Below, piece by piece: positions 1 to 57,345 of a stretch of DNA of 57,345 nucleotides; the first letter of the stretch is position 1, and every line of letters begins with the position of its first letter. This stretch comes from an uncultured archaeon (GTDB lineage Archaea; Iainarchaeota; Iainarchaeia; Iainarchaeales; JAAZKV01). The position numbers were made by a program, and so were the translations under genes. Under the pieces are notes generated by a model. The model did no database searches. It saw only the letters and a program-made list of their open reading frames with translations, and had not been told where the DNA came from. The stretch covers positions 1 through 57,345 of the forward strand of contig CABMEU010000017.1 in the NCBI GenBank assembly GCA_902385225.1, in the 5' to 3' direction.

Positions 1-298
1 TTGAGAATATTGTTGTGAGAAGGGAAATATAACCTCCAAAAAAAGCAAGCCCTCTTTTATTTGTTTCCTTAAGAAGATAAACACACTCCGCGGCCTCCTT
101 TGGGAATCTTGAGGAGAGTTTTGCGTAAGAAAATGCGGTTAGACCTGCGATGATTCACGCGATTACAAAAGCGGCCCATAACAAATTTCCTGTTATTCCC
201 GCCGCAAGACCAATCAGAGTGAAAATTCCTGCGCCGATTATTACGCTTAAGCCATACCAAGTAGCTTCAATAAGCGAAACACTTCTTTCAAGGCTCAA
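1..298 (-). pseudogene. APC-superfamily amino-acid permease, N-terminal part (runs off window edge), interrupted by in-frame TGA at 155-157
   Basis: Own minus-strand translation from TTG at 298: SLERSVSLIEATWYGLSVIIGAGIFTLIGLAAGITGNLLWAAFVIA*IIAGLTAFSYAKLSSRFPKEAAECVYLLKETNKRGLAFFGGYISLL. The GAGIF..G and FSYA(E/K)L..FP blocks are the TM1/TM2 signature of APC permeases. The stop sits where the family usually has Gly. Absent from the ORF track because both halves are <60 aa; track ORF 69..260 is a shadow of it. Confidence 0.5.
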
Positions 299-342
299 AT
301 TATCCCCGCCTGCTTACTTTGACTGATTTGCTCAAGGTACCA

Positions 343-1002
343 CTACTGCCTATGCCTTCCTCGATAATGCTTCTCATGAGCAACCCTAATTGAGCCGGTG
401 CGTGAATTAGTGAATCTTCTGGTTTCGTGCTTCCCCTGATGAATTCTCTTTTGCATCGGGGTGAGTCCGTAAATTAATTGGCGAAAGTCCTTTGTGTGCG
501 AGAACAAAAGCAGTCCAAGACCTAGGAAAACAGCGAAGCCGATGTAATTCCACGGGTATGGCACAAGGTTAATATCCGGGTCAAGATAAATAAAAATAGC
601 TACTGCGAGAATTACTGCGTAAGCGGTTTCAACAAAAACAAAAACTGTTTTCTGCCTGCTCGCGTTCTTAACCTTATATTGGGTAAGAGCGATAAGCACG
701 TTTGTGAAGTTCTTGTGAATCAAACCAACTTTCTCATCCCTTAGCGCTATTGTGAAGTAGCCGATGAGGAAAAATATTATTGTGCTAAAAAGCCACAAAA
801 AGTTCTGAATTGAAACATCCAGGAGAAAAGTGAATCCTGCTTTTGCGATGTGCTCTATTCTGAAAATATTATACAATTGTACCGCCGCAAGAAGCACAAG
901 CATAGCTTCCTCAAGAACAAATACTATTGCAGCGTTATCAGAAAGAATACTTCTCCTCCTGAAAAACTCACTCTTATGCGAAAATTGCTTTGAGTATTTC
1001 AT
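343..1002 (-). CDS. Hypothetical multi-pass membrane protein
   Basis: 219-aa ORF with 4-5 hydrophobic helices (LVLLAAVQLYNIF, FLWLFSTIIFFLIGYF, AYAVILAVAIFIYL, IGFAVFLGLGLLLF) and a basic C-terminal tail. No family recognised. Confidence 0.6.
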   Translation of the reverse strand: MKYSKQFSHKSEFFRRRSILSDNAAIVFVLEEAMLVLLAAVQLYNIFRIEHIAKAGFTFLLDVSIQNFLWLFSTIIFFLIGYFTIALRDEKVGLIHKNFTNVLIALTQYKVKNASRQKTVFVFVETAYAVILAVAIFIYLDPDINLVPYPWNYIGFAVFLGLGLLLFSHTKDFRQLIYGLTPMQKRIHQGKHETRRFTNSRTGSIRVAHEKHYRGRHRQ

Positions 1003-1116
1003 GACAAAACAACGCTTTTTGGCTAAATAAACCTTTTCCTGCTGAATTTGCGCAGCGCCTAAAACCCTTATAATAGTTTTGATTCCCTTTTTTGTATTAA
1101 GTATTTGGTGGGTTAA

Positions 1117-2382
1117 ATGGATTCAGCTGCGACTTATGAAGTAAGGGACATAAAACTCGCTGAGAGCGGGAAGAAAAATATTGAGTGGGCAGAAGCGCAG
1201 ATGGGCTCTTTGATGGTTGTTAGAGAAAGATTTAGAAAAGAGAAACCATTCAAAGGAGTTAAAATTGGAATTGCCCTGCACCCGACAAAAGAAACTGCCG
1301 TACTTGTTAGAACACTAGTTGATGGGGGAGCGGATGTCGCAATATGCGCATGTAACCCGCTAAGCACGCAGGATGATGTTGCCGCGGCTCTTGCAAAAGA
1401 GGGCGTAAAGATTTGGGCATACAAAGGAGAAACAAAAGAGGATTACTACAGGTACTTAAACAAAGTAATTGAATTCAAACCTCATTACACACTTGATGAC
1501 GGATGCGACCTTGTCAGCGAGATACACGCAAAGCACCCGCAGTTAATTAAGGACATTATTGCGGGGGCGGAAGAAACCACTACCGGAGTAATCAGGCTCA
1601 AAGCAATGGAGAAAGACGGGGCGCTAAAGTATCCGGTTATTGCGGTAAATGATTTGAAAACAAAACACTTATTTGATAATTATTTAGGCACAGGGCAAAG
1701 CACGCTTGACGGAATACTTCGCGCAAGCGCTATTTTGCTTGCGGGTTCAACTGTTGTTGTAGTTGGATACGGTCACTGTGGAAAAGGAGTGGCGCTACGC
1801 GCCAAAGGAATGGGCGCGAATGTAATAGTAACAGAGGTAGATGCAATCGCGGCGCTCCAGGCACTCACCGATGGCTGCAGGGTAATGCCGATGGAAGAAG
1901 CGGCGAAACTTGGAAATGTTTTCATTACAGTTACTGGAAATAAGCATGTTCTAAGAAAAGAGCACTTCAGTGTGATGAAAGAGAACGCGATACTCGCAAA
2001 CTCCGGGCACTTTGATATTGAAATTGATGTTAAGGCGCTGAAGGAAATGGCGAAGAAAGTTGAGCATGTAAGAACCTCATTTGATAAGTACACACTCGCG
2101 AACGGGAAAAACATTTACTTATGCGGAGAGGGAAGACTTGTAAACCTCGCAGCTGCTGAAGGGCACCCATCAATGGTAATGGCGCAAAGCTTTTGCGGGC
2201 AGGCGCTCGCGGCAGAGTACGCGATTAAAAATAAGACAAAACTTAAGCCGGGTGTTGTTAACTTGCCTGAAGAGATTGATAATAAAATCGCCGATCTTCA
2301 GCTAAAAGCATTAGGGATAAAGTTTGATACTTTGACTCCTGAGCAAATTGAGTATTTGAAGAGCTGGAAAGAAGGAACGTAA
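1117..2382 (+). CDS. ahcY: S-adenosyl-L-homocysteine hydrolase
   Basis: 421 aa with AEETTTGV, HLFDNYLGTGQS, the NAD-binding GYGHCGKGVA and a C-terminal LT.EQ.EYL motif, all typical of adenosylhomocysteinase. GGTG Shine-Dalgarno-like element 8 nt upstream. Confidence 0.95.
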   Translation: MDSAATYEVRDIKLAESGKKNIEWAEAQMGSLMVVRERFRKEKPFKGVKIGIALHPTKETAVLVRTLVDGGADVAICACNPLSTQDDVAAALAKEGVKIWAYKGETKEDYYRYLNKVIEFKPHYTLDDGCDLVSEIHAKHPQLIKDIIAGAEETTTGVIRLKAMEKDGALKYPVIAVNDLKTKHLFDNYLGTGQSTLDGILRASAILLAGSTVVVVGYGHCGKGVALRAKGMGANVIVTEVDAIAALQALTDGCRVMPMEEAAKLGNVFITVTGNKHVLRKEHFSVMKENAILANSGHFDIEIDVKALKEMAKKVEHVRTSFDKYTLANGKNIYLCGEGRLVNLAAAEGHPSMVMAQSFCGQALAAEYAIKNKTKLKPGVVNLPEEIDNKIADLQLKALGIKFDTLTPEQIEYLKSWKEGT

Positions 2383-2476
2383 AAGTTATTGCTCTAGCTC
2401 CAAAGCTTATTTTAAAAATTCACTTTCCTCGCTTCCGCGACAAAAGCTTATATTCTGGTTCTGCGTTATTTTGGAT

Positions 2477-3310
2477 ATGAAAAAGTTTCTTGGCACGCTT
2501 ACCTTGGTTTGCTTCGCACTCGTACTGCTCTTTGGATGCACGCAAAGCACAGTGAGTGATGCTTCAAGCACAGCTAATACTTCTCTTCCCACTAATACTT
2601 CTACTGTTGGAACTAGTTCCAATGGAGGCAATAATGATACTTTGAGCACAACAGGAAATGCCGCTCTTGAGGAGTGCAGCGCAAAAGCAAATACTATTGA
2701 GGGGCTCTCTGTTTGCGTGGGGGATATTGCCGCAAAGAAAAATGATATCTCAATTTGCTATGATACTGATAACGCAGTAATGAATCCATTGTGTATTGGG
2801 CAGTATGCGTTTGACAAAAAGGAAATTAGCATTTGCAGGGACTCAAATAATGCTTTTGGAACCTGCCTCTACAGGTATGCATACTTGGCGAATGATGCGA
2901 GCTACTGCAGTTTTGAAGCTAATGCGTGGGACTTTAGCGCGACAAGCAGAAGCGACTGCTTCACAATGCTTGCAAACAAAAACAAGGATGTTTCTGTGTG
3001 CGAGGAGTGGCTTAAGGATAATGTAATATTCAGCAAAACCTCAAGCTCAACTTCCGGAAATTCACTTCAATCATTAAATAGTGAAACAGATGCCTGCTTT
3101 AGCGCGATTGCCCAAATACAGCACGACGCGTCCATTTGCGACAAAATGCCTCTAAACTCAAACAATATTTCCGAGTGCTATATGGGTGTTGCCATAGCCA
3201 CTGCTAACCCAACTGTTTGCAACGCAATTACTAACAAAGCATACGCGGATTACTGCAGATGCAGCGCGGATTTTAGCCAAACAGAGCCATGCACTTATAC
3301 GGGGCAGTAA
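2477..3310 (+). CDS. Secreted lipoprotein with Cys-containing ~24-aa repeats
   Basis: Signal peptide plus lipobox (MKKFLGTLTLVCFALVLLFGC), then a Ser/Thr/Asn-rich linker. Repeated D(I/A/V)S(I/V)C..........C motifs follow (ISICYD, ISICRD, ASYCSF, VSVCEE, ASICDK, ISECYM, PTVCNA). ATG 2477 preferred over the track's TTG 2471. Confidence 0.75.
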   Translation: MKKFLGTLTLVCFALVLLFGCTQSTVSDASSTANTSLPTNTSTVGTSSNGGNNDTLSTTGNAALEECSAKANTIEGLSVCVGDIAAKKNDISICYDTDNAVMNPLCIGQYAFDKKEISICRDSNNAFGTCLYRYAYLANDASYCSFEANAWDFSATSRSDCFTMLANKNKDVSVCEEWLKDNVIFSKTSSSTSGNSLQSLNSETDACFSAIAQIQHDASICDKMPLNSNNISECYMGVAIATANPTVCNAITNKAYADYCRCSADFSQTEPCTYTGQ

Positions 3311-3329
3311 TGCTGCCTTGGCGGGCAGG

Positions 3330-4091
3330 TTATCTCTTTTTGCATACGAAAAATGCGGGCGGGTACTTTAATGGGGTCTTGTTGTGGGGCTGAAGAGTTG
3401 AATTAACCTCAACCAGCTCAAAACCCGATTTAATTATTTCTTTGATTACTTCTCCCACCGCGGGCACATGAATGTACTGGCTCTTTTTGTAAGTAATCTC
3501 TCTATCCCCGCTCTCCTTGAAATAAAATCTATCCCCAAAATCAATTTCCTTAATTTTCACTCCAATTGGTTTGAGAATGAATTGTTTAACTCCCTGCTTT
3601 ATCCAAAAAGGGATGTATTCCCCTGAGTAGGTTCTCTTGTGGGTGGTGAAAACAAAAATCCCTCCCTTTTTTAGAACCCGCAGAATTTCTTTTAGCGCTT
3701 TTTGCCTATCATCCCTTCCAGGGATATGTGTCCAGCCCTGGTTTGAGAAAAGAACATAATCAAAAGTATTGTCCTTAAACTTTAGTTCGGTGGCGTCCCC
3801 CACACGGTAATTCAATTTCATTCCTTTTGACCTCGCGAGTTCTCTTGCGGTTTGAATCATTTCAGGGACAATATCAACGCCAATAACATCAAAACCCATC
3901 TTCTGCAATGGGATTGTGGTTCTCCCTGTCCCGCAGCCAAGGTCAAGCAAAACCCCTTTCTTTTTGAAATACTTATTAATTATGAGCTTTTCTGCGTCCC
4001 ACAGCCCCCCTTCGGCGAGCATGGTGTATCTCTTTTGAGCCCCCTCGCTTCCAAAAGAATCAATCATTAATTTTTTCAAATCCTCAACCAT
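3330..4091 (-). CDS. Class I SAM-dependent methyltransferase
   Basis: Motif I VLLDLGCGTGR, post-I DVIGVDI, and FDYVLFS / LKKGGIFVF motifs. Confidence 0.85.
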   Translation of the reverse strand: MVEDLKKLMIDSFGSEGAQKRYTMLAEGGLWDAEKLIINKYFKKKGVLLDLGCGTGRTTIPLQKMGFDVIGVDIVPEMIQTARELARSKGMKLNYRVGDATELKFKDNTFDYVLFSNQGWTHIPGRDDRQKALKEILRVLKKGGIFVFTTHKRTYSGEYIPFWIKQGVKQFILKPIGVKIKEIDFGDRFYFKESGDREITYKKSQYIHVPAVGEVIKEIIKSGFELVEVNSTLQPHNKTPLKYPPAFFVCKKR

Positions 4092-4169
4092 TTGGGGAAT
4101 AAGGTTTTGAGTTTAATAAATGTTTTGGGGAGAAGCGGGTGGTAATACATAATAAAGGATTAATTTTCT

Positions 4170-4217
4170 TTAAAAAAAATATGAGAAAAGATTATCTCCA
4201 AAGGAAATAATCTTTTC
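4170..4217 (-). terminator. Intrinsic-terminator-like hairpin plus T8 (minus strand), downstream of the GNAT pseudogene
   Basis: Perfect 11-bp stem GAAAAGATTAT (4185-4195) / ATAATCTTTTC (4207-4217) with an 11-nt loop. Followed on the minus strand by T8 (plus A8 at 4172-4179). Confidence 0.55.
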
Positions 4218-4229
4218 CCAAAGCGTTTC

Positions 4230-4874
4230 TCATTTTTCTTGCATCTTGTTCCAATCCTCTTTGAGCAACCCGTACGAGTTGGCGTCATGAAGCTTTCCTG
4301 TCGCTCTTGCGCGATAGTTTTGCCGCTGAACCCCCTCAAACACAAAACCAAGCTTTCGAATGGTCGCATTTGAAGCGGTGTTCTCTACCGCTGCCTTGAC
4401 ATTGATTCGGTTTAGGTTCAATTCCTTGAATGCGAACCTAAGTGCTGCGCTTGCCGCTTCGGTCATATGGCCTTTACGCCAATGCGCTTCGCCGAGCCAA
4501 TAACCTAGCGTCGCAACACCATCAAACCAGTTGATTTTGTCTACGCCAAGTCCGCCAATCAATTGCTCAAGAGGCCTTACTTAGCCGCTTATGCAATTTG
4601 GTCCATCGATGATTGCTCCATTAATGGGGGCATTTGCCGACATGATTGGTGCACTTTTTAGGGTGACTGCAAAAGAGTACCCTTCGCGCTTCTCTTGCTT
4701 TTGCTTTACGAGGCAGTTATTTACAAACGTCTCGGCATCAGCTAGAGTGTATGGATATGGAACAACCGCAAGGAAACGAGTAACATTCAAGCTATTGATT
4801 TGAGCCTGTATGCTAGCCGCGTCATCCTTCTGCATGTCCCGCAGAATTAGTCTTTCTGTTTCTATTCTAATTAT
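4230..4874 (-). pseudogene. RimJ/RimL-type GNAT N-acetyltransferase, disrupted (in-frame TAA at 4581-4583, no start codon for the conserved N-terminus)
   Basis: Track ORFs 4581..4835 and 4230..4562 are in the same frame. The continuous reading is IIRIETERLILRDMQKDD...NCISG*VRPLEQLIGGLGVDKINWFDGVATLGYWLGEAHWRKGHMTEAA...NTASNATIRKLGFVFEG. ETERLxLR, GYWL..W.KG and N.aS....KLGF are RimJ/RimL hallmarks. The frame opens directly after a TAA (4875-4877) with no ATG/GTG/TTG before ETERLILR. Confidence 0.7.
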
Positions 4875-4988
4875 TTAAACCACCTCCGGTAAGGAGATTC
4901 GTTATGTCTGCTTATTATTAACTCCCGCGCCGAAAATGTGACATCTTATACATTACTTGGCTGGTTTTTTGAAAACTGAGTAATTTGA

Positions 4989-5021
4989 TAAAAAGACTAA
5001 AAAGAAGTATACATTACTTCT
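4989..5021 (-). terminator. Hairpin plus T-rich tract downstream of the HxlR-like gene
   Basis: 7-bp stem AGAAGTA (5003-5009) / TACTTCT (5015-5021), loop TACAT. The minus strand continues TTTTTAGTCTTTTTATC. Confidence 0.5.
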
Positions 5022-5062
5022 TAACAAATTTTTTAGTGGAAGTAAGTGTTCCATGCTGAAAA

Positions 5063-5434
5063 TCAGTGTTTTTGCGCCCAGTTTTTCAATTTTTCAATGA
5101 TTTCGATAAGTTCCTCCGCTTTTGGAGTGAGCGCGTACTCGGTTTTCACCGGGGTCCCAAGCACAAGGTTCTTTGTGATGAGTTTGTTTGATTCAAGACT
5201 CTTTAGTCTCATTGAGAGGATGCGCGGATTAGAGCTTGGAATATCTTTTAGGATTTGATTGAATCCGGAGCGGTTGTTGTGCGTGTGCATTGAGTCAAGT
5301 ATTAAAAGATCAAATTTTTTGCCGACAAGCGCGACGGCTTTATCAAGCGGGTTTGTTTTCTCTACAACTTTTGTCATAGTCATCAATTCCAAAATTTTTT
5401 TCTTATACTTGCGATGCTTCTTGATTTGATGCAT
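5063..5434 (-). CDS. HxlR-family winged-helix transcriptional regulator
   Basis: VALVGKKFDLLILDSM....RSGFNQILKDIP.SNPRILSMRLKSLESNKLITK......VKTEYALTPKAEEL..I...L..WA matches the HxlR/DUF24 pattern (KW..lIl..L, RF.eL, Ls.rLkeLe, veY.LT.kG). Confidence 0.8.
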   Translation of the reverse strand: MHQIKKHRKYKKKILELMTMTKVVEKTNPLDKAVALVGKKFDLLILDSMHTHNNRSGFNQILKDIPSSNPRILSMRLKSLESNKLITKNLVLGTPVKTEYALTPKAEELIEIIEKLKNWAQKH

Positions 5435-5444
5435 TTAAATGCAT
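5429..5444. promoter_or_regulatory. Perfect 16-nt palindrome ATGCATTTAAATGCAT spanning the HxlR start codon
   Basis: Read directly. It is centred on TTTAAA, and the HxlR ATG (5434-5432 on the minus strand) lies inside it. Candidate autoregulatory operator. Confidence 0.4.
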
Positions 5445-5465
5445 TTAATCAAAAGTTCAACACAA

Positions 5466-5480
5466 CTATACTTAGTATAG
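5466..5480. promoter_or_regulatory. Perfect 15-nt palindrome CTATACTTAGTATAG in the HxlR promoter region
   Basis: Read directly. Lies 32-46 nt upstream of the HxlR ATG, where the TATA box is expected. Confidence 0.4.
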
Positions 5481-5535
5481 CTAGTAATCTTTTTAAAGCT
5501 ACTTATTTAAATATAGTTAGGTTGAAGTTAGTGTT

Positions 5536-5688
5536 ATGAACTGGTCAAAATTTGTTAGAGGAGAAGAAGCTGTATCAGCAAAAAGAGGGCACAACTTTTA
5601 CCTGGATTCGGTAATGCTCGAAATTGCAGAGCAAGGCACTCTAGCTAATTGGGTAAGAGAAACAAACCATAGAATTTACCATTATTAG
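5536..5688 (+). CDS. Small hypothetical protein (50 aa), divergent from the HxlR gene
   Basis: MNWSKFVRGEEAVSAKRGHNFYLDSVMLEIAEQGTLANWVRETNHRIYHY. A TATA-like CTTATTTAAATATAG starts ~30 nt upstream of the ATG, the same spacing as bona fide genes here. Below the ORF-track cutoff. Confidence 0.35.
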   Translation: MNWSKFVRGEEAVSAKRGHNFYLDSVMLEIAEQGTLANWVRETNHRIYHY

Positions 5689-5828
5689 GTAAACCCAGTT
5701 AACTCTCACACAGCTTTGAATCTTTAACACGGAAAAGTAATGCGTTCAATCGCCAAGAATTGGGGTTGGAGAAGTCAAATAGAATTGGATGTTCAGTCCG
5801 TTCGAGTTTGACGAGTTGGGCGCGAATT

Positions 5829-5867
5829 GGCGGATTGTTGGGATCCGCCATTTTATTCTTTTTTTAG
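5829..5867 (+). terminator. Hairpin plus long T tract
   Basis: Stem GGCGGAT (5829-5835) / ATCCGCC (5843-5849), then TTTTATTCTTTTTTTAGTTTTTTTT. Confidence 0.5.
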
Positions 5868-5966
5868 TTTTTTTTCTCATTTTCCTCCCTTTGGGACTCC
5901 GAAAGTGAGTGCTGATACTTTCTCTTTTTGGGTTAAGCTTATTTATTCCCGCGAAATAACTTTGTT

Positions 5967-6476
5967 ATGAAACAAAAGTATGCGCGAAAGGGACTCGTTG
6001 TAAAAGAAGCCACACTTGGGGAAAAGGAATGGCTTTTTTGTAATCAGGACTTATTTTCTGAACCATACAGTATACCGCCAGGACTAACAGACTCAGAAAA
6101 ATATAAGGTGTTTGTGCTAAAAAAAGGAAGCGAACTTTTGGGATTTCACTCTTTCCAAATACGCGGGGCGGGAGAAGGAGCATATGTGGATCATTTAGGA
6201 ACCTCCATACGCGAGGGGTATGAAGGACAAAGACTTGGAAGATTCCTCGTTGGGAGAGTGAGAGAGCGGATATATGCTAAGGGAGTAAATAAGGGAGTTC
6301 TGCAGGCGGAGAGAGTGCGGTCAAAGAAATTCTGGGGAACTATTGGATACACCCCAATACACGGAACTCCCATGGGGGTTGAGGGAAAAACTTTGTTTAA
6401 TATAAATTTTAAGGGATTAAAGACGCCCCCAAGAAAGACTTCCTGGCCAAAAGCGCTTGGAAGAAGGAAGCGGTAG
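5967..6476 (+). CDS. GNAT-like acetyltransferase with basic C-terminal tail
   Basis: Motif A-like YEGQRLGRFLVGRV and SKKFWGTIGYTP (compare fY.klGF). TATA-like GCTTATTTATT ~30 nt upstream. Confidence 0.55.
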   Translation: MKQKYARKGLVVKEATLGEKEWLFCNQDLFSEPYSIPPGLTDSEKYKVFVLKKGSELLGFHSFQIRGAGEGAYVDHLGTSIREGYEGQRLGRFLVGRVRERIYAKGVNKGVLQAERVRSKKFWGTIGYTPIHGTPMGVEGKTLFNINFKGLKTPPRKTSWPKALGRRKR

Positions 6477-6496
6477 CAGACAGCATGAAGTGAAAT

Positions 6497-7243
6497 TTAG
6501 TTTTGTATTTGATAATCAACTTCCTCGGGAATTATCCCTTCCTTAATCATCAATTGAACCCTGCGCTTATTCTTCTCAATTTCCTTTGTCGGGTTTTCTC
6601 TTAGCCTTGAAGTAAATTGTTCAAACTGCTTCCAATGACTCACTCCCCCAATTTGCTGTGAATCAGCGCCCCTGAAATGAAATGCCTTATACTTTGCCGC
6701 GTGTGCTTTGACTACTGCAACATCTTCAAATGGACCCTCAAAAACCGCATAACTGTCAAGAACATTCTGCAGGGAATGAAATACTAATGTGTGGACTTCT
6801 CCCTTTACAACCGTTTCAACATAGTCATGAACTTCCCATTTCTTTTTATCCTGATTAAAATAAATCTCCCTCGCAAGCCATGCTGGCACTTTTAATGAAT
6901 TAAGAAGTCCTATTGCGAGGTTGCATCTTTCCGAGCAGTGAAGGCAGCCAATATGTTTTTTCCCCATTGCGGCCTGTTCTGCGCTTCGTTTAAAGAGCCG
7001 CATTTTATCAACGCCAATTCGCCAGTCAATTGGTATTTTCTTCAAAACCAAATCCGCAACCTGTTCTACTTTTTGCTTGGCATTCTCCCCTTTTACGCCA
7101 GCGGATAATGCAGAAACTTTTCCAAAAACTCTAGTATTCCGCCTAAACCTTTGAATATCCGTGCGCGCCGGCTTTGGTCCAAATCGTGGAGGTCTCATAA
7201 GAAGAAGTTTTGATGTTTGAAAATATAATTGTTTCTTTTTCAC
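6497..7243 (-). CDS. Hypothetical protein, possible transglutaminase-like Cys-protease fold; translationally coupled to the upstream helicase
   Basis: Its GTG start overlaps the helicase TGA (GTGA at 7240-7243). GCLHCSERCNLAIGLLNSLKVPAWLAREIY....WEVHDYVE weakly resembles the G.C..fA.l...lLRa.GIPAR.V.GY....HaW.EVY core. Basic N-terminus. Confidence 0.35.
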   Translation of the reverse strand: MKKKQLYFQTSKLLLMRPPRFGPKPARTDIQRFRRNTRVFGKVSALSAGVKGENAKQKVEQVADLVLKKIPIDWRIGVDKMRLFKRSAEQAAMGKKHIGCLHCSERCNLAIGLLNSLKVPAWLAREIYFNQDKKKWEVHDYVETVVKGEVHTLVFHSLQNVLDSYAVFEGPFEDVAVVKAHAAKYKAFHFRGADSQQIGGVSHWKQFEQFTSRLRENPTKEIEKNKRRVQLMIKEGIIPEEVDYQIQN

Positions 7244-9861
7244 TTTTTCTTTCTCTTAATCGCTTCTGTTACAAAGAATAACTTTTCAAACGAGAATTCT
7301 TTCTCAAACTTGTGCCTCTCAAGCTCCTTTAGAACATCTTCATCAGTTTGGAGGCAAATCTTTAGTTCCTCGCAAACCGTTTTCTTTAAAGCGTTCCAAT
7401 CAGTGATAGCGCAAACATCCCCTTCCTTTGTTCCCATTAAGTGCATTATGCGTTTGCAGAACTTCTCTGTCGGAGTGAGTACTATTATTGGCGCAACAAC
7501 CTCTTTCTCCTCTCTCCACCTTGAGAGGCCAAAGTCCTCGGGGTAGGAGAACTTTCTTGCCACTTGCTTTGTTAAGAAAATATCCTTTCCGATTGTTAAG
7601 AAGAATTTCTTCTCATTGCTTGAAACACCCTTCGCAAGGTCGCTTAATTCAAGCTCATCAAGGAAGAGTGACTGGAGATCAAAGTAAATCTTTGCAATTC
7701 TGTTCATCGCGGCGATTCTCTCATCCATTACCGTTCCTTCGTGTTTCTTTAATTTGGCGTTCTTTTCAAGAAGATTAATTGAGGAAGAAAGCGAGGTAAG
7801 CACTTTCTCTAAATCCTTTTGCTTTGAGCAAAAATCCCCAAGCTCAGCTGAAACCATATTCCTAAGCATTTCCTGCTCGGACGGAGAAAGAACGCTCTTA
7901 TCATCAGAAGCCATCTTCTCAAGCTCCTGACCGTATTTAATCTTGGTAATAATCTTTTGTCTTAATGCTTCCTTAACAAAGAAAGTCACATTATCAAAGT
8001 CCTTGAACTTGCGTCCGGCGAATTTCTTTTGAATCAAGAGAATTCCTTTAAGATTAGCCTCAAGGTTCTTTGCTGAAGCGAGCATAATTGCGTGGTGCTT
8101 TGAGAGCTCAGTTCGCAGAGGCGAGAAATCATATTCAATCTGCTTAGCGGGTTCTGCGCCGGGTTCCGAAGTAATGTCCATTTCATCGGGTTCATTAAGC
8201 GCCTCGTGAAGCTCTTTTTTAACTTTAAGATTTGTTTTTGTGGTTTGAAGTTTAGTGTCCGTTTTCCCTTTACTTCCTTTAGCATTCTTATTTTTTCCTT
8301 TAACTTCATCCCCGACTTTTTCCGCTTCATTCTTGTCCTTCTCTTCCTCCATCTTCGGGAAGAATCTCTTCAAGTCCTTTGCGGTTTCAGGATAAATACG
8401 CTTAAAGAAACGCATAATTGAATCCAAATCATAAGGGACTTTAATTCGCTTAATATCCTCATTCCTCTCATATGCGGAACCTTGGAGCAAAAGATCAGAG
8501 AGCGAGCCCTTCTCTTCATGCAGGGATTTTCTGTCAACAAAATACAAGTCGCCGTTCTTGTCAGCGATTTTAATTACTGATTTGAAATAATTAGGCTCAA
8601 TTTTTTCATCCGTGAGTAAGCGGGAGATTAATTCAGAAGGAACATAATAGTAAATCACCGCTTTTCGGTGGTCCTTATATGAGCGAAGCAGGCGGCCAAC
8701 CTTTTGCACAAAGGAAGTTGGGTTGTAAATCGGGCTTGCTATTATTCCATGCGAAGCATAGGGAAAGTCAATTCCCTCTCCAAGAGTTCCAACAGAAATT
8801 AATACATTAAATTTCCCTTCCGCGAATTGGGATTTTAAATCATTAAAGTGATTTTTGGTGTTATATTTCTCAGATTTTGAGTGGTATGAGTGAGACACTT
8901 TGTCGCTAAAGCGCTCCGCGAGCATTTTGTTGAGCAAATCAGCTTTTTTAATTCTATTAACGAATACAAGCGTCTGGAGGCTGTTCTTTTTTCCAATGTT
9001 AAAATTATCCTCAAGAATTCTAGTAATCCCCACAAAATCCGTGCTCTTTGAGGAGAACACATCAGGCTCCTCTTCCGGCTTCAATTCCTCTGCCCCCTCA
9101 AGCTCATCCTTCTTCACTTTCTTTTTAGCCGGCATGCTTAATATTTTCTCAATATTATCCATTCCCTCATCAGGCAAAAAATCATCATACGCGCTTTCAA
9201 CCAAATCAACGGTTTGATCCGCGCTGTCAATCTTTTTGAACAATTGTTTATTCACCGAGTAGAAAACAATTTTAATTACAGGGTCAAGAATTATTTTATC
9301 CGCGAGCGCCTGCGAGAAAGTGTAAGTATAAACAATTCCCCCGAGATTAAAATCGGCGCCCTTCCCTTTTTTCTTTGGAGTAGCGGATAAGCCAAGCTTG
9401 TAAGTGATTGGCTCATTTGGGAATTTATAATTCTCAGTGGTGTTATGCATCTCATCAACGATTAGGAACCATTCGTGGTCCTTCCATTTGCACTCGTTGA
9501 AGAACTGCTTAATCTGATGGAAAGTTGAAATGAATACTTTGTAATTCTGTATTTTGTCCTGCGCGCAAACATACGCTTTTGATTCATTATTGCTTGATAC
9601 TTCGTAAATCTCTTTTCTTTGAATATTAGAAAACTCGTGAATTGAGTCAATCCACTGCTGAATTAGTGTAAGCCTTGGGCACACAATAAGCACTTTCAAA
9701 TCAGGGTTCTCTTCGAGCTTCTTTGTGATAAGCTTAACCGCAAGAACTGTTTTACCTGCGCACGGCACAGCCTGAATGATTCCTACGCGGTGCTTTTCCC
9801 ACGCCTCGATTGCTTCCGACTGCCATCCCCTAAGTTCGGGGCCCTTGTAAAGACTACTCAA
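7240..9861 (-). CDS. SF2 helicase (XPB/Rad25 / ResIII-type core) with ~400-aa Lys/Glu-rich C-terminal extension
   Basis: 873 aa. LRGWQSEAIEAW, Walker A VPCAGKT, DEMH (motif II), LSATP (III), GEGIDFP (V) and QKVGRLLR (VI). Residues ~500-873 are charged, coiled-coil-like, and match no family I recognise. TTG start. Confidence 0.85.
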   Translation of the reverse strand: MSSLYKGPELRGWQSEAIEAWEKHRVGIIQAVPCAGKTVLAVKLITKKLEENPDLKVLIVCPRLTLIQQWIDSIHEFSNIQRKEIYEVSSNNESKAYVCAQDKIQNYKVFISTFHQIKQFFNECKWKDHEWFLIVDEMHNTTENYKFPNEPITYKLGLSATPKKKGKGADFNLGGIVYTYTFSQALADKIILDPVIKIVFYSVNKQLFKKIDSADQTVDLVESAYDDFLPDEGMDNIEKILSMPAKKKVKKDELEGAEELKPEEEPDVFSSKSTDFVGITRILEDNFNIGKKNSLQTLVFVNRIKKADLLNKMLAERFSDKVSHSYHSKSEKYNTKNHFNDLKSQFAEGKFNVLISVGTLGEGIDFPYASHGIIASPIYNPTSFVQKVGRLLRSYKDHRKAVIYYYVPSELISRLLTDEKIEPNYFKSVIKIADKNGDLYFVDRKSLHEEKGSLSDLLLQGSAYERNEDIKRIKVPYDLDSIMRFFKRIYPETAKDLKRFFPKMEEEKDKNEAEKVGDEVKGKNKNAKGSKGKTDTKLQTTKTNLKVKKELHEALNEPDEMDITSEPGAEPAKQIEYDFSPLRTELSKHHAIMLASAKNLEANLKGILLIQKKFAGRKFKDFDNVTFFVKEALRQKIITKIKYGQELEKMASDDKSVLSPSEQEMLRNMVSAELGDFCSKQKDLEKVLTSLSSSINLLEKNAKLKKHEGTVMDERIAAMNRIAKIYFDLQSLFLDELELSDLAKGVSSNEKKFFLTIGKDIFLTKQVARKFSYPEDFGLSRWREEKEVVAPIIVLTPTEKFCKRIMHLMGTKEGDVCAITDWNALKKTVCEELKICLQTDEDVLKELERHKFEKEFSFEKLFFVTEAIKRKKK

Positions 9862-10090
9862 CTACTGCTCACCAGGAACAATTTTGTCAAGGGAAAAAGT
9901 TAAAAGAATAGGTATTTTTGCTAAAGCCGTTAGTTTTGGTTAATAGAGTAAGTATACGCGACCAAAAGCGCAAAAAGATGAAAATATTTCTCAAAAAGTA
10001 TCTTCATTTACCCGCTCTTGCACCAGTTAAATTTTTAATTTCTTCGCTTCACTACATCACTCCCAAAAAAAGGGAAAGGAGTTGAGAGTT

Positions 10091-10240
10091 ATGATAAGAG
10101 AAGAAAATTTTGTTGATGATTTGAACTGCGACGAGCTGTGCGTTCTGTCAAAAAAGAAAAGGCTGGGCGGGAAATTAAGCGATAAGAAGATGACAAGACT
10201 TGCCGTGGATAAAATGAATGCGAATCTCTGCGAGTGCTAA
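10091..10240 (+). CDS. Candidate small Cys-containing peptide (49 aa)
   Basis: MIREENFVDDLNCDELCVLSKKKRLGGKLSDKKMTRLAVDKMNANLCEC: CxxxC plus a terminal CxC. AGGAG 9 nt upstream of the ATG. Same strand as, and just upstream of, the ABC exporter. Below the ORF-track cutoff; coding status unproven. Confidence 0.3.
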   Translation: MIREENFVDDLNCDELCVLSKKKRLGGKLSDKKMTRLAVDKMNANLCEC

Positions 10241-10351
10241 AATTCACATTCTTTTATTTTTTTTCACAAACCGCTGAACTTATGCTAAACCTTTTGGTTG
10301 GATTTAAGTAACCCATATAAACCTTTTACTCTTCGATGGTGTTATCGCCTG

Positions 10352-11176
10352 ATGAAATTAGTGAAGTTGAGAAATATGTCTGAGAAAATAATTGAAGTGA
10401 AGAAGCTGAAGAAGTGCTTCGGTTCGCTATGCGCGGTAAATGAAGTAAGTTTCTCTGTTGAGAAGGGCGAAATATTCGCTTTCCTTGGACCAAACGGCGC
10501 AGGAAAGAGCACTACAATAAAAATTCTCACAACACTTCTCCACCCAACCTCAGGAGAAATATTAATGAACGGGCACGACCCGTCAAAAGACCCTGATGCG
10601 GTTAGAAAAAGCTTTGGAATAATATTTCAGGACCCGAGTCTTGATGATGATTTAACCGCTTATGAGAATCTGGAATTTCATGGCGTGCTGTATGACGTGC
10701 CAAAGGAAATACGAAAAGAAAGAATCGAACAGCTCTTAAAAATCACTGAACTTTGGGATCGAAAAGATAATTTGGTAAAGCAATTCTCCGGCGGAATGAA
10801 GAGAAGACTTGAAATTGCGCGCGGACTATTGCACCACCCGAAAATATTCTTCCTTGATGAGCCCACAATCGGACTTGACCCGCAGACAAGAAATCACATT
10901 TGGAGCTACATACTTGAATTAAATAAAAAAGAAGGAATCACGGTTTTCTTTACCACGCATTACATGGAAGAAGCGGCAAAATACGCCGGCAGGATAGCTG
11001 TCATTGACCATGGGAAAATAGTTGCTCAAGGGACGGCAGGGGATTTGAAGAAAAAAACCAAATCAAAAACACTTGAAGATGCTTTCATTAAACTCACTGG
11101 GCACGGAATAAGGGATGAGGGCGCTAGCAGTGTGGAAAGATTAAAGAGCGCAATGAGACACATGGGGAGAAGATGA
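10352..11176 (+). CDS. ABC transporter ATP-binding protein (ABC-2/DrrA-like exporter type)
   Basis: Walker A GPNGAGKST, Q-loop, signature FSGGMKRRL, Walker B FFLDEPT, H-loop TTH. Start is uncertain (TTG 10298, ATG 10352 or ATG 10376). Confidence 0.9.
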   Translation: MKLVKLRNMSEKIIEVKKLKKCFGSLCAVNEVSFSVEKGEIFAFLGPNGAGKSTTIKILTTLLHPTSGEILMNGHDPSKDPDAVRKSFGIIFQDPSLDDDLTAYENLEFHGVLYDVPKEIRKERIEQLLKITELWDRKDNLVKQFSGGMKRRLEIARGLLHHPKIFFLDEPTIGLDPQTRNHIWSYILELNKKEGITVFFTTHYMEEAAKYAGRIAVIDHGKIVAQGTAGDLKKKTKSKTLEDAFIKLTGHGIRDEGASSVERLKSAMRHMGRR

Positions 11177-11925
11177 ATATGAATTCACCGGTGTATATTT
11201 TGTGGCTGAGGCAGGTAAAGAAATACTTCCGCTCGCGCTCAAGAATTGTAGGGGCGCTTGGACAGCCGACGCTATTCTTAATCGCACTTGGATTCGGATT
11301 CGGACCCGTGTTCGCAAAAGCGGGCGGGGGAAATTACCTTGAGTTCCTTGTTCCCGGAATAATTGCGCTAAGCATTTTATTCACCGCAACCTTCTCCGGA
11401 ATTGAGGTTATTTGGGACAGACAATTCGGTTTCCTAAAAGAAACACTTGTTGCGCCCGTGAACAGAACAAAAATAATGCTCGGCAGAACACTTGGCGGAG
11501 CGACGGTAGCGGTAGTACAGGGATTAATTGTAATGCTCATCTCGCTTTTGCTCGGATTCCAGTTTAATGTTTTGATGCTTCCTGTTGCGGTAGTATTCAT
11601 GTTCCTCCTGGGACTGCTATTTACTGCTCTAGGAACTGCAATTGCCTCGCTAATGGAGGACATGCAGGGATTCCAGCTCATAATAAACTTCCTGATAATG
11701 CCTCTCTTCTTTTTATCAAACGCGTTATTCCCGGTGGATAATCTTCCAGGACCTCTTGCGGCGGTCACACAACTAAATCCGTTGAGTTATGGTGTTGATG
11801 GAATGAGAGGAGCACTTACCGGAGTATCCCAGTTCGGGCTTTTTTTGGACTTTTCAGTGCTTGCGGTAATTGTAATTGCAATAATGCTTATCGGCGGAAA
11901 ATTATTCTCCAAAATACAGGCTTAG
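11173..11925 (+). CDS. ABC-2 type transporter permease
   Basis: ATGA overlap with the ATPase stop. 250 aa, 6 TM, typical ABC-2 N-terminus (LWLRQVKKYFRSRSRIVGALGQP). Confidence 0.9.
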   Translation: MNMNSPVYILWLRQVKKYFRSRSRIVGALGQPTLFLIALGFGFGPVFAKAGGGNYLEFLVPGIIALSILFTATFSGIEVIWDRQFGFLKETLVAPVNRTKIMLGRTLGGATVAVVQGLIVMLISLLLGFQFNVLMLPVAVVFMFLLGLLFTALGTAIASLMEDMQGFQLIINFLIMPLFFLSNALFPVDNLPGPLAAVTQLNPLSYGVDGMRGALTGVSQFGLFLDFSVLAVIVIAIMLIGGKLFSKIQA

Positions 11926-11972
11926 CCTAAACAAAAGCAAAACCATTCTTAATTCCAAAAGCCAACCTTTAA

Positions 11973-12266
11973 ATGCAAGAAAAGCGTACTTCTGGGCAAG
12001 GTGATATTGTAATGGGAGCAATCCTAAATATAACAAACATCGGGCTTGTGCTGCTGCTAATCGCATTTTTAGTGCAGCTCGCTTACTCGAAAAAAGCTAA
12101 GAAAGGCACGCCGATGGTAGTGCAGAAAAAATTCATTGCGATATACGCAATAGGCGCGCTCGCAATAGCATTAGACCAGTTCATGAATAACATGATGGTT
12201 CCGTCAGCGTTGAACCTTCTGATACTCATCGCGGTGCTAATGATAGCAATAAAGATGAAAAAATAA
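11973..12266 (+). CDS. Small membrane protein (about 3 TM), last gene of the ABC unit
   Basis: 97-aa ORF with hydrophobic segments IGLVLLLIAFLVQLA, FIAIYAIGALAIAL and LNLLILIAVLMIAI. Followed by a strong terminator. Confidence 0.6.
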   Translation: MQEKRTSGQGDIVMGAILNITNIGLVLLLIAFLVQLAYSKKAKKGTPMVVQKKFIAIYAIGALAIALDQFMNNMMVPSALNLLILIAVLMIAIKMKK

Positions 12267-12285
12267 AAGCAGCTTAACTGCCACT

Positions 12286-12317
12286 GACGGCTGCGCGAAA
12301 ACGCGGCTGTCTTTTTT
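12286..12317 (+). terminator. Intrinsic terminator
   Basis: 12-bp stem GACGGCTGCGCG / CGCGGCTGTC(+) (two G-U pairs), AAAA loop, then TTTTTT. Confidence 0.65.
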
Positions 12318-12438
12318 GGCAAAACAATTATCTTGACTATAAGAATCCCCTACATAACAACTTTTTTTTGATAAAACCTCAACAATTTTCTTAGGTGAAT
12401 CCGTTAGCTTTTTAACTATTTTTCCTCATGCGATTTTC

Positions 12439-13914
12439 ATGGACGCGGGGCAGCAGGCACAGGATATGGCGCTCTTTGTGGAGAAGGCACTAGGAAATTC
12501 ACTCTCAAGAGCCGCTTTAAGATTCTGCACAAAAAGATGCAAATGCGGAAGAAGGGTGGAAATTGCGCTTGAAGAATACGCCGGGCTGAAACCAAAAATG
12601 TGCGTAGGGTGCAAAATCTCCTCAAAAATAATTAACTTTACAATTTCCTCGCTTGCGAAAAGAGGAAAAGTGAAAGACACGGATTTGATGCTTTGTATAA
12701 AAGAGCCCTATTGGAGAAAAGGACTTGCGACAGTAATGGAAGGAATCGCGCACTTTGGAATCACAAAACCCTTCACTGGCTCCTCCCCATTTCTAATTGT
12801 TTGGAATATCACAAAAGCGTGCAACCTTGCGTGCAAGCACTGCTATGAGGACGCGCATATACGCGCCCCTGATGAATTAACCACTGAAGAAGCGCTTGCT
12901 GCCGTGGATAAACTCGCGGACGCCGGAATAGCATACATTGCGGTTTCCGGAGGAGAGCCGTTAATGCGACCGGACTTTTTTCAAATCGCTGAACACATGA
13001 AGAAGAAGAATATTGCGCTAAGTATTGCCACAAATGGAACACTAATCACAAAAGAGAATGCCAAAAAGTTAAAGGACGTGAATTGTCTTTATGCGCAGGT
13101 GTCCCTTGACGGGTCCAATGCGAAAACACATAATGAATTTCGCGGAAGAGAGAGCTTTGAGAGAACAATTGAGGGAATAAAAAATCTTGTTGAGAACGGG
13201 ATAAGCGTGGGGGTGTCCTGCACCGTCACAAAACACAACTACCACGAGGTAGAGGAAGCGATTGACCTAAGCGAAAAAATAGGGGCAAGCATATTCATGC
13301 ATTATAATTTCATTCCAACCGGAAGAGGAAAAGAAATCACTAAACTAGATATTTCTCCCCAGCAGAGGGAAAAACTACTTTTGATGCTCGCAAAACAAAG
13401 CGGGAAAAGAAAGGTTGCATTACTTTCCACCGCCCCGCAATATGCAAGAGTATGCTCCGGATTTGCAGTTGGCTCACTCACACACTTTGATATTTTCGGC
13501 AAGGACCCCGAGATGGCGAAAGTTAGTTCATTTTTGGCTGATTTTGTAGGCGGATGCGGAACAGGAAGATTATATTTAGCAATGGAACCAAACGGGGACA
13601 TAAAACCATGCGTATTCATCCCGGTAAAAATCGGCAACATTAAGGAAAGCGATTTTAGAGAAATGTGGCTGGAGAACCGCAGTCTGAGAGAAATAAGGGA
13701 CAGGAAAAAATTCATCGGGCACTGCGCAATATGCGAATTTCGCGCTTCCTGCGGAGGATGCAGAGCGCGCTCGTATGGATATTATGGTGATTTAGTGCAC
13801 GCGGACCCAGGGTGCATGCTAAATGTTAAAGACTGGGAGAAGATTACTGGGAAGAAGTCAAGAAAAGCGGGGAAGAAAGGAAAAGGAAAAAAAGTTGTAA
13901 AGAAAAGAAAGTGA
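12439..13914 (+). CDS. Radical SAM enzyme with SPASM-type C-terminal domain and N-terminal Cys cluster
   Basis: CNLACKHC (C128/C132/C135), SGGEPL, and C-terminal CVFIP...CAICEFRASCGGCRARS (SPASM-like). The N-terminal ~125 aa contain C30xxxC34xC36...C55xxC58. Lys-rich tail KKSRKAGKKGKGKKVVKKRK. Confidence 0.9.
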   Translation: MDAGQQAQDMALFVEKALGNSLSRAALRFCTKRCKCGRRVEIALEEYAGLKPKMCVGCKISSKIINFTISSLAKRGKVKDTDLMLCIKEPYWRKGLATVMEGIAHFGITKPFTGSSPFLIVWNITKACNLACKHCYEDAHIRAPDELTTEEALAAVDKLADAGIAYIAVSGGEPLMRPDFFQIAEHMKKKNIALSIATNGTLITKENAKKLKDVNCLYAQVSLDGSNAKTHNEFRGRESFERTIEGIKNLVENGISVGVSCTVTKHNYHEVEEAIDLSEKIGASIFMHYNFIPTGRGKEITKLDISPQQREKLLLMLAKQSGKRKVALLSTAPQYARVCSGFAVGSLTHFDIFGKDPEMAKVSSFLADFVGGCGTGRLYLAMEPNGDIKPCVFIPVKIGNIKESDFREMWLENRSLREIRDRKKFIGHCAICEFRASCGGCRARSYGYYGDLVHADPGCMLNVKDWEKITGKKSRKAGKKGKGKKVVKKRK

Positions 13915-13930
13915 TAGCAGGGCGCGAAGT

Positions 13931-14536
13931 TTAGCGTCTTATTCGTCCCTTGGCTTTAACTTTAATTGTCTTTGGTTTAAAATCAAAAGCGAGCTGGTTT
14001 GAGCCGCGCCTGTCTAGGTGAGGTTTCATTCTTAACTCAAGTTCTTCAGGTAGAAGCCCTCTTTTTAGCCTTACTTTTCTCTCCCTAGCAAGAGCTCTCA
14101 AAAAATGTTCTCTTTCAGTTACCTCACTCTTATTGAACAATTGTTTTTCAAGAACCGCGACATCGTGTTCAGTAACTCTCTCACTTAGGGTTGGAATTTG
14201 TATCTTTGCCCTTCTTGCAAGTGACCTCAAAAACTCCAGACGTTCTTTTGGCGGAAACATAATATTTCCCCCGATAAGTCCCCTTCCATTTGAAAGGAAA
14301 AGCAATTTGTAGGTTCTAACCCTTGAGCGCGCCATGAAATGGTTAATTACTTCCCGTATGAAAATATTCTCCCTCTCAGCGGTAGTTGGCTCCCTCTGCC
14401 ACTTCCTGTGCGCTGAAGTAATCCCAAGCTCGCCTGCGATTCTCAATAAATTCTTGCGGTTAAACTCTTCAGGGGTTGAAGGAAATTTAGGTTTCTTTCC
14501 CGCTTGAGAAACCGGCTGAGTAGAAGCTGTTTGCAT
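13931..14536 (-). CDS. Hypothetical basic protein
   Basis: 201-aa ORF, Arg/Lys/Glu-rich, convergent with the radical SAM gene. No family recognised. Confidence 0.55.
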   Translation of the reverse strand: MQTASTQPVSQAGKKPKFPSTPEEFNRKNLLRIAGELGITSAHRKWQREPTTAERENIFIREVINHFMARSRVRTYKLLFLSNGRGLIGGNIMFPPKERLEFLRSLARRAKIQIPTLSERVTEHDVAVLEKQLFNKSEVTEREHFLRALARERKVRLKRGLLPEELELRMKPHLDRRGSNQLAFDFKPKTIKVKAKGRIRR

Positions 14537-14622
14537 AAGTAATTCCTTATTGCGAAGTATAAAAGCCTTTTTGGGGGCGGTACTTCTAAAGGTTTATTAA
14601 CTATTAATCACTTTTTTGTGAT

Positions 14623-16239
14623 ATGAAAAAAGAGCGGGAGTGGGCGAAAAAAGCCAGAGAGATTATTCGGTCACACTGGCCATTTTTAGTCATATTTCTC
14701 ATAGCGATTTTCTTTTACCTGCACAACATCGGTGCGCTGAGTTTTTGGTCTGACGAAATATGGGTTGCAAAATCAGTTTCACTTACTCCCACTATTGAGA
14801 GCATGATTTATTTCACAGAAACCCCGCAATCCACTCCGCCGCTATTTTTACTTGCCTTAAAGGGAATAATTTTTGTGCTTGGCACCTCAGAGTGGGCGTT
14901 TAGAATTCTCTCGGCGATTTGCATAATTTTATCAGTGGCGCTTGTTTATTTACTCGCGCTGAAAATATCAAAGAAATGGTTCAGCGGAGGGGATAAGAAA
15001 TTTGCTTTAATCTCGGCTGCTTTTTTTGCGTTTAATCCCCTTACACAAAGATATGCGCAGGAACTAAAACAATACGCCGGCGATATGCTAAGCTTTCTTC
15101 TTCTGCTAAATCTTGCGGAGTGGTACTTTGAGAGCAGAAGCAAAAAATCATTCTGGGCGCTGGTTCTTGCCTGCATTATACTCCCCTGGTTCTCGCAGGC
15201 ATCAATATTCCTGGTTGCGGTGATATGCACAAGGTTTGTTTATGAATTCTTGTGGAAAGAAAAGGGGCTTGCGCGAATAATATCCAGACGGCTGACAAAA
15301 GAAAACCTTCGGGAAATAAAAAACACGATAATAATTATCCTTACGGCGGGGGTATCTTTTGCCGCGGAGTATTACCTTATACTTGCAAAGGTCACGGGAA
15401 ACTCAATCCTTCTTAATTACTGGGAAACAATGCATACCCAGCTCTTTCCTTTATGGAAAGTGAATTTGTTCTCCCTCTCCGGATTCTCTGATTTTATTAA
15501 CTTTGTAGTCAGCCACACATATTCAATTTTCTCATTCCTGTTCAGAAACTTTTACCGCCTCGACCTAATGATTATCCTAATTCTCTTCCTTTGCTTCATA
15601 TTTATTGCGTTTAACAAAAACAGGGCATTTTTATTCACAGTGCTCGGCATTTTTGCATTTAACCTTCTTGCGGCGCTTGCCGGCAAATTTCCTTACGGCG
15701 GAACAAGAGTAGTATTGTTTTTCCTGCCAATACTCTCAATCGCGGTTGTTTATGCGCTATGCCAATTAATCATAACCCACAAGTCGCTCTTTAGGCACTA
15801 CCTGAAAATAACTCTGGTTATTCTGGCGGTCCTCCTATTGTTTGGAACATATATTCATTTTTTTACAGTGTATTCGCTCGCGGAGAACGCAAAACCGCTG
15901 TTAGAGAAGTATGTTGCTGAAAAAAAGCAGGGCGAATTCACAATGATTTATGAGGGAAGCAGAATTAATTTTGGGTATTACTGCCCGGCGTGCGCGGATA
16001 ATAAAACCATTTATATTAATGCCCCAAACGGGATGGGGGAGCAATACCTGGAAAAAACCCAAACACAGATTGGAAAAATGGATAGCGGAGCGAGAATCTG
16101 GCTGTTCTTCTCTACTTTCTCATCAGTGGGTTTTACAACAAATGAAATGAATCAGGTCGTCGAATATTTTGATATGAGCTGCGTGAAGCTAAAAGAGTAT
16201 GATGATGTCGGTGCCTGGCTTTACCTTTACAAGTGCTAA
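14623..16239 (+). CDS. GT-C fold membrane glycosyltransferase (ArnT/PMT, GT39/GT83-like)
   Basis: 538 aa with more than 10 TM helices. First-loop acidic motif FWSDE after TM1 and a soluble C-terminal domain. TATA-like GGTTTATTAA 30 nt upstream. Confidence 0.7.
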   Translation: MKKEREWAKKAREIIRSHWPFLVIFLIAIFFYLHNIGALSFWSDEIWVAKSVSLTPTIESMIYFTETPQSTPPLFLLALKGIIFVLGTSEWAFRILSAICIILSVALVYLLALKISKKWFSGGDKKFALISAAFFAFNPLTQRYAQELKQYAGDMLSFLLLLNLAEWYFESRSKKSFWALVLACIILPWFSQASIFLVAVICTRFVYEFLWKEKGLARIISRRLTKENLREIKNTIIIILTAGVSFAAEYYLILAKVTGNSILLNYWETMHTQLFPLWKVNLFSLSGFSDFINFVVSHTYSIFSFLFRNFYRLDLMIILILFLCFIFIAFNKNRAFLFTVLGIFAFNLLAALAGKFPYGGTRVVLFFLPILSIAVVYALCQLIITHKSLFRHYLKITLVILAVLLLFGTYIHFFTVYSLAENAKPLLEKYVAEKKQGEFTMIYEGSRINFGYYCPACADNKTIYINAPNGMGEQYLEKTQTQIGKMDSGARIWLFFSTFSSVGFTTNEMNQVVEYFDMSCVKLKEYDDVGAWLYLYKC

Positions 16240-16252
16240 CTAACTAATCCGC

Positions 16253-16936
16253 TTAGTTGCTAAATCTGCGTTTTAGCAGAAGCAAAAACGCCTTCACTCC
16301 ATCCGCAATAGTTACCTTCTTCTCAGCCTTTGTCCTTGCGACATAACTTATTGGGACTTCACAAATCTTAATATTTCTTTTGAGAAGCTCAATTGTAATT
16401 TCCGTATCCAAATCAAATCCGCTGGTTTTGAGAGTGAGATTTTTGAGGAGTTTTGTTTTGATGAGTTTGTATCCTGTTTGCCCGTCAGTGATTCTCTGCC
16501 CAAAAAGAATGTTTGTTGCAAAGGAAAGGAATTTGTTGCCAAACCAGTGAGTAAAACTCATCCTTTTTATGTCTCCAAGAAATCGCGAACCATAAACCGC
16601 ATCAAATTCTTTCGCCTTATCAAGCATTGAGGGCAAATCCTTCGGGTGATACTCAAGGTCGGCGTCCTGAATCAAAACAAATTCTCCGCTTGCGACTTTT
16701 AGACCCTCTTTTACCGCATGCCCCTTCCCGCGGTTCGTCTCAAAGTCCAACACTTTTGCAAATCTCTTTCCTTTCAGAATGCGGCTCGCTATTTTGAGGC
16801 TCCTATCGCTTGAGCCGTCATTAACAACAATTATTTCCTTCTCCCAGCCGGCGTGATTAAATGAGAGCACGCGCTTTAGAGAAACCTCAAGGTCCTTCTC
16901 TTCATCAAAAACAGGAATTATTATTGAGAGCTTCAT
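16253..16936 (-). CDS. Family 2 glycosyltransferase (dolichyl/polyprenyl-phosphate sugar synthase-like)
   Basis: LSIIIPVFDEE, VNDGSSDRS, QDADLEY (DxD); 227 aa. Confidence 0.9.
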   Translation of the reverse strand: MKLSIIIPVFDEEKDLEVSLKRVLSFNHAGWEKEIIVVNDGSSDRSLKIASRILKGKRFAKVLDFETNRGKGHAVKEGLKVASGEFVLIQDADLEYHPKDLPSMLDKAKEFDAVYGSRFLGDIKRMSFTHWFGNKFLSFATNILFGQRITDGQTGYKLIKTKLLKNLTLKTSGFDLDTEITIELLKRNIKICEVPISYVARTKAEKKVTIADGVKAFLLLLKRRFSN

Positions 16937-17037
16937 GAATTAAGGATATTAATTTAGTATTATTAATACCTGTGATTAAGACCAGTTATTCTTAGCACAA
17001 GGCAAAGGAATTTAAATCGGGAAACGTTTTCTTTGTC

Positions 17038-17484
17038 ATGACTAATGTTGAAGAAATGATTTTAGGTATTACGAATGAGGAAGTGAAAGCGCTGCAAAAG
17101 GAATTAATCGTCCTATATAACATGGAATCCTTTGAGAGAAAGAATTACCTTGAACAATCAATGAAACTTGAGGGGGGCATAATTGAAGTAGTAAAGGACC
17201 TTGAGCAACAGGAAGAAATGCACGAGGCTGTACTAGCGATGATCTTAATTAAGGCCGGAATAAAGGCAAAAGAAACTAGCGAAAAACTGCCCGAGTTAAT
17301 GATAAGCAGACCGGTATCAAAAGTCGTAAAACTTGATATTGAGCGGGAGAGAACCGCAATTGGGCTTTATGAAGAAATAATCTCAAAAGCGGGACCAAAT
17401 CTGGCAAAAGTGCTAAAATTCATAATGGAGCAGGAATTTGGGCATGTAAAAATACTTGAGAGGTTTTTGCTTAATAGCCAGTGA
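17038..17484 (+). CDS. Ferritin-like (four-helix bundle, di-iron-type E..H motifs) protein
   Basis: QEEMHEAVL and MEQEFGHVKILE resemble the paired ExxH motifs of the ferritin/rubrerythrin-like superfamily. Confidence 0.5.
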   Translation: MTNVEEMILGITNEEVKALQKELIVLYNMESFERKNYLEQSMKLEGGIIEVVKDLEQQEEMHEAVLAMILIKAGIKAKETSEKLPELMISRPVSKVVKLDIERERTAIGLYEEIISKAGPNLAKVLKFIMEQEFGHVKILERFLLNSQ

Positions 17485-17550
17485 ATTAGCTAAAAATCCT
17501 AAAGCTGATTTACTGCGAAGCATTAAATACACAAAAAGCGTCTTCTTAGC

Positions 17551-17880
17551 ATGGCCAAAAAATCCAGTAAATCAAGTAACAACGTTTTGGCAGCGATTAC
17601 GCACATCTTGGGAATATTCATTTCCTTCATCGGCGCGCTTGTAGTATACATCGCGGTTGATAATAAAGAAGTGAAGAACCACGCAAAGAACGCGCTGAAC
17701 TGGCAAATCAGCCTGATAATCTATTCAATAATATCAATCATTTTGATAATCGTTATTATTGGAATAGTACTGCTCGTTCTGCTTGGAATCCTGAATGTGA
17801 TTTTCTGCATAATCGCCGCAATCAAAGCGAGCGACGGGAAATTATGGGAATACCCGCTCACAATCAAATTCCTCAAGTGA
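17551..17880 (+). CDS. DUF4870-type small membrane protein
   Basis: AAITHILGIFISFIGALVVYI....KNHAKNALNWQISLIIYSII matches the characteristic DUF4870 pattern (HL.g....igpLi.w......v..HaKeaLNFQIsl). Confidence 0.6.
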   Translation: MAKKSSKSSNNVLAAITHILGIFISFIGALVVYIAVDNKEVKNHAKNALNWQISLIIYSIISIILIIVIIGIVLLVLLGILNVIFCIIAAIKASDGKLWEYPLTIKFLK

Positions 17881-17984
17881 AGAACTTGGGGAATTCCCTT
17901 TTTTTTGATTTTATTCTTTAGGAATTAATGCCCCACCTTTTCATTTAAATACTTCTTGGTCTTTGATATTAACCTGCGGTTAAA

Positions 17985-18842
17985 ATGGATTTACTCACAC
18001 TAAAAGAACTCACAAGGGAGCAAATAGACGAACTCCTCTGCCTTGCGGATGAGATGAAGAGAGTGCCTGAGAACTATTATGAAACGCTCAAGGGAAAAAT
18101 ACTTGTAATGCTATTTGAGAAAACCTCTACCCGAACGCGGACAAGCTTTGAAGCAGGAATGGTGCAGCTCGGCGGACACGCCATTTATTTGGATTGGAAG
18201 AGCACCCAACTCGGCAAAGCGAAACTCGCTGATGAAATAAAATGCATTGAGAGATACGCGGATATTATGATGGCCCGCGTATATACACACGAATCAATAC
18301 AAGAAATCGCTGGGGCATCAACTAAACCAGTAATTAATGCTCTCTGTGACAAATACCACCCCTGCCAAATACTCGCTGACCTAATGACTATACGCGAACA
18401 CTACGGGAAACTTGAGGGACTCACACTTGCGTATTTGGGTGATGGGAATAATGTCTGCAATACTCTGATTATTGGATGCAAAAAAATGGGGATGAAAATT
18501 AATGTTGCTACTCCTAAAGGATATGAGCCGCTTGAGAAACCTGATTTATTGACGAACAATCCGAAGGAAGCAGTGAAGGGAGCGGATGTAGTTTATACTG
18601 ATACATGGGTCTCAATGGGACAGGAAGAGGAAAAAGAGAAACGAATGAAAATATTTCCTCCCTACCAAGTAACTAAAGAACTCCTTGGAAAAGCCATCTT
18701 CATGCACTGCTTGCCCGCCTACCGCGGACTAGAAGTCACAGATGAAGTAATTGACTCAAAACAAAGCGTGGTATTTGACGAAGCCGAGAACCGAATGCAC
18801 GCCCAAAAAGCGCTGATGGTGAAACTGCTAAAGGAATGGTAG
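17985..18842 (+). CDS. argF: Ornithine carbamoyltransferase (short form)
   Basis: FEKTSTRTRTSFE, HPCQILADL, DTWVSMGQEEE, FMHCLPAYRGLEVTDEVID and VVFDEAENRMHAQKAL are OTCase-type motifs (HCLPA rather than the ATCase HPLPR). Confidence 0.88.
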   Translation: MDLLTLKELTREQIDELLCLADEMKRVPENYYETLKGKILVMLFEKTSTRTRTSFEAGMVQLGGHAIYLDWKSTQLGKAKLADEIKCIERYADIMMARVYTHESIQEIAGASTKPVINALCDKYHPCQILADLMTIREHYGKLEGLTLAYLGDGNNVCNTLIIGCKKMGMKINVATPKGYEPLEKPDLLTNNPKEAVKGADVVYTDTWVSMGQEEEKEKRMKIFPPYQVTKELLGKAIFMHCLPAYRGLEVTDEVIDSKQSVVFDEAENRMHAQKALMVKLLKEW

Positions 18843-18891
18843 TGTTTGAGAGAGTCTAAAGAAAGTTTAATATATAGCCTGACTAAGTAAT

Positions 18892-19596
18892 TTGTATAGA
18901 GTTGATTGGTGTTATTATATGAGGAACTCGGGAAGATCTTTTGGCAGGGATGGGAGCGATTTTAGACACTTTCTTAAGGGAAGAGTAACGCATAGCAAGC
19001 CCGTGCCAGGCATGGCGCCTGCTAAAAAAGCTGCCGAGAAATTGCCTAAGAAATTTGAAGAAATTGCGCTTGCCGCGGCAAGGCTGGAATTCTTACAAAG
19101 ACAAAATGTGGGCTTAAAGAATGTTCAACGATCTAAATTAGCAAATCTAGCGCTTGTTCTTTCAAACACTGGAAAATATGAGGAATTCGCCAAGGTAATG
19201 GCTGAGTGGCGCAAAATGCAGCACCCTGGGGCTAAGGTTACGGCAATCGAGCTAGTGTCAAAGAAGATTGACCTTGTAATGCCTTTAGTTGGAACCGCAG
19301 TGCGCAGAAGGATAGCATGCCTGCCTGTATCAGAGCAGAATCTTATCAATGTAAAGTGGGACAAAGCTATTCAGACAGAATTCGCATCCGCATTGAAAGT
19401 GGGTCTGAGAAGAATGTATGATGTTCAGCAGAATCCTGACTGGGCCGCTTTTGTCGGCGAGGTTCATATGAACACGCGCCACATTAATCGTCCAAGCGTG
19501 GATTTTATTCTTGGAGTATATTTGGAGACAGTTGGGAAACTGGATAAACGGGTAACCGAGATAATACAATCCGGCAAGATTGAGAGCGGGAATTAA
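18892..19596 (+). CDS. Hypothetical protein (orphan)
   Basis: 234-aa ORF. TATA-like AGTTTAATATATAG upstream. Start ambiguous (TTG 18892 or ATG 18919). Confidence 0.5.
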   Translation: MYRVDWCYYMRNSGRSFGRDGSDFRHFLKGRVTHSKPVPGMAPAKKAAEKLPKKFEEIALAAARLEFLQRQNVGLKNVQRSKLANLALVLSNTGKYEEFAKVMAEWRKMQHPGAKVTAIELVSKKIDLVMPLVGTAVRRRIACLPVSEQNLINVKWDKAIQTEFASALKVGLRRMYDVQQNPDWAAFVGEVHMNTRHINRPSVDFILGVYLETVGKLDKRVTEIIQSGKIESGN

Positions 19597-19612
19597 TTTT
19601 CTTTATGGGTGA

Positions 19613-20071
19613 ATGCAGATGACAAAACCAGTTAGAAAACCAATGCGAGGAACACCAAAACCAACAAAGGTAAAGCTTCCAATACGCAGATTGACATTTA
19701 ATACTGAGGTTTTTAAAAGACGATTCGAAACGAAGGCGAAGGAAGTTGGGTGGGTCGGCAACGGAACCCTTCCAACACAAATGCTTATGCCTTTTGTTCT
19801 AAGCAGATTATCAAAGCAAAATGGAATGGGGAAATTATTTAGGGCTGAGAATCGTTCACGAAAAATATTCGAGTCAGTTGTGGCTGATGTGGGCACCGGA
19901 AAAATTGGGCGCGATGTAATGGTTAACCTTTGCTATAGGGCACACCTAACCCGCCCGCAGGCTGAATTGATTATAAATGAATTGCGCGAATTTGCAAAAA
20001 GAGTTCCTGCCTTGGAGAGATATGCCCAAAATTTGAGTCTACAGGGCACGAATCCAAATCTTAAGAATTAA
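19613..20071 (+). CDS. Hypothetical basic protein (orphan)
   Basis: N-terminus MQMTKPVRKPMRGTPKPTKVKLPIRR. Followed by CCCCACTTTTTTTT. Confidence 0.5.
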   Translation: MQMTKPVRKPMRGTPKPTKVKLPIRRLTFNTEVFKRRFETKAKEVGWVGNGTLPTQMLMPFVLSRLSKQNGMGKLFRAENRSRKIFESVVADVGTGKIGRDVMVNLCYRAHLTRPQAELIINELREFAKRVPALERYAQNLSLQGTNPNLKN

Positions 20072-20086
20072 CACCCCCACTTTTTT

Positions 20087-20356
20087 TTACTTAATCGTGC
20101 TAAGAATTAGCTCTTCCTTCTTCTTCCTGCTCAACTTCTTTAGTTCAAGTTCTCTCCTCATCGCCAAGAGCTGGGTGCTTTGGGGCTCGGAGTAAATCAG
20201 TTTTACGGGAAGCCTTGCTCTTGTGTATTTACTCGCGCTCCCCTCATTGTGCTTTTTTAGGCGCTTATTCAAATCCTTTGTGTAGCCGCAATAGTATGAG
20301 CCGTCACTGCACAAAAGAAAATAAACAAAGAAAGGCATGCCTAAATTAAACACCAA
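20087..20356 (-). CDS. GIY-YIG domain protein (UPF0213-like)
   Basis: FVYFLLCSDGSYYCGYTKDLNKRLKKHNEG...YTRARLPVKLIYSE. Confidence 0.85.
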   Translation of the reverse strand: MVFNLGMPFFVYFLLCSDGSYYCGYTKDLNKRLKKHNEGSASKYTRARLPVKLIYSEPQSTQLLAMRRELELKKLSRKKKEELILSTIK

Positions 20357-20392
20357 CAGATTTAATGGTTTAACTTAATGACGCTGGAAAGG

Positions 20393-20401
20393 TTTAAGTA
20401 A
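20393..20401 (+). promoter_or_regulatory. TATA box TTTAAGTAA for the DUF1846 gene
   Basis: AAAGGTTTAAGTAA; 24 nt before TTG 20417 and 30 nt before in-frame GTG 20423. Confidence 0.55.
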
Positions 20402-20416
20402 TTCCTGCGCGTTTCT

Positions 20417-21490
20417 TTGTTCGTGAAAGAAAAAACAGAATTAATCAAAGAGAAAGGATTTGATAACTCCAAGTATCTTAAGGCGCAGCTCGCCGCAATC
20501 CGTGAAAGAGTATCAAAGTTTGATAAACTCTATCTTGAGATAGGCGGAAGACTCACGTTTGACGGGCATGCCTCAAGAGTGCTCCCTGGGTATGACCCAA
20601 AGAACAAAATGGCAATACTTAAAGCGCTTGGAAAGGATATTGGGATGCTTTACTGCATCAGCGCAATTGAACTTGAGAAGGAACTCACTTACAAGCGGAG
20701 CTGGAGTGATACAAAACTAAGCCTTGATGAACTTGCAATCAAAGAGACAAATGCACTTGAAAATGCGGGGGTTCATGTGGTTGGAATTGTTGCTACTCGC
20801 TTTTCGGGGCAAAAAAAGGTGCTCGCGTTTAAGAAAAAACTCGCGCGCTTAGGGAAAAAGCTTTACTTTACACACACTATAGCCGGATATCCTTATGAAA
20901 TGAAGAAAGTGTTTGGGGAAAACGGATTTTCTGCACAGGGGTTTATTCCGACGAATAAGAAAATCATTGGTGTTACCGGTGCCGGAGCAAATTCCGGAAA
21001 AATGTTTGTGTGCCTCTCACAAGTGTATCAAGAAAGTAAACGCGGGGTAAGCGCGGGGTACGCAAAGCTTGAAACATTTCCAATTTGGAACTTGCCAATC
21101 ACGCATCCGGTGAATATTGCTTACGAAGCCGCGACCGCTGATATTGGGGACAAAATCATGGTTGATGAGTATCACAAAAAGGCTTACAACATAACAGCGG
21201 TTAATTACAACCGCGATATTGAGAACTTCTACATACTAAAGAGAATTATAAAGCGAATTGTTCCTGCGGAAAACTACATGCACTCGTACAAATCACCAAC
21301 TGACATGGGGATGAACAAAGCGAAGGTTGGGATAATTAATGATGCTACATGCCAAGAGGCTGGAAGAGCAGAAGTTGTGCGAAGGTATGAGTTCTATAAA
21401 CATAACTTGAAGGGAAAAAATCGGGAAGAAACATTAAAAAGAATGAAAGTGATACTAAAAAAAGTGGGACTAGCGGAAGTGAGAGATTGA
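20417..21490 (+). CDS. DUF1846 (UPF0371) family protein, C-terminally short
   Basis: FDNSKYLKAQ..AIRERV..FDKLYLEIGG.L..D.HASRVLPGYDP and GYAKLETFPIWNLPITHPVNIAYEAATADI...NYNRDIE match UPF0371. As I recall, family members are about 490-500 aa; this one has 357. Confidence 0.8.
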   Translation: MFVKEKTELIKEKGFDNSKYLKAQLAAIRERVSKFDKLYLEIGGRLTFDGHASRVLPGYDPKNKMAILKALGKDIGMLYCISAIELEKELTYKRSWSDTKLSLDELAIKETNALENAGVHVVGIVATRFSGQKKVLAFKKKLARLGKKLYFTHTIAGYPYEMKKVFGENGFSAQGFIPTNKKIIGVTGAGANSGKMFVCLSQVYQESKRGVSAGYAKLETFPIWNLPITHPVNIAYEAATADIGDKIMVDEYHKKAYNITAVNYNRDIENFYILKRIIKRIVPAENYMHSYKSPTDMGMNKAKVGIINDATCQEAGRAEVVRRYEFYKHNLKGKNREETLKRMKVILKKVGLAEVRD

Positions 21491-22269
21491 TTAAGGGAAG
21501 CAAGGGTTCTTTTACACCGGAACACTTTGTCGGGAAGATAAAAGCGAGGAATGCGGCGAGAAGAAAACCTTGGCGAAACTATTTGAAGAGACTTGCCGTG
21601 GAGACCGCTGCCGTGTCGGGAAGAGAAAAGTGGCGCAAACTCGGAGTGGTTTGGGATGATGGCCGGAATTATGCTAATCACTACTCTCCATTCTTTAGTT
21701 TCGCGCTCTCAAAATTCTTACGAACAAATGTAACTGATATGGCGGGCGGGGTGGCAAACCTTGTGGGAAAGCCAACAATACAAGTTCTTGAGGATGGAGT
21801 TGGGAGAGGAGCATTCCTATCAGAGTTTAAACCAATTCTCTGGAAACTTGGGTTGAAAGCGCAAACCACTGGGCTATATGTTGAGAGGAAGAATCCAAGG
21901 CTTGAGAAAGCAAGAGGTCAAATTGATGAATTACAGAGGGGACTAGCGGAATACTATGTTCCGAAAAAGAAATTTGATTTGTTTGTCTCTTTAGCTGGTT
22001 CTATTCAGGAAACCCTTCCTGCGCACCAAGTAAATAAAATACTCAAATTCGCTTCCGCAATGAATCCAAGGGGATTAATGCTTGTGGGGCTTGTAAGGGG
22101 GTCATTTGATTTTAGATTTGATTTTCAGGTTGCAAAAGTTAAACGCGTGCTTATGGAAGAAGGGTTTCGGGCGGAAGTGTACAAAGTGCCTTCTGAGGTA
22201 ACGCCAGGGGTAACATTGCCAAACTATGTGCTCGTGGCGCAAAGGGGGCGCTTGCGGGGTTCAAAATAA
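21487..22269 (+). CDS. Orphan protein with divergent Rossmann/SAM-methyltransferase-like core and basic N-terminus
   Basis: TTG start overlaps the upstream TGA (TTGA). VLEDGVGRGAF (motif I-like), GLYVE, FDLFVS, MNPRGLMLVGL. Confidence 0.5.
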   Translation: MIKGSKGSFTPEHFVGKIKARNAARRKPWRNYLKRLAVETAAVSGREKWRKLGVVWDDGRNYANHYSPFFSFALSKFLRTNVTDMAGGVANLVGKPTIQVLEDGVGRGAFLSEFKPILWKLGLKAQTTGLYVERKNPRLEKARGQIDELQRGLAEYYVPKKKFDLFVSLAGSIQETLPAHQVNKILKFASAMNPRGLMLVGLVRGSFDFRFDFQVAKVKRVLMEEGFRAEVYKVPSEVTPGVTLPNYVLVAQRGRLRGSK

Positions 22270-22486
22270 ATTATATTTAATGGAAGCTTCACTTCCTTTA
22301 ATAATCAATTTTCTGTATTCGCTTTTTGTTCCTGAAAACTACAAAATCCTGGACACATTTGGACTTTGCTCGAAAGAATTATTTTTGAGTTAATTCCTCT
22401 AAAAAGCAGTTTTCAAGAGGAACAAAGCATAATTCGCCAAAAACCCTTCAAAATGGAAACCTTAATATTCCCCCTTAGTGCTTAGT

Positions 22487-23365
22487 ATGCAAGTGGTTTT
22501 AATGAGAATGAATTTAATGGCTGGCGGAGTACTTGCGATTTTTGCGCTTCTAGTACTCTTTGGGTGCACAATTCCAAATATAGGGTCCTTTGTAATTGGC
22601 GAGAACTTTACAGCAAAGGCAGGAAATCTTTATTACAATTCCGCTGAAGAACTTGGGGTATACGTGCTTGGAATTACTGATTCCCGCTGCCCTCAAGGGG
22701 TTGAATGTATCTGGGCGGGAGAACTTGGGGTCAACTTAGTTATTGCTGCAAAGGACTTTAATCAAGCACTCAATTTGGGAATGACCACAAAACCCACAAC
22801 CATAGTTTCTCCATATTCAATAAATTTAATTTCGGTAAATCCTGACACAAATGAAGCGGTTATTAGAATAGACCCGACAATAGCCCCAATAGTTGGCGGA
22901 GATAAGGATACACACGGATGCATACCTTCGGCGGGTTACTCCTGGTGCGAAACAAAACAAAAATGTTTGCGCGTATGGGAAGAGAATTGCGCTGACACAA
23001 ATGCAGGGCTTGCGAATCCTGCCTCAACGAACTGCATTGACCACAATGGGACTCTGAATATAATGGATACTAATGAAGGGCAAGTTGGAATGTGCACCCT
23101 TCCAGGCGGGAAAGTATGCGAAGAATGGGCGCTCCTCAGAGGAGATTGTAATGCCAATATTTGCGGAGCATGCCCCCAGTATACTCCTCCGGCACCAGGA
23201 TTTTGCCCCAATGGAGATATAGTTGCCGGAGCGGTAAATGAATGCGGATGCATTGCTCCGCCAACATGTGCTCCTATCGCATGCACGCTTGATGCCAAAG
23301 CCTGCCCTGATGGATCATACGTTGGAAGAGTAGCGCCTGACTGTAACTTTGAGCCCTGCCCATAA
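22487..23365 (+). CDS. Lipoprotein with C-terminal DUF333 (putative hemolysin-type) Cys-rich domain
   Basis: Lipobox LLVLFGC. NPASTNCIDHNGTLNIMDTNEGQVGMCTLPGGKVCEEWALLRGDC matches the DUF333 pattern. Additional Cys/Pro-rich tail. Confidence 0.7.
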   Translation: MQVVLMRMNLMAGGVLAIFALLVLFGCTIPNIGSFVIGENFTAKAGNLYYNSAEELGVYVLGITDSRCPQGVECIWAGELGVNLVIAAKDFNQALNLGMTTKPTTIVSPYSINLISVNPDTNEAVIRIDPTIAPIVGGDKDTHGCIPSAGYSWCETKQKCLRVWEENCADTNAGLANPASTNCIDHNGTLNIMDTNEGQVGMCTLPGGKVCEEWALLRGDCNANICGACPQYTPPAPGFCPNGDIVAGAVNECGCIAPPTCAPIACTLDAKACPDGSYVGRVAPDCNFEPCP

Positions 23366-23403
23366 AGTTAAAATGATTCTTGGAGAATATCCAAAAATTA
23401 AAA

Positions 23404-23586
23404 TCAGTTCTCTTTTTTCTTTTCTAATGGTTTTGGGCCATCGGATTTCTGGCGACCAGCATCCATAATGTTTTGATCCATTGAGGTGCGATTCGCTCTC
23501 TGCCACTGCTGTTCGCGGCCATTATCCCTGCTCTTATTAATTGCGGCAAGATTTGCTTTTTGCTGTTTTTTAGAAGTAGTAACCAT
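23404..23586 (-). CDS. Small hydrophilic protein (60 aa)
   Basis: MVTTSKKQQKANLAAINKSRDNGREQQWQRANRTSMDQ... A minus-strand TATA AAATATATAC starts 31 nt upstream of ATG 23586. Confidence 0.4.
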   Translation of the reverse strand: MVTTSKKQQKANLAAINKSRDNGREQQWQRANRTSMDQNIMDAGRQKSDGPKPLEKKKEN

Positions 23587-23640
23587 ATACAATATACAAT
23601 AGCACGAGTATATATTTGGGAGGGTGAGAAAAAGATTTTA

Positions 23641-24375
23641 CTAGAATCTTTCTGGCTCCTTAACTAATCCTTTGAAATAAGGGGCATATTCCTTGAATCC
23701 ATTCGGATCCATTTTTAAAATCTCAAGGAAGCGTTCCGCCATATAAGGCTCTGTTTTAATATAATTCTTCAAGAGCCCGCTATTTTTTAACCACCTTAAC
23801 TCAAGTGCGAGTCCTACTTGGTGGGACCAATTTTCTCCGTATTCGTGTTCTGCGGCTGCATGGTCAAACCTTCTAAGATTCTTATTTCCACCATCCTGAA
23901 TAACTATCACGCCGCTTCTATTCAACGCATTATCATCACGGCGCTCTACTCTCTCTCGGTAAACAGGAAACCCCCTGTGATAGAAAATTGGCTTGCCATA
24001 CCTTTTCTCAAGCTCCCTAGCCTCGGCGAGTGAACTATCCGCACCCCTTAGTCTCTTTGAGGCGATTGTGTAATGAGTTCCCCATGAGAGGAAAAATTCA
24101 CGCGGAACTCTTGAGAGAAAACCCCTTGGATATCTTTTTAGAATAAAGTCCGCGGTAGCGCGAAGACCAATTCTTCTTGAGAGAGAGCGCGAAGCAAACA
24201 GCCTGACACTTGAGTGGGAATCAAAAAGCGAGGAGCGGAGCATTGTAAGACTCTTTGGGTCGCGCATCCGCCCCGCAAGCTTTGCGGCGTCTTTTCTTGC
24301 ATGGTGTGAATAATGACTTTGCATCCACTTTAGGTCTTTGATGGAAACCTTAACTGGTTTTCTTAACTTTGGCAT
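23641..24375 (-). CDS. Hypothetical protein, N-terminal HEAT-like repeat (orphan)
   Basis: 244 aa. MPKLRKPVKV N-terminus. LFDSHSSVRLFASRSL resembles a HEAT/PBS-lyase repeat. Confidence 0.55.
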   Translation of the reverse strand: MPKLRKPVKVSIKDLKWMQSHYSHHARKDAAKLAGRMRDPKSLTMLRSSLFDSHSSVRLFASRSLSRRIGLRATADFILKRYPRGFLSRVPREFFLSWGTHYTIASKRLRGADSSLAEARELEKRYGKPIFYHRGFPVYRERVERRDDNALNRSGVIVIQDGGNKNLRRFDHAAAEHEYGENWSHQVGLALELRWLKNSGLLKNYIKTEPYMAERFLEILKMDPNGFKEYAPYFKGLVKEPERF

Positions 24376-24457
24376 AGTAAATAGAAAACGAGCCGGAAGA
24401 ATATAAAATTAACTTGGGGCGCACTTTTTTATAGATTAAGTAGGGTGATGTGTTGGT

Positions 24458-24943
24458 ATGGAACTCCTTGACCTTGTTGATGGAAATGACAATGTTATTG
24501 GGCAGGAAGAGAAGGACGTTGTTAAGGCAAAGAACTTGCGGCGCAGGATTTCCCATATATTTGTAATGAACAAGAAAGGGCAAATGCTTCTTCAGCTCCG
24601 CGGAAAGGATTGTTCATATTTGCCGGGGTATTGGTGTGTATCCGCGGGAGGACACGTTTCCGCCGGCGAGAGTTATGAGGAAGCGGCGAAGAAGGAACTT
24701 TGGGAAGAGCTTGGGGTGGAAGCGCCTCTAAAGCTCTTGGGAAAGAATCTTTTTGTTACGCCAAAGTTTGAAATATTCATTAGCGCTTTTACTGCCCAGT
24801 ATGCGGGACCATTCAAACTTGAGGAAGGGAAGGTTGCGGAAGTGAAATGGTTCACGCTAGGGGAAATTAAAGAACTAATTAAGAATAATGGGAAAATACA
24901 CCCGGAGCTATTATTCCTTTTGAAGAAGTACTTCTTGAAGTAA
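24458..24943 (+). CDS. NUDIX hydrolase
   Basis: Complete Nudix box GHVSAGESYEEAAKKELWEELGV. Confidence 0.88.
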   Translation: MELLDLVDGNDNVIGQEEKDVVKAKNLRRRISHIFVMNKKGQMLLQLRGKDCSYLPGYWCVSAGGHVSAGESYEEAAKKELWEELGVEAPLKLLGKNLFVTPKFEIFISAFTAQYAGPFKLEEGKVAEVKWFTLGEIKELIKNNGKIHPELLFLLKKYFLK

Positions 24944-24945
24944 GG

Positions 24946-24956
24946 TTTAAGTAAAA
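24946..24956 (+). promoter_or_regulatory. TATA box TTTAAGTAAAA
   Basis: 32 nt upstream of ATG 24978; begins 3 nt after the NUDIX stop codon. Confidence 0.6.
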
Positions 24957-24977
24957 GTACTGCTGTTTTATACTTAC

Positions 24978-25715
24978 ATGCCAAAGATTAGAATCAGAAT
25001 CGGACCGAGTCGTGCACGCGTCCTTAAACCCAAGGGGGTTATAGATTCAAGGCTTAGAACTACACGAATTCAAACCCTGCCTCAAAACATGTTCACTATT
25101 CGTGGAAGACCCTCGAGAGTATTCTCCATGAATACTAACTATGCAAAAGTATCTACTAATCAAAAGAAGGCAGAGGCGTTTGATAATAAATCAAGGTATT
25201 TGCGCAAATCAAAACGCAGGGTTTCTCTATCCAGTATAACAGTTCGTACCCACAATAAAGAGTATTCAAGGAGGATTGCTGAACAGGACACTTTGCGGAG
25301 AGAAAATGACCGGCTTGCAAAGCAAATCAAGTGGAAAATGTTGAAAATAATTGGGAAGATTGACAAGGCAAGTGTGAATCCTGGAAATATTCTTCCAGAG
25401 GTGGAGCGAGCGCAAATAGAAGAACTTGTATCAAATTGGGCGGAGCACGCTGCGGGGTTTTTTCCCGGAGAGGATTTCTTCCTGCAAAAAGGTCCAAATA
25501 ACATCGCCAGAAAACTTTCAGTGAAGCGAATGGGGTTTATTGCGAATAATGCTGCTCAAATATCCCAATTAGCCGAGATGCTTCATGCGCGTTACTTTAT
25601 TTCAGAAGATGATTATCATGCGATACTGGGTCTTATTGAAAAAGGATTTGATTCCGAGCGGGAGTTACAAAGAAAATATCTCAAAAGGGATTTGCCAAAG
25701 TGGTTGAAAAAATGA
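24978..25715 (+). CDS. Hypothetical basic protein (orphan)
   Basis: 245 aa, N-terminus MPKIRIRIGPSRARVLKPKG. Confidence 0.55.
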   Translation: MPKIRIRIGPSRARVLKPKGVIDSRLRTTRIQTLPQNMFTIRGRPSRVFSMNTNYAKVSTNQKKAEAFDNKSRYLRKSKRRVSLSSITVRTHNKEYSRRIAEQDTLRRENDRLAKQIKWKMLKIIGKIDKASVNPGNILPEVERAQIEELVSNWAEHAAGFFPGEDFFLQKGPNNIARKLSVKRMGFIANNAAQISQLAEMLHARYFISEDDYHAILGLIEKGFDSERELQRKYLKRDLPKWLKK

Positions 25716-25740
25716 TTTAATTAGTGCTTTTTGAGAAACC

Positions 25741-25751
25741 TTTAAGTAAAA
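25741..25751 (+). promoter_or_regulatory. TATA box TTTAAGTAAAA
   Basis: 30 nt upstream of ATG 25771. Confidence 0.6.
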
Positions 25752-25770
25752 GCTTTGCAGTTGTCTTGCT

Positions 25771-26346
25771 ATGTCTAAACCAAAGAAAGCGATTGAGTTG
25801 AAAAAACTAATTGGTTTCTTGTGCATATTCGCTTCCGTGCAATTCCTCCTCGTAATGCTTTACCTTGAATCAATCATCCCAGGGTTTGATAGGGCGAAGA
25901 ATGTGATTAGCGATTTGGGTGTGGGAAGCACCGCACTTGCGTTTAACTCCTCAATCATCCTCACAGGAGCAATCGTAATCATTTTGGCATTCCTTTTCTT
26001 AAAATCCTCAAAGAAATTACTTCCATTCACCGCACTAGTTGTGTTTGGAATCGCAATCGCATGCGTTGGGGTATTTCCAACAAACATTCGCGCCCCGCAC
26101 GTTACCGCGGCGATAATCACTTTTGTTATTGGTCCCTTAATTTGTATTGGTTCTTACTGGTACTCAAAAAAACCCCAAAGCTACCTCTTTGTTCTTTTAT
26201 GGTTAATCTCCATAATCGCTTCCATTTCCTACCAATTTAGCGTGCTTGGGGGAACTGGCTTTGGGCTGCTTGAGCGAATAATTGTTTACCCCCTCCTCAT
26301 TTGGGCAATAGTATTTGGAATACAAATGGTTATTGGGAAGAAATAG
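25771..26346 (+). CDS. DUF998-type membrane protein
   Basis: 6 TM with the characteristic ISDLG motif after TM1. Confidence 0.65.
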   Translation: MSKPKKAIELKKLIGFLCIFASVQFLLVMLYLESIIPGFDRAKNVISDLGVGSTALAFNSSIILTGAIVIILAFLFLKSSKKLLPFTALVVFGIAIACVGVFPTNIRAPHVTAAIITFVIGPLICIGSYWYSKKPQSYLFVLLWLISIIASISYQFSVLGGTGFGLLERIIVYPLLIWAIVFGIQMVIGKK

Positions 26347-26360
26347 TCTCATCTTGGGGG

Positions 26361-27188
26361 TTACATCTTGTTCTCCAAGTAACTTGGAGCAAACTTCTGC
26401 CCTATTCTAATCAGAACATTCTTTTTGTGGCGGGGAGTGGAATTGTACTTTTCCGCAAGGGCGGAATACTCTCTTTTTAATTCATCAAAAGAAGGAATTG
26501 CTTTTCCTTTTAGCAAATCAAATATTGCGGGGTTACGGCAAGCGCCCCTCCCAATCATCACACCCTTAACACCCATTTTCTTTACTTCGTGAAGTGCCTT
26601 TGGAGTCTCAATATCCCCATTCGCGATAATCTCTTTTCCGCTTGCAACGCACTCCTCAAACACAGAGTAATCAGGTTTGTCTTCGTATGTTTCCTCTCCT
26701 GTCCTTGCGTGCACAATAAAAAAATCGGGGTCGCTTCCGTTAATCAGATTCATATACACTTTAACCTTTTTCTCAAAAGCACTTGCGCCGAGACGGATTT
26801 TTAGCGAAACAGGGTAATTATACTTTCTTACAATATTGATTAGGCGATTAGCCTTAGTTACCCGCTTTACCATCGCGCACCCCCGCCCCACTCTTTGCAC
26901 CTCTGGAGCGGGACAGCCAAAATTAAAATTAAAACCCATAAATCCTTCGCTTGGCTTAAAACTCTTTAAATACTTCTCAAGCATCTCATCCTTCCCAGGG
27001 AGTATTTGTATTTGGGTTGGGGTGTTGTCAAGCCTAAGGGTTTTGTTCACTGTGGGCTTGTTATTCCTCGCAAGCCCGTCAATCTTAGCCATCTCAGTAA
27101 AAGTCAAATCCGCGCCGTGATTAAAACAAAGCCTGCGAAAAGCGGAATCAGTGTGCTCCTCCATCGGGGCGAGCATGAAGCGAAACAT
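26361..27188 (-). CDS. tRNA-dihydrouridine synthase (Dus family, FMN-dependent)
   Basis: LAPMEEHTDSAFRRLC, NFGCP, IVHART, MIGRGA. Confidence 0.85.
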   Translation of the reverse strand: MFRFMLAPMEEHTDSAFRRLCFNHGADLTFTEMAKIDGLARNNKPTVNKTLRLDNTPTQIQILPGKDEMLEKYLKSFKPSEGFMGFNFNFGCPAPEVQRVGRGCAMVKRVTKANRLINIVRKYNYPVSLKIRLGASAFEKKVKVYMNLINGSDPDFFIVHARTGEETYEDKPDYSVFEECVASGKEIIANGDIETPKALHEVKKMGVKGVMIGRGACRNPAIFDLLKGKAIPSFDELKREYSALAEKYNSTPRHKKNVLIRIGQKFAPSYLENKM

Positions 27189-27239
27189 ACAAATAATTCA
27201 ATTGGATTGTATTAAAAATAATGAGTCCTTAAGAGAAGA

Positions 27240-27250
27240 TTTAAGTAAAA
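27240..27250 (+). promoter_or_regulatory. TATA box TTTAAGTAAAA with conserved downstream GGTTTGGGGT
   Basis: 30 nt upstream of ATG 27270; about 30 of 36 nt identical to the 36954-36989 promoter. Confidence 0.6.
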
Positions 27251-27269
27251 GGTTTGGGGTTTATTTATT

Positions 27270-28019
27270 ATGGTCCTTAAACCAATTGACAAACGCATCC
27301 TAAAAAGGATGCGCGTGCTAATGAAGCGTGAACAAAAAAGAACGGGAAAGCCCATTCCAAAACGCGCACTAAGACTCTTTGGCAGACTTAGGAATATTGA
27401 TGAACGAAAAATAAGGGAATATGGTCACATCCCCGGATTTATTGAGGATGTTGGACGAAAAGCAAGACACCCTGGTTATGCTGTAAGGGTAATGCGGGTA
27501 AAGGGAACAAGCGGGATTGTGTTAAAATATCCAACACTCACAAACGAACACTATAAGGTTTCTCCAAGGGAAGAGATAAGGTTCACCCGAAGAATGGTTG
27601 AGCTGGTTAATCAAAAATTCCCAAATGGGGGATTTAGAATACTAAAACCAATTGGTTACCCAGTGGGACCATTTATTGCAATGAGAAAAACAAGCCTGCC
27701 CGTTGTCGATGATTTCTATCGCCCTGAAAGATTAACCCCCAAAGCCAAGAAAACGCTTGCGCGGTTATCAAAGCAAATGGGGATGAGTGAAGAAGAAATT
27801 AGAAAAAGAATTATTGAACTTGGGCACAAAATAGGATTTGAGGGGTGGCTTATGGCATACGAGAAAAAAATAAAACTCGCCAATTACCCCGCAGGCAGCG
27901 CTGTTACAAATCGAAAAGGAATAAGCTTTACTTTAGCCCCGCTTGACTCAAAGCACCTCCAAATAATCGGCCAAAAAGACGGAGTAATACAATTCGTGCC
28001 ATACATTGATTTGGCTTAA
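27270..28019 (+). CDS. Hypothetical protein (orphan), faint atypical-kinase-like C-terminus
   Basis: 249 aa, basic N-terminus MVLKPIDKRILKRMRVL. PLDSKHLQIIGQKDGVIQFVPYIDL loosely resembles a D.K..N catalytic loop plus (I/D)D(F/L) motif. Weak. Confidence 0.5.
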   Translation: MVLKPIDKRILKRMRVLMKREQKRTGKPIPKRALRLFGRLRNIDERKIREYGHIPGFIEDVGRKARHPGYAVRVMRVKGTSGIVLKYPTLTNEHYKVSPREEIRFTRRMVELVNQKFPNGGFRILKPIGYPVGPFIAMRKTSLPVVDDFYRPERLTPKAKKTLARLSKQMGMSEEEIRKRIIELGHKIGFEGWLMAYEKKIKLANYPAGSAVTNRKGISFTLAPLDSKHLQIIGQKDGVIQFVPYIDLA

Positions 28020-28040
28020 TAACTCTTCAAGGTAATCAAA

Positions 28041-28655
28041 ATGAATATCTTTCCAAAACTAAATGGAAGTTGGGCGAAGGTTAATCTTGATAAGGAATCA
28101 AGAGAATTAGCGCTTGATTATGCGAATCCTTTGGTGTGCGCTAAATGGGTTAATGGGATTCATGCCAAACTTGGTGTCGCTTATAGTTTTGGGGGGTTTC
28201 TTGAGGATAGGTCAAATATTTGGAGAAACACTTACTTAAAAGAAACAAAAAGTTTCATGCACCTTGGGATTGATTATAATGTTCCTGCTGGGACAAGTGT
28301 TGCTCTCCCAATTGACGCAAAGGTGTGCGAAATAGTAAGAAGCAAAGACGCCAATGGGGGGTGGGGCGGAGCAATTAAGTTCAATATAGCCGATTCTGAT
28401 GTGTTCTTTATCCTCGCCCACCTTGAACATAACATAAAATTAGGAAAAGGGGATTTTTGCAGGACAGGAGAGATTATCGGACGAACTGGTGAATCAAGCG
28501 AGAATGGAGGATGGTATCCTCACTTACACGCCCAGTTCTTCACAAAAAAATTTGATGATGCCTTTGGCGGAGCTTTCTCTAAATTAGATGGTTACCTGCC
28601 AAAAGGGAGTGAACTAATAAAACAAGTGATTAATCCTAAGAATTATATTAAATAA
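28041..28655 (+). CDS. M23 (LytM-type) metallopeptidase domain protein, no signal peptide
   Basis: HLGIDYNVPAGTSVALPIDAKV (HxxxD) and PHLHAQF (HxH). Confidence 0.7.
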   Translation: MNIFPKLNGSWAKVNLDKESRELALDYANPLVCAKWVNGIHAKLGVAYSFGGFLEDRSNIWRNTYLKETKSFMHLGIDYNVPAGTSVALPIDAKVCEIVRSKDANGGWGGAIKFNIADSDVFFILAHLEHNIKLGKGDFCRTGEIIGRTGESSENGGWYPHLHAQFFTKKFDDAFGGAFSKLDGYLPKGSELIKQVINPKNYIK

Positions 28656-28677
28656 AACTTTTGAGCGGTTCTAAGAA

Positions 28678-29304
28678 CTACTTCTCCATCCACATTCTCA
28701 AAAAGTGTCCTATAATCAAGAAAGCATAGCCTAGAACCAAAAACACCAAGAATATCTCAAGCACATGCGTGGAGAGGGAATAAGAAACACTTGCAATAAA
28801 AGGGTCCTGCGCGGAAACATTAACCGCCATGAACACAGCGCCAATTAACCACGCAACAAACGCAATTGCGGCGCTTGTAATCACCGGTCTAAAGAAATGC
28901 TTAAAGTGCCCCATTAACCTTGAAATGTATTTAGCGTAATTGAAAATTAATCCAGCGGCAAAGAACCATGGAAGATTATTCATTACAAATCCGGTTAATG
29001 CGGAAAGGAAAGTGCTTCCTAACCCGAGGTTAAGCCAATTAACAATTGCCACAATAATTATCAAAACAACAATACCAACAATGCTTCCAGCTAACGGACC
29101 AATTACTCCAAGCGGGGAGCAGTGCCACTTACAATCTTTTTCAAAATGTTTCCCTTTCTTCTCAAATCTTGCTTCAAGCCTCTTCCCAAAAGCTTCCCCT
29201 TTTTTCTCCATCTTCTTTCCAAAGCGCTCGCCCCACTCTTCCCAATATTCTTCATCGCTCATGCGGCGTTTGGTTGTTTTTGCTTTTTTAGCCATTAAAA
29301 TCAA
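28678..29304 (-). CDS. Hypothetical membrane protein with charged N-terminal domain
   Basis: 208 aa. Lys/Glu-rich N-terminus followed by 4 TM. A minus-strand TATA GTTTAAATA starts 29 nt upstream of TTG 29304. Confidence 0.6.
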   Translation of the reverse strand: MILMAKKAKTTKRRMSDEEYWEEWGERFGKKMEKKGEAFGKRLEARFEKKGKHFEKDCKWHCSPLGVIGPLAGSIVGIVVLIIIVAIVNWLNLGLGSTFLSALTGFVMNNLPWFFAAGLIFNYAKYISRLMGHFKHFFRPVITSAAIAFVAWLIGAVFMAVNVSAQDPFIASVSYSLSTHVLEIFLVFLVLGYAFLIIGHFLRMWMEK

Positions 29305-29422
29305 TTAGAGAAACAACTTTCAACTATTTAAACTTTATTTTTCAATTGGTTCAGGGATTTTATCAAAATTCAGTTCAACACCAAAATGTTAAGTTTAAAT
29401 AATCAAAAAACCTTTTCTAATC

Positions 29423-29731
29423 ATGGCAAAAGCAAAACAAGCACCGCAGGCGCCCTCAATGTTTGGAAACCTGTTTGACGGGTTTAAGGAAAATATTATT
29501 GGCGCGGTTGGGAAGATAATTAAGGAAAAAATCGTTAAGATGGAGAAAATGGTAATTGAAATCGCATTAAGCCTCGTGTTCTTCATAATGGGAATTCTTT
29601 TCATCTTAATCGCGATAATGTTTTTCCTAAAAAAATATGTTCACTTGAGTTATTTTGGAAGTTTTTTAGTAGTGGGAGTAATCGCATTCATCATCGCGTT
29701 AGTGGTGTATAAATTCGCGAATAAGAGCTAA
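29423..29731 (+). CDS. YqjE/DUF1469-like (holin-X-like) small membrane protein
   Basis: 102 aa with an amphipathic N-terminus and 2 TM. Paired with a DUF883-like gene, as in the bacterial yqjD-yqjE arrangement. Confidence 0.45.
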   Translation: MAKAKQAPQAPSMFGNLFDGFKENIIGAVGKIIKEKIVKMEKMVIEIALSLVFFIMGILFILIAIMFFLKKYVHLSYFGSFLVVGVIAFIIALVVYKFANKS

Positions 29732-29750
29732 TTTTTAGAAAAAAAACTTA

Positions 29751-30017
29751 ATGGAGGGAAACAAAATGGCTAAAGCAAAAAAATCAAACCCGGCAATTGA
29801 ACGCGCGAAGAAAGAAGCACAAAAAGCTTTGATAATCGCAAGAAAAGATGCTAAGGCGGCACTCGCTAAAGCAAAAGCTAAGTTCAAAGAAGCTGAGAAA
29901 CACTTGGATAAGAAAATCCAAACACACCCAGAACAAGCAGTGCTTGTTGCGGGCGCAATCGGAGCCGCAGTAGGCGGACTTGTTGCATACAGCGTTCTTA
30001 AGAACAAGAAAAAGTGA
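29751..30017 (+). CDS. DUF883 (YqjD/ElaB-like) tail-anchored protein
   Basis: Ala/Lys-rich helix followed by HPEQAVLVAGAIGAAVGGLVAY, a C-terminal TM typical of DUF883. Confidence 0.55.
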   Translation: MEGNKMAKAKKSNPAIERAKKEAQKALIIARKDAKAALAKAKAKFKEAEKHLDKKIQTHPEQAVLVAGAIGAAVGGLVAYSVLKNKKK

Positions 30018-30029
30018 ATTGTTTAGTTA

Positions 30030-30069
30030 ATGGCCGGGGAGAGACTTTTCGGCCATTTTTCTATTTTTT
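30030..30069. terminator. Bidirectional terminator-like hairpin between convergent genes
   Basis: Stem ATGGCCG (30030-30036) / CGGCCAT (30050-30056), then TTTTTCTATTTTTTT. Confidence 0.55.
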
Positions 30070-30720
30070 TTAATACTTAAGCAGCATATATAATTTCCCG
30101 TCTTCGGCGTATTTTGGCGTGAATTTCTTAAAACCCATATCTTTGTATAATCTAATAGCCCCCTTATTTGACTTATCTGTGTAAGTATAGAGAAATTTTA
30201 CTCCATCCCTCTTAGCCATTCTTTTTGCGGCAGCCACGGTCTCCGCGACGAGCTGTCTTGAGAGCCCCTCCCTCCTAAACCAAAGATTTGTCGCAAGGTC
30301 AGAGAACAGAATTGCTTTTTGTCCCTCGAATGTTCTTTCATGAAAAGAAGCCGAAGCGATTTCATTGCCAAGAGCGGTAATAATATGAACGCTCCCGCCG
30401 GGAACAATTTGCCCCTCCTTGGTTCTTACAGTCCCAATAACCGCTTTTTGAACTAAACCCTTCCTGAAAAAAACAGCGTTTCCTATCCTGCTCCCGTATT
30501 TGAGCCTCCGCCTGTACTGGATTTCTCCATTATGCTCTGCCTCGCGCTCCTTTAATCCGACAGCGATAAGCTCGGTTTGTGTGAGCCTCTTTAGCGGTTT
30601 TAGCGCACTAGAAAGTCTTTGCTTCCCTCTTGAAACAATTGCAATTACTCTTTTCATAATATAACTAAATGCCCCCTTGCTTCTTATACTTTTTTGTGGC
30701 AATAATTCAAAAAATTCCAA
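30070..30720 (-). CDS. GNAT-domain protein with ~90-aa N-terminal extension
   Basis: The C-terminal half, FRREGLSRQLVAETVAAAKRMAKRDGVKFLYTYTDKSNKGAIRLYKDMGFKKF, carries GNAT motifs A/B. Confidence 0.6.
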   Translation of the reverse strand: MEFFELLPQKSIRSKGAFSYIMKRVIAIVSRGKQRLSSALKPLKRLTQTELIAVGLKEREAEHNGEIQYRRRLKYGSRIGNAVFFRKGLVQKAVIGTVRTKEGQIVPGGSVHIITALGNEIASASFHERTFEGQKAILFSDLATNLWFRREGLSRQLVAETVAAAKRMAKRDGVKFLYTYTDKSNKGAIRLYKDMGFKKFTPKYAEDGKLYMLLKY

Positions 30721-30787
30721 GCCGGCATAACCAGCGGGAAAAAGAGTTTGAGGAATAAATAAATACTCAAAAGCCCTCTACTTTGCT

Positions 30788-31630
30788 ATGAAACAGCTGT
30801 TTGAAACAAACCTAATTCTTGGAGTAATATGTATTTTTGCGGTTTGCCTGCTGGCTGCCACGCTTGGCTGTGTCGGCTCTAGTGGACCGGTCGACTTTGT
30901 GAAAGAAGCAAACATAAGTCTGGATAAAGAAATTGATTCCAGTGTGAGCATATCCCTCGCCTCAACAATTCCTCCTGAGAACTCAAGCAAAACAGTCTTT
31001 GAGACAGGAGAAGCAATTTATCCTATGGAAGAAGGACTGAAGATTGGGGATAAGTTTGCTTTTAGGGTAGCGGACGAGAATGGCGCTGTAATAATCCCGC
31101 TGGATGAGTATCCTTACTCCACAATTAAGCAAGAAGGAGGCGCGGGGTCAGGAACAATAAATACAGACAAAGTAAATCTTTTGTATGAAGGAAATTACAC
31201 GCTTCAACTAGTAAAAATTGATTCCAATAACACAAAAGCAACCATAGTCTCTGAAAAAAACTTTAGCGTAACACGAAGATACTCAAAAGAAATCCTGGCA
31301 AATTTAAGGTTCTGGCTCACTAAAGAAGAAAGACCGGATGCGGAAGAATTTTTGGAACTTGATTTAACCGGAATCGACCAAATCAACTTTGCTGTCTGGG
31401 GCGAAGCTCCAAAAGACGGGAGAGAGATTAATGGGCGGGCAATTATGGTGAGAGAGGATTATGACGGGAATGTGCTTACAGAAAGCGGACCGTGGGACTA
31501 CCCATTCACACTCCTTCCAGGCGTAGCACAAAAACTAAACGGGATGAGCGGACACCCCTACCCCGGCACTTATCATGTGAAAATCATTATTGATAATGAA
31601 CTAATCAAGGAATATCGGGTTAAAGTCTGA
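30788..31630 (+). CDS. Secreted lipoprotein, unknown function
   Basis: Signal peptide with lipobox LLAATLGC; 280 aa. Confidence 0.6.
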   Translation: MKQLFETNLILGVICIFAVCLLAATLGCVGSSGPVDFVKEANISLDKEIDSSVSISLASTIPPENSSKTVFETGEAIYPMEEGLKIGDKFAFRVADENGAVIIPLDEYPYSTIKQEGGAGSGTINTDKVNLLYEGNYTLQLVKIDSNNTKATIVSEKNFSVTRRYSKEILANLRFWLTKEERPDAEEFLELDLTGIDQINFAVWGEAPKDGREINGRAIMVREDYDGNVLTESGPWDYPFTLLPGVAQKLNGMSGHPYPGTYHVKIIIDNELIKEYRVKV

Positions 31631-31678
31631 TTCTTTTTTGGAGAAGGTTTAAATTACACTTCGGGCGTTAATACTTTT

Positions 31679-32458
31679 ATGATTCGAAGGTCGCTTAATA
31701 TTGTAGGTTTAGGCGAGGGATTAAGAGGTAAGAAAGCAGTGGATCTTGCGCTAAAGCATCCAAAGCATATTTTTGTCGGGGTGGATTCTCATCCGCTTTC
31801 TGAGTATGGGCGCTACTTAAAATCCCGCGGGGTAAAAGAAAAACCGCGCAATTTAACCATAAAGAATAGTACTGGCGCCTTTGAGTATCTTGCTTCGCAA
31901 AAAGAAGCGAGCGTTGATCATGCGTATGCCCACTTTTTGTTTCAGCATGTGTCTTACGCTGAACGCCAGAAAATTTATTCACAATTAATGCGAACAATGC
32001 GCCCCGGAACCAGATTTGTTACTATTGAAGAAGCGAATTATATAACACAATTGCCGCTTGAATTGAGAAACACGGGTTTTATTGTGAGCGTTAAACGCAT
32101 TGGGGCTGAGGAACTGTTAAAACTTGATACTGATAATGGGGAGATGAATGCAAAGCACCATCTTACTGTTCAAAAAAATCGGCGTGCATTACAATCACTT
32201 TTTCAAAACGCTGCCCCCTCAACACTTGCGCAATTGAAATTAATGGGGATGGCTACGAGTTTAGAGGGCACGATGAAATTTGATATGGAAACTTTTAGAA
32301 GAACAATCGGGGAGAAGTGGGCGATGATTGAAGGCAGAACTCCTTCAAAGGATGCGCGAAGAGCGGTTGAAAGAATACTTCGCGATGTGAATCATGTTTA
32401 CACAGATACTCCATGGGTTGTAATCACAGCAAGAAAACCAATGCTAAAAAAGGAGTGA
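31679..32458 (+). CDS. Orphan, divergent methyltransferase-fold (TrmB-like layout) protein; array gene 1
   Basis: IVGLGEGLRGKKAVDLALKHPKHIFVGVD ... GVKEKPRNLTIKN ... MRPGTRFVTIE. TATA GGTTTAAATTA 31 nt upstream. Confidence 0.5.
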   Translation: MIRRSLNIVGLGEGLRGKKAVDLALKHPKHIFVGVDSHPLSEYGRYLKSRGVKEKPRNLTIKNSTGAFEYLASQKEASVDHAYAHFLFQHVSYAERQKIYSQLMRTMRPGTRFVTIEEANYITQLPLELRNTGFIVSVKRIGAEELLKLDTDNGEMNAKHHLTVQKNRRALQSLFQNAAPSTLAQLKLMGMATSLEGTMKFDMETFRRTIGEKWAMIEGRTPSKDARRAVERILRDVNHVYTDTPWVVITARKPMLKKE

Positions 32459-32460
32459 GC

Positions 32461-32478
32461 ACTCACTTTTTTATAGTT
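32461..32478 (+). promoter_or_regulatory. Boundary element ACTCACTTTTTTATAGTT (post-stop head fused to the TATA of the next gene)
   Basis: Starts 3 nt after the stop at 32456-32458. Identical 18-mer at 34028-34045. ATG 32498 follows. Confidence 0.6.
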
Positions 32479-32497
32479 CAAGCAATTTGATTTGTTT

Positions 32498-33055
32498 ATG
32501 GTAAGAAGAAATCTTGTTCGAGCTGATTATCACCAAGTTGAACTTGGTGCCGGGGCAGAGGGGTGGTCAATGGCAAATAAGGCTAGAAAGGACCCAAGCA
32601 GAAAATATTTGGCAACTGATTTTAAATTGGTTAATAGGAAAAGATACGTTGCAGAAAATGCTAAGTGGGGCGTAAAGCCATTTCCAAGGAATCTTCACTT
32701 TCTAAAAGGAGGAGCATTAACTGTTATACATAAACTAAAGTTGCAAGGGAAGAAAACTGAGAAAATTATTGTTGCCATGGGCACAGGGCACTTGCTAAAC
32801 CCGTTCTATTTGGGAAGAATAGCAAAACATTCAAAAGAAGTCCTTGCTGCTAATGGGGTGATTTACTTTGTTTCCACTTGGAAACCCAAATATTTTGAGG
32901 AAAAAGTAGTGCCGCTGTTTGAGAAAGAAGGGTTTAGATTCAAACAATTAAAACGAAATGTTAAGCGCCAGATGGAACACAGTTCAAAAGCAGCAGATTT
33001 TCACATTGAGTATGGGCAAGTACAATGGGAATATGAGTTTAGACTGCGTAAATGA
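32498..33055 (+). CDS. Orphan, paralog-like of array gene 1 (degenerate methyltransferase fold); array gene 2
   Basis: VELGAGAEGWSMANKARKDPSRKYLATD ... GVKPFPRNLHFLKG parallels gene 1. ATG 32498 preferred over the track's TTG 32492. Confidence 0.5.
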   Translation: MVRRNLVRADYHQVELGAGAEGWSMANKARKDPSRKYLATDFKLVNRKRYVAENAKWGVKPFPRNLHFLKGGALTVIHKLKLQGKKTEKIIVAMGTGHLLNPFYLGRIAKHSKEVLAANGVIYFVSTWKPKYFEEKVVPLFEKEGFRFKQLKRNVKRQMEHSSKAADFHIEYGQVQWEYEFRLRK

Positions 33056-33077
33056 CTCACTTTGTTGGACACTTTTT
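33055..33077 (+). repeat. Post-stop boundary motif ACTCACTTTGTTGGACACTTTTT (copy 1)
   Basis: Overlaps the last base of the TGA stop. Two CACTTT half-sites at 12-nt spacing, ending in T5. Confidence 0.7.
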
Positions 33078-33121
33078 CTAAGTATTAGGTTTTTTATTTA
33101 AAAGAGTGTATACTTCTTTAG

Positions 33122-34012
33122 ATGCCTGTACCTATTCAACTGAAAAAATTCTATTTGGAGCATTTGCCTCCAAGGGATAGAATTGCCCTTGGGAATGCAA
33201 TAACTCGGCTTGGCGTGGAACGCACCTTGGACGCAGCGCAGGCACATAAGGCGCTTGAGTTTCATGAAAAAACTGGGGTGCCGTTAAAGTTAGCAATAGA
33301 AGCCCAATTGGTCCCGGCAAATAATGCGCTGCGTAATCCTGTTGCAATGCACACTGCAAAAAATCTGCATTCTTCCTTTAGGATGACAACAAAAGGGGGG
33401 AAAGTCAATGTCTCAACAAGCTTTGCAACAAGGACATCTGCCGCTGCAAGAGCACGCTCAAGAATTGACGGATTGCACCAATTTACTGCAATTTCTTTTC
33501 GTGTTATTCCTTCAAGTTCAGAATTTAAAAAATTCAATTCGCCTAATTTGGCGTGGATAAAAGAAGCTGACCCGCGCAGAAGAGTTGATTTATCTAATCT
33601 GGATTTTGTTAAAGACCCCGGACCGCAATCATTTATGCTCATAGTTGAGGTTGGGTTTGCAAAAATAGGGCGAAAACCAGTACTGCTTCTCACTAATGCC
33701 CAATTCAGTAAAGTATACTACACATTATCTCCTTCCCAGAAGAAAATATTTAAAGGGGCTTATTCGCAATTACTTGAAAAAGCGCAATCCGCCAGCGGAA
33801 ATTTACCCTTGCTTATCCCAAGCAACAAAACCGTAAAAGAAATGCTTCAAAAGGTATTTGATCACTCGCCAAGCGACAAGGTGCTTGATGAATTCTATGA
33901 TGGTTTCTCAGAGAAAAGGGGCAGGAAAAGAACTTCGCTTAAAATAAGAAACCCTGTTAATGGAAAAAAACTTGAGGGAGAATTCTGGGTGAACAGACCG
34001 CAGCAGAAATAA
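33122..34012 (+). CDS. Orphan protein; array gene 3
   Basis: 296 aa, MPVPIQLKK N-terminus. TATA TTTATTTAAAAG 29 nt upstream. Confidence 0.55.
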   Translation: MPVPIQLKKFYLEHLPPRDRIALGNAITRLGVERTLDAAQAHKALEFHEKTGVPLKLAIEAQLVPANNALRNPVAMHTAKNLHSSFRMTTKGGKVNVSTSFATRTSAAARARSRIDGLHQFTAISFRVIPSSSEFKKFNSPNLAWIKEADPRRRVDLSNLDFVKDPGPQSFMLIVEVGFAKIGRKPVLLLTNAQFSKVYYTLSPSQKKIFKGAYSQLLEKAQSASGNLPLLIPSNKTVKEMLQKVFDHSPSDKVLDEFYDGFSEKRGRKRTSLKIRNPVNGKKLEGEFWVNRPQQK

Positions 34013-34027
34013 GTGTCTTTTCTTTAC

Positions 34028-34045
34028 ACTCACTTTTTTATAGTT
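34028..34045 (+). promoter_or_regulatory. Boundary element ACTCACTTTTTTATAGTT (second copy)
   Basis: Identical to 32461-32478. ATG 34065 follows at the same spacing. Confidence 0.6.
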
Positions 34046-34064
34046 TGGATGAGTTTGTTTTCTT

Positions 34065-34718
34065 ATGGTCAAAAATATCCCGGGATTTTTAATTGTTCCA
34101 AAAAAGACAAATTCCCCAAGAAAACTCTTGTTTAGTGTTTGGATTACTACTGGGTCCACCTCAAATCCTTTCTTTGTTACGGGCGGTCCAGCAAGGAATG
34201 CTATTGACGGGTTTTCCAGATGGAATCAGGGTGTGAGTGTTCGCATTGGGGAGATATCCTATTTACGCAATGATTCGGAACTAAAGCAGCGTTTATTTGG
34301 GCATGACCCAAAATCCCTTCAAAGAGTTAATGCTGAGGAAAAGGAACGCCGTGCTAAACACCATTTTGGGGAGAAACCCATTTACACTTATGAGTTCTTC
34401 CCGTTTGGCAAAGTCCAAGAGGTTTTTGGCGGAAAAGGAATTGCGGCGCGCATTGAGCGAGTCACGCTTCAGGAACTACTACGCGTCGCCCCAAAAGCAA
34501 TTCTTTATCCTTCTTTATTCATGACAGAATTAAGGGAAAAGCAGCTCAAGAGCAGGGGCGTGAAAATTGAGTACGGCACGCAGCCCCTCTACGCACAAAA
34601 TATCTTACAGGCAATTAACAGACAAATACGCAGACAAAAAGTAAAGCACCGCCCAAAGGAACCAGCTGAGAGGCTCGTATACGCAAGACTTGCGGGAAAA
34701 AAATTAAGGAATTGGTAA
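34065..34718 (+). CDS. Orphan protein, possibly GNAT-like; array gene 4
   Basis: 217 aa. FGGKGIAARIERVTLQELL is reminiscent of GNAT motif A. Weak. Confidence 0.5.
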   Translation: MVKNIPGFLIVPKKTNSPRKLLFSVWITTGSTSNPFFVTGGPARNAIDGFSRWNQGVSVRIGEISYLRNDSELKQRLFGHDPKSLQRVNAEEKERRAKHHFGEKPIYTYEFFPFGKVQEVFGGKGIAARIERVTLQELLRVAPKAILYPSLFMTELREKQLKSRGVKIEYGTQPLYAQNILQAINRQIRRQKVKHRPKEPAERLVYARLAGKKLRNW

Positions 34719-34724
34719 AGAGAG

Positions 34725-34747
34725 ACTCACTTTGTTGGACACTTTTT
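34725..34747 (+). repeat. Post-stop boundary motif ACTCACTTTGTTGGACACTTTTT (copy 2, identical to copy 1)
   Basis: Starts 7 nt after the stop at 34716-34718. Confidence 0.7.
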
Positions 34748-34801
34748 GGATTTACCCGCTTTTTAGGAAAAGATTTAAACCGAATCTAACTTATTTTTGT
34801 T

Positions 34802-35305
34802 ATGCAAATCCGCAGCGCAACTATAAATGATTTTGATGCGATTTTCTCTATTGTTAATGAGTGTAAAGCGGATATGAAATCCCGCGGGCTTGAACAGTGG
34901 CCCTCCCATCACCCCTCAAAGGAAACCATTTTGAAAGGGATAAACTCCGGGAATCATTTTGTTATACTTGAGAATAATCAAATCGTTGGAGGGGTTTTAC
35001 TTAATCACTCCCCTGATGAGCAATACAAACTCGTGAAGTGGGAAATTACTGATACAAATCCTTTGATTGTTCATCGTTTAGCGATTTCCCCAAAGCACCA
35101 GGGGAAAGGAATCGCGCAGGAATTAATGAAATACGCGGAGGAACTCGCAAAAAAAGATGGTTCCAAAAGTATTCGCCTTGATACTTACAGCACAAACAAA
35201 GCCTCAAACAAATTCTACCAAAAACTCGGCTACAAACACGCCGGAACAATAAAGATGCTCCAATACATGCCTGGGGAATATAATTGCTATGAAAAGAAGG
35301 TTTAA
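34802..35305 (+). CDS. GNAT family N-acetyltransferase; array gene 5
   Basis: LAISPKHQGKGIAQELMKYAEELAKKDG...NKASNKFYQKLGYKH. Confidence 0.9.
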   Translation: MQIRSATINDFDAIFSIVNECKADMKSRGLEQWPSHHPSKETILKGINSGNHFVILENNQIVGGVLLNHSPDEQYKLVKWEITDTNPLIVHRLAISPKHQGKGIAQELMKYAEELAKKDGSKSIRLDTYSTNKASNKFYQKLGYKHAGTIKMLQYMPGEYNCYEKKV

Positions 35306-35311
35306 GTAAAA
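35301..35311 (+). promoter_or_regulatory. TATA box TTTAAGTAAAA containing the GNAT stop codon
   Basis: The TAA stop (35303-35305) lies inside the box. 29 nt upstream of ATG 35330. Confidence 0.6.
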
Positions 35312-35329
35312 CCTTGGCGTGTTTTATTT

Positions 35330-36910
35330 ATGGTTCCTAAAACTCGGCGCGCAATTAGATTAACTCCCCCTGTTGTTGCAGCTCAAATGGATGCTGCGCA
35401 GAAGGCTTTTGCTTCAGGGAACGCAGGGGAAGCGGTAACTCTTGTAAAAGGACTTGTACAAAAACCCCAAATAAAGAATCTTCATAATCCGCGTGTTTTT
35501 GGGAGAATGAATTGGAAAGTGCTTGATGCGAACCCTGAGTTAAAGCAAAGGGCGCTTAATTATGCAAGAGCGCACCTAGAGGACCTTGGAAAAGAGCAAG
35601 TTCATATTGGGGATATCTCGCATGATGCAACACCCGAAACAAGAGGGGCGTTTGCAATTGTAGCCGCGTTTGGCGGAAGAGAAGACCAAGAATTATGCAA
35701 TAGACTACTAAAAAAAACTGGTTTTTCCGCAGGGGGCACCCTTGCAGAGCACACCTCAAATCATATTGAGGGAAGAGAAAGAAGGCAGATAAGAATAAGA
35801 ATTTACAAAGCAAGACCAGGGTATGTTCCGTTCATGCACGGGCAATTACTTGAAACTATACGCCGAGGCAAATCAATGGCGGAAATAAATGAAGCTTTTG
35901 CTGACTTAAAAAAAACTGAGTGGTGGAAGAAAAAAACAATGCAAGTACTAAGAAAATCCGAGCACATCGCTGCGGAAGCGGCTATTGCAAAAGAAAAAGG
36001 AGAGAGTTATTTTTACAAAGCAGGAAGAGCAAAAGCGTTTAGGCATAACGAGGCGGCTAATACACGATTACCTTGGCCAAGACGAGTTCATGCCGCGGAA
36101 GCAATACTCTGGCAGGCAATAGCGACCTCAACAAAATTCAATTTTCAGGAACGCCTCCAAGCACTAATATTGGATCCGGACAAGGTTGTTCAACGATTAG
36201 CAAGAGAAAGCCTTGACCCGCAGGTAAAAGCATCAAAGGAGCGCCAGAATGAAGAAGACTACTTCAAAACTTCATTGAAATGGATACGGACGGGGGAATC
36301 AAATCCGGATGCGATTTATAGGCACATCGCAGAGCTGCCCCCTCCAAAACAAAGAAACTTCTTCATCAAGCTGAAGGAAAGGATGGGGACAAGATTCTTG
36401 CAAAAACCATTCATGATGCCCGTGGATGTTGCGCTTGATGTGATTCCCTTGCTGGAAATGGATGTTGATTCTTACCAGCACAGGGACCTTGAGAGATTAA
36501 TAGGGACATCAGTATTATTTGAAAGAAAAGAGGGGTATGCATCCCCTGGATTCTTTAGGGGACTCCTGCCGAGAGAGTTTGGGGGAGATTTTAAAAAAAC
36601 CGGGTTAGTGAGTTTTGATAGAAGAAAAGCATTGGGTGCGCTTAGGTATGAACTATCAAAAACACTTCCTAATGAACGCCTTAGGCGAAGATACCTTGGA
36701 AATGTAATCCAATCAGTTAAGGCAACAACAAGAGTTCCAATCGAGTTCAAAGAGTCACTTGATGCGATGATTGAGCGCACACCCCTTGATGTTTTTGAGA
36801 GAAGAGCCCCGCTTCCAGTTCGGCAAAACCCAGAACAAGGAAAACAATATCCAACCCAAAGACCTCCAGAAGAACCGCCAGCCAAAGAGATTTATGATAT
36901 CCCCTTTTGA
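35330..36910 (+). CDS. Orphan 526-aa protein with HEAT-like segments; array gene 6
   Basis: MVPKTRRAIRL N-terminus. LDPDKVVQRLARESL is HEAT-like. Pro-rich C-terminus. Confidence 0.6.
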   Translation: MVPKTRRAIRLTPPVVAAQMDAAQKAFASGNAGEAVTLVKGLVQKPQIKNLHNPRVFGRMNWKVLDANPELKQRALNYARAHLEDLGKEQVHIGDISHDATPETRGAFAIVAAFGGREDQELCNRLLKKTGFSAGGTLAEHTSNHIEGRERRQIRIRIYKARPGYVPFMHGQLLETIRRGKSMAEINEAFADLKKTEWWKKKTMQVLRKSEHIAAEAAIAKEKGESYFYKAGRAKAFRHNEAANTRLPWPRRVHAAEAILWQAIATSTKFNFQERLQALILDPDKVVQRLARESLDPQVKASKERQNEEDYFKTSLKWIRTGESNPDAIYRHIAELPPPKQRNFFIKLKERMGTRFLQKPFMMPVDVALDVIPLLEMDVDSYQHRDLERLIGTSVLFERKEGYASPGFFRGLLPREFGGDFKKTGLVSFDRRKALGALRYELSKTLPNERLRRRYLGNVIQSVKATTRVPIEFKESLDAMIERTPLDVFERRAPLPVRQNPEQGKQYPTQRPPEEPPAKEIYDIPF

Positions 36911-36919
36911 ATTAAAACG

Positions 36920-36939
36920 CACTTTCTTGGATACTTTTT
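36920..36939 (+). repeat. Post-stop boundary motif CACTTTCTTGGATACTTTTT (copy 3)
   Basis: Starts 10 nt after the stop at 36908-36910. Confidence 0.65.
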
Positions 36940-36955
36940 GGGTTTGGTGGGAAGG

Positions 36956-36966
36956 TTTAAGTAAAA
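36956..36966 (+). promoter_or_regulatory. TATA box TTTAAGTAAAA with conserved downstream GGTTTGGCGT
   Basis: 30 nt upstream of ATG 36986. Confidence 0.6.
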
Positions 36967-36985
36967 GGTTTGGCGTATTTTTCTT

Positions 36986-37918
36986 ATGGCCGGTTTGAGG
37001 GGAAAAAGGAAAAAGCTTCACTTTGATTTTGATTCGCATTTGGACGGGCAGAAATATATTACTCATAGGGAGCGCCCGCTTAGGGGAAGCAAAACAATTG
37101 TTTTTGAGTTTTCTAGCGGGTTGCCTACAAGAAACCAAAGGGTGTTAAAACGCGTTTTAAAAGAAACGGATGAAGGTACATCTAATTTTCTAAAATCCAT
37201 GGCGCGGTTCACTAAAAACACCGGGAAAAAGAGAATGGTTCCGGGGGAATTTACAAAGACTGGACATTTGAACGTATTACATGAAACTGAACAAATGATT
37301 AGGTCTTTGTTTCTCATCACGCCCACCTTTGGCTTGTTTAAGAATCTTATTGACGTCGCGGTAGAAATTGAAACCAAAAGGCATGCGCTCATTAAAAATA
37401 CCCTAATAAAATCACTAAAAAGGGGCAGAGTTGAGACGAGATACGGCAGCACTCATAGTATTCTTTCAGCGGAACTACGCAGGGAAGGAATTGATTCAAG
37501 CAGAACAATGAAATCAATAGTTAGCACTCACTATGAAAGATTGCTTAGAAGAATTCTCTCAGAAAAACTTGGCGCAAAACCTCCAACCATACTTGATTAC
37601 AAAAGAGCAGCGGTTGATGTCTTGTTTTCAAAAATACTTAATGGTGTTCTAAAAAAGGCGTTTAATAAAAGCACAAAAACTGCTAATTCTTCTGATTATA
37701 GGTTTTTGACGTTATTTGCATCAGTTTCAATAGGGAATCTTAAAGAAGAACAGCTTAATGAAATCATTCAAAGGAATGATCCGTCATTGATACTCAAATA
37801 CAATGGAATTCCGACAATGGGTGAAATTAGGTCGTCAAAAGAAATGAGGGACTTAATGGCAAAAGTACTGGCAAAGTCCTCGTTTTTTAGAAGACAACCC
37901 ACACAAATGAAGAAGTAA
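36986..37918 (+). CDS. Orphan 310-aa basic protein; array gene 7
   Basis: MAGLRGKRKKLHFD N-terminus. No family recognised. Confidence 0.55.
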   Translation: MAGLRGKRKKLHFDFDSHLDGQKYITHRERPLRGSKTIVFEFSSGLPTRNQRVLKRVLKETDEGTSNFLKSMARFTKNTGKKRMVPGEFTKTGHLNVLHETEQMIRSLFLITPTFGLFKNLIDVAVEIETKRHALIKNTLIKSLKRGRVETRYGSTHSILSAELRREGIDSSRTMKSIVSTHYERLLRRILSEKLGAKPPTILDYKRAAVDVLFSKILNGVLKKAFNKSTKTANSSDYRFLTLFASVSIGNLKEEQLNEIIQRNDPSLILKYNGIPTMGEIRSSKEMRDLMAKVLAKSSFFRRQPTQMKK

Positions 37919-37922
37919 TCCC

Positions 37923-37942
37923 CACTTTCTTGGACACTTTTT
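37923..37942 (+). repeat. Post-stop boundary motif CACTTTCTTGGACACTTTTT (copy 4)
   Basis: Starts 5 nt after the stop at 37916-37918. The track's TTG start 37930 lies inside this motif and is probably not the real start. Confidence 0.65.
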
Positions 37943-37986
37943 CCCCTGCATCAGAAGTAAAAAATGATTTGTTCTCACTTTTCCTT

Positions 37987-38802
37987 ATGAAAGATTACTC
38001 AATTAATTCTCCCACCGCTTATTCGGTTGCGCGTTCGCGTGCGCTAAGCGATATTCCTCTTTCTAAGGAAATTGCTGATTGGGCGATGGAGCATGTTGTT
38101 GTTAGGAAGGATAATCTGGAGGCATTTCTTCCAAGAAGGGTGCTTAATGTTGAGGCGAGGTATAAACTAATTGATAAGGTAATTTCTAATCAAAATCCGA
38201 CCCAAATACTAGAACTTGCCTCAGGATTACTCCCAAGAGGATATTTAATGGCAACAAAGGGAGTGACTTTCGTTGAAACTGATTTACCCGAAATGATGGA
38301 AGTAAAGAAGAGGATGCTTAATGAGCTCTTACTAAAATCGCCTCCTACTTTGTTTCTTGAGAAAGCAAATGCCCTTAACCTAAAAGAATTAGAGGGCGCT
38401 TGTAAGCACTTCTCTAGTAAAGAGTCGCTCATAATAACTAATGAGGGGTTGCTGCGCTACCTGAATTTTGAGGAAAAAACAATTGTTGCTCAAAATGTTC
38501 ACACACTTTTAGAGAAATTTGGTGGAGTATGGATAACAAGCGACATAACACTCGCAAAGAGATTCACACCTGAAAGATTAAATAAAATCAAAAACAATAT
38601 TGGAATGGATATCACTCCAAACTTATTCAGGGACTTGAAGCACGCAAAAAAATTCTTTTCGGATTTGGGGTTCACACTCAAACTCCACCCATTCAAAGAA
38701 ATTTACTCCGAACTAGTTTCCCACAAGGGAAAAGAAATACCAAAAAAAGAACTCAAATACGCCCTGGCGTGGTACGTGGCGGAGATGAGGGTGAAGAAGT
38801 GA
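37987..38802 (+). CDS. Class I SAM methyltransferase, leucine-carboxyl/TcmP-like; array gene 8
   Basis: ILELASGLLPRGY (compare the v.LGAGLDTR motif), VTFVETDLPEM, ITNEGLLRYL. Confidence 0.6.
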   Translation: MKDYSINSPTAYSVARSRALSDIPLSKEIADWAMEHVVVRKDNLEAFLPRRVLNVEARYKLIDKVISNQNPTQILELASGLLPRGYLMATKGVTFVETDLPEMMEVKKRMLNELLLKSPPTLFLEKANALNLKELEGACKHFSSKESLIITNEGLLRYLNFEEKTIVAQNVHTLLEKFGGVWITSDITLAKRFTPERLNKIKNNIGMDITPNLFRDLKHAKKFFSDLGFTLKLHPFKEIYSELVSHKGKEIPKKELKYALAWYVAEMRVKK

Positions 38803-38823
38803 CTCATTATGTTGGGCAGTCTT
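38802..38823 (+). repeat. Degenerate post-stop boundary motif ACTCATTATGTTGGGCAGTCTT (copy 5)
   Basis: Overlaps the last base of the TGA stop. Shares the ACTCA head and the GTTGG core. Confidence 0.4.
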
Positions 38824-38842
38824 AACCTTTGTTAAAGACTTT

Positions 38843-39556
38843 TTAGCTGAGTGTGATGAAATCCTTTGTTACTGCCTCAACTTTGTCAATTGCCTCTTTG
38901 CAAACTTTTATCACATCAACATTAGTCCCTTGAAAATTTATTGTCACTATTTTGTTTATTGTTAATTTGTGTGTGGGAGGGGTGAATGCAGGAAGTTGAG
39001 TTGCTGGATTTATTGGCACCCCATTAATGCTTACTCCATTACCAAATCTAACCCCTGTGCGGCTCCAAGTTACTCCACCACCTGGGCCGTTAAATGAAAT
39101 TCTCTCATCAACTACTTTAATATCTTGTAAAGTCAATTTTCTGTGTTTCTCCCGATTTTCTTTTTGTATTTCACTTAACACACTATTTTTTGTATCAATG
39201 AATGGTTGGTGGGTAAGAAGTATATCATATACCTTTTGGTTGGCTGTGATTAACTTTTTGATCTCAGGCTTGTTTGTTTTCTCATCAAAACTTGGTTTGT
39301 CTTTGGCAATTGGGAAATAAAGGCTTGTGCTTTCAGGAAAACCCTTTGCTTCGGAATAAAGATTTATGCATTTGTCTAAGCAAACCCCTGCTTTTATTAG
39401 TGTTTCTTCGGTGAGTTCTGAAGCCCGTGTGCTAATGTTGCCTTTGTTAATGTCTTGTTCAAGTTGTGCTGTGAGCTCTTTGAAAAGTTCCTTGGCTCGA
39501 GAAATTTGGCTTTCAGCAGTTTTCTTTAGAAGTTCATTCATTTTCTCACTTTTCAA
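38843..39556 (-). CDS. Hypothetical protein
   Basis: 237 aa, coiled-coil N-terminus and Gly/Asn-rich C-terminal half (NGPGGGVTWSRTGVRFGNGVSINGVPIN). Confidence 0.55.
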   Translation of the reverse strand: MKSEKMNELLKKTAESQISRAKELFKELTAQLEQDINKGNISTRASELTEETLIKAGVCLDKCINLYSEAKGFPESTSLYFPIAKDKPSFDEKTNKPEIKKLITANQKVYDILLTHQPFIDTKNSVLSEIQKENREKHRKLTLQDIKVVDERISFNGPGGGVTWSRTGVRFGNGVSINGVPINPATQLPAFTPPTHKLTINKIVTINFQGTNVDVIKVCKEAIDKVEAVTKDFITLS

Positions 39557-39718
39557 TTTTTTTTAATTAAAAGTAAACATATTGTTTTAGTTTTTAATGA
39601 TGTCGGGAGTGTTTTGCCGCTGAAAAGCGAAGATCTAGTTTTGAAGAATATACTTGTTGTGAATGGGTTTAGGCGGTTAATTGAAAGGAATAAAAGGAGA
39701 TTTTGTTTGTATTTTTAC

Positions 39719-40225
39719 ATGTTTGATTTGATTGTGGCTGCTATTGGTGGTATAGGGGGGGCTATCGGCGCTATTGGAGGGGGATACACTCTTTATGAAA
39801 AATGGTATAAAAATAAACCGCGATTGGGATTTGAATTTGTAATTCATGGAACTGAAGTAAAGACCAATGGAAATCCTAGCGAGCCAGATAAGGGATATAC
39901 TGAAATTGCAGTTGCATTTGATATTGGAAATATTGGTGGGGAGTCTATTTCAATACATGAGATTAATTTGTATGCTAAAGAAGTGTTGCTTTTTCCAAAA
40001 TCTGCTTATGTTGATAGGAACTCTAGAGAGGTGTTGGGGTCATTTATTTTAAAAGCCGGAGAAATTAGAAATATTTTAATTACTTCAGGTGGTGGGGCGA
40101 GACCGTATTTTGGGAAACAGTTGGGTATAAAAATATCCGTTCATTATTTCCTTAAAGGGGTTAGTGTTGATAAATTCCTTGAAAAAGAATTAAACCTTGG
40201 AAATGAAATTTACCAAGTAATTTGA
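39719..40225 (+). CDS. Hypothetical N-terminally anchored protein
   Basis: MFDLIVAAIGGIGGAIGAIGGGY glycine-zipper TM followed by a beta-rich domain. ATG 39719 preferred over the track's TTG 39614. Confidence 0.5.
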   Translation: MFDLIVAAIGGIGGAIGAIGGGYTLYEKWYKNKPRLGFEFVIHGTEVKTNGNPSEPDKGYTEIAVAFDIGNIGGESISIHEINLYAKEVLLFPKSAYVDRNSREVLGSFILKAGEIRNILITSGGGARPYFGKQLGIKISVHYFLKGVSVDKFLEKELNLGNEIYQVI

Positions 40226-40251
40226 TGAATAACTTTTCTTTGGAGGGTGAG

Positions 40252-41502
40252 TCATTTTTTTCTATGTTTGTTAGTCTCTTTTGTTTCTTGGTTGCTAGAA
40301 AGCATATTTAATGATCCTCCTATGAAGAGTACTGCCGTCACGATGCCAATTATGCTTTCGGCCAATGCAATTATTCGAATTATCGTGCCTTTTGGGAATA
40401 TGTCGCCGTAAGGTGAATTGAAAAAATTTGTTGCACTAAAGTAGTATGAACTAGTCTTCAAATTAAAAATATCTGGGTTTTGGATAAGACTTATATATGC
40501 CCCAGAGTTAGTGTCTATTTCTACTAGTTGGCCGCCCCCAGTAATTCCTTCACAAACTATGGTTGGTCTTGAATTACATTCGGAGAAAACATCAAATGCA
40601 AATCCAAAGAATGTGACTTCTATAATTGTGAATAAAATCAAGGATAAAATAAATGTTGGATATAAATTTTTACTCCTATTCAGGGCCAAATTGAATAGTT
40701 GGTAAAATAAAATAAATGTTGCGATTGAGGTTATTCCAAGACAAATTATTATGGCTTGCGCAAATTCTTGCTGGATGGGGAAAATAAATGCGATAAGTCC
40801 TAATAAAAAGAAGATTATGATTAGTATAAAATGCGTGTTTTCTGGATTTCCTAACCATTTTTCAATGTGTTTTATTTCCATTATATGTATAAAATTACTA
40901 AAATGGTGTTTTAAGTCTTTCTTTGCTTTGTCAAATCCGTTGAGCATTTTGCTAGTTAGTAACATTCCAGTCAGAAAGCAACCATAAACAATGCTTGTTG
41001 CACTTAATTTTGTAAAGGTCCCCAAATTTGGTATAAATGAAATGATGACGGCGATTCCTAACCCGATGATTGCTGTAGCCAAGTATGCCAAGCCAAATCT
41101 AAGTATTGCGTCTTGAGTATATTTTGGTCGTTGAATGCAAAGGTAAACCACTAAGAGAAAGATTGCAGTTGTGTATGTAAGTATTTCATTAGAAATATTT
41201 TCTAACTTTACGGTTATTAGCATGGGGGATATTATCCCAAAGAATAGTATTACTAAATTTATCCTTGGGTGTTTGAAAGTTAATCTGAAATTGATGTGTA
41301 GTAAATAGAAATAGATAAAGTATACAAAAGTGCTTATCAATAATGCATAGATGTTTGTTTCATTGGTCCAAAGAGTTAGGAAAACGGCGCCCAGCGCAAA
41401 TGGTATTAGGTAAGTGGCAAATGTTTGAACATCTTCTACACCAACTCTTTTGGTAAGGGTATTTCTTGTCCATATACTTTTGAGGGTTTTTGCTTTTTTC
41501 AT
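40252..41502 (-). CDS. Multi-pass membrane protein with C-terminal K-channel-like pore domain (variant filter SPYGD)
   Basis: 416 aa, about 8 TM. SYYFSATNFFNSPYGDIFP aligns to the pore-helix/filter pattern YFS..T.TTVGYGD..P. An inner helix IIRIIALAESIIGIVTAVLFIGG follows. Confidence 0.6.
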   Translation of the reverse strand: MKKAKTLKSIWTRNTLTKRVGVEDVQTFATYLIPFALGAVFLTLWTNETNIYALLISTFVYFIYFYLLHINFRLTFKHPRINLVILFFGIISPMLITVKLENISNEILTYTTAIFLLVVYLCIQRPKYTQDAILRFGLAYLATAIIGLGIAVIISFIPNLGTFTKLSATSIVYGCFLTGMLLTSKMLNGFDKAKKDLKHHFSNFIHIMEIKHIEKWLGNPENTHFILIIIFFLLGLIAFIFPIQQEFAQAIIICLGITSIATFILFYQLFNLALNRSKNLYPTFILSLILFTIIEVTFFGFAFDVFSECNSRPTIVCEGITGGGQLVEIDTNSGAYISLIQNPDIFNLKTSSYYFSATNFFNSPYGDIFPKGTIIRIIALAESIIGIVTAVLFIGGSLNMLSSNQETKETNKHRKK

Positions 41503-41558
41503 TCTAAATTACTTAATTTAACAATAGATTTTTAATACATAACTTGTGGGATTTATCT

Positions 41559-41870
41559 ATGCCTGAATGGGAATTTGATCAGCTTTGGATTTCTCCAGAG
41601 ATAAAGGAAAGGGTTTATGGGGGCAAGGGTGTCATTAGGCAATCTGGTACGGGTCTATTGGAAATTGTGGGCTTACATGCGGGGAATATTATGGCTCTGT
41701 TAGTGGGATTATTATTAATTATCTTGGGCGGGGTAGTAATGCGTTTGCCAAATTCTGCAATTTTAGAAGACAAAGTTGTCCCGCTTGGTCTTGGATTGGC
41801 TGTATTGAGTGTTGGGGTTTCTCTATTTTGGCCTGGGCTGCAAGGTTTAGAAAAATATTGGAATAAATGA
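41559..41870 (+). CDS. Small 2-TM membrane protein
   Basis: MPEWEFDQLW... with helices IMALLVGLLLIILGGVV and LGLGLAVLSVGVSLFW. Divergent from the channel gene. Confidence 0.5.
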   Translation: MPEWEFDQLWISPEIKERVYGGKGVIRQSGTGLLEIVGLHAGNIMALLVGLLLIILGGVVMRLPNSAILEDKVVPLGLGLAVLSVGVSLFWPGLQGLEKYWNK

Positions 41871-41965
41871 TACATAACATTATTAACATTGCCTTGCCTT
41901 AAATTCATTATAGTTTTGACCAACGTTGGGCGCCTTTTTGTCTTAATCAGTATTGTACTCTCTCT

Positions 41966-42003
41966 CCACTTCTATCCGTCGTAACCCTATTTTTCCCAAC
42001 GTC
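41966..42003 (+). repeat. Direct repeat unit R1 (CCACTT-N-TCGT-N-ACCCTATTTTT-..CGT) in the 430-nt noncoding region
   Basis: CCACTTCTATCCGTCGTAACCCTATTTTTCCCAACGTC. ACCCTATTTTT at 41984-41994 recurs exactly 117 nt downstream. Confidence 0.55.
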
Positions 42004-42082
42004 AACTGACGTATCTTTTCGTTAAAACCCTTCAAATAGCCAATTTAACGCATTCTAGCGGTTTTTCGCGCCACGTTTTGCC

Positions 42083-42120
42083 CCACTTTTGCTTCGTTTT
42101 ACCCTATTTTTAACCTCGTT
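42083..42120 (+). repeat. Direct repeat unit R2; overlaps CACGTT-N6-CACTTTT dyad (42072-42090)
   Basis: CCACTTTTGCTTCGTTTTACCCTATTTTTAACCTCGTT. An inverted AAAGTG-N5-AAAGTG lies at 42231-42247. Confidence 0.55.
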
Positions 42121-42300
42121 GTGCAGTATAATCATTCTTATCCTGCAAGTTTCCTAAGTAAAATACTGAAGAAAATGAAAAAGTGCCCTCAATAAGTTAG
42201 TAGTGGAAGCACGGCACCGTAGGGTGGCGCAAAGTGGCTTAAAAGTGGGTTTAGGGGCGAAAGGCTTAAATTGAAGAAAGGCGTTGGTTTGTGGGTTATT

Positions 42301-42663
42301 ATGACAAGCTTGAGAAGAAAGGCAATTAAGGCAAGGAGAAGCTGGAATAGGGTGTTAATGGAGGCCCAAACCGGGGAAGGCCCAACCTCTGCTTGGCAAA
42401 GCAGTAAAAGGACAAATGTAATTAATCGCCTTGATATTGCCCTAAAGAGGCGTTTTAGCGCAGAGAAACGCTTGCATTTATCCGGCATGCCTGCAAAAAA
42501 GGCAAAATTAGTGTGGGGCAAAAAGGAGTGGGATACTGGTGCTGGCGGCGAGCATAAATTAACCTATTTCAGTAAAGGGCACCAAAAGGCAGAACAACGA
42601 AGAGGGAAAGCGCAATTAAAACGAAGTAAAAGAGCGTTTGATAATGCGAGAAAATCCCTTTAA
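42301..42663 (+). CDS. Hypothetical highly basic protein (orphan)
   Basis: MTSLRRKAIKARRSWNR... TATA-like GGCTTAAATTG 35 nt upstream. ATG 42301 preferred over the track's TTG 42271, which lies inside the TATA. Confidence 0.5.
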   Translation: MTSLRRKAIKARRSWNRVLMEAQTGEGPTSAWQSSKRTNVINRLDIALKRRFSAEKRLHLSGMPAKKAKLVWGKKEWDTGAGGEHKLTYFSKGHQKAEQRRGKAQLKRSKRAFDNARKSL

Positions 42664-42720
42664 GTAATAATTTGTTATGTATAAAGAAAGCCTTTTATTG
42701 TTCGGTGCCATAAACTTTGT

Positions 42721-42990
42721 ATGCCTGTGCCACGTTATAAGAAAGAGCAAAGAAATGCCTTAAGAGTAAAGAGAGAGCTAAATCCATTCTTTGCGGACCT
42801 ATTTCCTACAGATAAAGAAAGAATACAATTTGTCCGGACTGCGGCAAAATCAGCCCCATTTGATCCACTTAGAGTTAGCCCAAATAATGCTGGGGCCAAA
42901 TCATTGGCGGATAGAAACAAGTTAAAATTCATTCAAAGAGAACGTGTTGCGGGGCTGCTCGCGGCCAGAACAAGGGGCAAATTACCTTAA
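42721..42990 (+). CDS. Hypothetical basic protein (orphan)
   Basis: MPVPRYKKEQRNALRVKRE... TATA-like TTTTATTG 28 nt upstream. Confidence 0.5.
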   Translation: MPVPRYKKEQRNALRVKRELNPFFADLFPTDKERIQFVRTAAKSAPFDPLRVSPNNAGAKSLADRNKLKFIQRERVAGLLAARTRGKLP

Positions 42991-43124
42991 AATCCATTTT
43001 TTCTTTTCTCGCCAAGGTTAGAAATGTCCTATATTTTGTGTAAAAATAAGTTGTTTGAAAGAATTGACTCTTGGTTATGTAGCCAAAAGAGGGGATTCTC
43101 TCTGTGGAATAATCTTTTTCCTTA

Positions 43125-43142
43125 AGACAATAATTATTGTCT
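43125..43142. terminator. Perfect 18-nt palindrome AGACAATAATTATTGTCT between convergent genes
   Basis: Read directly. Could act as a bidirectional terminator hairpin, but the T tracts are weak. Confidence 0.35.
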
Positions 43143-43192
43143 GCGGCGTTTATTTGCCTTTCTTGATTTAGTTGTTCTTTTAAGGAAACAAA

Positions 43193-43642
43193 TTATCTCC
43201 TCTTCACAAGCCCTCTCTTCCTGAGTATTCGGATTGTTTTTCTTCTCATGCTCCAAAATCTGCCGATTAGTGTTCCGGCAATTACACAGAAACCAAATGC
43301 CCCTGCTGCTGGACCGCTAACCCAAGCGCTGAATATTTGGGTTCGAAAAATCGCAAAAATCATGTAAATAACCAGAACAATTATTCCAATCCAATCCATT
43401 CGTGAAACAACTTTGTTGCTCTCCTCATGCCATGTTATGTTGAACATCCTTCCTGCAAAGAAGCCCACGAGTATTCCAATTAGTATTCCTGCGAGCGCGA
43501 GCGGAGCATTAATCGCCCCCATAAAAATATCATATGTAATTAACACAAGCAGAGCGAGAATTATAATGGCGAAGAGCGCCATGCGCATCCTTAATTTTCT
43601 GTCAACAAACCGCTTAACTATTTTGTGTCTTTTTGAAGGCAT
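43193..43642 (-). CDS. Hypothetical 4-TM membrane protein
   Basis: 149 aa, basic termini, four hydrophobic helices. Confidence 0.6.
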   Translation of the reverse strand: MPSKRHKIVKRFVDRKLRMRMALFAIIILALLVLITYDIFMGAINAPLALAGILIGILVGFFAGRMFNITWHEESNKVVSRMDWIGIIVLVIYMIFAIFRTQIFSAWVSGPAAGAFGFCVIAGTLIGRFWSMRRKTIRILRKRGLVKRR

Positions 43643-43778
43643 TATGCATGTGTGTTTGGGTGTATATATAAAGTTTGGTTATTTATCTCAAAAAAACCGA
43701 TTTTTAGTTTGTGCAGTCTCAATAAAAATTTTTCGGTGCATAATTACCTAACGGAGGGATGTTTTGGGAGCTGAACTA

Positions 43779-43874
43779 ATGTGGTTTAGGTGCAAGTTCT
43801 GTGGATTATATTTTGACAGCAGCGAACTGCTGGAAAAGCACTTGATGGAAAGTCATGAATCATTTACTTATTAA
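43779..43874 (+). CDS. 31-aa single C2H2 zinc-finger mini-protein
   Basis: MWFRCKFCGLYFDSSELLEKHLMESHESFTY gives F-x-C-x2-C-x3-F-x5-L-x2-H-x4-H. Below the ORF-track cutoff. Confidence 0.45.
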   Translation: MWFRCKFCGLYFDSSELLEKHLMESHESFTY

Positions 43875-43970
43875 TACACAGATTACACTTTTTGGCGCAC
43901 TCATTAATGATTAAGGTGTTTTAGCCCCCAAGTAAATCCTTTTATTCTCAATTGTTCCTTCTAAAGTTAT

Positions 43971-44675
43971 ATGCCAAAAGAAAGTACAATTTCACTTGCC
44001 CTTGCTTCTCTTGATTATTTAAAGAAGAAAAAGGCGCCACTGTTTCTGACAACAAGCAACAGGTGGAAAGGAAGTCCAAATACGCCAAAGAGCACCGTAC
44101 TTGCAAAAGCATTCCAAAAGAAACTCCCAAAATCAACTTTGATTGATATTCCTTCTTTGAATATTTTCCCGTGCGAGGGCAATGTTTCCCAAGACGGGGG
44201 GAATGATTGCGGACCAAAGAGCTCTGCTCTAAAGGATAAGGCAAAGAATCCCACAGGAAATCACCGCTGCTGGGCAAGCATTAACAATAACAGCGATGAA
44301 CTTTGGAAAGTAAGTAAAGCGCTTTTTGCCTCTGACTGCGTTATATTCTTTGGCTCCGTGCGCTGGGGGCAGATGAATTCCTATTACCAGAAATTAATTG
44401 AGCGCTTAACTTGGCTTGAGAACCGCCACACTACTTTGGGTGAGGAAAACATTCTTGCGGGAATTGATGCAGGGATAATTGCGATTGGGCACAACTGGAA
44501 TGCGGGTGCGGTTGTTGAAACCCAAAAACAAGTCCTAAAATACTTCGGGTTTAATATTATTCCCGCGCTCTCTTGGGGCTACCAGTTCACAAAACCTGAT
44601 GATGAGACAAATGATTCTTATAAAAAAGCGGCGAAGGAATTTGGCGAGATACTTAAACAAGTGCAGAAAGTTTAG
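43971..44675 (+). CDS. Flavodoxin-fold NAD(P)H-dependent oxidoreductase-like protein
   Basis: The layout ...IFPCEG..., DELWKVSKALFASDCVIFFGSVRWGQMNSYYQKLIERL resembles the FMN-reductase/iron-sulfur flavoprotein family (D.m..i..k...AD.ii.gsP.Y......lK...DR). Confidence 0.5.
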   Translation: MPKESTISLALASLDYLKKKKAPLFLTTSNRWKGSPNTPKSTVLAKAFQKKLPKSTLIDIPSLNIFPCEGNVSQDGGNDCGPKSSALKDKAKNPTGNHRCWASINNNSDELWKVSKALFASDCVIFFGSVRWGQMNSYYQKLIERLTWLENRHTTLGEENILAGIDAGIIAIGHNWNAGAVVETQKQVLKYFGFNIIPALSWGYQFTKPDDETNDSYKKAAKEFGEILKQVQKV

Positions 44676-44739
44676 CTTGGATGTGTGCTAATTTATTCCT
44701 TGTGCTTATTGAATATACTCTGTCCAAGTAATTGGTATC

Positions 44740-45621
44740 TCAACTGCAGGTGCACTGCATCCACTGGTATTGTGTAATCCAATTAGTGTTGCAGGTATAA
44801 TTGCCCCACATATCAAATCCGCAATCATACTGCGGTACAACTCCCGTTTCATCGCACATTTGGCAAGTGTATCCGTATCCGCCATAACTTAAGCAAGAGG
44901 TATTATTTGTCACCCAGCAGCGATTCTCGGGCCTGCAGTAAGTCATATTAGTATTTGTCTGTGTGCAATGCCAAAGAGGAGTAATGCAGGAACCATTTAT
45001 GCAGGTTTTTCCGCTGCCGCATGCGCAGTCAGCAGGGTCATTTGAGCAGTTCTCTCCGTATGCGGCCTCGCATACTCCGTTTCCGAATGGACAAGTGCAT
45101 TTCCAGCCAGTGGTTCCGCAGTAAGTAGTTGAGCTGATGTACCAAGTTGTGTAACTATTGTATCCTGAATGTGTGCACAAATAATATGGGGCTATGGATA
45201 AACTTGGATTTGCGCTGGTCACACAACTGCCAAGTCCCCCCATGCAGCTAGTGCAGGTGCCGCTTGTGGAAGATGTAATTGTGGAGCATGAACAATCAGC
45301 GGGGCAATTAGTGACAGATTCATTACTCTCACACACCCCGTTTCCGCACGCGACAGGGGCATATTTTTTTAGTGCCATTACTCCTGAAGAGGTTTTTATT
45401 CTGAATTTTGATGCATTTGTGTTTGCTGTATCAACGAGCAGTATCCCGAAATTTGTTCCATTTTTTGTGATTTTCAAGGCTGATGAATTTGCCGCTGCGT
45501 CGCAGGCGAATTTTACAATTGTGTTTCCGTCATATCCTCGCAGTCCGCAGTCAACTTCCGCCGCGAGCGAGAAGGACAGCAATAGAACAAACGCCATGCT
45601 AATTAAAATAATCTTTTTCAT
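44740..45621 (-). CDS. Secreted Cys-rich protein, paralog A
   Basis: Signal peptide MKKIILISMAFVLLLSFSLAAEV, a conserved ~95-aa N-domain, then a Cys-rich region with CGNGVCE...CP.DC modules and many N-x-S/T sequons. ATG 45621 preferred over the track's TTG 45636. Confidence 0.7.
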   Translation of the reverse strand: MKKIILISMAFVLLLSFSLAAEVDCGLRGYDGNTIVKFACDAAANSSALKITKNGTNFGILLVDTANTNASKFRIKTSSGVMALKKYAPVACGNGVCESNESVTNCPADCSCSTITSSTSGTCTSCMGGLGSCVTSANPSLSIAPYYLCTHSGYNSYTTWYISSTTYCGTTGWKCTCPFGNGVCEAAYGENCSNDPADCACGSGKTCINGSCITPLWHCTQTNTNMTYCRPENRCWVTNNTSCLSYGGYGYTCQMCDETGVVPQYDCGFDMWGNYTCNTNWITQYQWMQCTCS

Positions 45622-45681
45622 AAACCCATTTCCCAATAATTAAAACTAGATAATAATCAACTCGCCTTAATTAAAGTATCT

Positions 45682-46401
45682 TTAAGCGCAGTAACATTGA
45701 TACTGGTTGTAATTAGTTACATATGTGTAAGTGCATGTCCACTGCATTGTCCAATAATCAATTCCGCATACCATTTCCGGGTACATTCCGCCGTACTCGC
45801 ACACTACTTGGTTGTATGGGTAAAACACATAACCTTGGCTCGCATTGTATGAGTATGGGCAGGAGCCGTACGGGCGTGAAGTTCCCGCCCCGGAGCACTG
45901 CCACCACTGCGTAGAGGAGAATGTTCCCGAGTAGTAGCAGGTCCATTGCGGGATGAATGCGCATGTTCCCAAACTGCATACCCTTCCTCCGGTGCATCCG
46001 CAGTCTCCTCCGCATGTTAGGCATGTTTCTCCGTTGTTGCATACTCCGTCGCCGCAGTATGCGCATGACCCGCAGTCACTTGTGCAAGTTGAGCAGTTCT
46101 CTCCAATCCCCGCTTCACATGTTCCGTTTCCGCACGGAGCATATTTTTTTAGCGCCATTATTCCAGTGGAGGTTTTTATTCTGAATTTTGATGCATTTGT
46201 GTTCGTTGTGCTGACAAGAGGGATGCCATAAGTTACGCCTGTTTTGTTTATCTTTAGTGATGAAGATCCTGTTGCTATGTCGCATGCAAAATGTATTATT
46301 GTGTTTCCATCATATCCTCGCAGTCCGCAGTCAACTTCCGCGGCAAGCGAGAATGTTAATAGGAGGACTAACGCCATGCCAAGCAAAAAGTAATTCTTCA
46401 C
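45682..46401 (-). CDS. Secreted Cys-rich protein, paralog B
   Basis: MKNYFLLGMALVLLLTFSLAAEVDCGLRGYDGNTI... nearly identical N-domain to paralog A. CGNGTCE, CGDGVCNNGETCLTCGGDC. Confidence 0.7.
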   Translation of the reverse strand: MKNYFLLGMALVLLLTFSLAAEVDCGLRGYDGNTIIHFACDIATGSSSLKINKTGVTYGIPLVSTTNTNASKFRIKTSTGIMALKKYAPCGNGTCEAGIGENCSTCTSDCGSCAYCGDGVCNNGETCLTCGGDCGCTGGRVCSLGTCAFIPQWTCYYSGTFSSTQWWQCSGAGTSRPYGSCPYSYNASQGYVFYPYNQVVCEYGGMYPEMVCGIDYWTMQWTCTYTYVTNYNQYQCYCA

Positions 46402-46439
46402 AACACTAACCTCAATAATAAAAAGATCAAATTAAACTT

Positions 46440-47195
46440 TTATGAAGTTATGAGCCACATTTGTCCTGCTACAGGGGAAGCGGGGTCAGTTGTTCTTGTT
46501 TCAATTACAAGCCCCTTTGTCGCGCTTAATATTCCTGTCGAACCAATTGTTACTGTTGGGGTTGGGTTGCCCGCCGCATCAGTAATGAAGAAAGCAATGC
46601 CTTGGTTTGCGAGTTGTATTAGCGCACCCGGTGCAGTTCCTGTCCATGCCGTTCCATTGAACCACGCATTGTTTGAAAAGTGCGCATAATTTGTTCCCGA
46701 ACCTGTTCCGCCGTTTAGATATGCTGACCCAATCTTTATTACGGCATTGTGGTCAAGGATAAGTTTGATTGCTGATTTTCCTGCCAGAGTAATTGCGGTT
46801 CCATCGTCTGTGATAATCGAGTTTCCAATTGTTGTTGAAGTAAGCCACTTGGTAATTGTATTTGCGATTCCTCCGCTTAAGGATGCCCCGCTTGGTGCTC
46901 CTGAAATATTAGCATTGCTTCCGCATGTCCAGGTTTTTGAGGTGTTATTCCAATATAAAATATTTCCATCTCCCGTGCACCCGTTTACTCCGGTTCCGCC
47001 GTAAGTTGCTAGAATAATGTTGTTGTCAGCGATTGTGCTACTGCCAACTCCAATTGTCGATAATTGGTGCGAGGGTCTTGCGGTGTTAAGCACTCCCGCA
47101 GAAACAAAGACCAGTCCGATAAGAATAAGCGCAAACAATATTGCCACTCTGTCAAATTTGCTTAGTATCAAGATTTCGCCTCTAAAGTATAACAA
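46440..47195 (-). CDS. Secreted/anchored Gly-Thr-Asn-rich fibre-like protein
   Basis: N-terminal anchor RVAILFALILIGLVFVSAGV. Beta-rich G/T/N/A composition. C-terminus TTDPASPVAGQMWLITS. Confidence 0.6.
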   Translation of the reverse strand: MLYFRGEILILSKFDRVAILFALILIGLVFVSAGVLNTARPSHQLSTIGVGSSTIADNNIILATYGGTGVNGCTGDGNILYWNNTSKTWTCGSNANISGAPSGASLSGGIANTITKWLTSTTIGNSIITDDGTAITLAGKSAIKLILDHNAVIKIGSAYLNGGTGSGTNYAHFSNNAWFNGTAWTGTAPGALIQLANQGIAFFITDAAGNPTPTVTIGSTGILSATKGLVIETRTTDPASPVAGQMWLITS

Positions 47196-47301
47196 TTATC
47201 TGGAATATAAACCTTGGTGCTTCGCCAAGGCGAGCAAAAGAACTATAATTTGAAAGGAGGGGAGGTTTTCTTTTAATATCTTTTTCCTTTCTATTAGTAG
47301 C

Positions 47302-47859
47302 ATGCTTTCAAGAGAATTGTTGCTAAAAAAAGCCGTTTTTGAGCGCTATACCTTTAAGCCTCATACAAGAATACACTTTGACACATTTGCCCGGGAGGAA
47401 AAGCTTTTGAAAAAGAATCTTGGGAAAATTAAGGATAAAGAGATTGAGCACGTTGGGAGCACCGCGATTCACGGACTTGGCGGAAAAGGCATTGTGGATA
47501 TTCTGATTTTTGTTCAGAAAAAGAATCTTTCAAAAGCCAAAAGAGGAATCATAAAATCAGGATTTAATTATAACGGAAACTGGCAGAAACGCAGATATTT
47601 TTTCAGCAAGTATTATTTACACAAAAAGCGCGCTCATTTGGTTCATGTGCACTTAACAGCTGAGACAAAAGAGTTTCACAAACTCCTTGCGCTGGTTGAT
47701 TATTTGAAGCGCAATAAAACCGCACGCGCAAAATATGAGAAGCTTAAGAGAAAGGCAAGCGAAATGTACTGGACTAATGGGGAGAATTATAGGAAGTTTA
47801 AGAAAAAGTTACTTTCAAAGCTCGCGAAGAAGGCGCTTTTGGATTACAGACAAAGTTAG
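47302..47859 (+). CDS. GrpB family protein
   Basis: EHVGSTAIHGLGGKGIVDILI and VHVHL. Confidence 0.8.
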   Translation: MLSRELLLKKAVFERYTFKPHTRIHFDTFAREEKLLKKNLGKIKDKEIEHVGSTAIHGLGGKGIVDILIFVQKKNLSKAKRGIIKSGFNYNGNWQKRRYFFSKYYLHKKRAHLVHVHLTAETKEFHKLLALVDYLKRNKTARAKYEKLKRKASEMYWTNGENYRKFKKKLLSKLAKKALLDYRQS

Positions 47860-47897
47860 TGCGGTTTTACGGTTTTTGCCCGCGCAAGGATTCATTT

Positions 47898-49856
47898 TTA
47901 TCCAAAGAATTTATCAATCTCCTTCTCCGGTTCATTTGTTTTTTTCATCTCAAAGTCCTTTGGGTAGTATTGCCGAAATCTCTCCTCCCCAAATCTCTCA
48001 TCAACAAATACTATTACTCCTCTATCAGTTTCTGTTCGTATTACTCTTCCGGCAGCCTGCATCGCCTTGGTTATTGCGGGTCCGTTGTACGCATACTCCC
48101 ATCCTTTGTGGAATTCCTTTTCATAAAAATCAATTAGGGCTTGGGTGGTGATATCCATTTTTCCAAAAGGGACTCCGATAATTATCGCGCAGGATAAATA
48201 ATCCCCCGGAAAATCAATTCCTTCCGCGATGCTTCCTCCGCTCACAGCGAGGAGGACTCCTCCAAAGCGGGAGCCAAGCAACTTGAAGTTATGTATTAGC
48301 TTTGTTTTTTCATCCTGACTCATCTCAGGCTCCTGCTTGAGAATTTGCCTGCGCGTTTTCATTGCGCCTTTCACACTTTGCATAACATCAAATGAGGGAA
48401 AGAATACGATTGTATTTCCCGGGACCTTTGCCACCGCGCGGTCAATAATTTCCGCGATTTGTGTGTACTGTCCAGTGCTCCTTGAAGTATATTTTGTTGT
48501 AACTCCCCCCACAAACAAGTTAATTCTGTTTTCTTTTGGAAAAGGGCTTTTGTATTCCTTTCTTAAAAGTCTTGGGTTTGCGGTTTCTTTTTTTGTTTGA
48601 GAGAGTTCTTTCGCGCTCGCGAATTGCTCCTTAACATTTTGGTTATGTAGTAATTGTGTTTTTTCTTTTTCAGTTTTTCTCTCCCCGCTCTCGGTTATGC
48701 CAAGCACATCAGAATACATTTGGAGCGGAAGTAAAGTTCCGGACATTAGAATCGCGGAGTGAACTTTTGAGAGTACTTCGCTTGCAAGCTCCGACGGGTC
48801 CATCGGATAAACCCCGATTCCAAGCGAGCCCTTTCTTTGCACAAGATAAAGGGTGTGCTGTTTCTCGTGAAGAAGAGTAATTAGAAAGGAGCAAAGCGCC
48901 ATAAGGTAAGAATTCTCGGTTTTGTTCTTTGTCATGAACTTCTCTGCGGTTTCCTCCATCTGCATTATTCCATCACGCGCAATTTTTCGTAAAAAATCAA
49001 GCTCATGCGCTTCAATTCGTGCCTCGGATTTATCCAGTGAGAGTTTCTTTCCAAGCGCAAGCATTTCCTTTTCAATATCCTTAAGCAAAAACTCAACCTC
49101 AAAGTCCCCCACATTCTTCGCTTCCTTAATGGCTTTTTCAAGAGCGGAAACATCAAAACTTGTCTCAAGCATGTCCCTCAGCCGCTCAGGCAAATTATGC
49201 GCCTCATCAACAATAAGCACAATATCCTCTAGCTGTGTTTGCGCTGCCCCCAAAATTCCCTCGCTAATATCCTCATGGAAGAGGTGAGAATAGTCCCCGA
49301 TAATCAGATGGGCGCCCTTAATCATTTCAAGCGTGATTTCATATGGGCAGAGTTCTCTGTGCTGGCACTGCTCCTTAATGTGTAAGTAGGAGTTGTTGTA
49401 CTCTTGCAGCACCCCGCGTTTGAGCCGCATAGAAACCGCTTTTTGCTTTGGGGTATATCCTTTCGCGTTTGTAAAGTATTTGCATGTTTTATCTTTTTTC
49501 CTTTTCGCGCACGCCTCGTAGAAACCCATTCCTGTTCTTGAGGTAAAAGGATCCACACACATTTGCTTTCTCCCGACAAGATCAATTGCTTTGATTCCAA
49601 GATTGAATTTCTCATTCATCATTCTCGCGGTCGCAAGAACAATTTCATGCTGGGAGATCTTTGGGGTGAGGAAAAAAACCTTTTTGTTATTCTCAAGCGC
49701 ATAACTAAGTGCAGGCGCAAGTGAGGATACAGTTTTTCCCAGCCCAGTTGGCGCATGAGCGAGAAATATCTTTCCTTTAGTAATAGCTTCCGCGGCGTCT
49801 TTTACAAATTCGTTCTGCTCCGCTCGCACCTTCTCGTGAGGAAACCATACCTTCAT
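47898..49856 (-). CDS. xpd: XPD/Rad3-type 5'-3' DNA helicase with Fe-S domain
   Basis: FPHE..R..Q, AHAPTGLGKT, four Cys in the Arch/FeS region (MCVDP, EACAK, KTCKYF, ELCPYE), DEAHNL, GGSIAEGIDFPGD, QAAGRVIR. Confidence 0.9.
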   Translation of the reverse strand: MKVWFPHEKVRAEQNEFVKDAAEAITKGKIFLAHAPTGLGKTVSSLAPALSYALENNKKVFFLTPKISQHEIVLATARMMNEKFNLGIKAIDLVGRKQMCVDPFTSRTGMGFYEACAKRKKDKTCKYFTNAKGYTPKQKAVSMRLKRGVLQEYNNSYLHIKEQCQHRELCPYEITLEMIKGAHLIIGDYSHLFHEDISEGILGAAQTQLEDIVLIVDEAHNLPERLRDMLETSFDVSALEKAIKEAKNVGDFEVEFLLKDIEKEMLALGKKLSLDKSEARIEAHELDFLRKIARDGIMQMEETAEKFMTKNKTENSYLMALCSFLITLLHEKQHTLYLVQRKGSLGIGVYPMDPSELASEVLSKVHSAILMSGTLLPLQMYSDVLGITESGERKTEKEKTQLLHNQNVKEQFASAKELSQTKKETANPRLLRKEYKSPFPKENRINLFVGGVTTKYTSRSTGQYTQIAEIIDRAVAKVPGNTIVFFPSFDVMQSVKGAMKTRRQILKQEPEMSQDEKTKLIHNFKLLGSRFGGVLLAVSGGSIAEGIDFPGDYLSCAIIIGVPFGKMDITTQALIDFYEKEFHKGWEYAYNGPAITKAMQAAGRVIRTETDRGVIVFVDERFGEERFRQYYPKDFEMKKTNEPEKEIDKFFG

Positions 49857-49936
49857 GAAGTAGAGGCAGAGAAAGAGTGCTTTTAATTATTTGTAAGGGG
49901 CTTTGCCGGATAATTAGAAGAGAGATTAACTTAGAA

Positions 49937-50050
49937 TTAGCAAGTCCTGTTCTCCCACATTAGTCCTGGATAATCAGTGCCATTACAGATGCTCCAATTC
50001 CCATCTGTTGTTGAGTAATTATTTCCGGAAACATTTGTCCAGGTTCCCCA
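49937..50050 (-). other. Conserved C-terminal module (WGTWTN...TDGNWSIC..YP.L.WEN(K/R).C) separated from the upstream CDS by one in-frame TAA
   Basis: Own translation directly after TAA 50051-50053: WGTWTNVSGNNYSTTDGNWSICNGTDYPGLMWENRTC*. The paralog at 55238 ends NEPMASWGTWTNISGNKYSTTDGNWSICRGAGYPWLTWENKAC. Confidence 0.7.
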
Positions 50051-51610
50051 TTAGTTCAGAGGCTCATTTGATTTTGAATAGAATGTTGAAGAACTTCCTG
50101 TCGGGGAGTTTGTGATGCTTCCAAAATTAACTCCCACAGGGTTTCCATAATAATGGCTTCCTGTTACCGTTCCGGTGGAGAATGTATTTCTTATGGTTCC
50201 CTCGTTGTCCCCCACTAAGCTCCCGTCATAAGTGCCTGATGCCAAAACGTCGCCGGTGGCAAATGAGTTTTGAATTGTGGCCCTATTCACTCCCGAAAGC
50301 CCGCCAACGGTTGCTCCTCCCAAGAAATTCACAGCTGAATAACTGTTGAGTATTGTTCCATAATTTCTTCCGCTTATTCCCCCAACTTCATAGCCGTCGA
50401 ACACTTGTCCTGTTGTGTAAGAATCTTTTATTGTCCCGCCATTATCCCCAGCGATTCCTCCCACCCTCCAGTTGCCTGTTATGTTAATGTTTGTCAGCCC
50501 CAAATTCTTCACAGTTGAGGAAACGGATGTGAAAAGACCTACGCCATCTGTTGATGGGCGCAAGATATAAATGTAGGATATAATTTTATTGTTTCCATCA
50601 AAGGAGCCTGTTAAAGGAAGAGGCGAAAATCCAACTCCCTCGTTCCAGCTAATGGTGGCTGAGCAGTCTATTCCGGAGATTAAAGAATAATTTGAGGATG
50701 GTGAATTATTAACATCCTGAAGCATCTGGCAGTCACAAATTGTGTAAGGGGAGCCCGTGCTTCCGCTCCCGCTGAAAAAGTATCCTCCGGCTGTCCGGTT
50801 ATTGCACTGGAAGTAATTAATGCTTCTTGAGGAAGTTGAAGTTGCATTATTTGAGAAATCAATGCATCTTATATCCCATTGGTGGGTTCCCGGGGAAAGA
50901 AGCGCAACATTGTAATCCAATAACACTTGTGTATTTGCATCAATTGAAGAAATTGAATTAACATCGCTTCCGTCAAGATTAAGGAAGCACTGCTTAATTG
51001 CATTATTATCGCTTGCCGAGAAAATAAAACTCACTTTTCCGTTGGCGGGATAATTATCCTGTGGAGAATAAAGCCTTACTGCAGGCGGATTATTATCCGA
51101 AGGAAGTACAATTTCGGTTTGGTTTACGGCGACCGATTTATCCACACAGTCAACTGTCAAAGAGTAGCTAGTGCTTTTTTGCAGTCCATCCTGTGTGGTG
51201 TAGTATATTATTGCGGTGCACGTTTTTACCGTGTTTATGTTTTCTATTGTGCAGGAGCAGGCATTTTGAAGATTTGTTAATGAAAAAAGAAGTTCTGAGC
51301 CGGAAGCAAGCTGCTGATTATAATTATTATCAACACCATCAAGGGAGATTTTATTTACTGTCAGCATATCCCCTGAATTATTTTGAAGATTCAATAGCCC
51401 GTTTCCATCCATAGCGACAATTGCGTCAGCAATGCTTAAACCCCCTTGAGTTAAATTCCCAATTTTACCGCTAGTGGTTGCAATGCTTTGCGGGTTTGTG
51501 TTCGAGCCAACTAGTCCCACAACAATCAAAGAAATTATCACAATAACCGCAAGCACAACCAAATACTCAATCGTCCCTTGGGCGGTTCCTTTGAGGTTAA
51601 ATGAATGCAT
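50051..51610 (-). CDS. Class III (pilin-type) signal peptide protein with Ig-like module and GLUG repeats, paralog 1 (C-terminally truncated by TAA)
   Basis: MHSFNLKGTAQGTIEYLVVLAVIVIISL. Conserved pilin-like domain (GGLSIADAIV..DGNGLL.LQNNSGD). GLUG-type repeats VGGIAGDNGGTIKDSY, VGGISGRNYGTILNSY, VGGLSGVNRATIQNSF. Confidence 0.8.
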   Translation of the reverse strand: MHSFNLKGTAQGTIEYLVVLAVIVIISLIVVGLVGSNTNPQSIATTSGKIGNLTQGGLSIADAIVAMDGNGLLNLQNNSGDMLTVNKISLDGVDNNYNQQLASGSELLFSLTNLQNACSCTIENINTVKTCTAIIYYTTQDGLQKSTSYSLTVDCVDKSVAVNQTEIVLPSDNNPPAVRLYSPQDNYPANGKVSFIFSASDNNAIKQCFLNLDGSDVNSISSIDANTQVLLDYNVALLSPGTHQWDIRCIDFSNNATSTSSRSINYFQCNNRTAGGYFFSGSGSTGSPYTICDCQMLQDVNNSPSSNYSLISGIDCSATISWNEGVGFSPLPLTGSFDGNNKIISYIYILRPSTDGVGLFTSVSSTVKNLGLTNINITGNWRVGGIAGDNGGTIKDSYTTGQVFDGYEVGGISGRNYGTILNSYSAVNFLGGATVGGLSGVNRATIQNSFATGDVLASGTYDGSLVGDNEGTIRNTFSTGTVTGSHYYGNPVGVNFGSITNSPTGSSSTFYSKSNEPLN

Positions 51611-51705
51611 ACTGCGGTAGAATTACTTTTTTGTATTATATAATACTTCTTTTTTAGTTTTCTTTCTTCAAAAAACTTAATATTCTCCAAAGCCCTTAGT
51701 ATATT

Positions 51706-52122
51706 ATGGGAAAATCTGTGAATCAGATGCAGGGGCTTGGCGCAAGATTAAGAAGGTCTGCTGCAGAGCGCCAAAGAGCATTTAGTGAAGTTGTTTTGGA
51801 TGCAAAAGGAATGAAGCCAAAAACTTTAATGCGCCCAAGGCTTGGAAGAAGAAGCGCATCCGGTCCCGGAGGCAAGTGGTTTCAGAGTGATATGATTAGA
51901 AATCTTGGGAGCCTGGCGTCAAATGAAAGGTGTCCTAATCAGGCGGTGGCAAAAAAACTGTATACTATTTTAACCTCTGCCCGCGGGGGGGATTTGCAAA
52001 TAGCAGAATATTCCACAGAGGCGGGGGCATTAAACGAACTATTGGTTAAGCTTTTGAAAGCAAAGGGGAGAATAAGTTTAACTCCTCTCCAACAAAGAGT
52101 GCTTGCAAGTTTTGGGGTTTAG
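51706..52122 (+). CDS. Hypothetical basic protein (orphan)
   Basis: 138 aa. TATA-like CTTAATATTC 30 nt upstream of the ATG. Confidence 0.5.
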   Translation: MGKSVNQMQGLGARLRRSAAERQRAFSEVVLDAKGMKPKTLMRPRLGRRSASGPGGKWFQSDMIRNLGSLASNERCPNQAVAKKLYTILTSARGGDLQIAEYSTEAGALNELLVKLLKAKGRISLTPLQQRVLASFGV

Positions 52123-52141
52123 TTATCTCAAAAGCCGCTCA

Positions 52142-53113
52142 CTAATTTCTAAGCTTTGTTAACCCGTTAACGCAGTGCTTTACTTCCCCGCTTTTGAGTG
52201 CAAGCACCATTTGCTCCGCAACCTCAAGCGCAACATTCTCCTGTGCTTCAGTAGTTGATGCTCCTAGGTGAGGAGTGCAGGTGACCTTTGGATGTGCGAT
52301 TAATTCCTTGTTCAATGGAGGCTCTTCGTTATAAACATCAAGCCCCGCGGCCGCAACTCTTCCATCCGCGAGTGCGTTAAGAAGCGCACTTTCATTAATC
52401 ACTCCTCCGCGCGCAACATTAAGGATGTAAACTCCTTTCTTCATTTGCGCAAATTCTTTCTCCGCAATCATGTTCTTTGTCTTATCAGTAAGCGGAACAT
52501 GCACTGTAATATAATCAGCGTTCTTGTAAATCTCCGCAAGCTCCGCCTTTTTCACTCCAAGCTCCGCGAATTTCTCCGCAGGGAGGAAAGGGTCATACAC
52601 AATTACTTTCATTTCCATTGCGAGCGCGACTTTTGCAACCTTCTTTCCAACATTACCAAATCCAATTAACCCCAAAGTTTTTTCTTTGAGTTCAGTTCCC
52701 TCAAAGCTCTTCCTATCCCACTTTCCTTCCTTCATGCTTTTTGCAGCGTGATGAATATGCCTTGGTATTGCCATCATGAGCGCAAGGGTGTGCTCCGCGG
52801 CGGCGTTAGTATTCCCAAAAGGAGTATTCTCAACAACAATCCCAAGAGACTTTGCGGAATCCTTATCAATATTATCTGTTCCCACTCCCGCTCTTCCCAC
52901 TATCTTCAATTTTCCCTTCGCTCCAGCTTCAAGAACTTTCTTAGTAATTTTAACTCCGCTTCTCACAACAAACCCGTCATATTCAGGCGCAAGTTTTGCA
53001 AGCTCATCCTCTTTAAGCCCAAATTTAGCGTCAACCGCTATTCCCGCAGAGGTCATTATCTTCATCGCAGTATCAGAAACCGAATCGCATAACAAAACCT
53101 TTTTATCCATCAA
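52142..53113 (-). CDS. D-isomer-specific 2-hydroxyacid dehydrogenase (3-phosphoglycerate dehydrogenase-like, no ACT domain)
   Basis: GLIGFGNVGKKVA (NAD site), VARGG.I, HLGAST. Probable ATG at 53110. Confidence 0.85.
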   Translation of the reverse strand: MMDKKVLLCDSVSDTAMKIMTSAGIAVDAKFGLKEDELAKLAPEYDGFVVRSGVKITKKVLEAGAKGKLKIVGRAGVGTDNIDKDSAKSLGIVVENTPFGNTNAAAEHTLALMMAIPRHIHHAAKSMKEGKWDRKSFEGTELKEKTLGLIGFGNVGKKVAKVALAMEMKVIVYDPFLPAEKFAELGVKKAELAEIYKNADYITVHVPLTDKTKNMIAEKEFAQMKKGVYILNVARGGVINESALLNALADGRVAAAGLDVYNEEPPLNKELIAHPKVTCTPHLGASTTEAQENVALEVAEQMVLALKSGEVKHCVNGLTKLRN

Positions 53114-53240
53114 ACCAACCTCTTGTGCTTTTGTTCTTAAGAAAAAAGTTTTAGTGGATAGGGTTTAAATAAGTTAATATTGCGCTCAAAGTCAAGTTAA
53201 GAAATTTTGGGTTAAGTATTTGTTTTGGGGGTATTATAAA

Positions 53241-55091
53241 TCAGCAGCTCTTATTTTCCCATGTGAGCCATGGATAAGTGCTTCCATTGCAAATGCGCCA
53301 GTTACCATCAATAGTTCCCCATGTGTTTCCTGAGATTTGTGTCCATGTCCCGCCGTAGCACCCTTCATAGCTCTCGCACACAGTTCTCCCTGATGCGTCC
53401 CATGCGCGGCAATTACCATTGCTCACAGCGCTGCACCCGCCCTGTGCGTTGCATGTGCTTGTGGTTGTGAAGTTTGTTGTATTGCACTCAGTTGCAGGCC
53501 CGGTGCATGCATTATAATATGTTCCATTACACAGCGTCCCATAGTATGTTCCGCTGCAAGTGTTAAATTCCCCGTCAAAAACGCATCCGTTATGCGCATA
53601 GCAGGTTTCGCTTGTGACAAATTCACTGCAGTCCAGTGATTCCAAACTACACCCCTCATGATTAGTTTCACAAGTGGTTCTGTTGGTGGAGTCCCACGTA
53701 TGACAGTCGCCTGCGCTTGATGCCGTGCATCCTCCTTGTGTGTTGCATGCCGCGATGGTTGTGAAGTTTGTTGTATTGCATTCAGTTGCGGTGCCAGAGC
53801 AGGAAGAATAATAATTTCCATAACAACTGCCATTATACCCCGCGCCCCATGAAGCCAAAGGAAATGTATCAATAAGATAGTAACGCCCTGAATTAGAATC
53901 CGCCAGCGTCCAAAAAGAAGTTAGTGCGGAACCATTTGCCACTAGCCCGCCAAATAAACTCCCTTGGTTTATCGTGCTTGTTGAGTATGAATCTATAACG
54001 GTACCTTGATTTCCAACAAGAAGTCCTCTTTCACCATTTGAGGAAACTGAACCCGCAGAATAAACATTTATAACACCCGTCCCGCCAACCCCGACAATTC
54101 CTCCGACTGAGAGCGCGGAGCCATAAATGGAACCAGAAACGAATGAGTTCCTAATTATGCTCTCATTTCTTCCCGCAATTCCTCCAGTTACCCCCCAGCT
54201 GGAAACGCTTTCTCCAGTGAGACCTAAATTATAAATCTCTCCATAATTCCACCCCACAAGCCCCGTATATCCGTTGTTGGGCAGATTGATGTATAAACCA
54301 GAAACTATCTTGCCATTTCCATTAAGGGTTCCTGTGAACTTCCCCGGGAGCGTTGAGAGAGTTCCAATTTGTGCGAATGAGAAACCAACAGGTTTGAATC
54401 CTTTTTGGCTGTTCCAATTAATTGAATTTGAACAATTAATATCTTTAAGCAAAATATAATTTGCGCTCAAATTGCTGTTCATGTCCTGGAGCATGTTACA
54501 GTCGCATATCCCGTAAGGACTTGCGAGCGTTCCGTTCCCGCTGAAGAAATACCCTCCCGCTGTGCGAGTACCGCAGTTGGCAATAGATGGAAGAGGTGTG
54601 ATTACATTAACATCAGGCGCAAGAGTTATCCCGTTCTCAATACAATTAACGTTTATTGAATAAGTGTATTTCTTTTGCAATCCGTCCTGTGTGTTGTAGT
54701 AAATCTCGGCATTGCAGGTTTTTGTTTTTCCTTCATTTCCGCTGCATGAACATGCGCTCTCTAAACTCTGAAGAGAAAAAGAGAGCTTGGAGTAAAACTT
54801 TAGTTTTGTATTAAAATCATTTTCTTTTCCGTCAAGCGTGATTTTTGTTATGGTAAGAATATCCTCGGAATTATTTTTCAGGCTGAGTACTCCGCTTCCG
54901 TCGCTTGAAACAATCGCATCCGCGATGCTTAACCCGCCTTGGTTTAATCCGCCAAGAGTATTTCCGCCGACAGCGACATTTTCAGGGTTAGAAGTGGACC
55001 AGACAAAGATAACTACTGAAAGAGAAATAACCATTACTATCCCAAGAATAACGAGGTATTCAATTGTCCCCTGGGCTCTTCTTTGTTGCAT
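53241..55091 (-). CDS. Class III signal peptide / GLUG-repeat surface protein, paralog 2, with duplicated Cys-rich module
   Basis: MQQRRAQGTIEYLVILGIVMVISL. GLUG repeats (TGGIAGRNESIIRNSF, VGGIVGVGGTGVINVY). Two ~98-aa Cys-rich repeats (ATECNTTNFTT...QGGC). C-terminal TIDGNWRICNGSTYPWLTWENKSC. Confidence 0.8.
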   Translation of the reverse strand: MQQRRAQGTIEYLVILGIVMVISLSVVIFVWSTSNPENVAVGGNTLGGLNQGGLSIADAIVSSDGSGVLSLKNNSEDILTITKITLDGKENDFNTKLKFYSKLSFSLQSLESACSCSGNEGKTKTCNAEIYYNTQDGLQKKYTYSINVNCIENGITLAPDVNVITPLPSIANCGTRTAGGYFFSGNGTLASPYGICDCNMLQDMNSNLSANYILLKDINCSNSINWNSQKGFKPVGFSFAQIGTLSTLPGKFTGTLNGNGKIVSGLYINLPNNGYTGLVGWNYGEIYNLGLTGESVSSWGVTGGIAGRNESIIRNSFVSGSIYGSALSVGGIVGVGGTGVINVYSAGSVSSNGERGLLVGNQGTVIDSYSTSTINQGSLFGGLVANGSALTSFWTLADSNSGRYYLIDTFPLASWGAGYNGSCYGNYYSSCSGTATECNTTNFTTIAACNTQGGCTASSAGDCHTWDSTNRTTCETNHEGCSLESLDCSEFVTSETCYAHNGCVFDGEFNTCSGTYYGTLCNGTYYNACTGPATECNTTNFTTTSTCNAQGGCSAVSNGNCRAWDASGRTVCESYEGCYGGTWTQISGNTWGTIDGNWRICNGSTYPWLTWENKSC

Positions 55092-55237
55092 AACATGAGA
55101 AGTGATTGTTTATATAAAAATGTTTCTGGAGAGGGGACTTTGTCTAAAAAAGAGGGATTTCTATTCTAAGATATTTGGGTTTAGCAGCTCTTGTAAAGCG
55201 TGTTGAAGAGCATAGATAAAGCGTTTTATTTTCAGTT

Positions 55238-57345
55238 TCAGCACGCTTTATTTTCCCATGTGAGCCATGGGTATCCTGCCCCTCTGCATATGCTCCAGTT
55301 GCCGTCTGTGGTTGAGTATTTGTTTCCTGAAATATTTGTCCAAGTGCCCCACGAAGCCATAGGCTCGTTTGTATCATAATAAGCCCAAGTAGGATTACTA
55401 TTTCCTGAGTTCACGCCTGTTCCTGTTCCGCATTCTGCCTGCTCAGTTCTATACAAGTCACAATAACTATTTGTTGCGCTTCCAACATATCCGGTTAACC
55501 CGTGTGTGTAAGTGGATCCCACTGTGCGCCCGCTGGCAAAAGAATTCACAAGCGGACCGCCGTTATATACAAGTACCCCCGCAGCCAAGCCGTTGACTGT
55601 GCCCGCGGTATAACTATTTATTGTTGTTCCGTAGCAGGTAGTTGAGAATCCTCCCGCACCTGAAGAATTTGATGTAACATTTGCTGTGGAATAACTATTG
55701 AGTATTGTCCCAGAATTATTTCCTGCTATTCCTCCCGTTCCATTCATATTCGGTCCAACTCCGCTTGACTTTACAGTAACACTTGATATTATCCCATAAT
55801 TGATTCCCGCAAGCAGTCCTACTTCGCCGGAGTTGCCCCCGCTCTGATTATTGCACCAGGATGTTCCTAACGCAAAAGAATTATACTGCCCAATAAATAC
55901 TATTACATTTGAATCAACGATTGCAAGTTTTTGTACTTTTCCGCCTGACAAAATACTATCAAATATTCCTCCTCTCTCGCAGTTCGCTCCCTCGGTGAGT
56001 GTTTTTCTAATATACAATTTGCTGATTGTTTTTGCGTTGCCGTCAAGAAACCCGTTAAAGGAAGAGATTGGGGTGAATCCTTTCCCGCTGTTCCAATTTA
56101 TCGTGTCAGCGCAGTTGATGTCTTTAAGCAAAGCGTATCGTGCGGTTAAGTTGCTGTCTATTTTTTGCAGCATTACGCAGTCACATATTCCATAAGGGGT
56201 TGTACTGCTTCCGTCCCCGCCAGAGAAATATCCCCCCGCGCTGTGACTAGTGCAGTCGCTCTCAACCCGTGCAAGAGTAAGGTTTCTTGAAGCGCTTGCT
56301 TTGGCAGAGTTATTGCTATAATCAATGCAATTAATGTCCCATATGTGGGTCCCAAAGCTTAGTGAATCAATTGAGTAATAAATTGAGTTTGATCCCTGCG
56401 CAGGTGAAGAAACCTCATTTTTATCTACCCCGTCGATGAGAAGAATACACTTTTGCAGGTCATTATTGTCTCCTGCGCTAAACAAAAAGCTTGTTGTCCC
56501 GCCATAAGAAAAAATGTTATCGCTTGGCGAGGATAATGCGATTGTTGGAGGAGTAGTGTCCGTCCCAATAATCGTGTATGTAATATTTCTTGTTGCTGGT
56601 GAGTCAGAAATCCCTAAAGTATCAACGCAATTCACATCCCAAGTATGCAGACCCGCTCCAAGAGCTGACAAATTATATGTGATTGTGTTGCTGGAATTAT
56701 TAACCACCCCAGTCAATTGCGCCCTTGAAACATTATCAACTAATAAATCGCAAGAGCTTAGTGAATTACTTGCGCTTACATTGAAAATAAAGTTTGTGCT
56801 GTTGCTTGATACTGTTGCTCCTGCAGAGGGCGAACTGAGAGTTACAAATACTACTCCTTCAGGGGTGATTACTCCATTTGTGTCAACTGCCCCTCCATTG
56901 TTAGCCGCGAGCGCAGTAGCGGCGCACTCAATGGTTACTGAATAAGTGTCCTTTTTCCCTATTCCGCTGCCCGAAGTGTAGTATATTACCGCTTCGCAGG
57001 TCTTTGTTTTTCCCTCATTTCCTGCGCATGAACACGCATTTTCTAGGTTGCTTAATGAAAAAAGAAATCTTGATCCAAGTCCTATTCGTTTGTTAAAGTT
57101 ATTATCCGCCCCATCAATAGAGATTCCAGTTATAGTCATCCTGTCCCCCGAGTTGTTCTGAAGACTAATTAATCCGCTCCCATCAGTGCCGATAATCGCA
57201 TCCGCGATGCTGATTCCACCTTGTGTTAAGTTACTTGTTTTTCCGCTGGCGATTGCCACTCCTTCAGAATTATTAGTTGAAAGTATAAGCGTAGCGACAA
57301 CTAAAGATATGATAATAATTATCCCGAGTATAACAAGATACTCAA
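55238..57345 (-). CDS. Class III signal peptide / GLUG-repeat surface protein, paralog 3 (N-terminus runs off window edge)
   Basis: The frame stays open above the track's GTG 57259: ...EYLVILGIIIIISLVVATLILSTNNSEGVAIASGKT. Two Ig-like modules, GLUG repeats (TGGIAGNNSGTILNSY), C-terminal TDGNWSICRGAGYPWLTWENKAC. Confidence 0.8.
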   Translation of the reverse strand, partial: EYLVILGIIIIISLVVATLILSTNNSEGVAIASGKTSNLTQGGISIADAIIGTDGSGLISLQNNSGDRMTITGISIDGADNNFNKRIGLGSRFLFSLSNLENACSCAGNEGKTKTCEAVIYYTSGSGIGKKDTYSVTIECAATALAANNGGAVDTNGVITPEGVVFVTLSSPSAGATVSSNSTNFIFNVSASNSLSSCDLLVDNVSRAQLTGVVNNSSNTITYNLSALGAGLHTWDVNCVDTLGISDSPATRNITYTIIGTDTTPPTIALSSPSDNIFSYGGTTSFLFSAGDNNDLQKCILLIDGVDKNEVSSPAQGSNSIYYSIDSLSFGTHIWDINCIDYSNNSAKASASRNLTLARVESDCTSHSAGGYFSGGDGSSTTPYGICDCVMLQKIDSNLTARYALLKDINCADTINWNSGKGFTPISSFNGFLDGNAKTISKLYIRKTLTEGANCERGGIFDSILSGGKVQKLAIVDSNVIVFIGQYNSFALGTSWCNNQSGGNSGEVGLLAGINYGIISSVTVKSSGVGPNMNGTGGIAGNNSGTILNSYSTANVTSNSSGAGGFSTTCYGTTINSYTAGTVNGLAAGVLVYNGGPLVNSFASGRTVGSTYTHGLTGYVGSATNSYCDLYRTEQAECGTGTGVNSGNSNPTWAYYDTNEPMASWGTWTNISGNKYSTTDGNWSICRGAGYPWLTWENKAC

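Follow-up and report, generated by a model that had tools for sequence, protein, structure and literature searches.

A recurrent short motif as the likely gene-end punctuation of a hypervariable accessory region in a group of DPANN archaea

Known systems and how the locus compares

Integron arrays and CALINs (attC clusters without an integrase), including archaeal ones, consist mostly of single-gene units with a co-oriented site behind each (Ghaly et al. 2022, PMC9668308). They can contain occasional reverse ORFs between sites, carry toxin-antitoxin (TA), acetyltransferase, methyltransferase, and orphan cargo, exchange their units rapidly among close strains, and have a site that is homogeneous per lineage. 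In archaeal integron cassettes, TA systems account for 10.5%, DNA methylation/restriction proteins for 8.3%, and acetyltransferases for 4.4% (PMC9668308). The eight-gene array described here, located in a 57,345-nt stretch of archaeal DNA that was analyzed as a whole (the window), is alike in these respects, and its boundary motif contains TTGGAC, which is compatible with the TTRRRY of the integron core GTTRRRY. The array thus resembles bacterial integron cassette arrays but is not counted as one. An attC site is an imperfect palindrome of 57 to 141 nt, whereas the motif is 20 to 23 nt long, asymmetric, and unstructured; moreover, no IntI was found here, the units have individual promoters, some joints fall off-site, and only one-third of the motif copies start the core with G. 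Additive flexible genomic islands (Alteromonas and others, PMC4898812) and replacement islands (PMC4033161) likewise gather strain-specific cassettes in one neighborhood, yet these are usually marked by a tRNA, an integrase, or an integron, in contrast to the short dedicated motif, with neither tRNA nor integrase, of the present locus.

Among transcription signals, the aCPSF1/FttA U-tract terminators mapped by Term-seq in Methanococcus maripaludis (PMC8716108) are, like the motif, unstructured, located on the sense strand, and placed just past the stop codon. The motif also shares their arrangement of two U tracts within about 20 nt, the layout with top termination efficiency and best factor binding; efficient aCPSF1 binding requires at minimum two U4 tracts in a stretch of 18 nt or more, and two-U4 terminators reach the highest termination efficiency in Methanococcus (PMC8716108). 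However, such terminators are used genome-wide and have no conserved sequence between the tracts, whereas the motif has a GGA-A core and is confined to a variable region. The intergenic repeats of halovirus HF2 (PMC8707807) are another case in which near-identical modules with transcription signals separate unrelated genes on an archaeal replicon. These repeats are viral, 29 to 58 bp long, and proven promoters, whereas the motif is chromosomal, stop-codon anchored, and not found in viral contigs.

Sequence-specific, hairpin-free termination is known for other polymerases: the class II signal of T7 RNA polymerase consists of ATCTGTT followed by a T run, and Pol I terminators combine a T-rich element with a Reb1 or TTF-I site that acts as a roadblock. 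As in the motif, a conserved nonpalindromic word is joined to a T run and placed to shield the next promoter, but the polymerases and the factors are different. To our knowledge, nothing comparable to these signals has been described for archaeal RNA polymerase.

The eight-gene array and its boundary elements

An earlier note on this DNA had described eight plus-strand genes, each with its own TATA box and with a conserved element at every boundary. Each of the eight ORFs is on the plus strand, with a TATA-like box about 24 to 31 nt upstream of its ATG. The notion of a single element, on the other hand, gave way to several modules, namely, the long motif, a promoter starting with ACTCAC (P2), and a promoter containing AGGTTTAAGTAA (P1). 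For comparison, we used a close relative (L033, with L009 and L023 joined) that shares 80 to 90% DNA identity with the window.

The first gene, g1 (31679..32458; 259 amino acids [aa]), is weakly class-I methyltransferase-like (Pfam Methyltransf_25/11, E ~1e-3, under the cutoff), with an 81% identical ortholog in the relative and homologs of 35 to 37% identity in the related islands L074 and L040. Two nucleotides behind its stop codon lies a short form, ACTCACTTTTTTATAGTT (32461..32478, +), a P2-type promoter that joins the head of the motif to the g2 TATA box; with the end of g1 included, a hairpin followed by a T run can form (fold z = -1.59). Forms of ACTCACTTTTTTATAG occur twice in the window, and this promoter also precedes other genes in L033, L016, and L038. 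The next gene, g2 (32498..33055; 185 aa), is an orphan missing from the close relative. It has no match in Pfam, PADLOC, PHROG, or PDB and no tblastn match among the related loci searched, and the pLDDT of its AF2 model is 47. These search results for g1 and g2 correct the earlier account, which had counted two degenerate methyltransferase folds. Its TGA is overlapped by the first long motif copy, ACTCACTTTGTTGGACACTTTTT (33055..33077, +; exact, 33.1 bits), with 64 nt from the motif start to the ATG of g3.

The g3 gene (33122..34012; 296 aa) is another orphan missing from the close relative. Fifteen nucleotides behind its stop codon, the same 18-mer recurs (34028..34045, +) as the P2 promoter of g4, so that the two identical 18-mers fused to the next TATA box were found as described; at 95% identity, positions 34027 to 34067 match a promoter that in the relative belongs to another gene (r199). 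The orphan g4 (34065..34718; 217 aa; AF2 model pLDDT, 34), with 90% coding-sequence identity to its counterpart in the relative, is followed after 6 to 9 nt by the second long copy (34725..34747, +; 37.8 bits), which shares the identical 23-mer ACTCACTTTGTTGGACACTTTTT with the first and lies 74 nt before the ATG of g5. As had been recognized, this GNAT acetyltransferase gene (34802..35305; Pfam Acetyltransf_1, E = 2e-20) is exceptional in having no element; its TAA falls within the g6 TATA box.

The P1 promoter core of g6, AGGTTTAAGTAA (35298..35309, +), is a recurring 12-mer, found elsewhere in the window at 20390, 24943, and 36953, with four occurrences in the relative and one in L038. The basic orphan protein encoded by g6 (35330..36910; 526 aa) has a 90% identical ortholog in the relative; a search of 5.8 billion proteins returned only itself, and a profile search of 1.84 billion representatives returned one further strong match (E = 9e-32) and one marginal match (E = 6.6e-4). 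The third long copy, ACGCACTTTCTTGGATACTTTTT (36917..36939, +; 33.0 bits), 9 nt from the stop codon, is kept behind g6 in the relative. It is followed by the P1 core of g7 (36953..36964, +), by g7 itself (36986..37918; 310 aa; orphan), and, 4 nt past the stop codon, by the fourth copy, CCCCACTTTCTTGGACACTTTTT (37920..37942, +; exact, 31.2 bits). The P4-type promoter of g8, beginning with TGCATCAGAAGTAAAAAATG (37947..37986, +), forms a fixed composite with this copy.

The last gene, g8 (37987..38802), encodes an LCM-type SAM-dependent methyltransferase (Pfam LCM, E = 1e-6) with 665 homologs and is the sole island gene common to most relatives, its related-island orthologs ranging from 93% down to 53% identity. 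At its end, in a convergent-gene spacer, is the degenerate copy noted earlier, ACTCATTATGTTGGGCAGTCTTA (38802..38824, +). Its score of 13.7 bits is reachable by shuffled sequence, and only the stop-codon position speaks for it. Better copies are found on or just behind the stop codons of the g8 orthologs in L040 and L078.

Composition and placement of the motif

The window contains four exact matches to CACTTTSTTGGAYACTTTTT, all on the plus strand (33058, 34728, 36920, and 37923), against a chance expectation of 0.04 from dinucleotide shuffles, and no extra match when up to three mismatches are allowed. Similarly, ACTCACTTT occurs six times (expected, 0.39), with four occurrences inside the cluster. 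The heads of the third and fourth copies are CGCAC and CCCAC, not ACTCAC. These copies are the local form of a wider family, ACTCAYTTTNTTGGACAYNTTTT, represented by 35 copies in 195 kb (12 related contigs); a copy was counted at 19 bits or more on the scoring matrix, and 10 copies were left out of matrix building. The consensus of about 23 nt reads ACT CAY TTT N TTGGACA YN TTTT; within the clade of the window, all 20 positions are nearly fixed.

Across the family, G10, G11, A12, and A14 are present in 35/35 copies and C13 is present in 34/35; T4 to T6, T8 and T9, and T17 to T20 are nearly invariant, while position 7 is G in just 12 copies. The earlier description of two CACTTT half-sites 12 nt apart was not supported by this comparison: the second half is CATATT or CAGATT in more distant relatives, and the invariant part is the central GGA-A within TTGGACA, with T tracts flanking it. 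The ancestral form, CATTTTCTTGGACATATTTT, has two U4 tracts inside 20 nt, versus U3+U2 and U5 in the window. Information content spans about 22 bp and is without symmetry. No hairpin can form in the motif (fold z-scores of the four long copies, +1.48, +0.84, +1.63, and -0.66), and no inverted partner of the core was found within 170 nt.

In 24 of the 35 copies, the motif start falls between -4 and +10 nt relative to a sense-ORF stop codon, compared to 3.6% of random positions, and the same holds for 9 of the 10 copies kept outside matrix building. Several copies occupy convergent-gene spacers and so have no promoter downstream: L023 9249(-) (29.5 bits), L040 16911(-) (28.9 bits), L074 9709 (25.6 bits), and L040 8328. 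Exceptions also exist, since a perfect copy lies between divergent genes without an upstream sense gene (L033 16202), and two more, one good (L033 15046) and one weak (L040 12129), are each flanked by two minus-strand genes and lie antisense to them. The motif does not serve as a generic terminator, because the other ~50 kb of the window contains no copy and the 236-kb contig of the relative contains only two exact copies, both within the island. Core genes in the window end with plain T runs or with a hairpin and a T run.

Strain variation and candidate roles

The island lies between DUF333/Dus and GrpB/XPD genes, and its contents differ by strain, with a few cassettes shared out of phylogenetic order; no tRNA gene was seen there. 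The suggestion that boundaries are kept while cargo differs is borne out by the close relative, in which genes are shuffled, lost, or replaced: g4 precedes g1; g2, g3, and g7 are missing; and other genes occupy the slots (five in that of g7). The array is accordingly not strictly syntenic, which favors the earlier claim. Conversely, the two proposed two-gene modules (g1 with g2 and g3 with g4) are not units there, since g1 is followed by a GNAT gene and g4 stands alone, in another position, with a different promoter and 3′ flank and without the motif. The g5 counterpart is a GNAT-NUDIX fusion, and the g6-GNAT pairing is kept in both genomes. After g6, similarity between the window and the relative stops about 10 nt behind the motif, and the sequence from TTGGACACTTTTT onward is conserved in four genomes, each with a different gene upstream of the g8 promoter. 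Further joints are found at the ATG and stop codon of g4 and at P1 promoters, where a NUDIX domain and a three-gene block (g4 ortholog, r143, and r226) differ. Joints at these various places fit general recombination between repeated modules better than a single dedicated site.

Judging from these comparisons, the motif is most likely clade-specific gene-end punctuation in a hypervariable accessory region of this DPANN group. Among the roles suggested earlier (terminator, insulator, or recombination scar), a combination fits best, and we tentatively favor a terminator/insulator module that combines two U tracts with a factor-binding core and doubles as a recombination joint. Each island gene would be its own leaderless transcription unit, running from promoter (TATA at about -27), ATG, and stop codon to the motif and the next promoter. 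The two U tracts would provide efficient archaeal termination assisted by aCPSF1/FttA, and the invariant core would be bound by a putative sequence-specific factor, either a roadblock/insulator protein or an RNA-binding protein, shielding the nearby promoter. Recurring as one and the same 20-mer at many boundaries, the motif may also provide a foothold for homologous recombination, by which genes between motif copies would then be exchanged, lost, or inserted. Stop-codon anchoring, persistence in convergent spacers, T composition, and selection on the core count in favor of termination, and the missing structure is as expected for archaeal U-tract terminators. Against it, such terminators do not require an invariant GGACA core, near-fixation of 20 positions in the clade exceeds what they need, and the window form departs from two U4 tracts. 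Confinement to the variable region is odd for a basic transcription signal, given the plain T runs of core genes, and the divergent and antisense copies of L033 and L040 fit poorly.

That the motif is instead the site at which an integron-like gene-cassette platform recombines, served by a putative recombinase elsewhere or in trans, appears unlikely. A cassette would then consist of TTGGACA..., promoter, ORF, stop codon, and ...ACTCAYTTTN, with crossover just before TTGGAC; both informative joints do switch between position 6 and TTGGAC, and the L036 site before g8 is a hybrid whose head (CATTTT) is local and whose tail (ACACTTTTT) is of the window type. The sites are co-oriented (25 plus, 3 minus) even where the intervening genes are on the opposite strand (L033 15046 and 16202, L040 12129) and start directly behind stop codons as attC does. 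Content is shuffled unit by unit between genomes 80 to 90% identical, motif variants are genome specific as in chromosomal integrons (CT versus TA/GA at positions 15 and 16), and the cargo of related islands, which also includes NUDIX and LAGLIDADG genes, is integron typical in its PemK/ParE/PIN toxin pairs and its GNAT, methyltransferase, and orphan genes. However, the recombinase search proposed earlier yielded no tyrosine or serine recombinase or integrase in the window or across ~190 kb of sequence from related loci; the core lacks an inverted partner and a hairpin; every cassette has its own promoter; and position 7 is seldom G. Joints also fall outside the motif, as for g4 and at the P1 promoters, and four metagenomes showed no alternative joints, although contigs hide rare forms.

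We consider it less likely again that the motif works upstream of the next gene as an operator or activating site, with a regulator at about -45 to -64 that switches on or silences an accessory-gene regulon. In the clade of the window, the motif start lies 62 to 66 nt from the ATG in 10 of 14 co-directional cases. The composite with the weak-TATA P4 promoter, with the same 62- to 66-nt spacing, is kept in the window, L033, L016, and L036, with similar ones in L074 (twice) and L012, and the 3′ half of the motif stays with g8 while the upstream gene varies. The perfect copy at L033 16202 lies in a divergent promoter region, and an inverted copy occupies -42 to -61 of the minus-strand gene r125m, adjoining a P4-like promoter. 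In more distant relatives, however, it is the distance to the stop codon that is constant (2 to 6 nt), whereas that to the next ATG ranges from 29 to ~180 nt, and the good copies in convergent spacers serve no promoter. An asymmetric, nearly single-orientation site would be unusual for archaeal dimeric regulators, and no regulator gene was seen nearby.

A repeated, essentially nonfunctional spacer, kept alike by gene conversion and hitchhiking and in which only the T runs matter, is quite improbable. The genome-specific variants do suggest homogenization within genomes, whole spacers (motif and promoter) are duplicated before unrelated genes in L074, and the short forms retain the head and T run with the core lost. 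Nevertheless, the core is maintained in genomes whose g8 proteins are only 53 to 55% identical and behind PemK toxins only 29 to 45% identical, a divergence that neutral sequence would not outlast. The decay at 38802, in a convergent spacer, indicates that the motif is lost where unconstrained.

Finally, a LAGLIDADG_1 gene of monomeric size class (217 to 238 aa; 52 to 56% identity) is the best conserved island resident besides g8 (L036, L038, L013, and L077), with a motif copy directly upstream in three of the four islands. That the ~22-bp asymmetric motif is the target of this free-standing endonuclease, whose cuts would drive gene swapping, is very improbable, since the gene is absent from the window contig and the relative, home of the most perfect copies, a nuclease making four to six cuts in its own chromosome would be harmful, and many other genes also have the motif upstream.

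Consensus and gene-end position of the motif

A pattern scan of the window found CACTTTSTTGGAYACTTTTT exactly at 33058, 34728, 36920, and 37923 and no further copy with up to three mismatches, compared with 0.04 matches expected from dinucleotide shuffles. The eight plus-strand ORFs of the array (g1 to g8, 31679 to 38802) were recovered as the earlier note had described them, as were the identity of the first two 23-mers and the two instances of the short form, ACTCACTTTTTTATAGTT, at 32461 and 34028. The copy claimed at 38802 lies at that position, but it reaches 13.7 bits only and is not separable from chance by its score alone.

Relatives of the island were collected by an exact-motif scan of metagenome contigs, which yielded L009+L023, L016, L021 (with its longer contig L074), L012, and L013; a further set, L036, L038, L040, L043, L077, and L078, was reached through orthologs of g8. 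As most of these loci were retrieved via g8 or the motif itself, the sample is biased toward this island. A motif matrix of 25 columns, with the core TTTNTTGGACAYNTTTT, was built from 24 copies and applied with a cutoff of at least 19 bits. Across 12 contig lineages totaling 194,950 nt, it detected 35 copies, against about 0.1 in shuffled sequence. Positions G10, G11, A12, and A14 were invariant in all 35 copies and C13 was present in 34; T4 to T6, T8 to T9, and T17 to T20 were nearly invariant, and positions 3, 7, 15, and 16 were variable. Positions 15 and 16 are genome specific, the window's clade having CT and other genomes TA, GA, or TG, and the element of distant relatives takes forms such as CATTTTCTTGGACATATTTT, CTATTTCTTGGACAGGTTTT, or TTGTTTGTTGGACATGTTTT. 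Since conservation across the 35 copies sits in the GGA-A core and the T tracts, the two CACTTT half-sites by which the motif had been characterized proved to be a variant local to the window's clade, and the conserved feature lies in the invariant core instead.

The start of 24 of the 35 copies falls between −4 and +10 nt from the stop-codon end of a sense ORF with 45 codons or more, with a mode of 2 nt, compared with 3.6% of random positions that are equally stop proximal. The same holds for 9 of the 10 copies left out of matrix building. The motif also lies 2 to 3 nt 3′ of each PemK toxin gene, the PemK proteins being 29 to 45% identical to one another. Where g8 sets the orientation of a locus, the plus strand carries 25 copies and the minus strand 3. 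Three copies of at least 25 bits sit in spacers between convergent genes, and three have no sense gene in front, namely, a perfect copy between divergent genes (L033 16202) and two antisense copies between minus-strand genes (L033 15046 and L040 12129). The four long copies are not more foldable than shuffles (three have RNA fold z scores between +0.84 and +1.63, and one has −0.66), and at the end of g1, the short form is the only element that makes a hairpin plus a T run. A search around 29 copies for a reverse complement of the core, allowing one mismatch, found none at a consistent place within 170 nt.

As a separate observation, a good motif copy (29.5 bits) occupies a convergent-gene spacer on the minus strand at L023 9230-9249, and the orthologous spot in the window (42990-43193) retains a decayed trace only, TAGAAATGTCCTATATTTTGTG.

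Confinement to a variable island

No copy of the motif occurs across the rest of the 57-kb window, and on the 236-kb contig of the closest relative, exact copies are found at two places only, both within the island. Core genes of the window end in plain T runs or in a hairpin plus a T run. The motif is therefore not the generic terminator of the lineage, as the earlier note had considered it might be, a conclusion that covers the 57-kb window, the 236-kb contig, and related loci totaling about 190 kb. A search of 185,579 reference genomes, a collection in which this lineage was not found, gave five single chance matches to the exact motif, all bacterial. Viral contigs gave no exact match, and with a relaxed pattern, the 28 matches were all singletons and formed no arrays, so a viral motif was rejected. 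Paper searches on DPANN/terminator motifs and on Iainarchaeia returned no account of a motif of this kind.

The closest relative is represented by L009+L023, which are contiguous and identical to L033 from the 236-kb contig, with 80 to 90% DNA identity to the window. Its gene order begins with the flanking gene g0, followed by g4, a 143-aa gene, an ICMT-like 226-aa gene, and g1; it continues with a GNAT-NUDIX fusion, g6 and then the motif, and a 199-aa gene under the promoter used by g4 in the window; and it ends with three minus-strand genes (among which two plus-oriented motif copies lie), a 140-aa zinc-ribbon gene, the motif, and g8. The g2, g3, and g7 genes are absent from this relative. 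L016 shows yet another arrangement 5′ of g8, and with units shuffled or replaced in L033, L016, and L036, the array is not strictly syntenic, in agreement with the independent turnover that the earlier note had proposed to look for. L036, L038, L040, L043, L074, L077, and L078 share little with the window beyond g8, the GNAT, g1-like methyltransferases, and the 199-aa gene, and carry PemK, ParE and PIN/RHH pairs, methyltransferases, NUDIX, Fic, LAGLIDADG, one IS200-type transposase, and many orphans. The island flanks (g0, Dus, DUF333, and GrpB/XPD) are common to the window, L033, L036, and L074, and the content between them differs.

No tRNA was detected in the window or in eight related loci, and Rfam gave no match in the window or the related loci. 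The look-up of recombinases on the contig that had been proposed found none in the window ORFs scanned, and the gene tables of the related loci likewise contain no integrase or recombinase domain. Fragments of the window island (window 30500-39600) that are 95 to 100% identical were seen at low depth in metagenomes from landfill and ponds, and the relative (L033 6500-18500) is present at about 10× in two lake-water metagenomes. No RNA-seq run was found to contain the region.

Recombination joints and the role of the motif

Four unrelated genes (g7, a 140-aa gene, an antitoxin-like gene, and a PemK toxin gene) are joined to the same sequence 5′ of g8, and the similarity of these four genomes 5′ of g8 starts at TTGGACACTTTTT. 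The site before g8 in L036 is a hybrid, with the local-type head CATTTTA and the window-type tail ACACTTTTT, and the other motif copies of this locus end in ACATATTTT. Behind g6, the similarity between the window and the relative extends across the motif and is lost about 10 nt beyond it. Other joints lie elsewhere: a three-gene block (the g4 ortholog with the genes for the 143-aa and 226-aa proteins) that is found between g0 and g1 in the relative and is missing in the window is bounded by the AGGTTTAAGTAA promoter, as is the presence or absence of the NUDIX domain, and the g4 coding sequence is 90% identical, with flanks that differ exactly from the ATG and from the stop codon. With joints at the motif, promoters, ATG, and stop codon, the boundaries are thus drawn from a few stereotyped modules, namely, the long motif and the recurring promoters P1, P2, and P4. 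As judged from these alignments, recombination joints fall at all boundary modules, the informative joints being few. Among the metagenome contigs searched, no alternative joint at the motif was found with respect to the window and the relative. One apparent joint on opposite strands was discarded, being accounted for by the motif copy that lies in inverted orientation at a distance of 5.4 kb.

In Methanococcus, strong aCPSF1 binding requires at minimum two U4 tracts in a stretch of at least 18 nt, an arrangement that also gives the most efficient termination (PMC8716108). An archaeal, aCPSF1-assisted U-tract terminator is marked by one or more U4+ tracts on the sense strand soon after the stop codon and needs no hairpin (PMC8716108), and the motif fits this description in having T tracts (T4 to T6/T8 to T9 and T17 to T20) on the sense strand, 2 to 10 nt past the stop codon, with no structure predicted. 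Being stop anchored, sense stranded, and unstructured, with two T tracts, it has the look of an efficient archaeal terminator, a reading that also accounts for the copies in spacers between convergent genes. The invariant GGA-A core, the restriction to the island, and the three copies without a sense gene in front are left unexplained by a plain terminator. Because of these features, the reading we tentatively prefer, at somewhat less than even confidence, is a terminator or insulator module with a factor-bound core, the repetition of which makes it a preferred place for recombination. A putative factor would bind the core, and the repeated motif may be one of several preferred sites for exchange.

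A dedicated, integron-like recombination site is a less likely reading, which we regard as doubtful. It explains the co-orientation and the odd-context copies better than a terminator does, but no recombinase was found in the loci searched, the site lacks symmetry, and the joints outside the motif contradict it. The island is nevertheless like integron arrays, including archaeal ones (PMC9668308), in layout, cargo, and dynamics, with co-oriented sites each behind an ORF (25 plus and 3 minus) and unit-wise variation between strains. The differences concern the site itself and its surroundings. Whereas attC is an imperfect inverted repeat (R″-L″...L′-R′, 57 to 141 nt) that folds as a hairpin, the motif has no inverted partner or stable fold. 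For the integron core GTTRRRY at the cassette boundary, the comparison is mixed: TTGGAC(A) fits TTRRRY in nearly all copies, and the base before it is G in 12 of the 35 copies, C in 21, and A in 2. IntI stands next to integron arrays (it is absent in CALINs), whereas no integrase was seen here in the window ORFs scanned or in related loci, and integron cassettes are mostly promoterless and rely on a common promoter, whereas each gene here has its own TATA box. Membership among integrons thus fails on the hairpin site, the integrase, and the promoterless cassettes. At the population level, the region resembles an additive flexible genomic island (PMC4898812), in that the same locus holds different cassettes in different strains, but the usual tRNA or integrase landmark was not seen here. 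A bolder proposal, which we consider improbable, is a new DPANN cassette platform and counterpart of the integron, in which a 23-nt unstructured site would be crossed over just before TTGGAC by a novel recombinase or by host homologous recombination (possibly LAGLIDADG helped), each cassette would bring its own leaderless promoter, and the site would double as the terminator of the preceding cassette.

That the motif is an operator for the next gene is rather improbable as well. The distance from the motif to the next ATG is 62 to 66 nt in most copies of the window's clade, where the motif forms a fixed composite with the g8-type (P4) promoter, and the copy between divergent genes fits an operator too. 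Such a role nevertheless sits poorly with the convergent-spacer copies and with the variable distances in other genomes (29 to about 180 nt). It is quite unlikely that the motif is a neutral repeat kept alike by gene conversion, and very unlikely that it is a LAGLIDADG target site. A REP/BIME or MITE-type mobile repeat was rejected since there is no inverted repeat or duplicated flank and the copies are confined to one region, and a read-through or recoding signal was rejected since neither its distance from the stop codon (0 to 10 nt) nor its frame is constant. An IS200/IS605-type element lies in the island of L040 (14160-14700), 150 nt from a motif copy, and encodes a 143-aa Y1 transposase; its own ends are GC-rich hairpins, GCGCAGCG...CGCTGCGC and CCCCACAC...GTGTGGGG, with the motif 150 nt beyond them, and a link to the motif was discarded.

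DPANN archaea have tiny genomes, and to our knowledge, no genetic system is available for them and almost nothing has been reported on their transcription signals or on the movement of their accessory genes. A conserved gene-end signal that is tied to stop codons and specific in sequence would, if true, give the first indication of a defined word beside U tracts in archaeal termination or insulation. A role as a recombination site, alone or in addition, would imply cassette-style gene exchange without attC hairpins or an integron integrase. Under either reading, the 23-nt matrix could serve as a marker in metagenomes for the flexible gene pool of the clade, which comprises toxin-antitoxin pairs, modifying enzymes, and many orphans, and the motif supplies precise constructs for reporter tests in tractable archaea.

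Promoters, cargo, and neighboring elements

Each window array gene has a TATA-like box 24 to 31 nt 5′ of its ATG, as the claim of one TATA box per gene had implied, and given this distance, the array mRNAs are probably leaderless. The window, a complete contig of 57,345 nt, carries archaeal promoters and encodes an XPD helicase that has an HBB domain. A near-identical promoter, (G)AAGGTTTAAGTAAAAG..., precedes unrelated genes at window 20390, 24943, 35298, and 36953, at L009+L023 661, 6707, 7469, and 10511, and at L038 477. Twice, at the NUDIX gene that ends at 24943 and at the GNAT gene that ends at 35305, the upstream gene takes its TAA stop codon from the TATA box of this promoter. Because the stop codon sits inside the TATA box, the GNAT and the GNAT-NUDIX protein of the relative both end in a promoter-encoded ...EKV. 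The latter is an in-frame fusion of 332 aa (L033 10818-11816), and its window counterpart (34802-35305) is a GNAT alone; a separate NUDIX gene lies 10 kb upstream in the window (24458-24943), behind an CGCACTTTTTTATAG promoter, with 31% identity to the NUDIX domain of L033. A third stereotyped promoter, CGGCATTTCACTCCCAAAGCGTTTTTA..., was noted 40 to 55 nt 3′ of the motif in several islands (L038 6818-6890, 8902-8960, and 14047-14110; L040 14869-14945; L013 4640-4710, minus strand; L009+L023 17340-17395), and the relative has it in front of a Dam-like (D12) methyltransferase gene.

The modifying enzymes proposed as cargo were borne out in part, with Pfam supporting the GNAT (g5) and the LCM-type methyltransferase (g8) and giving only sub-threshold methyltransferase matches for g1. 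Pfam returned no match for g2, g3, g4, g6, or g7, PADLOC and PHROGs returned nothing on the cargo besides the GNAT, and PDB sequence searches with g1 to g4 were empty. AlphaFold models of g2 (pLDDT 47) and g4 (pLDDT 34) were unusable, and the exact g3 and g7 proteins are not on record in other assemblies. The basic orphan g6 (window 35330-36910; 526 aa) is essentially without relatives: among 1.84 billion representative proteins, besides itself and its 90% ortholog, one clear relative was found, a 743-aa protein matched in 10 short stretches.

Free-standing LAGLIDADG_1 genes occur in four islands, at L036 11925-12587, L038 14131-14784, L013 3231-3887 (minus strand), and L077 3435-4106, with 52 to 56% identity among those of L036, L038, and L013, the gene of L077 being assigned by Pfam only. 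A conserved noncoding stretch of about 150 nt (ACGTCAAnTGACGT...), without a match in Rfam, lies 3′ of the gene in L036, L038, and L013 and may be a small RNA or a homing-site remnant. Lastly, core genes at window 17881-17915, 30018-30068, and 3311-3345 end in bacterial-looking GC hairpins followed by T5 to T8, such as GGGAATTCCC TTTTTTTT and GGCCGGGG...CGGCC ATTTTT, which are common to convergent gene pairs.
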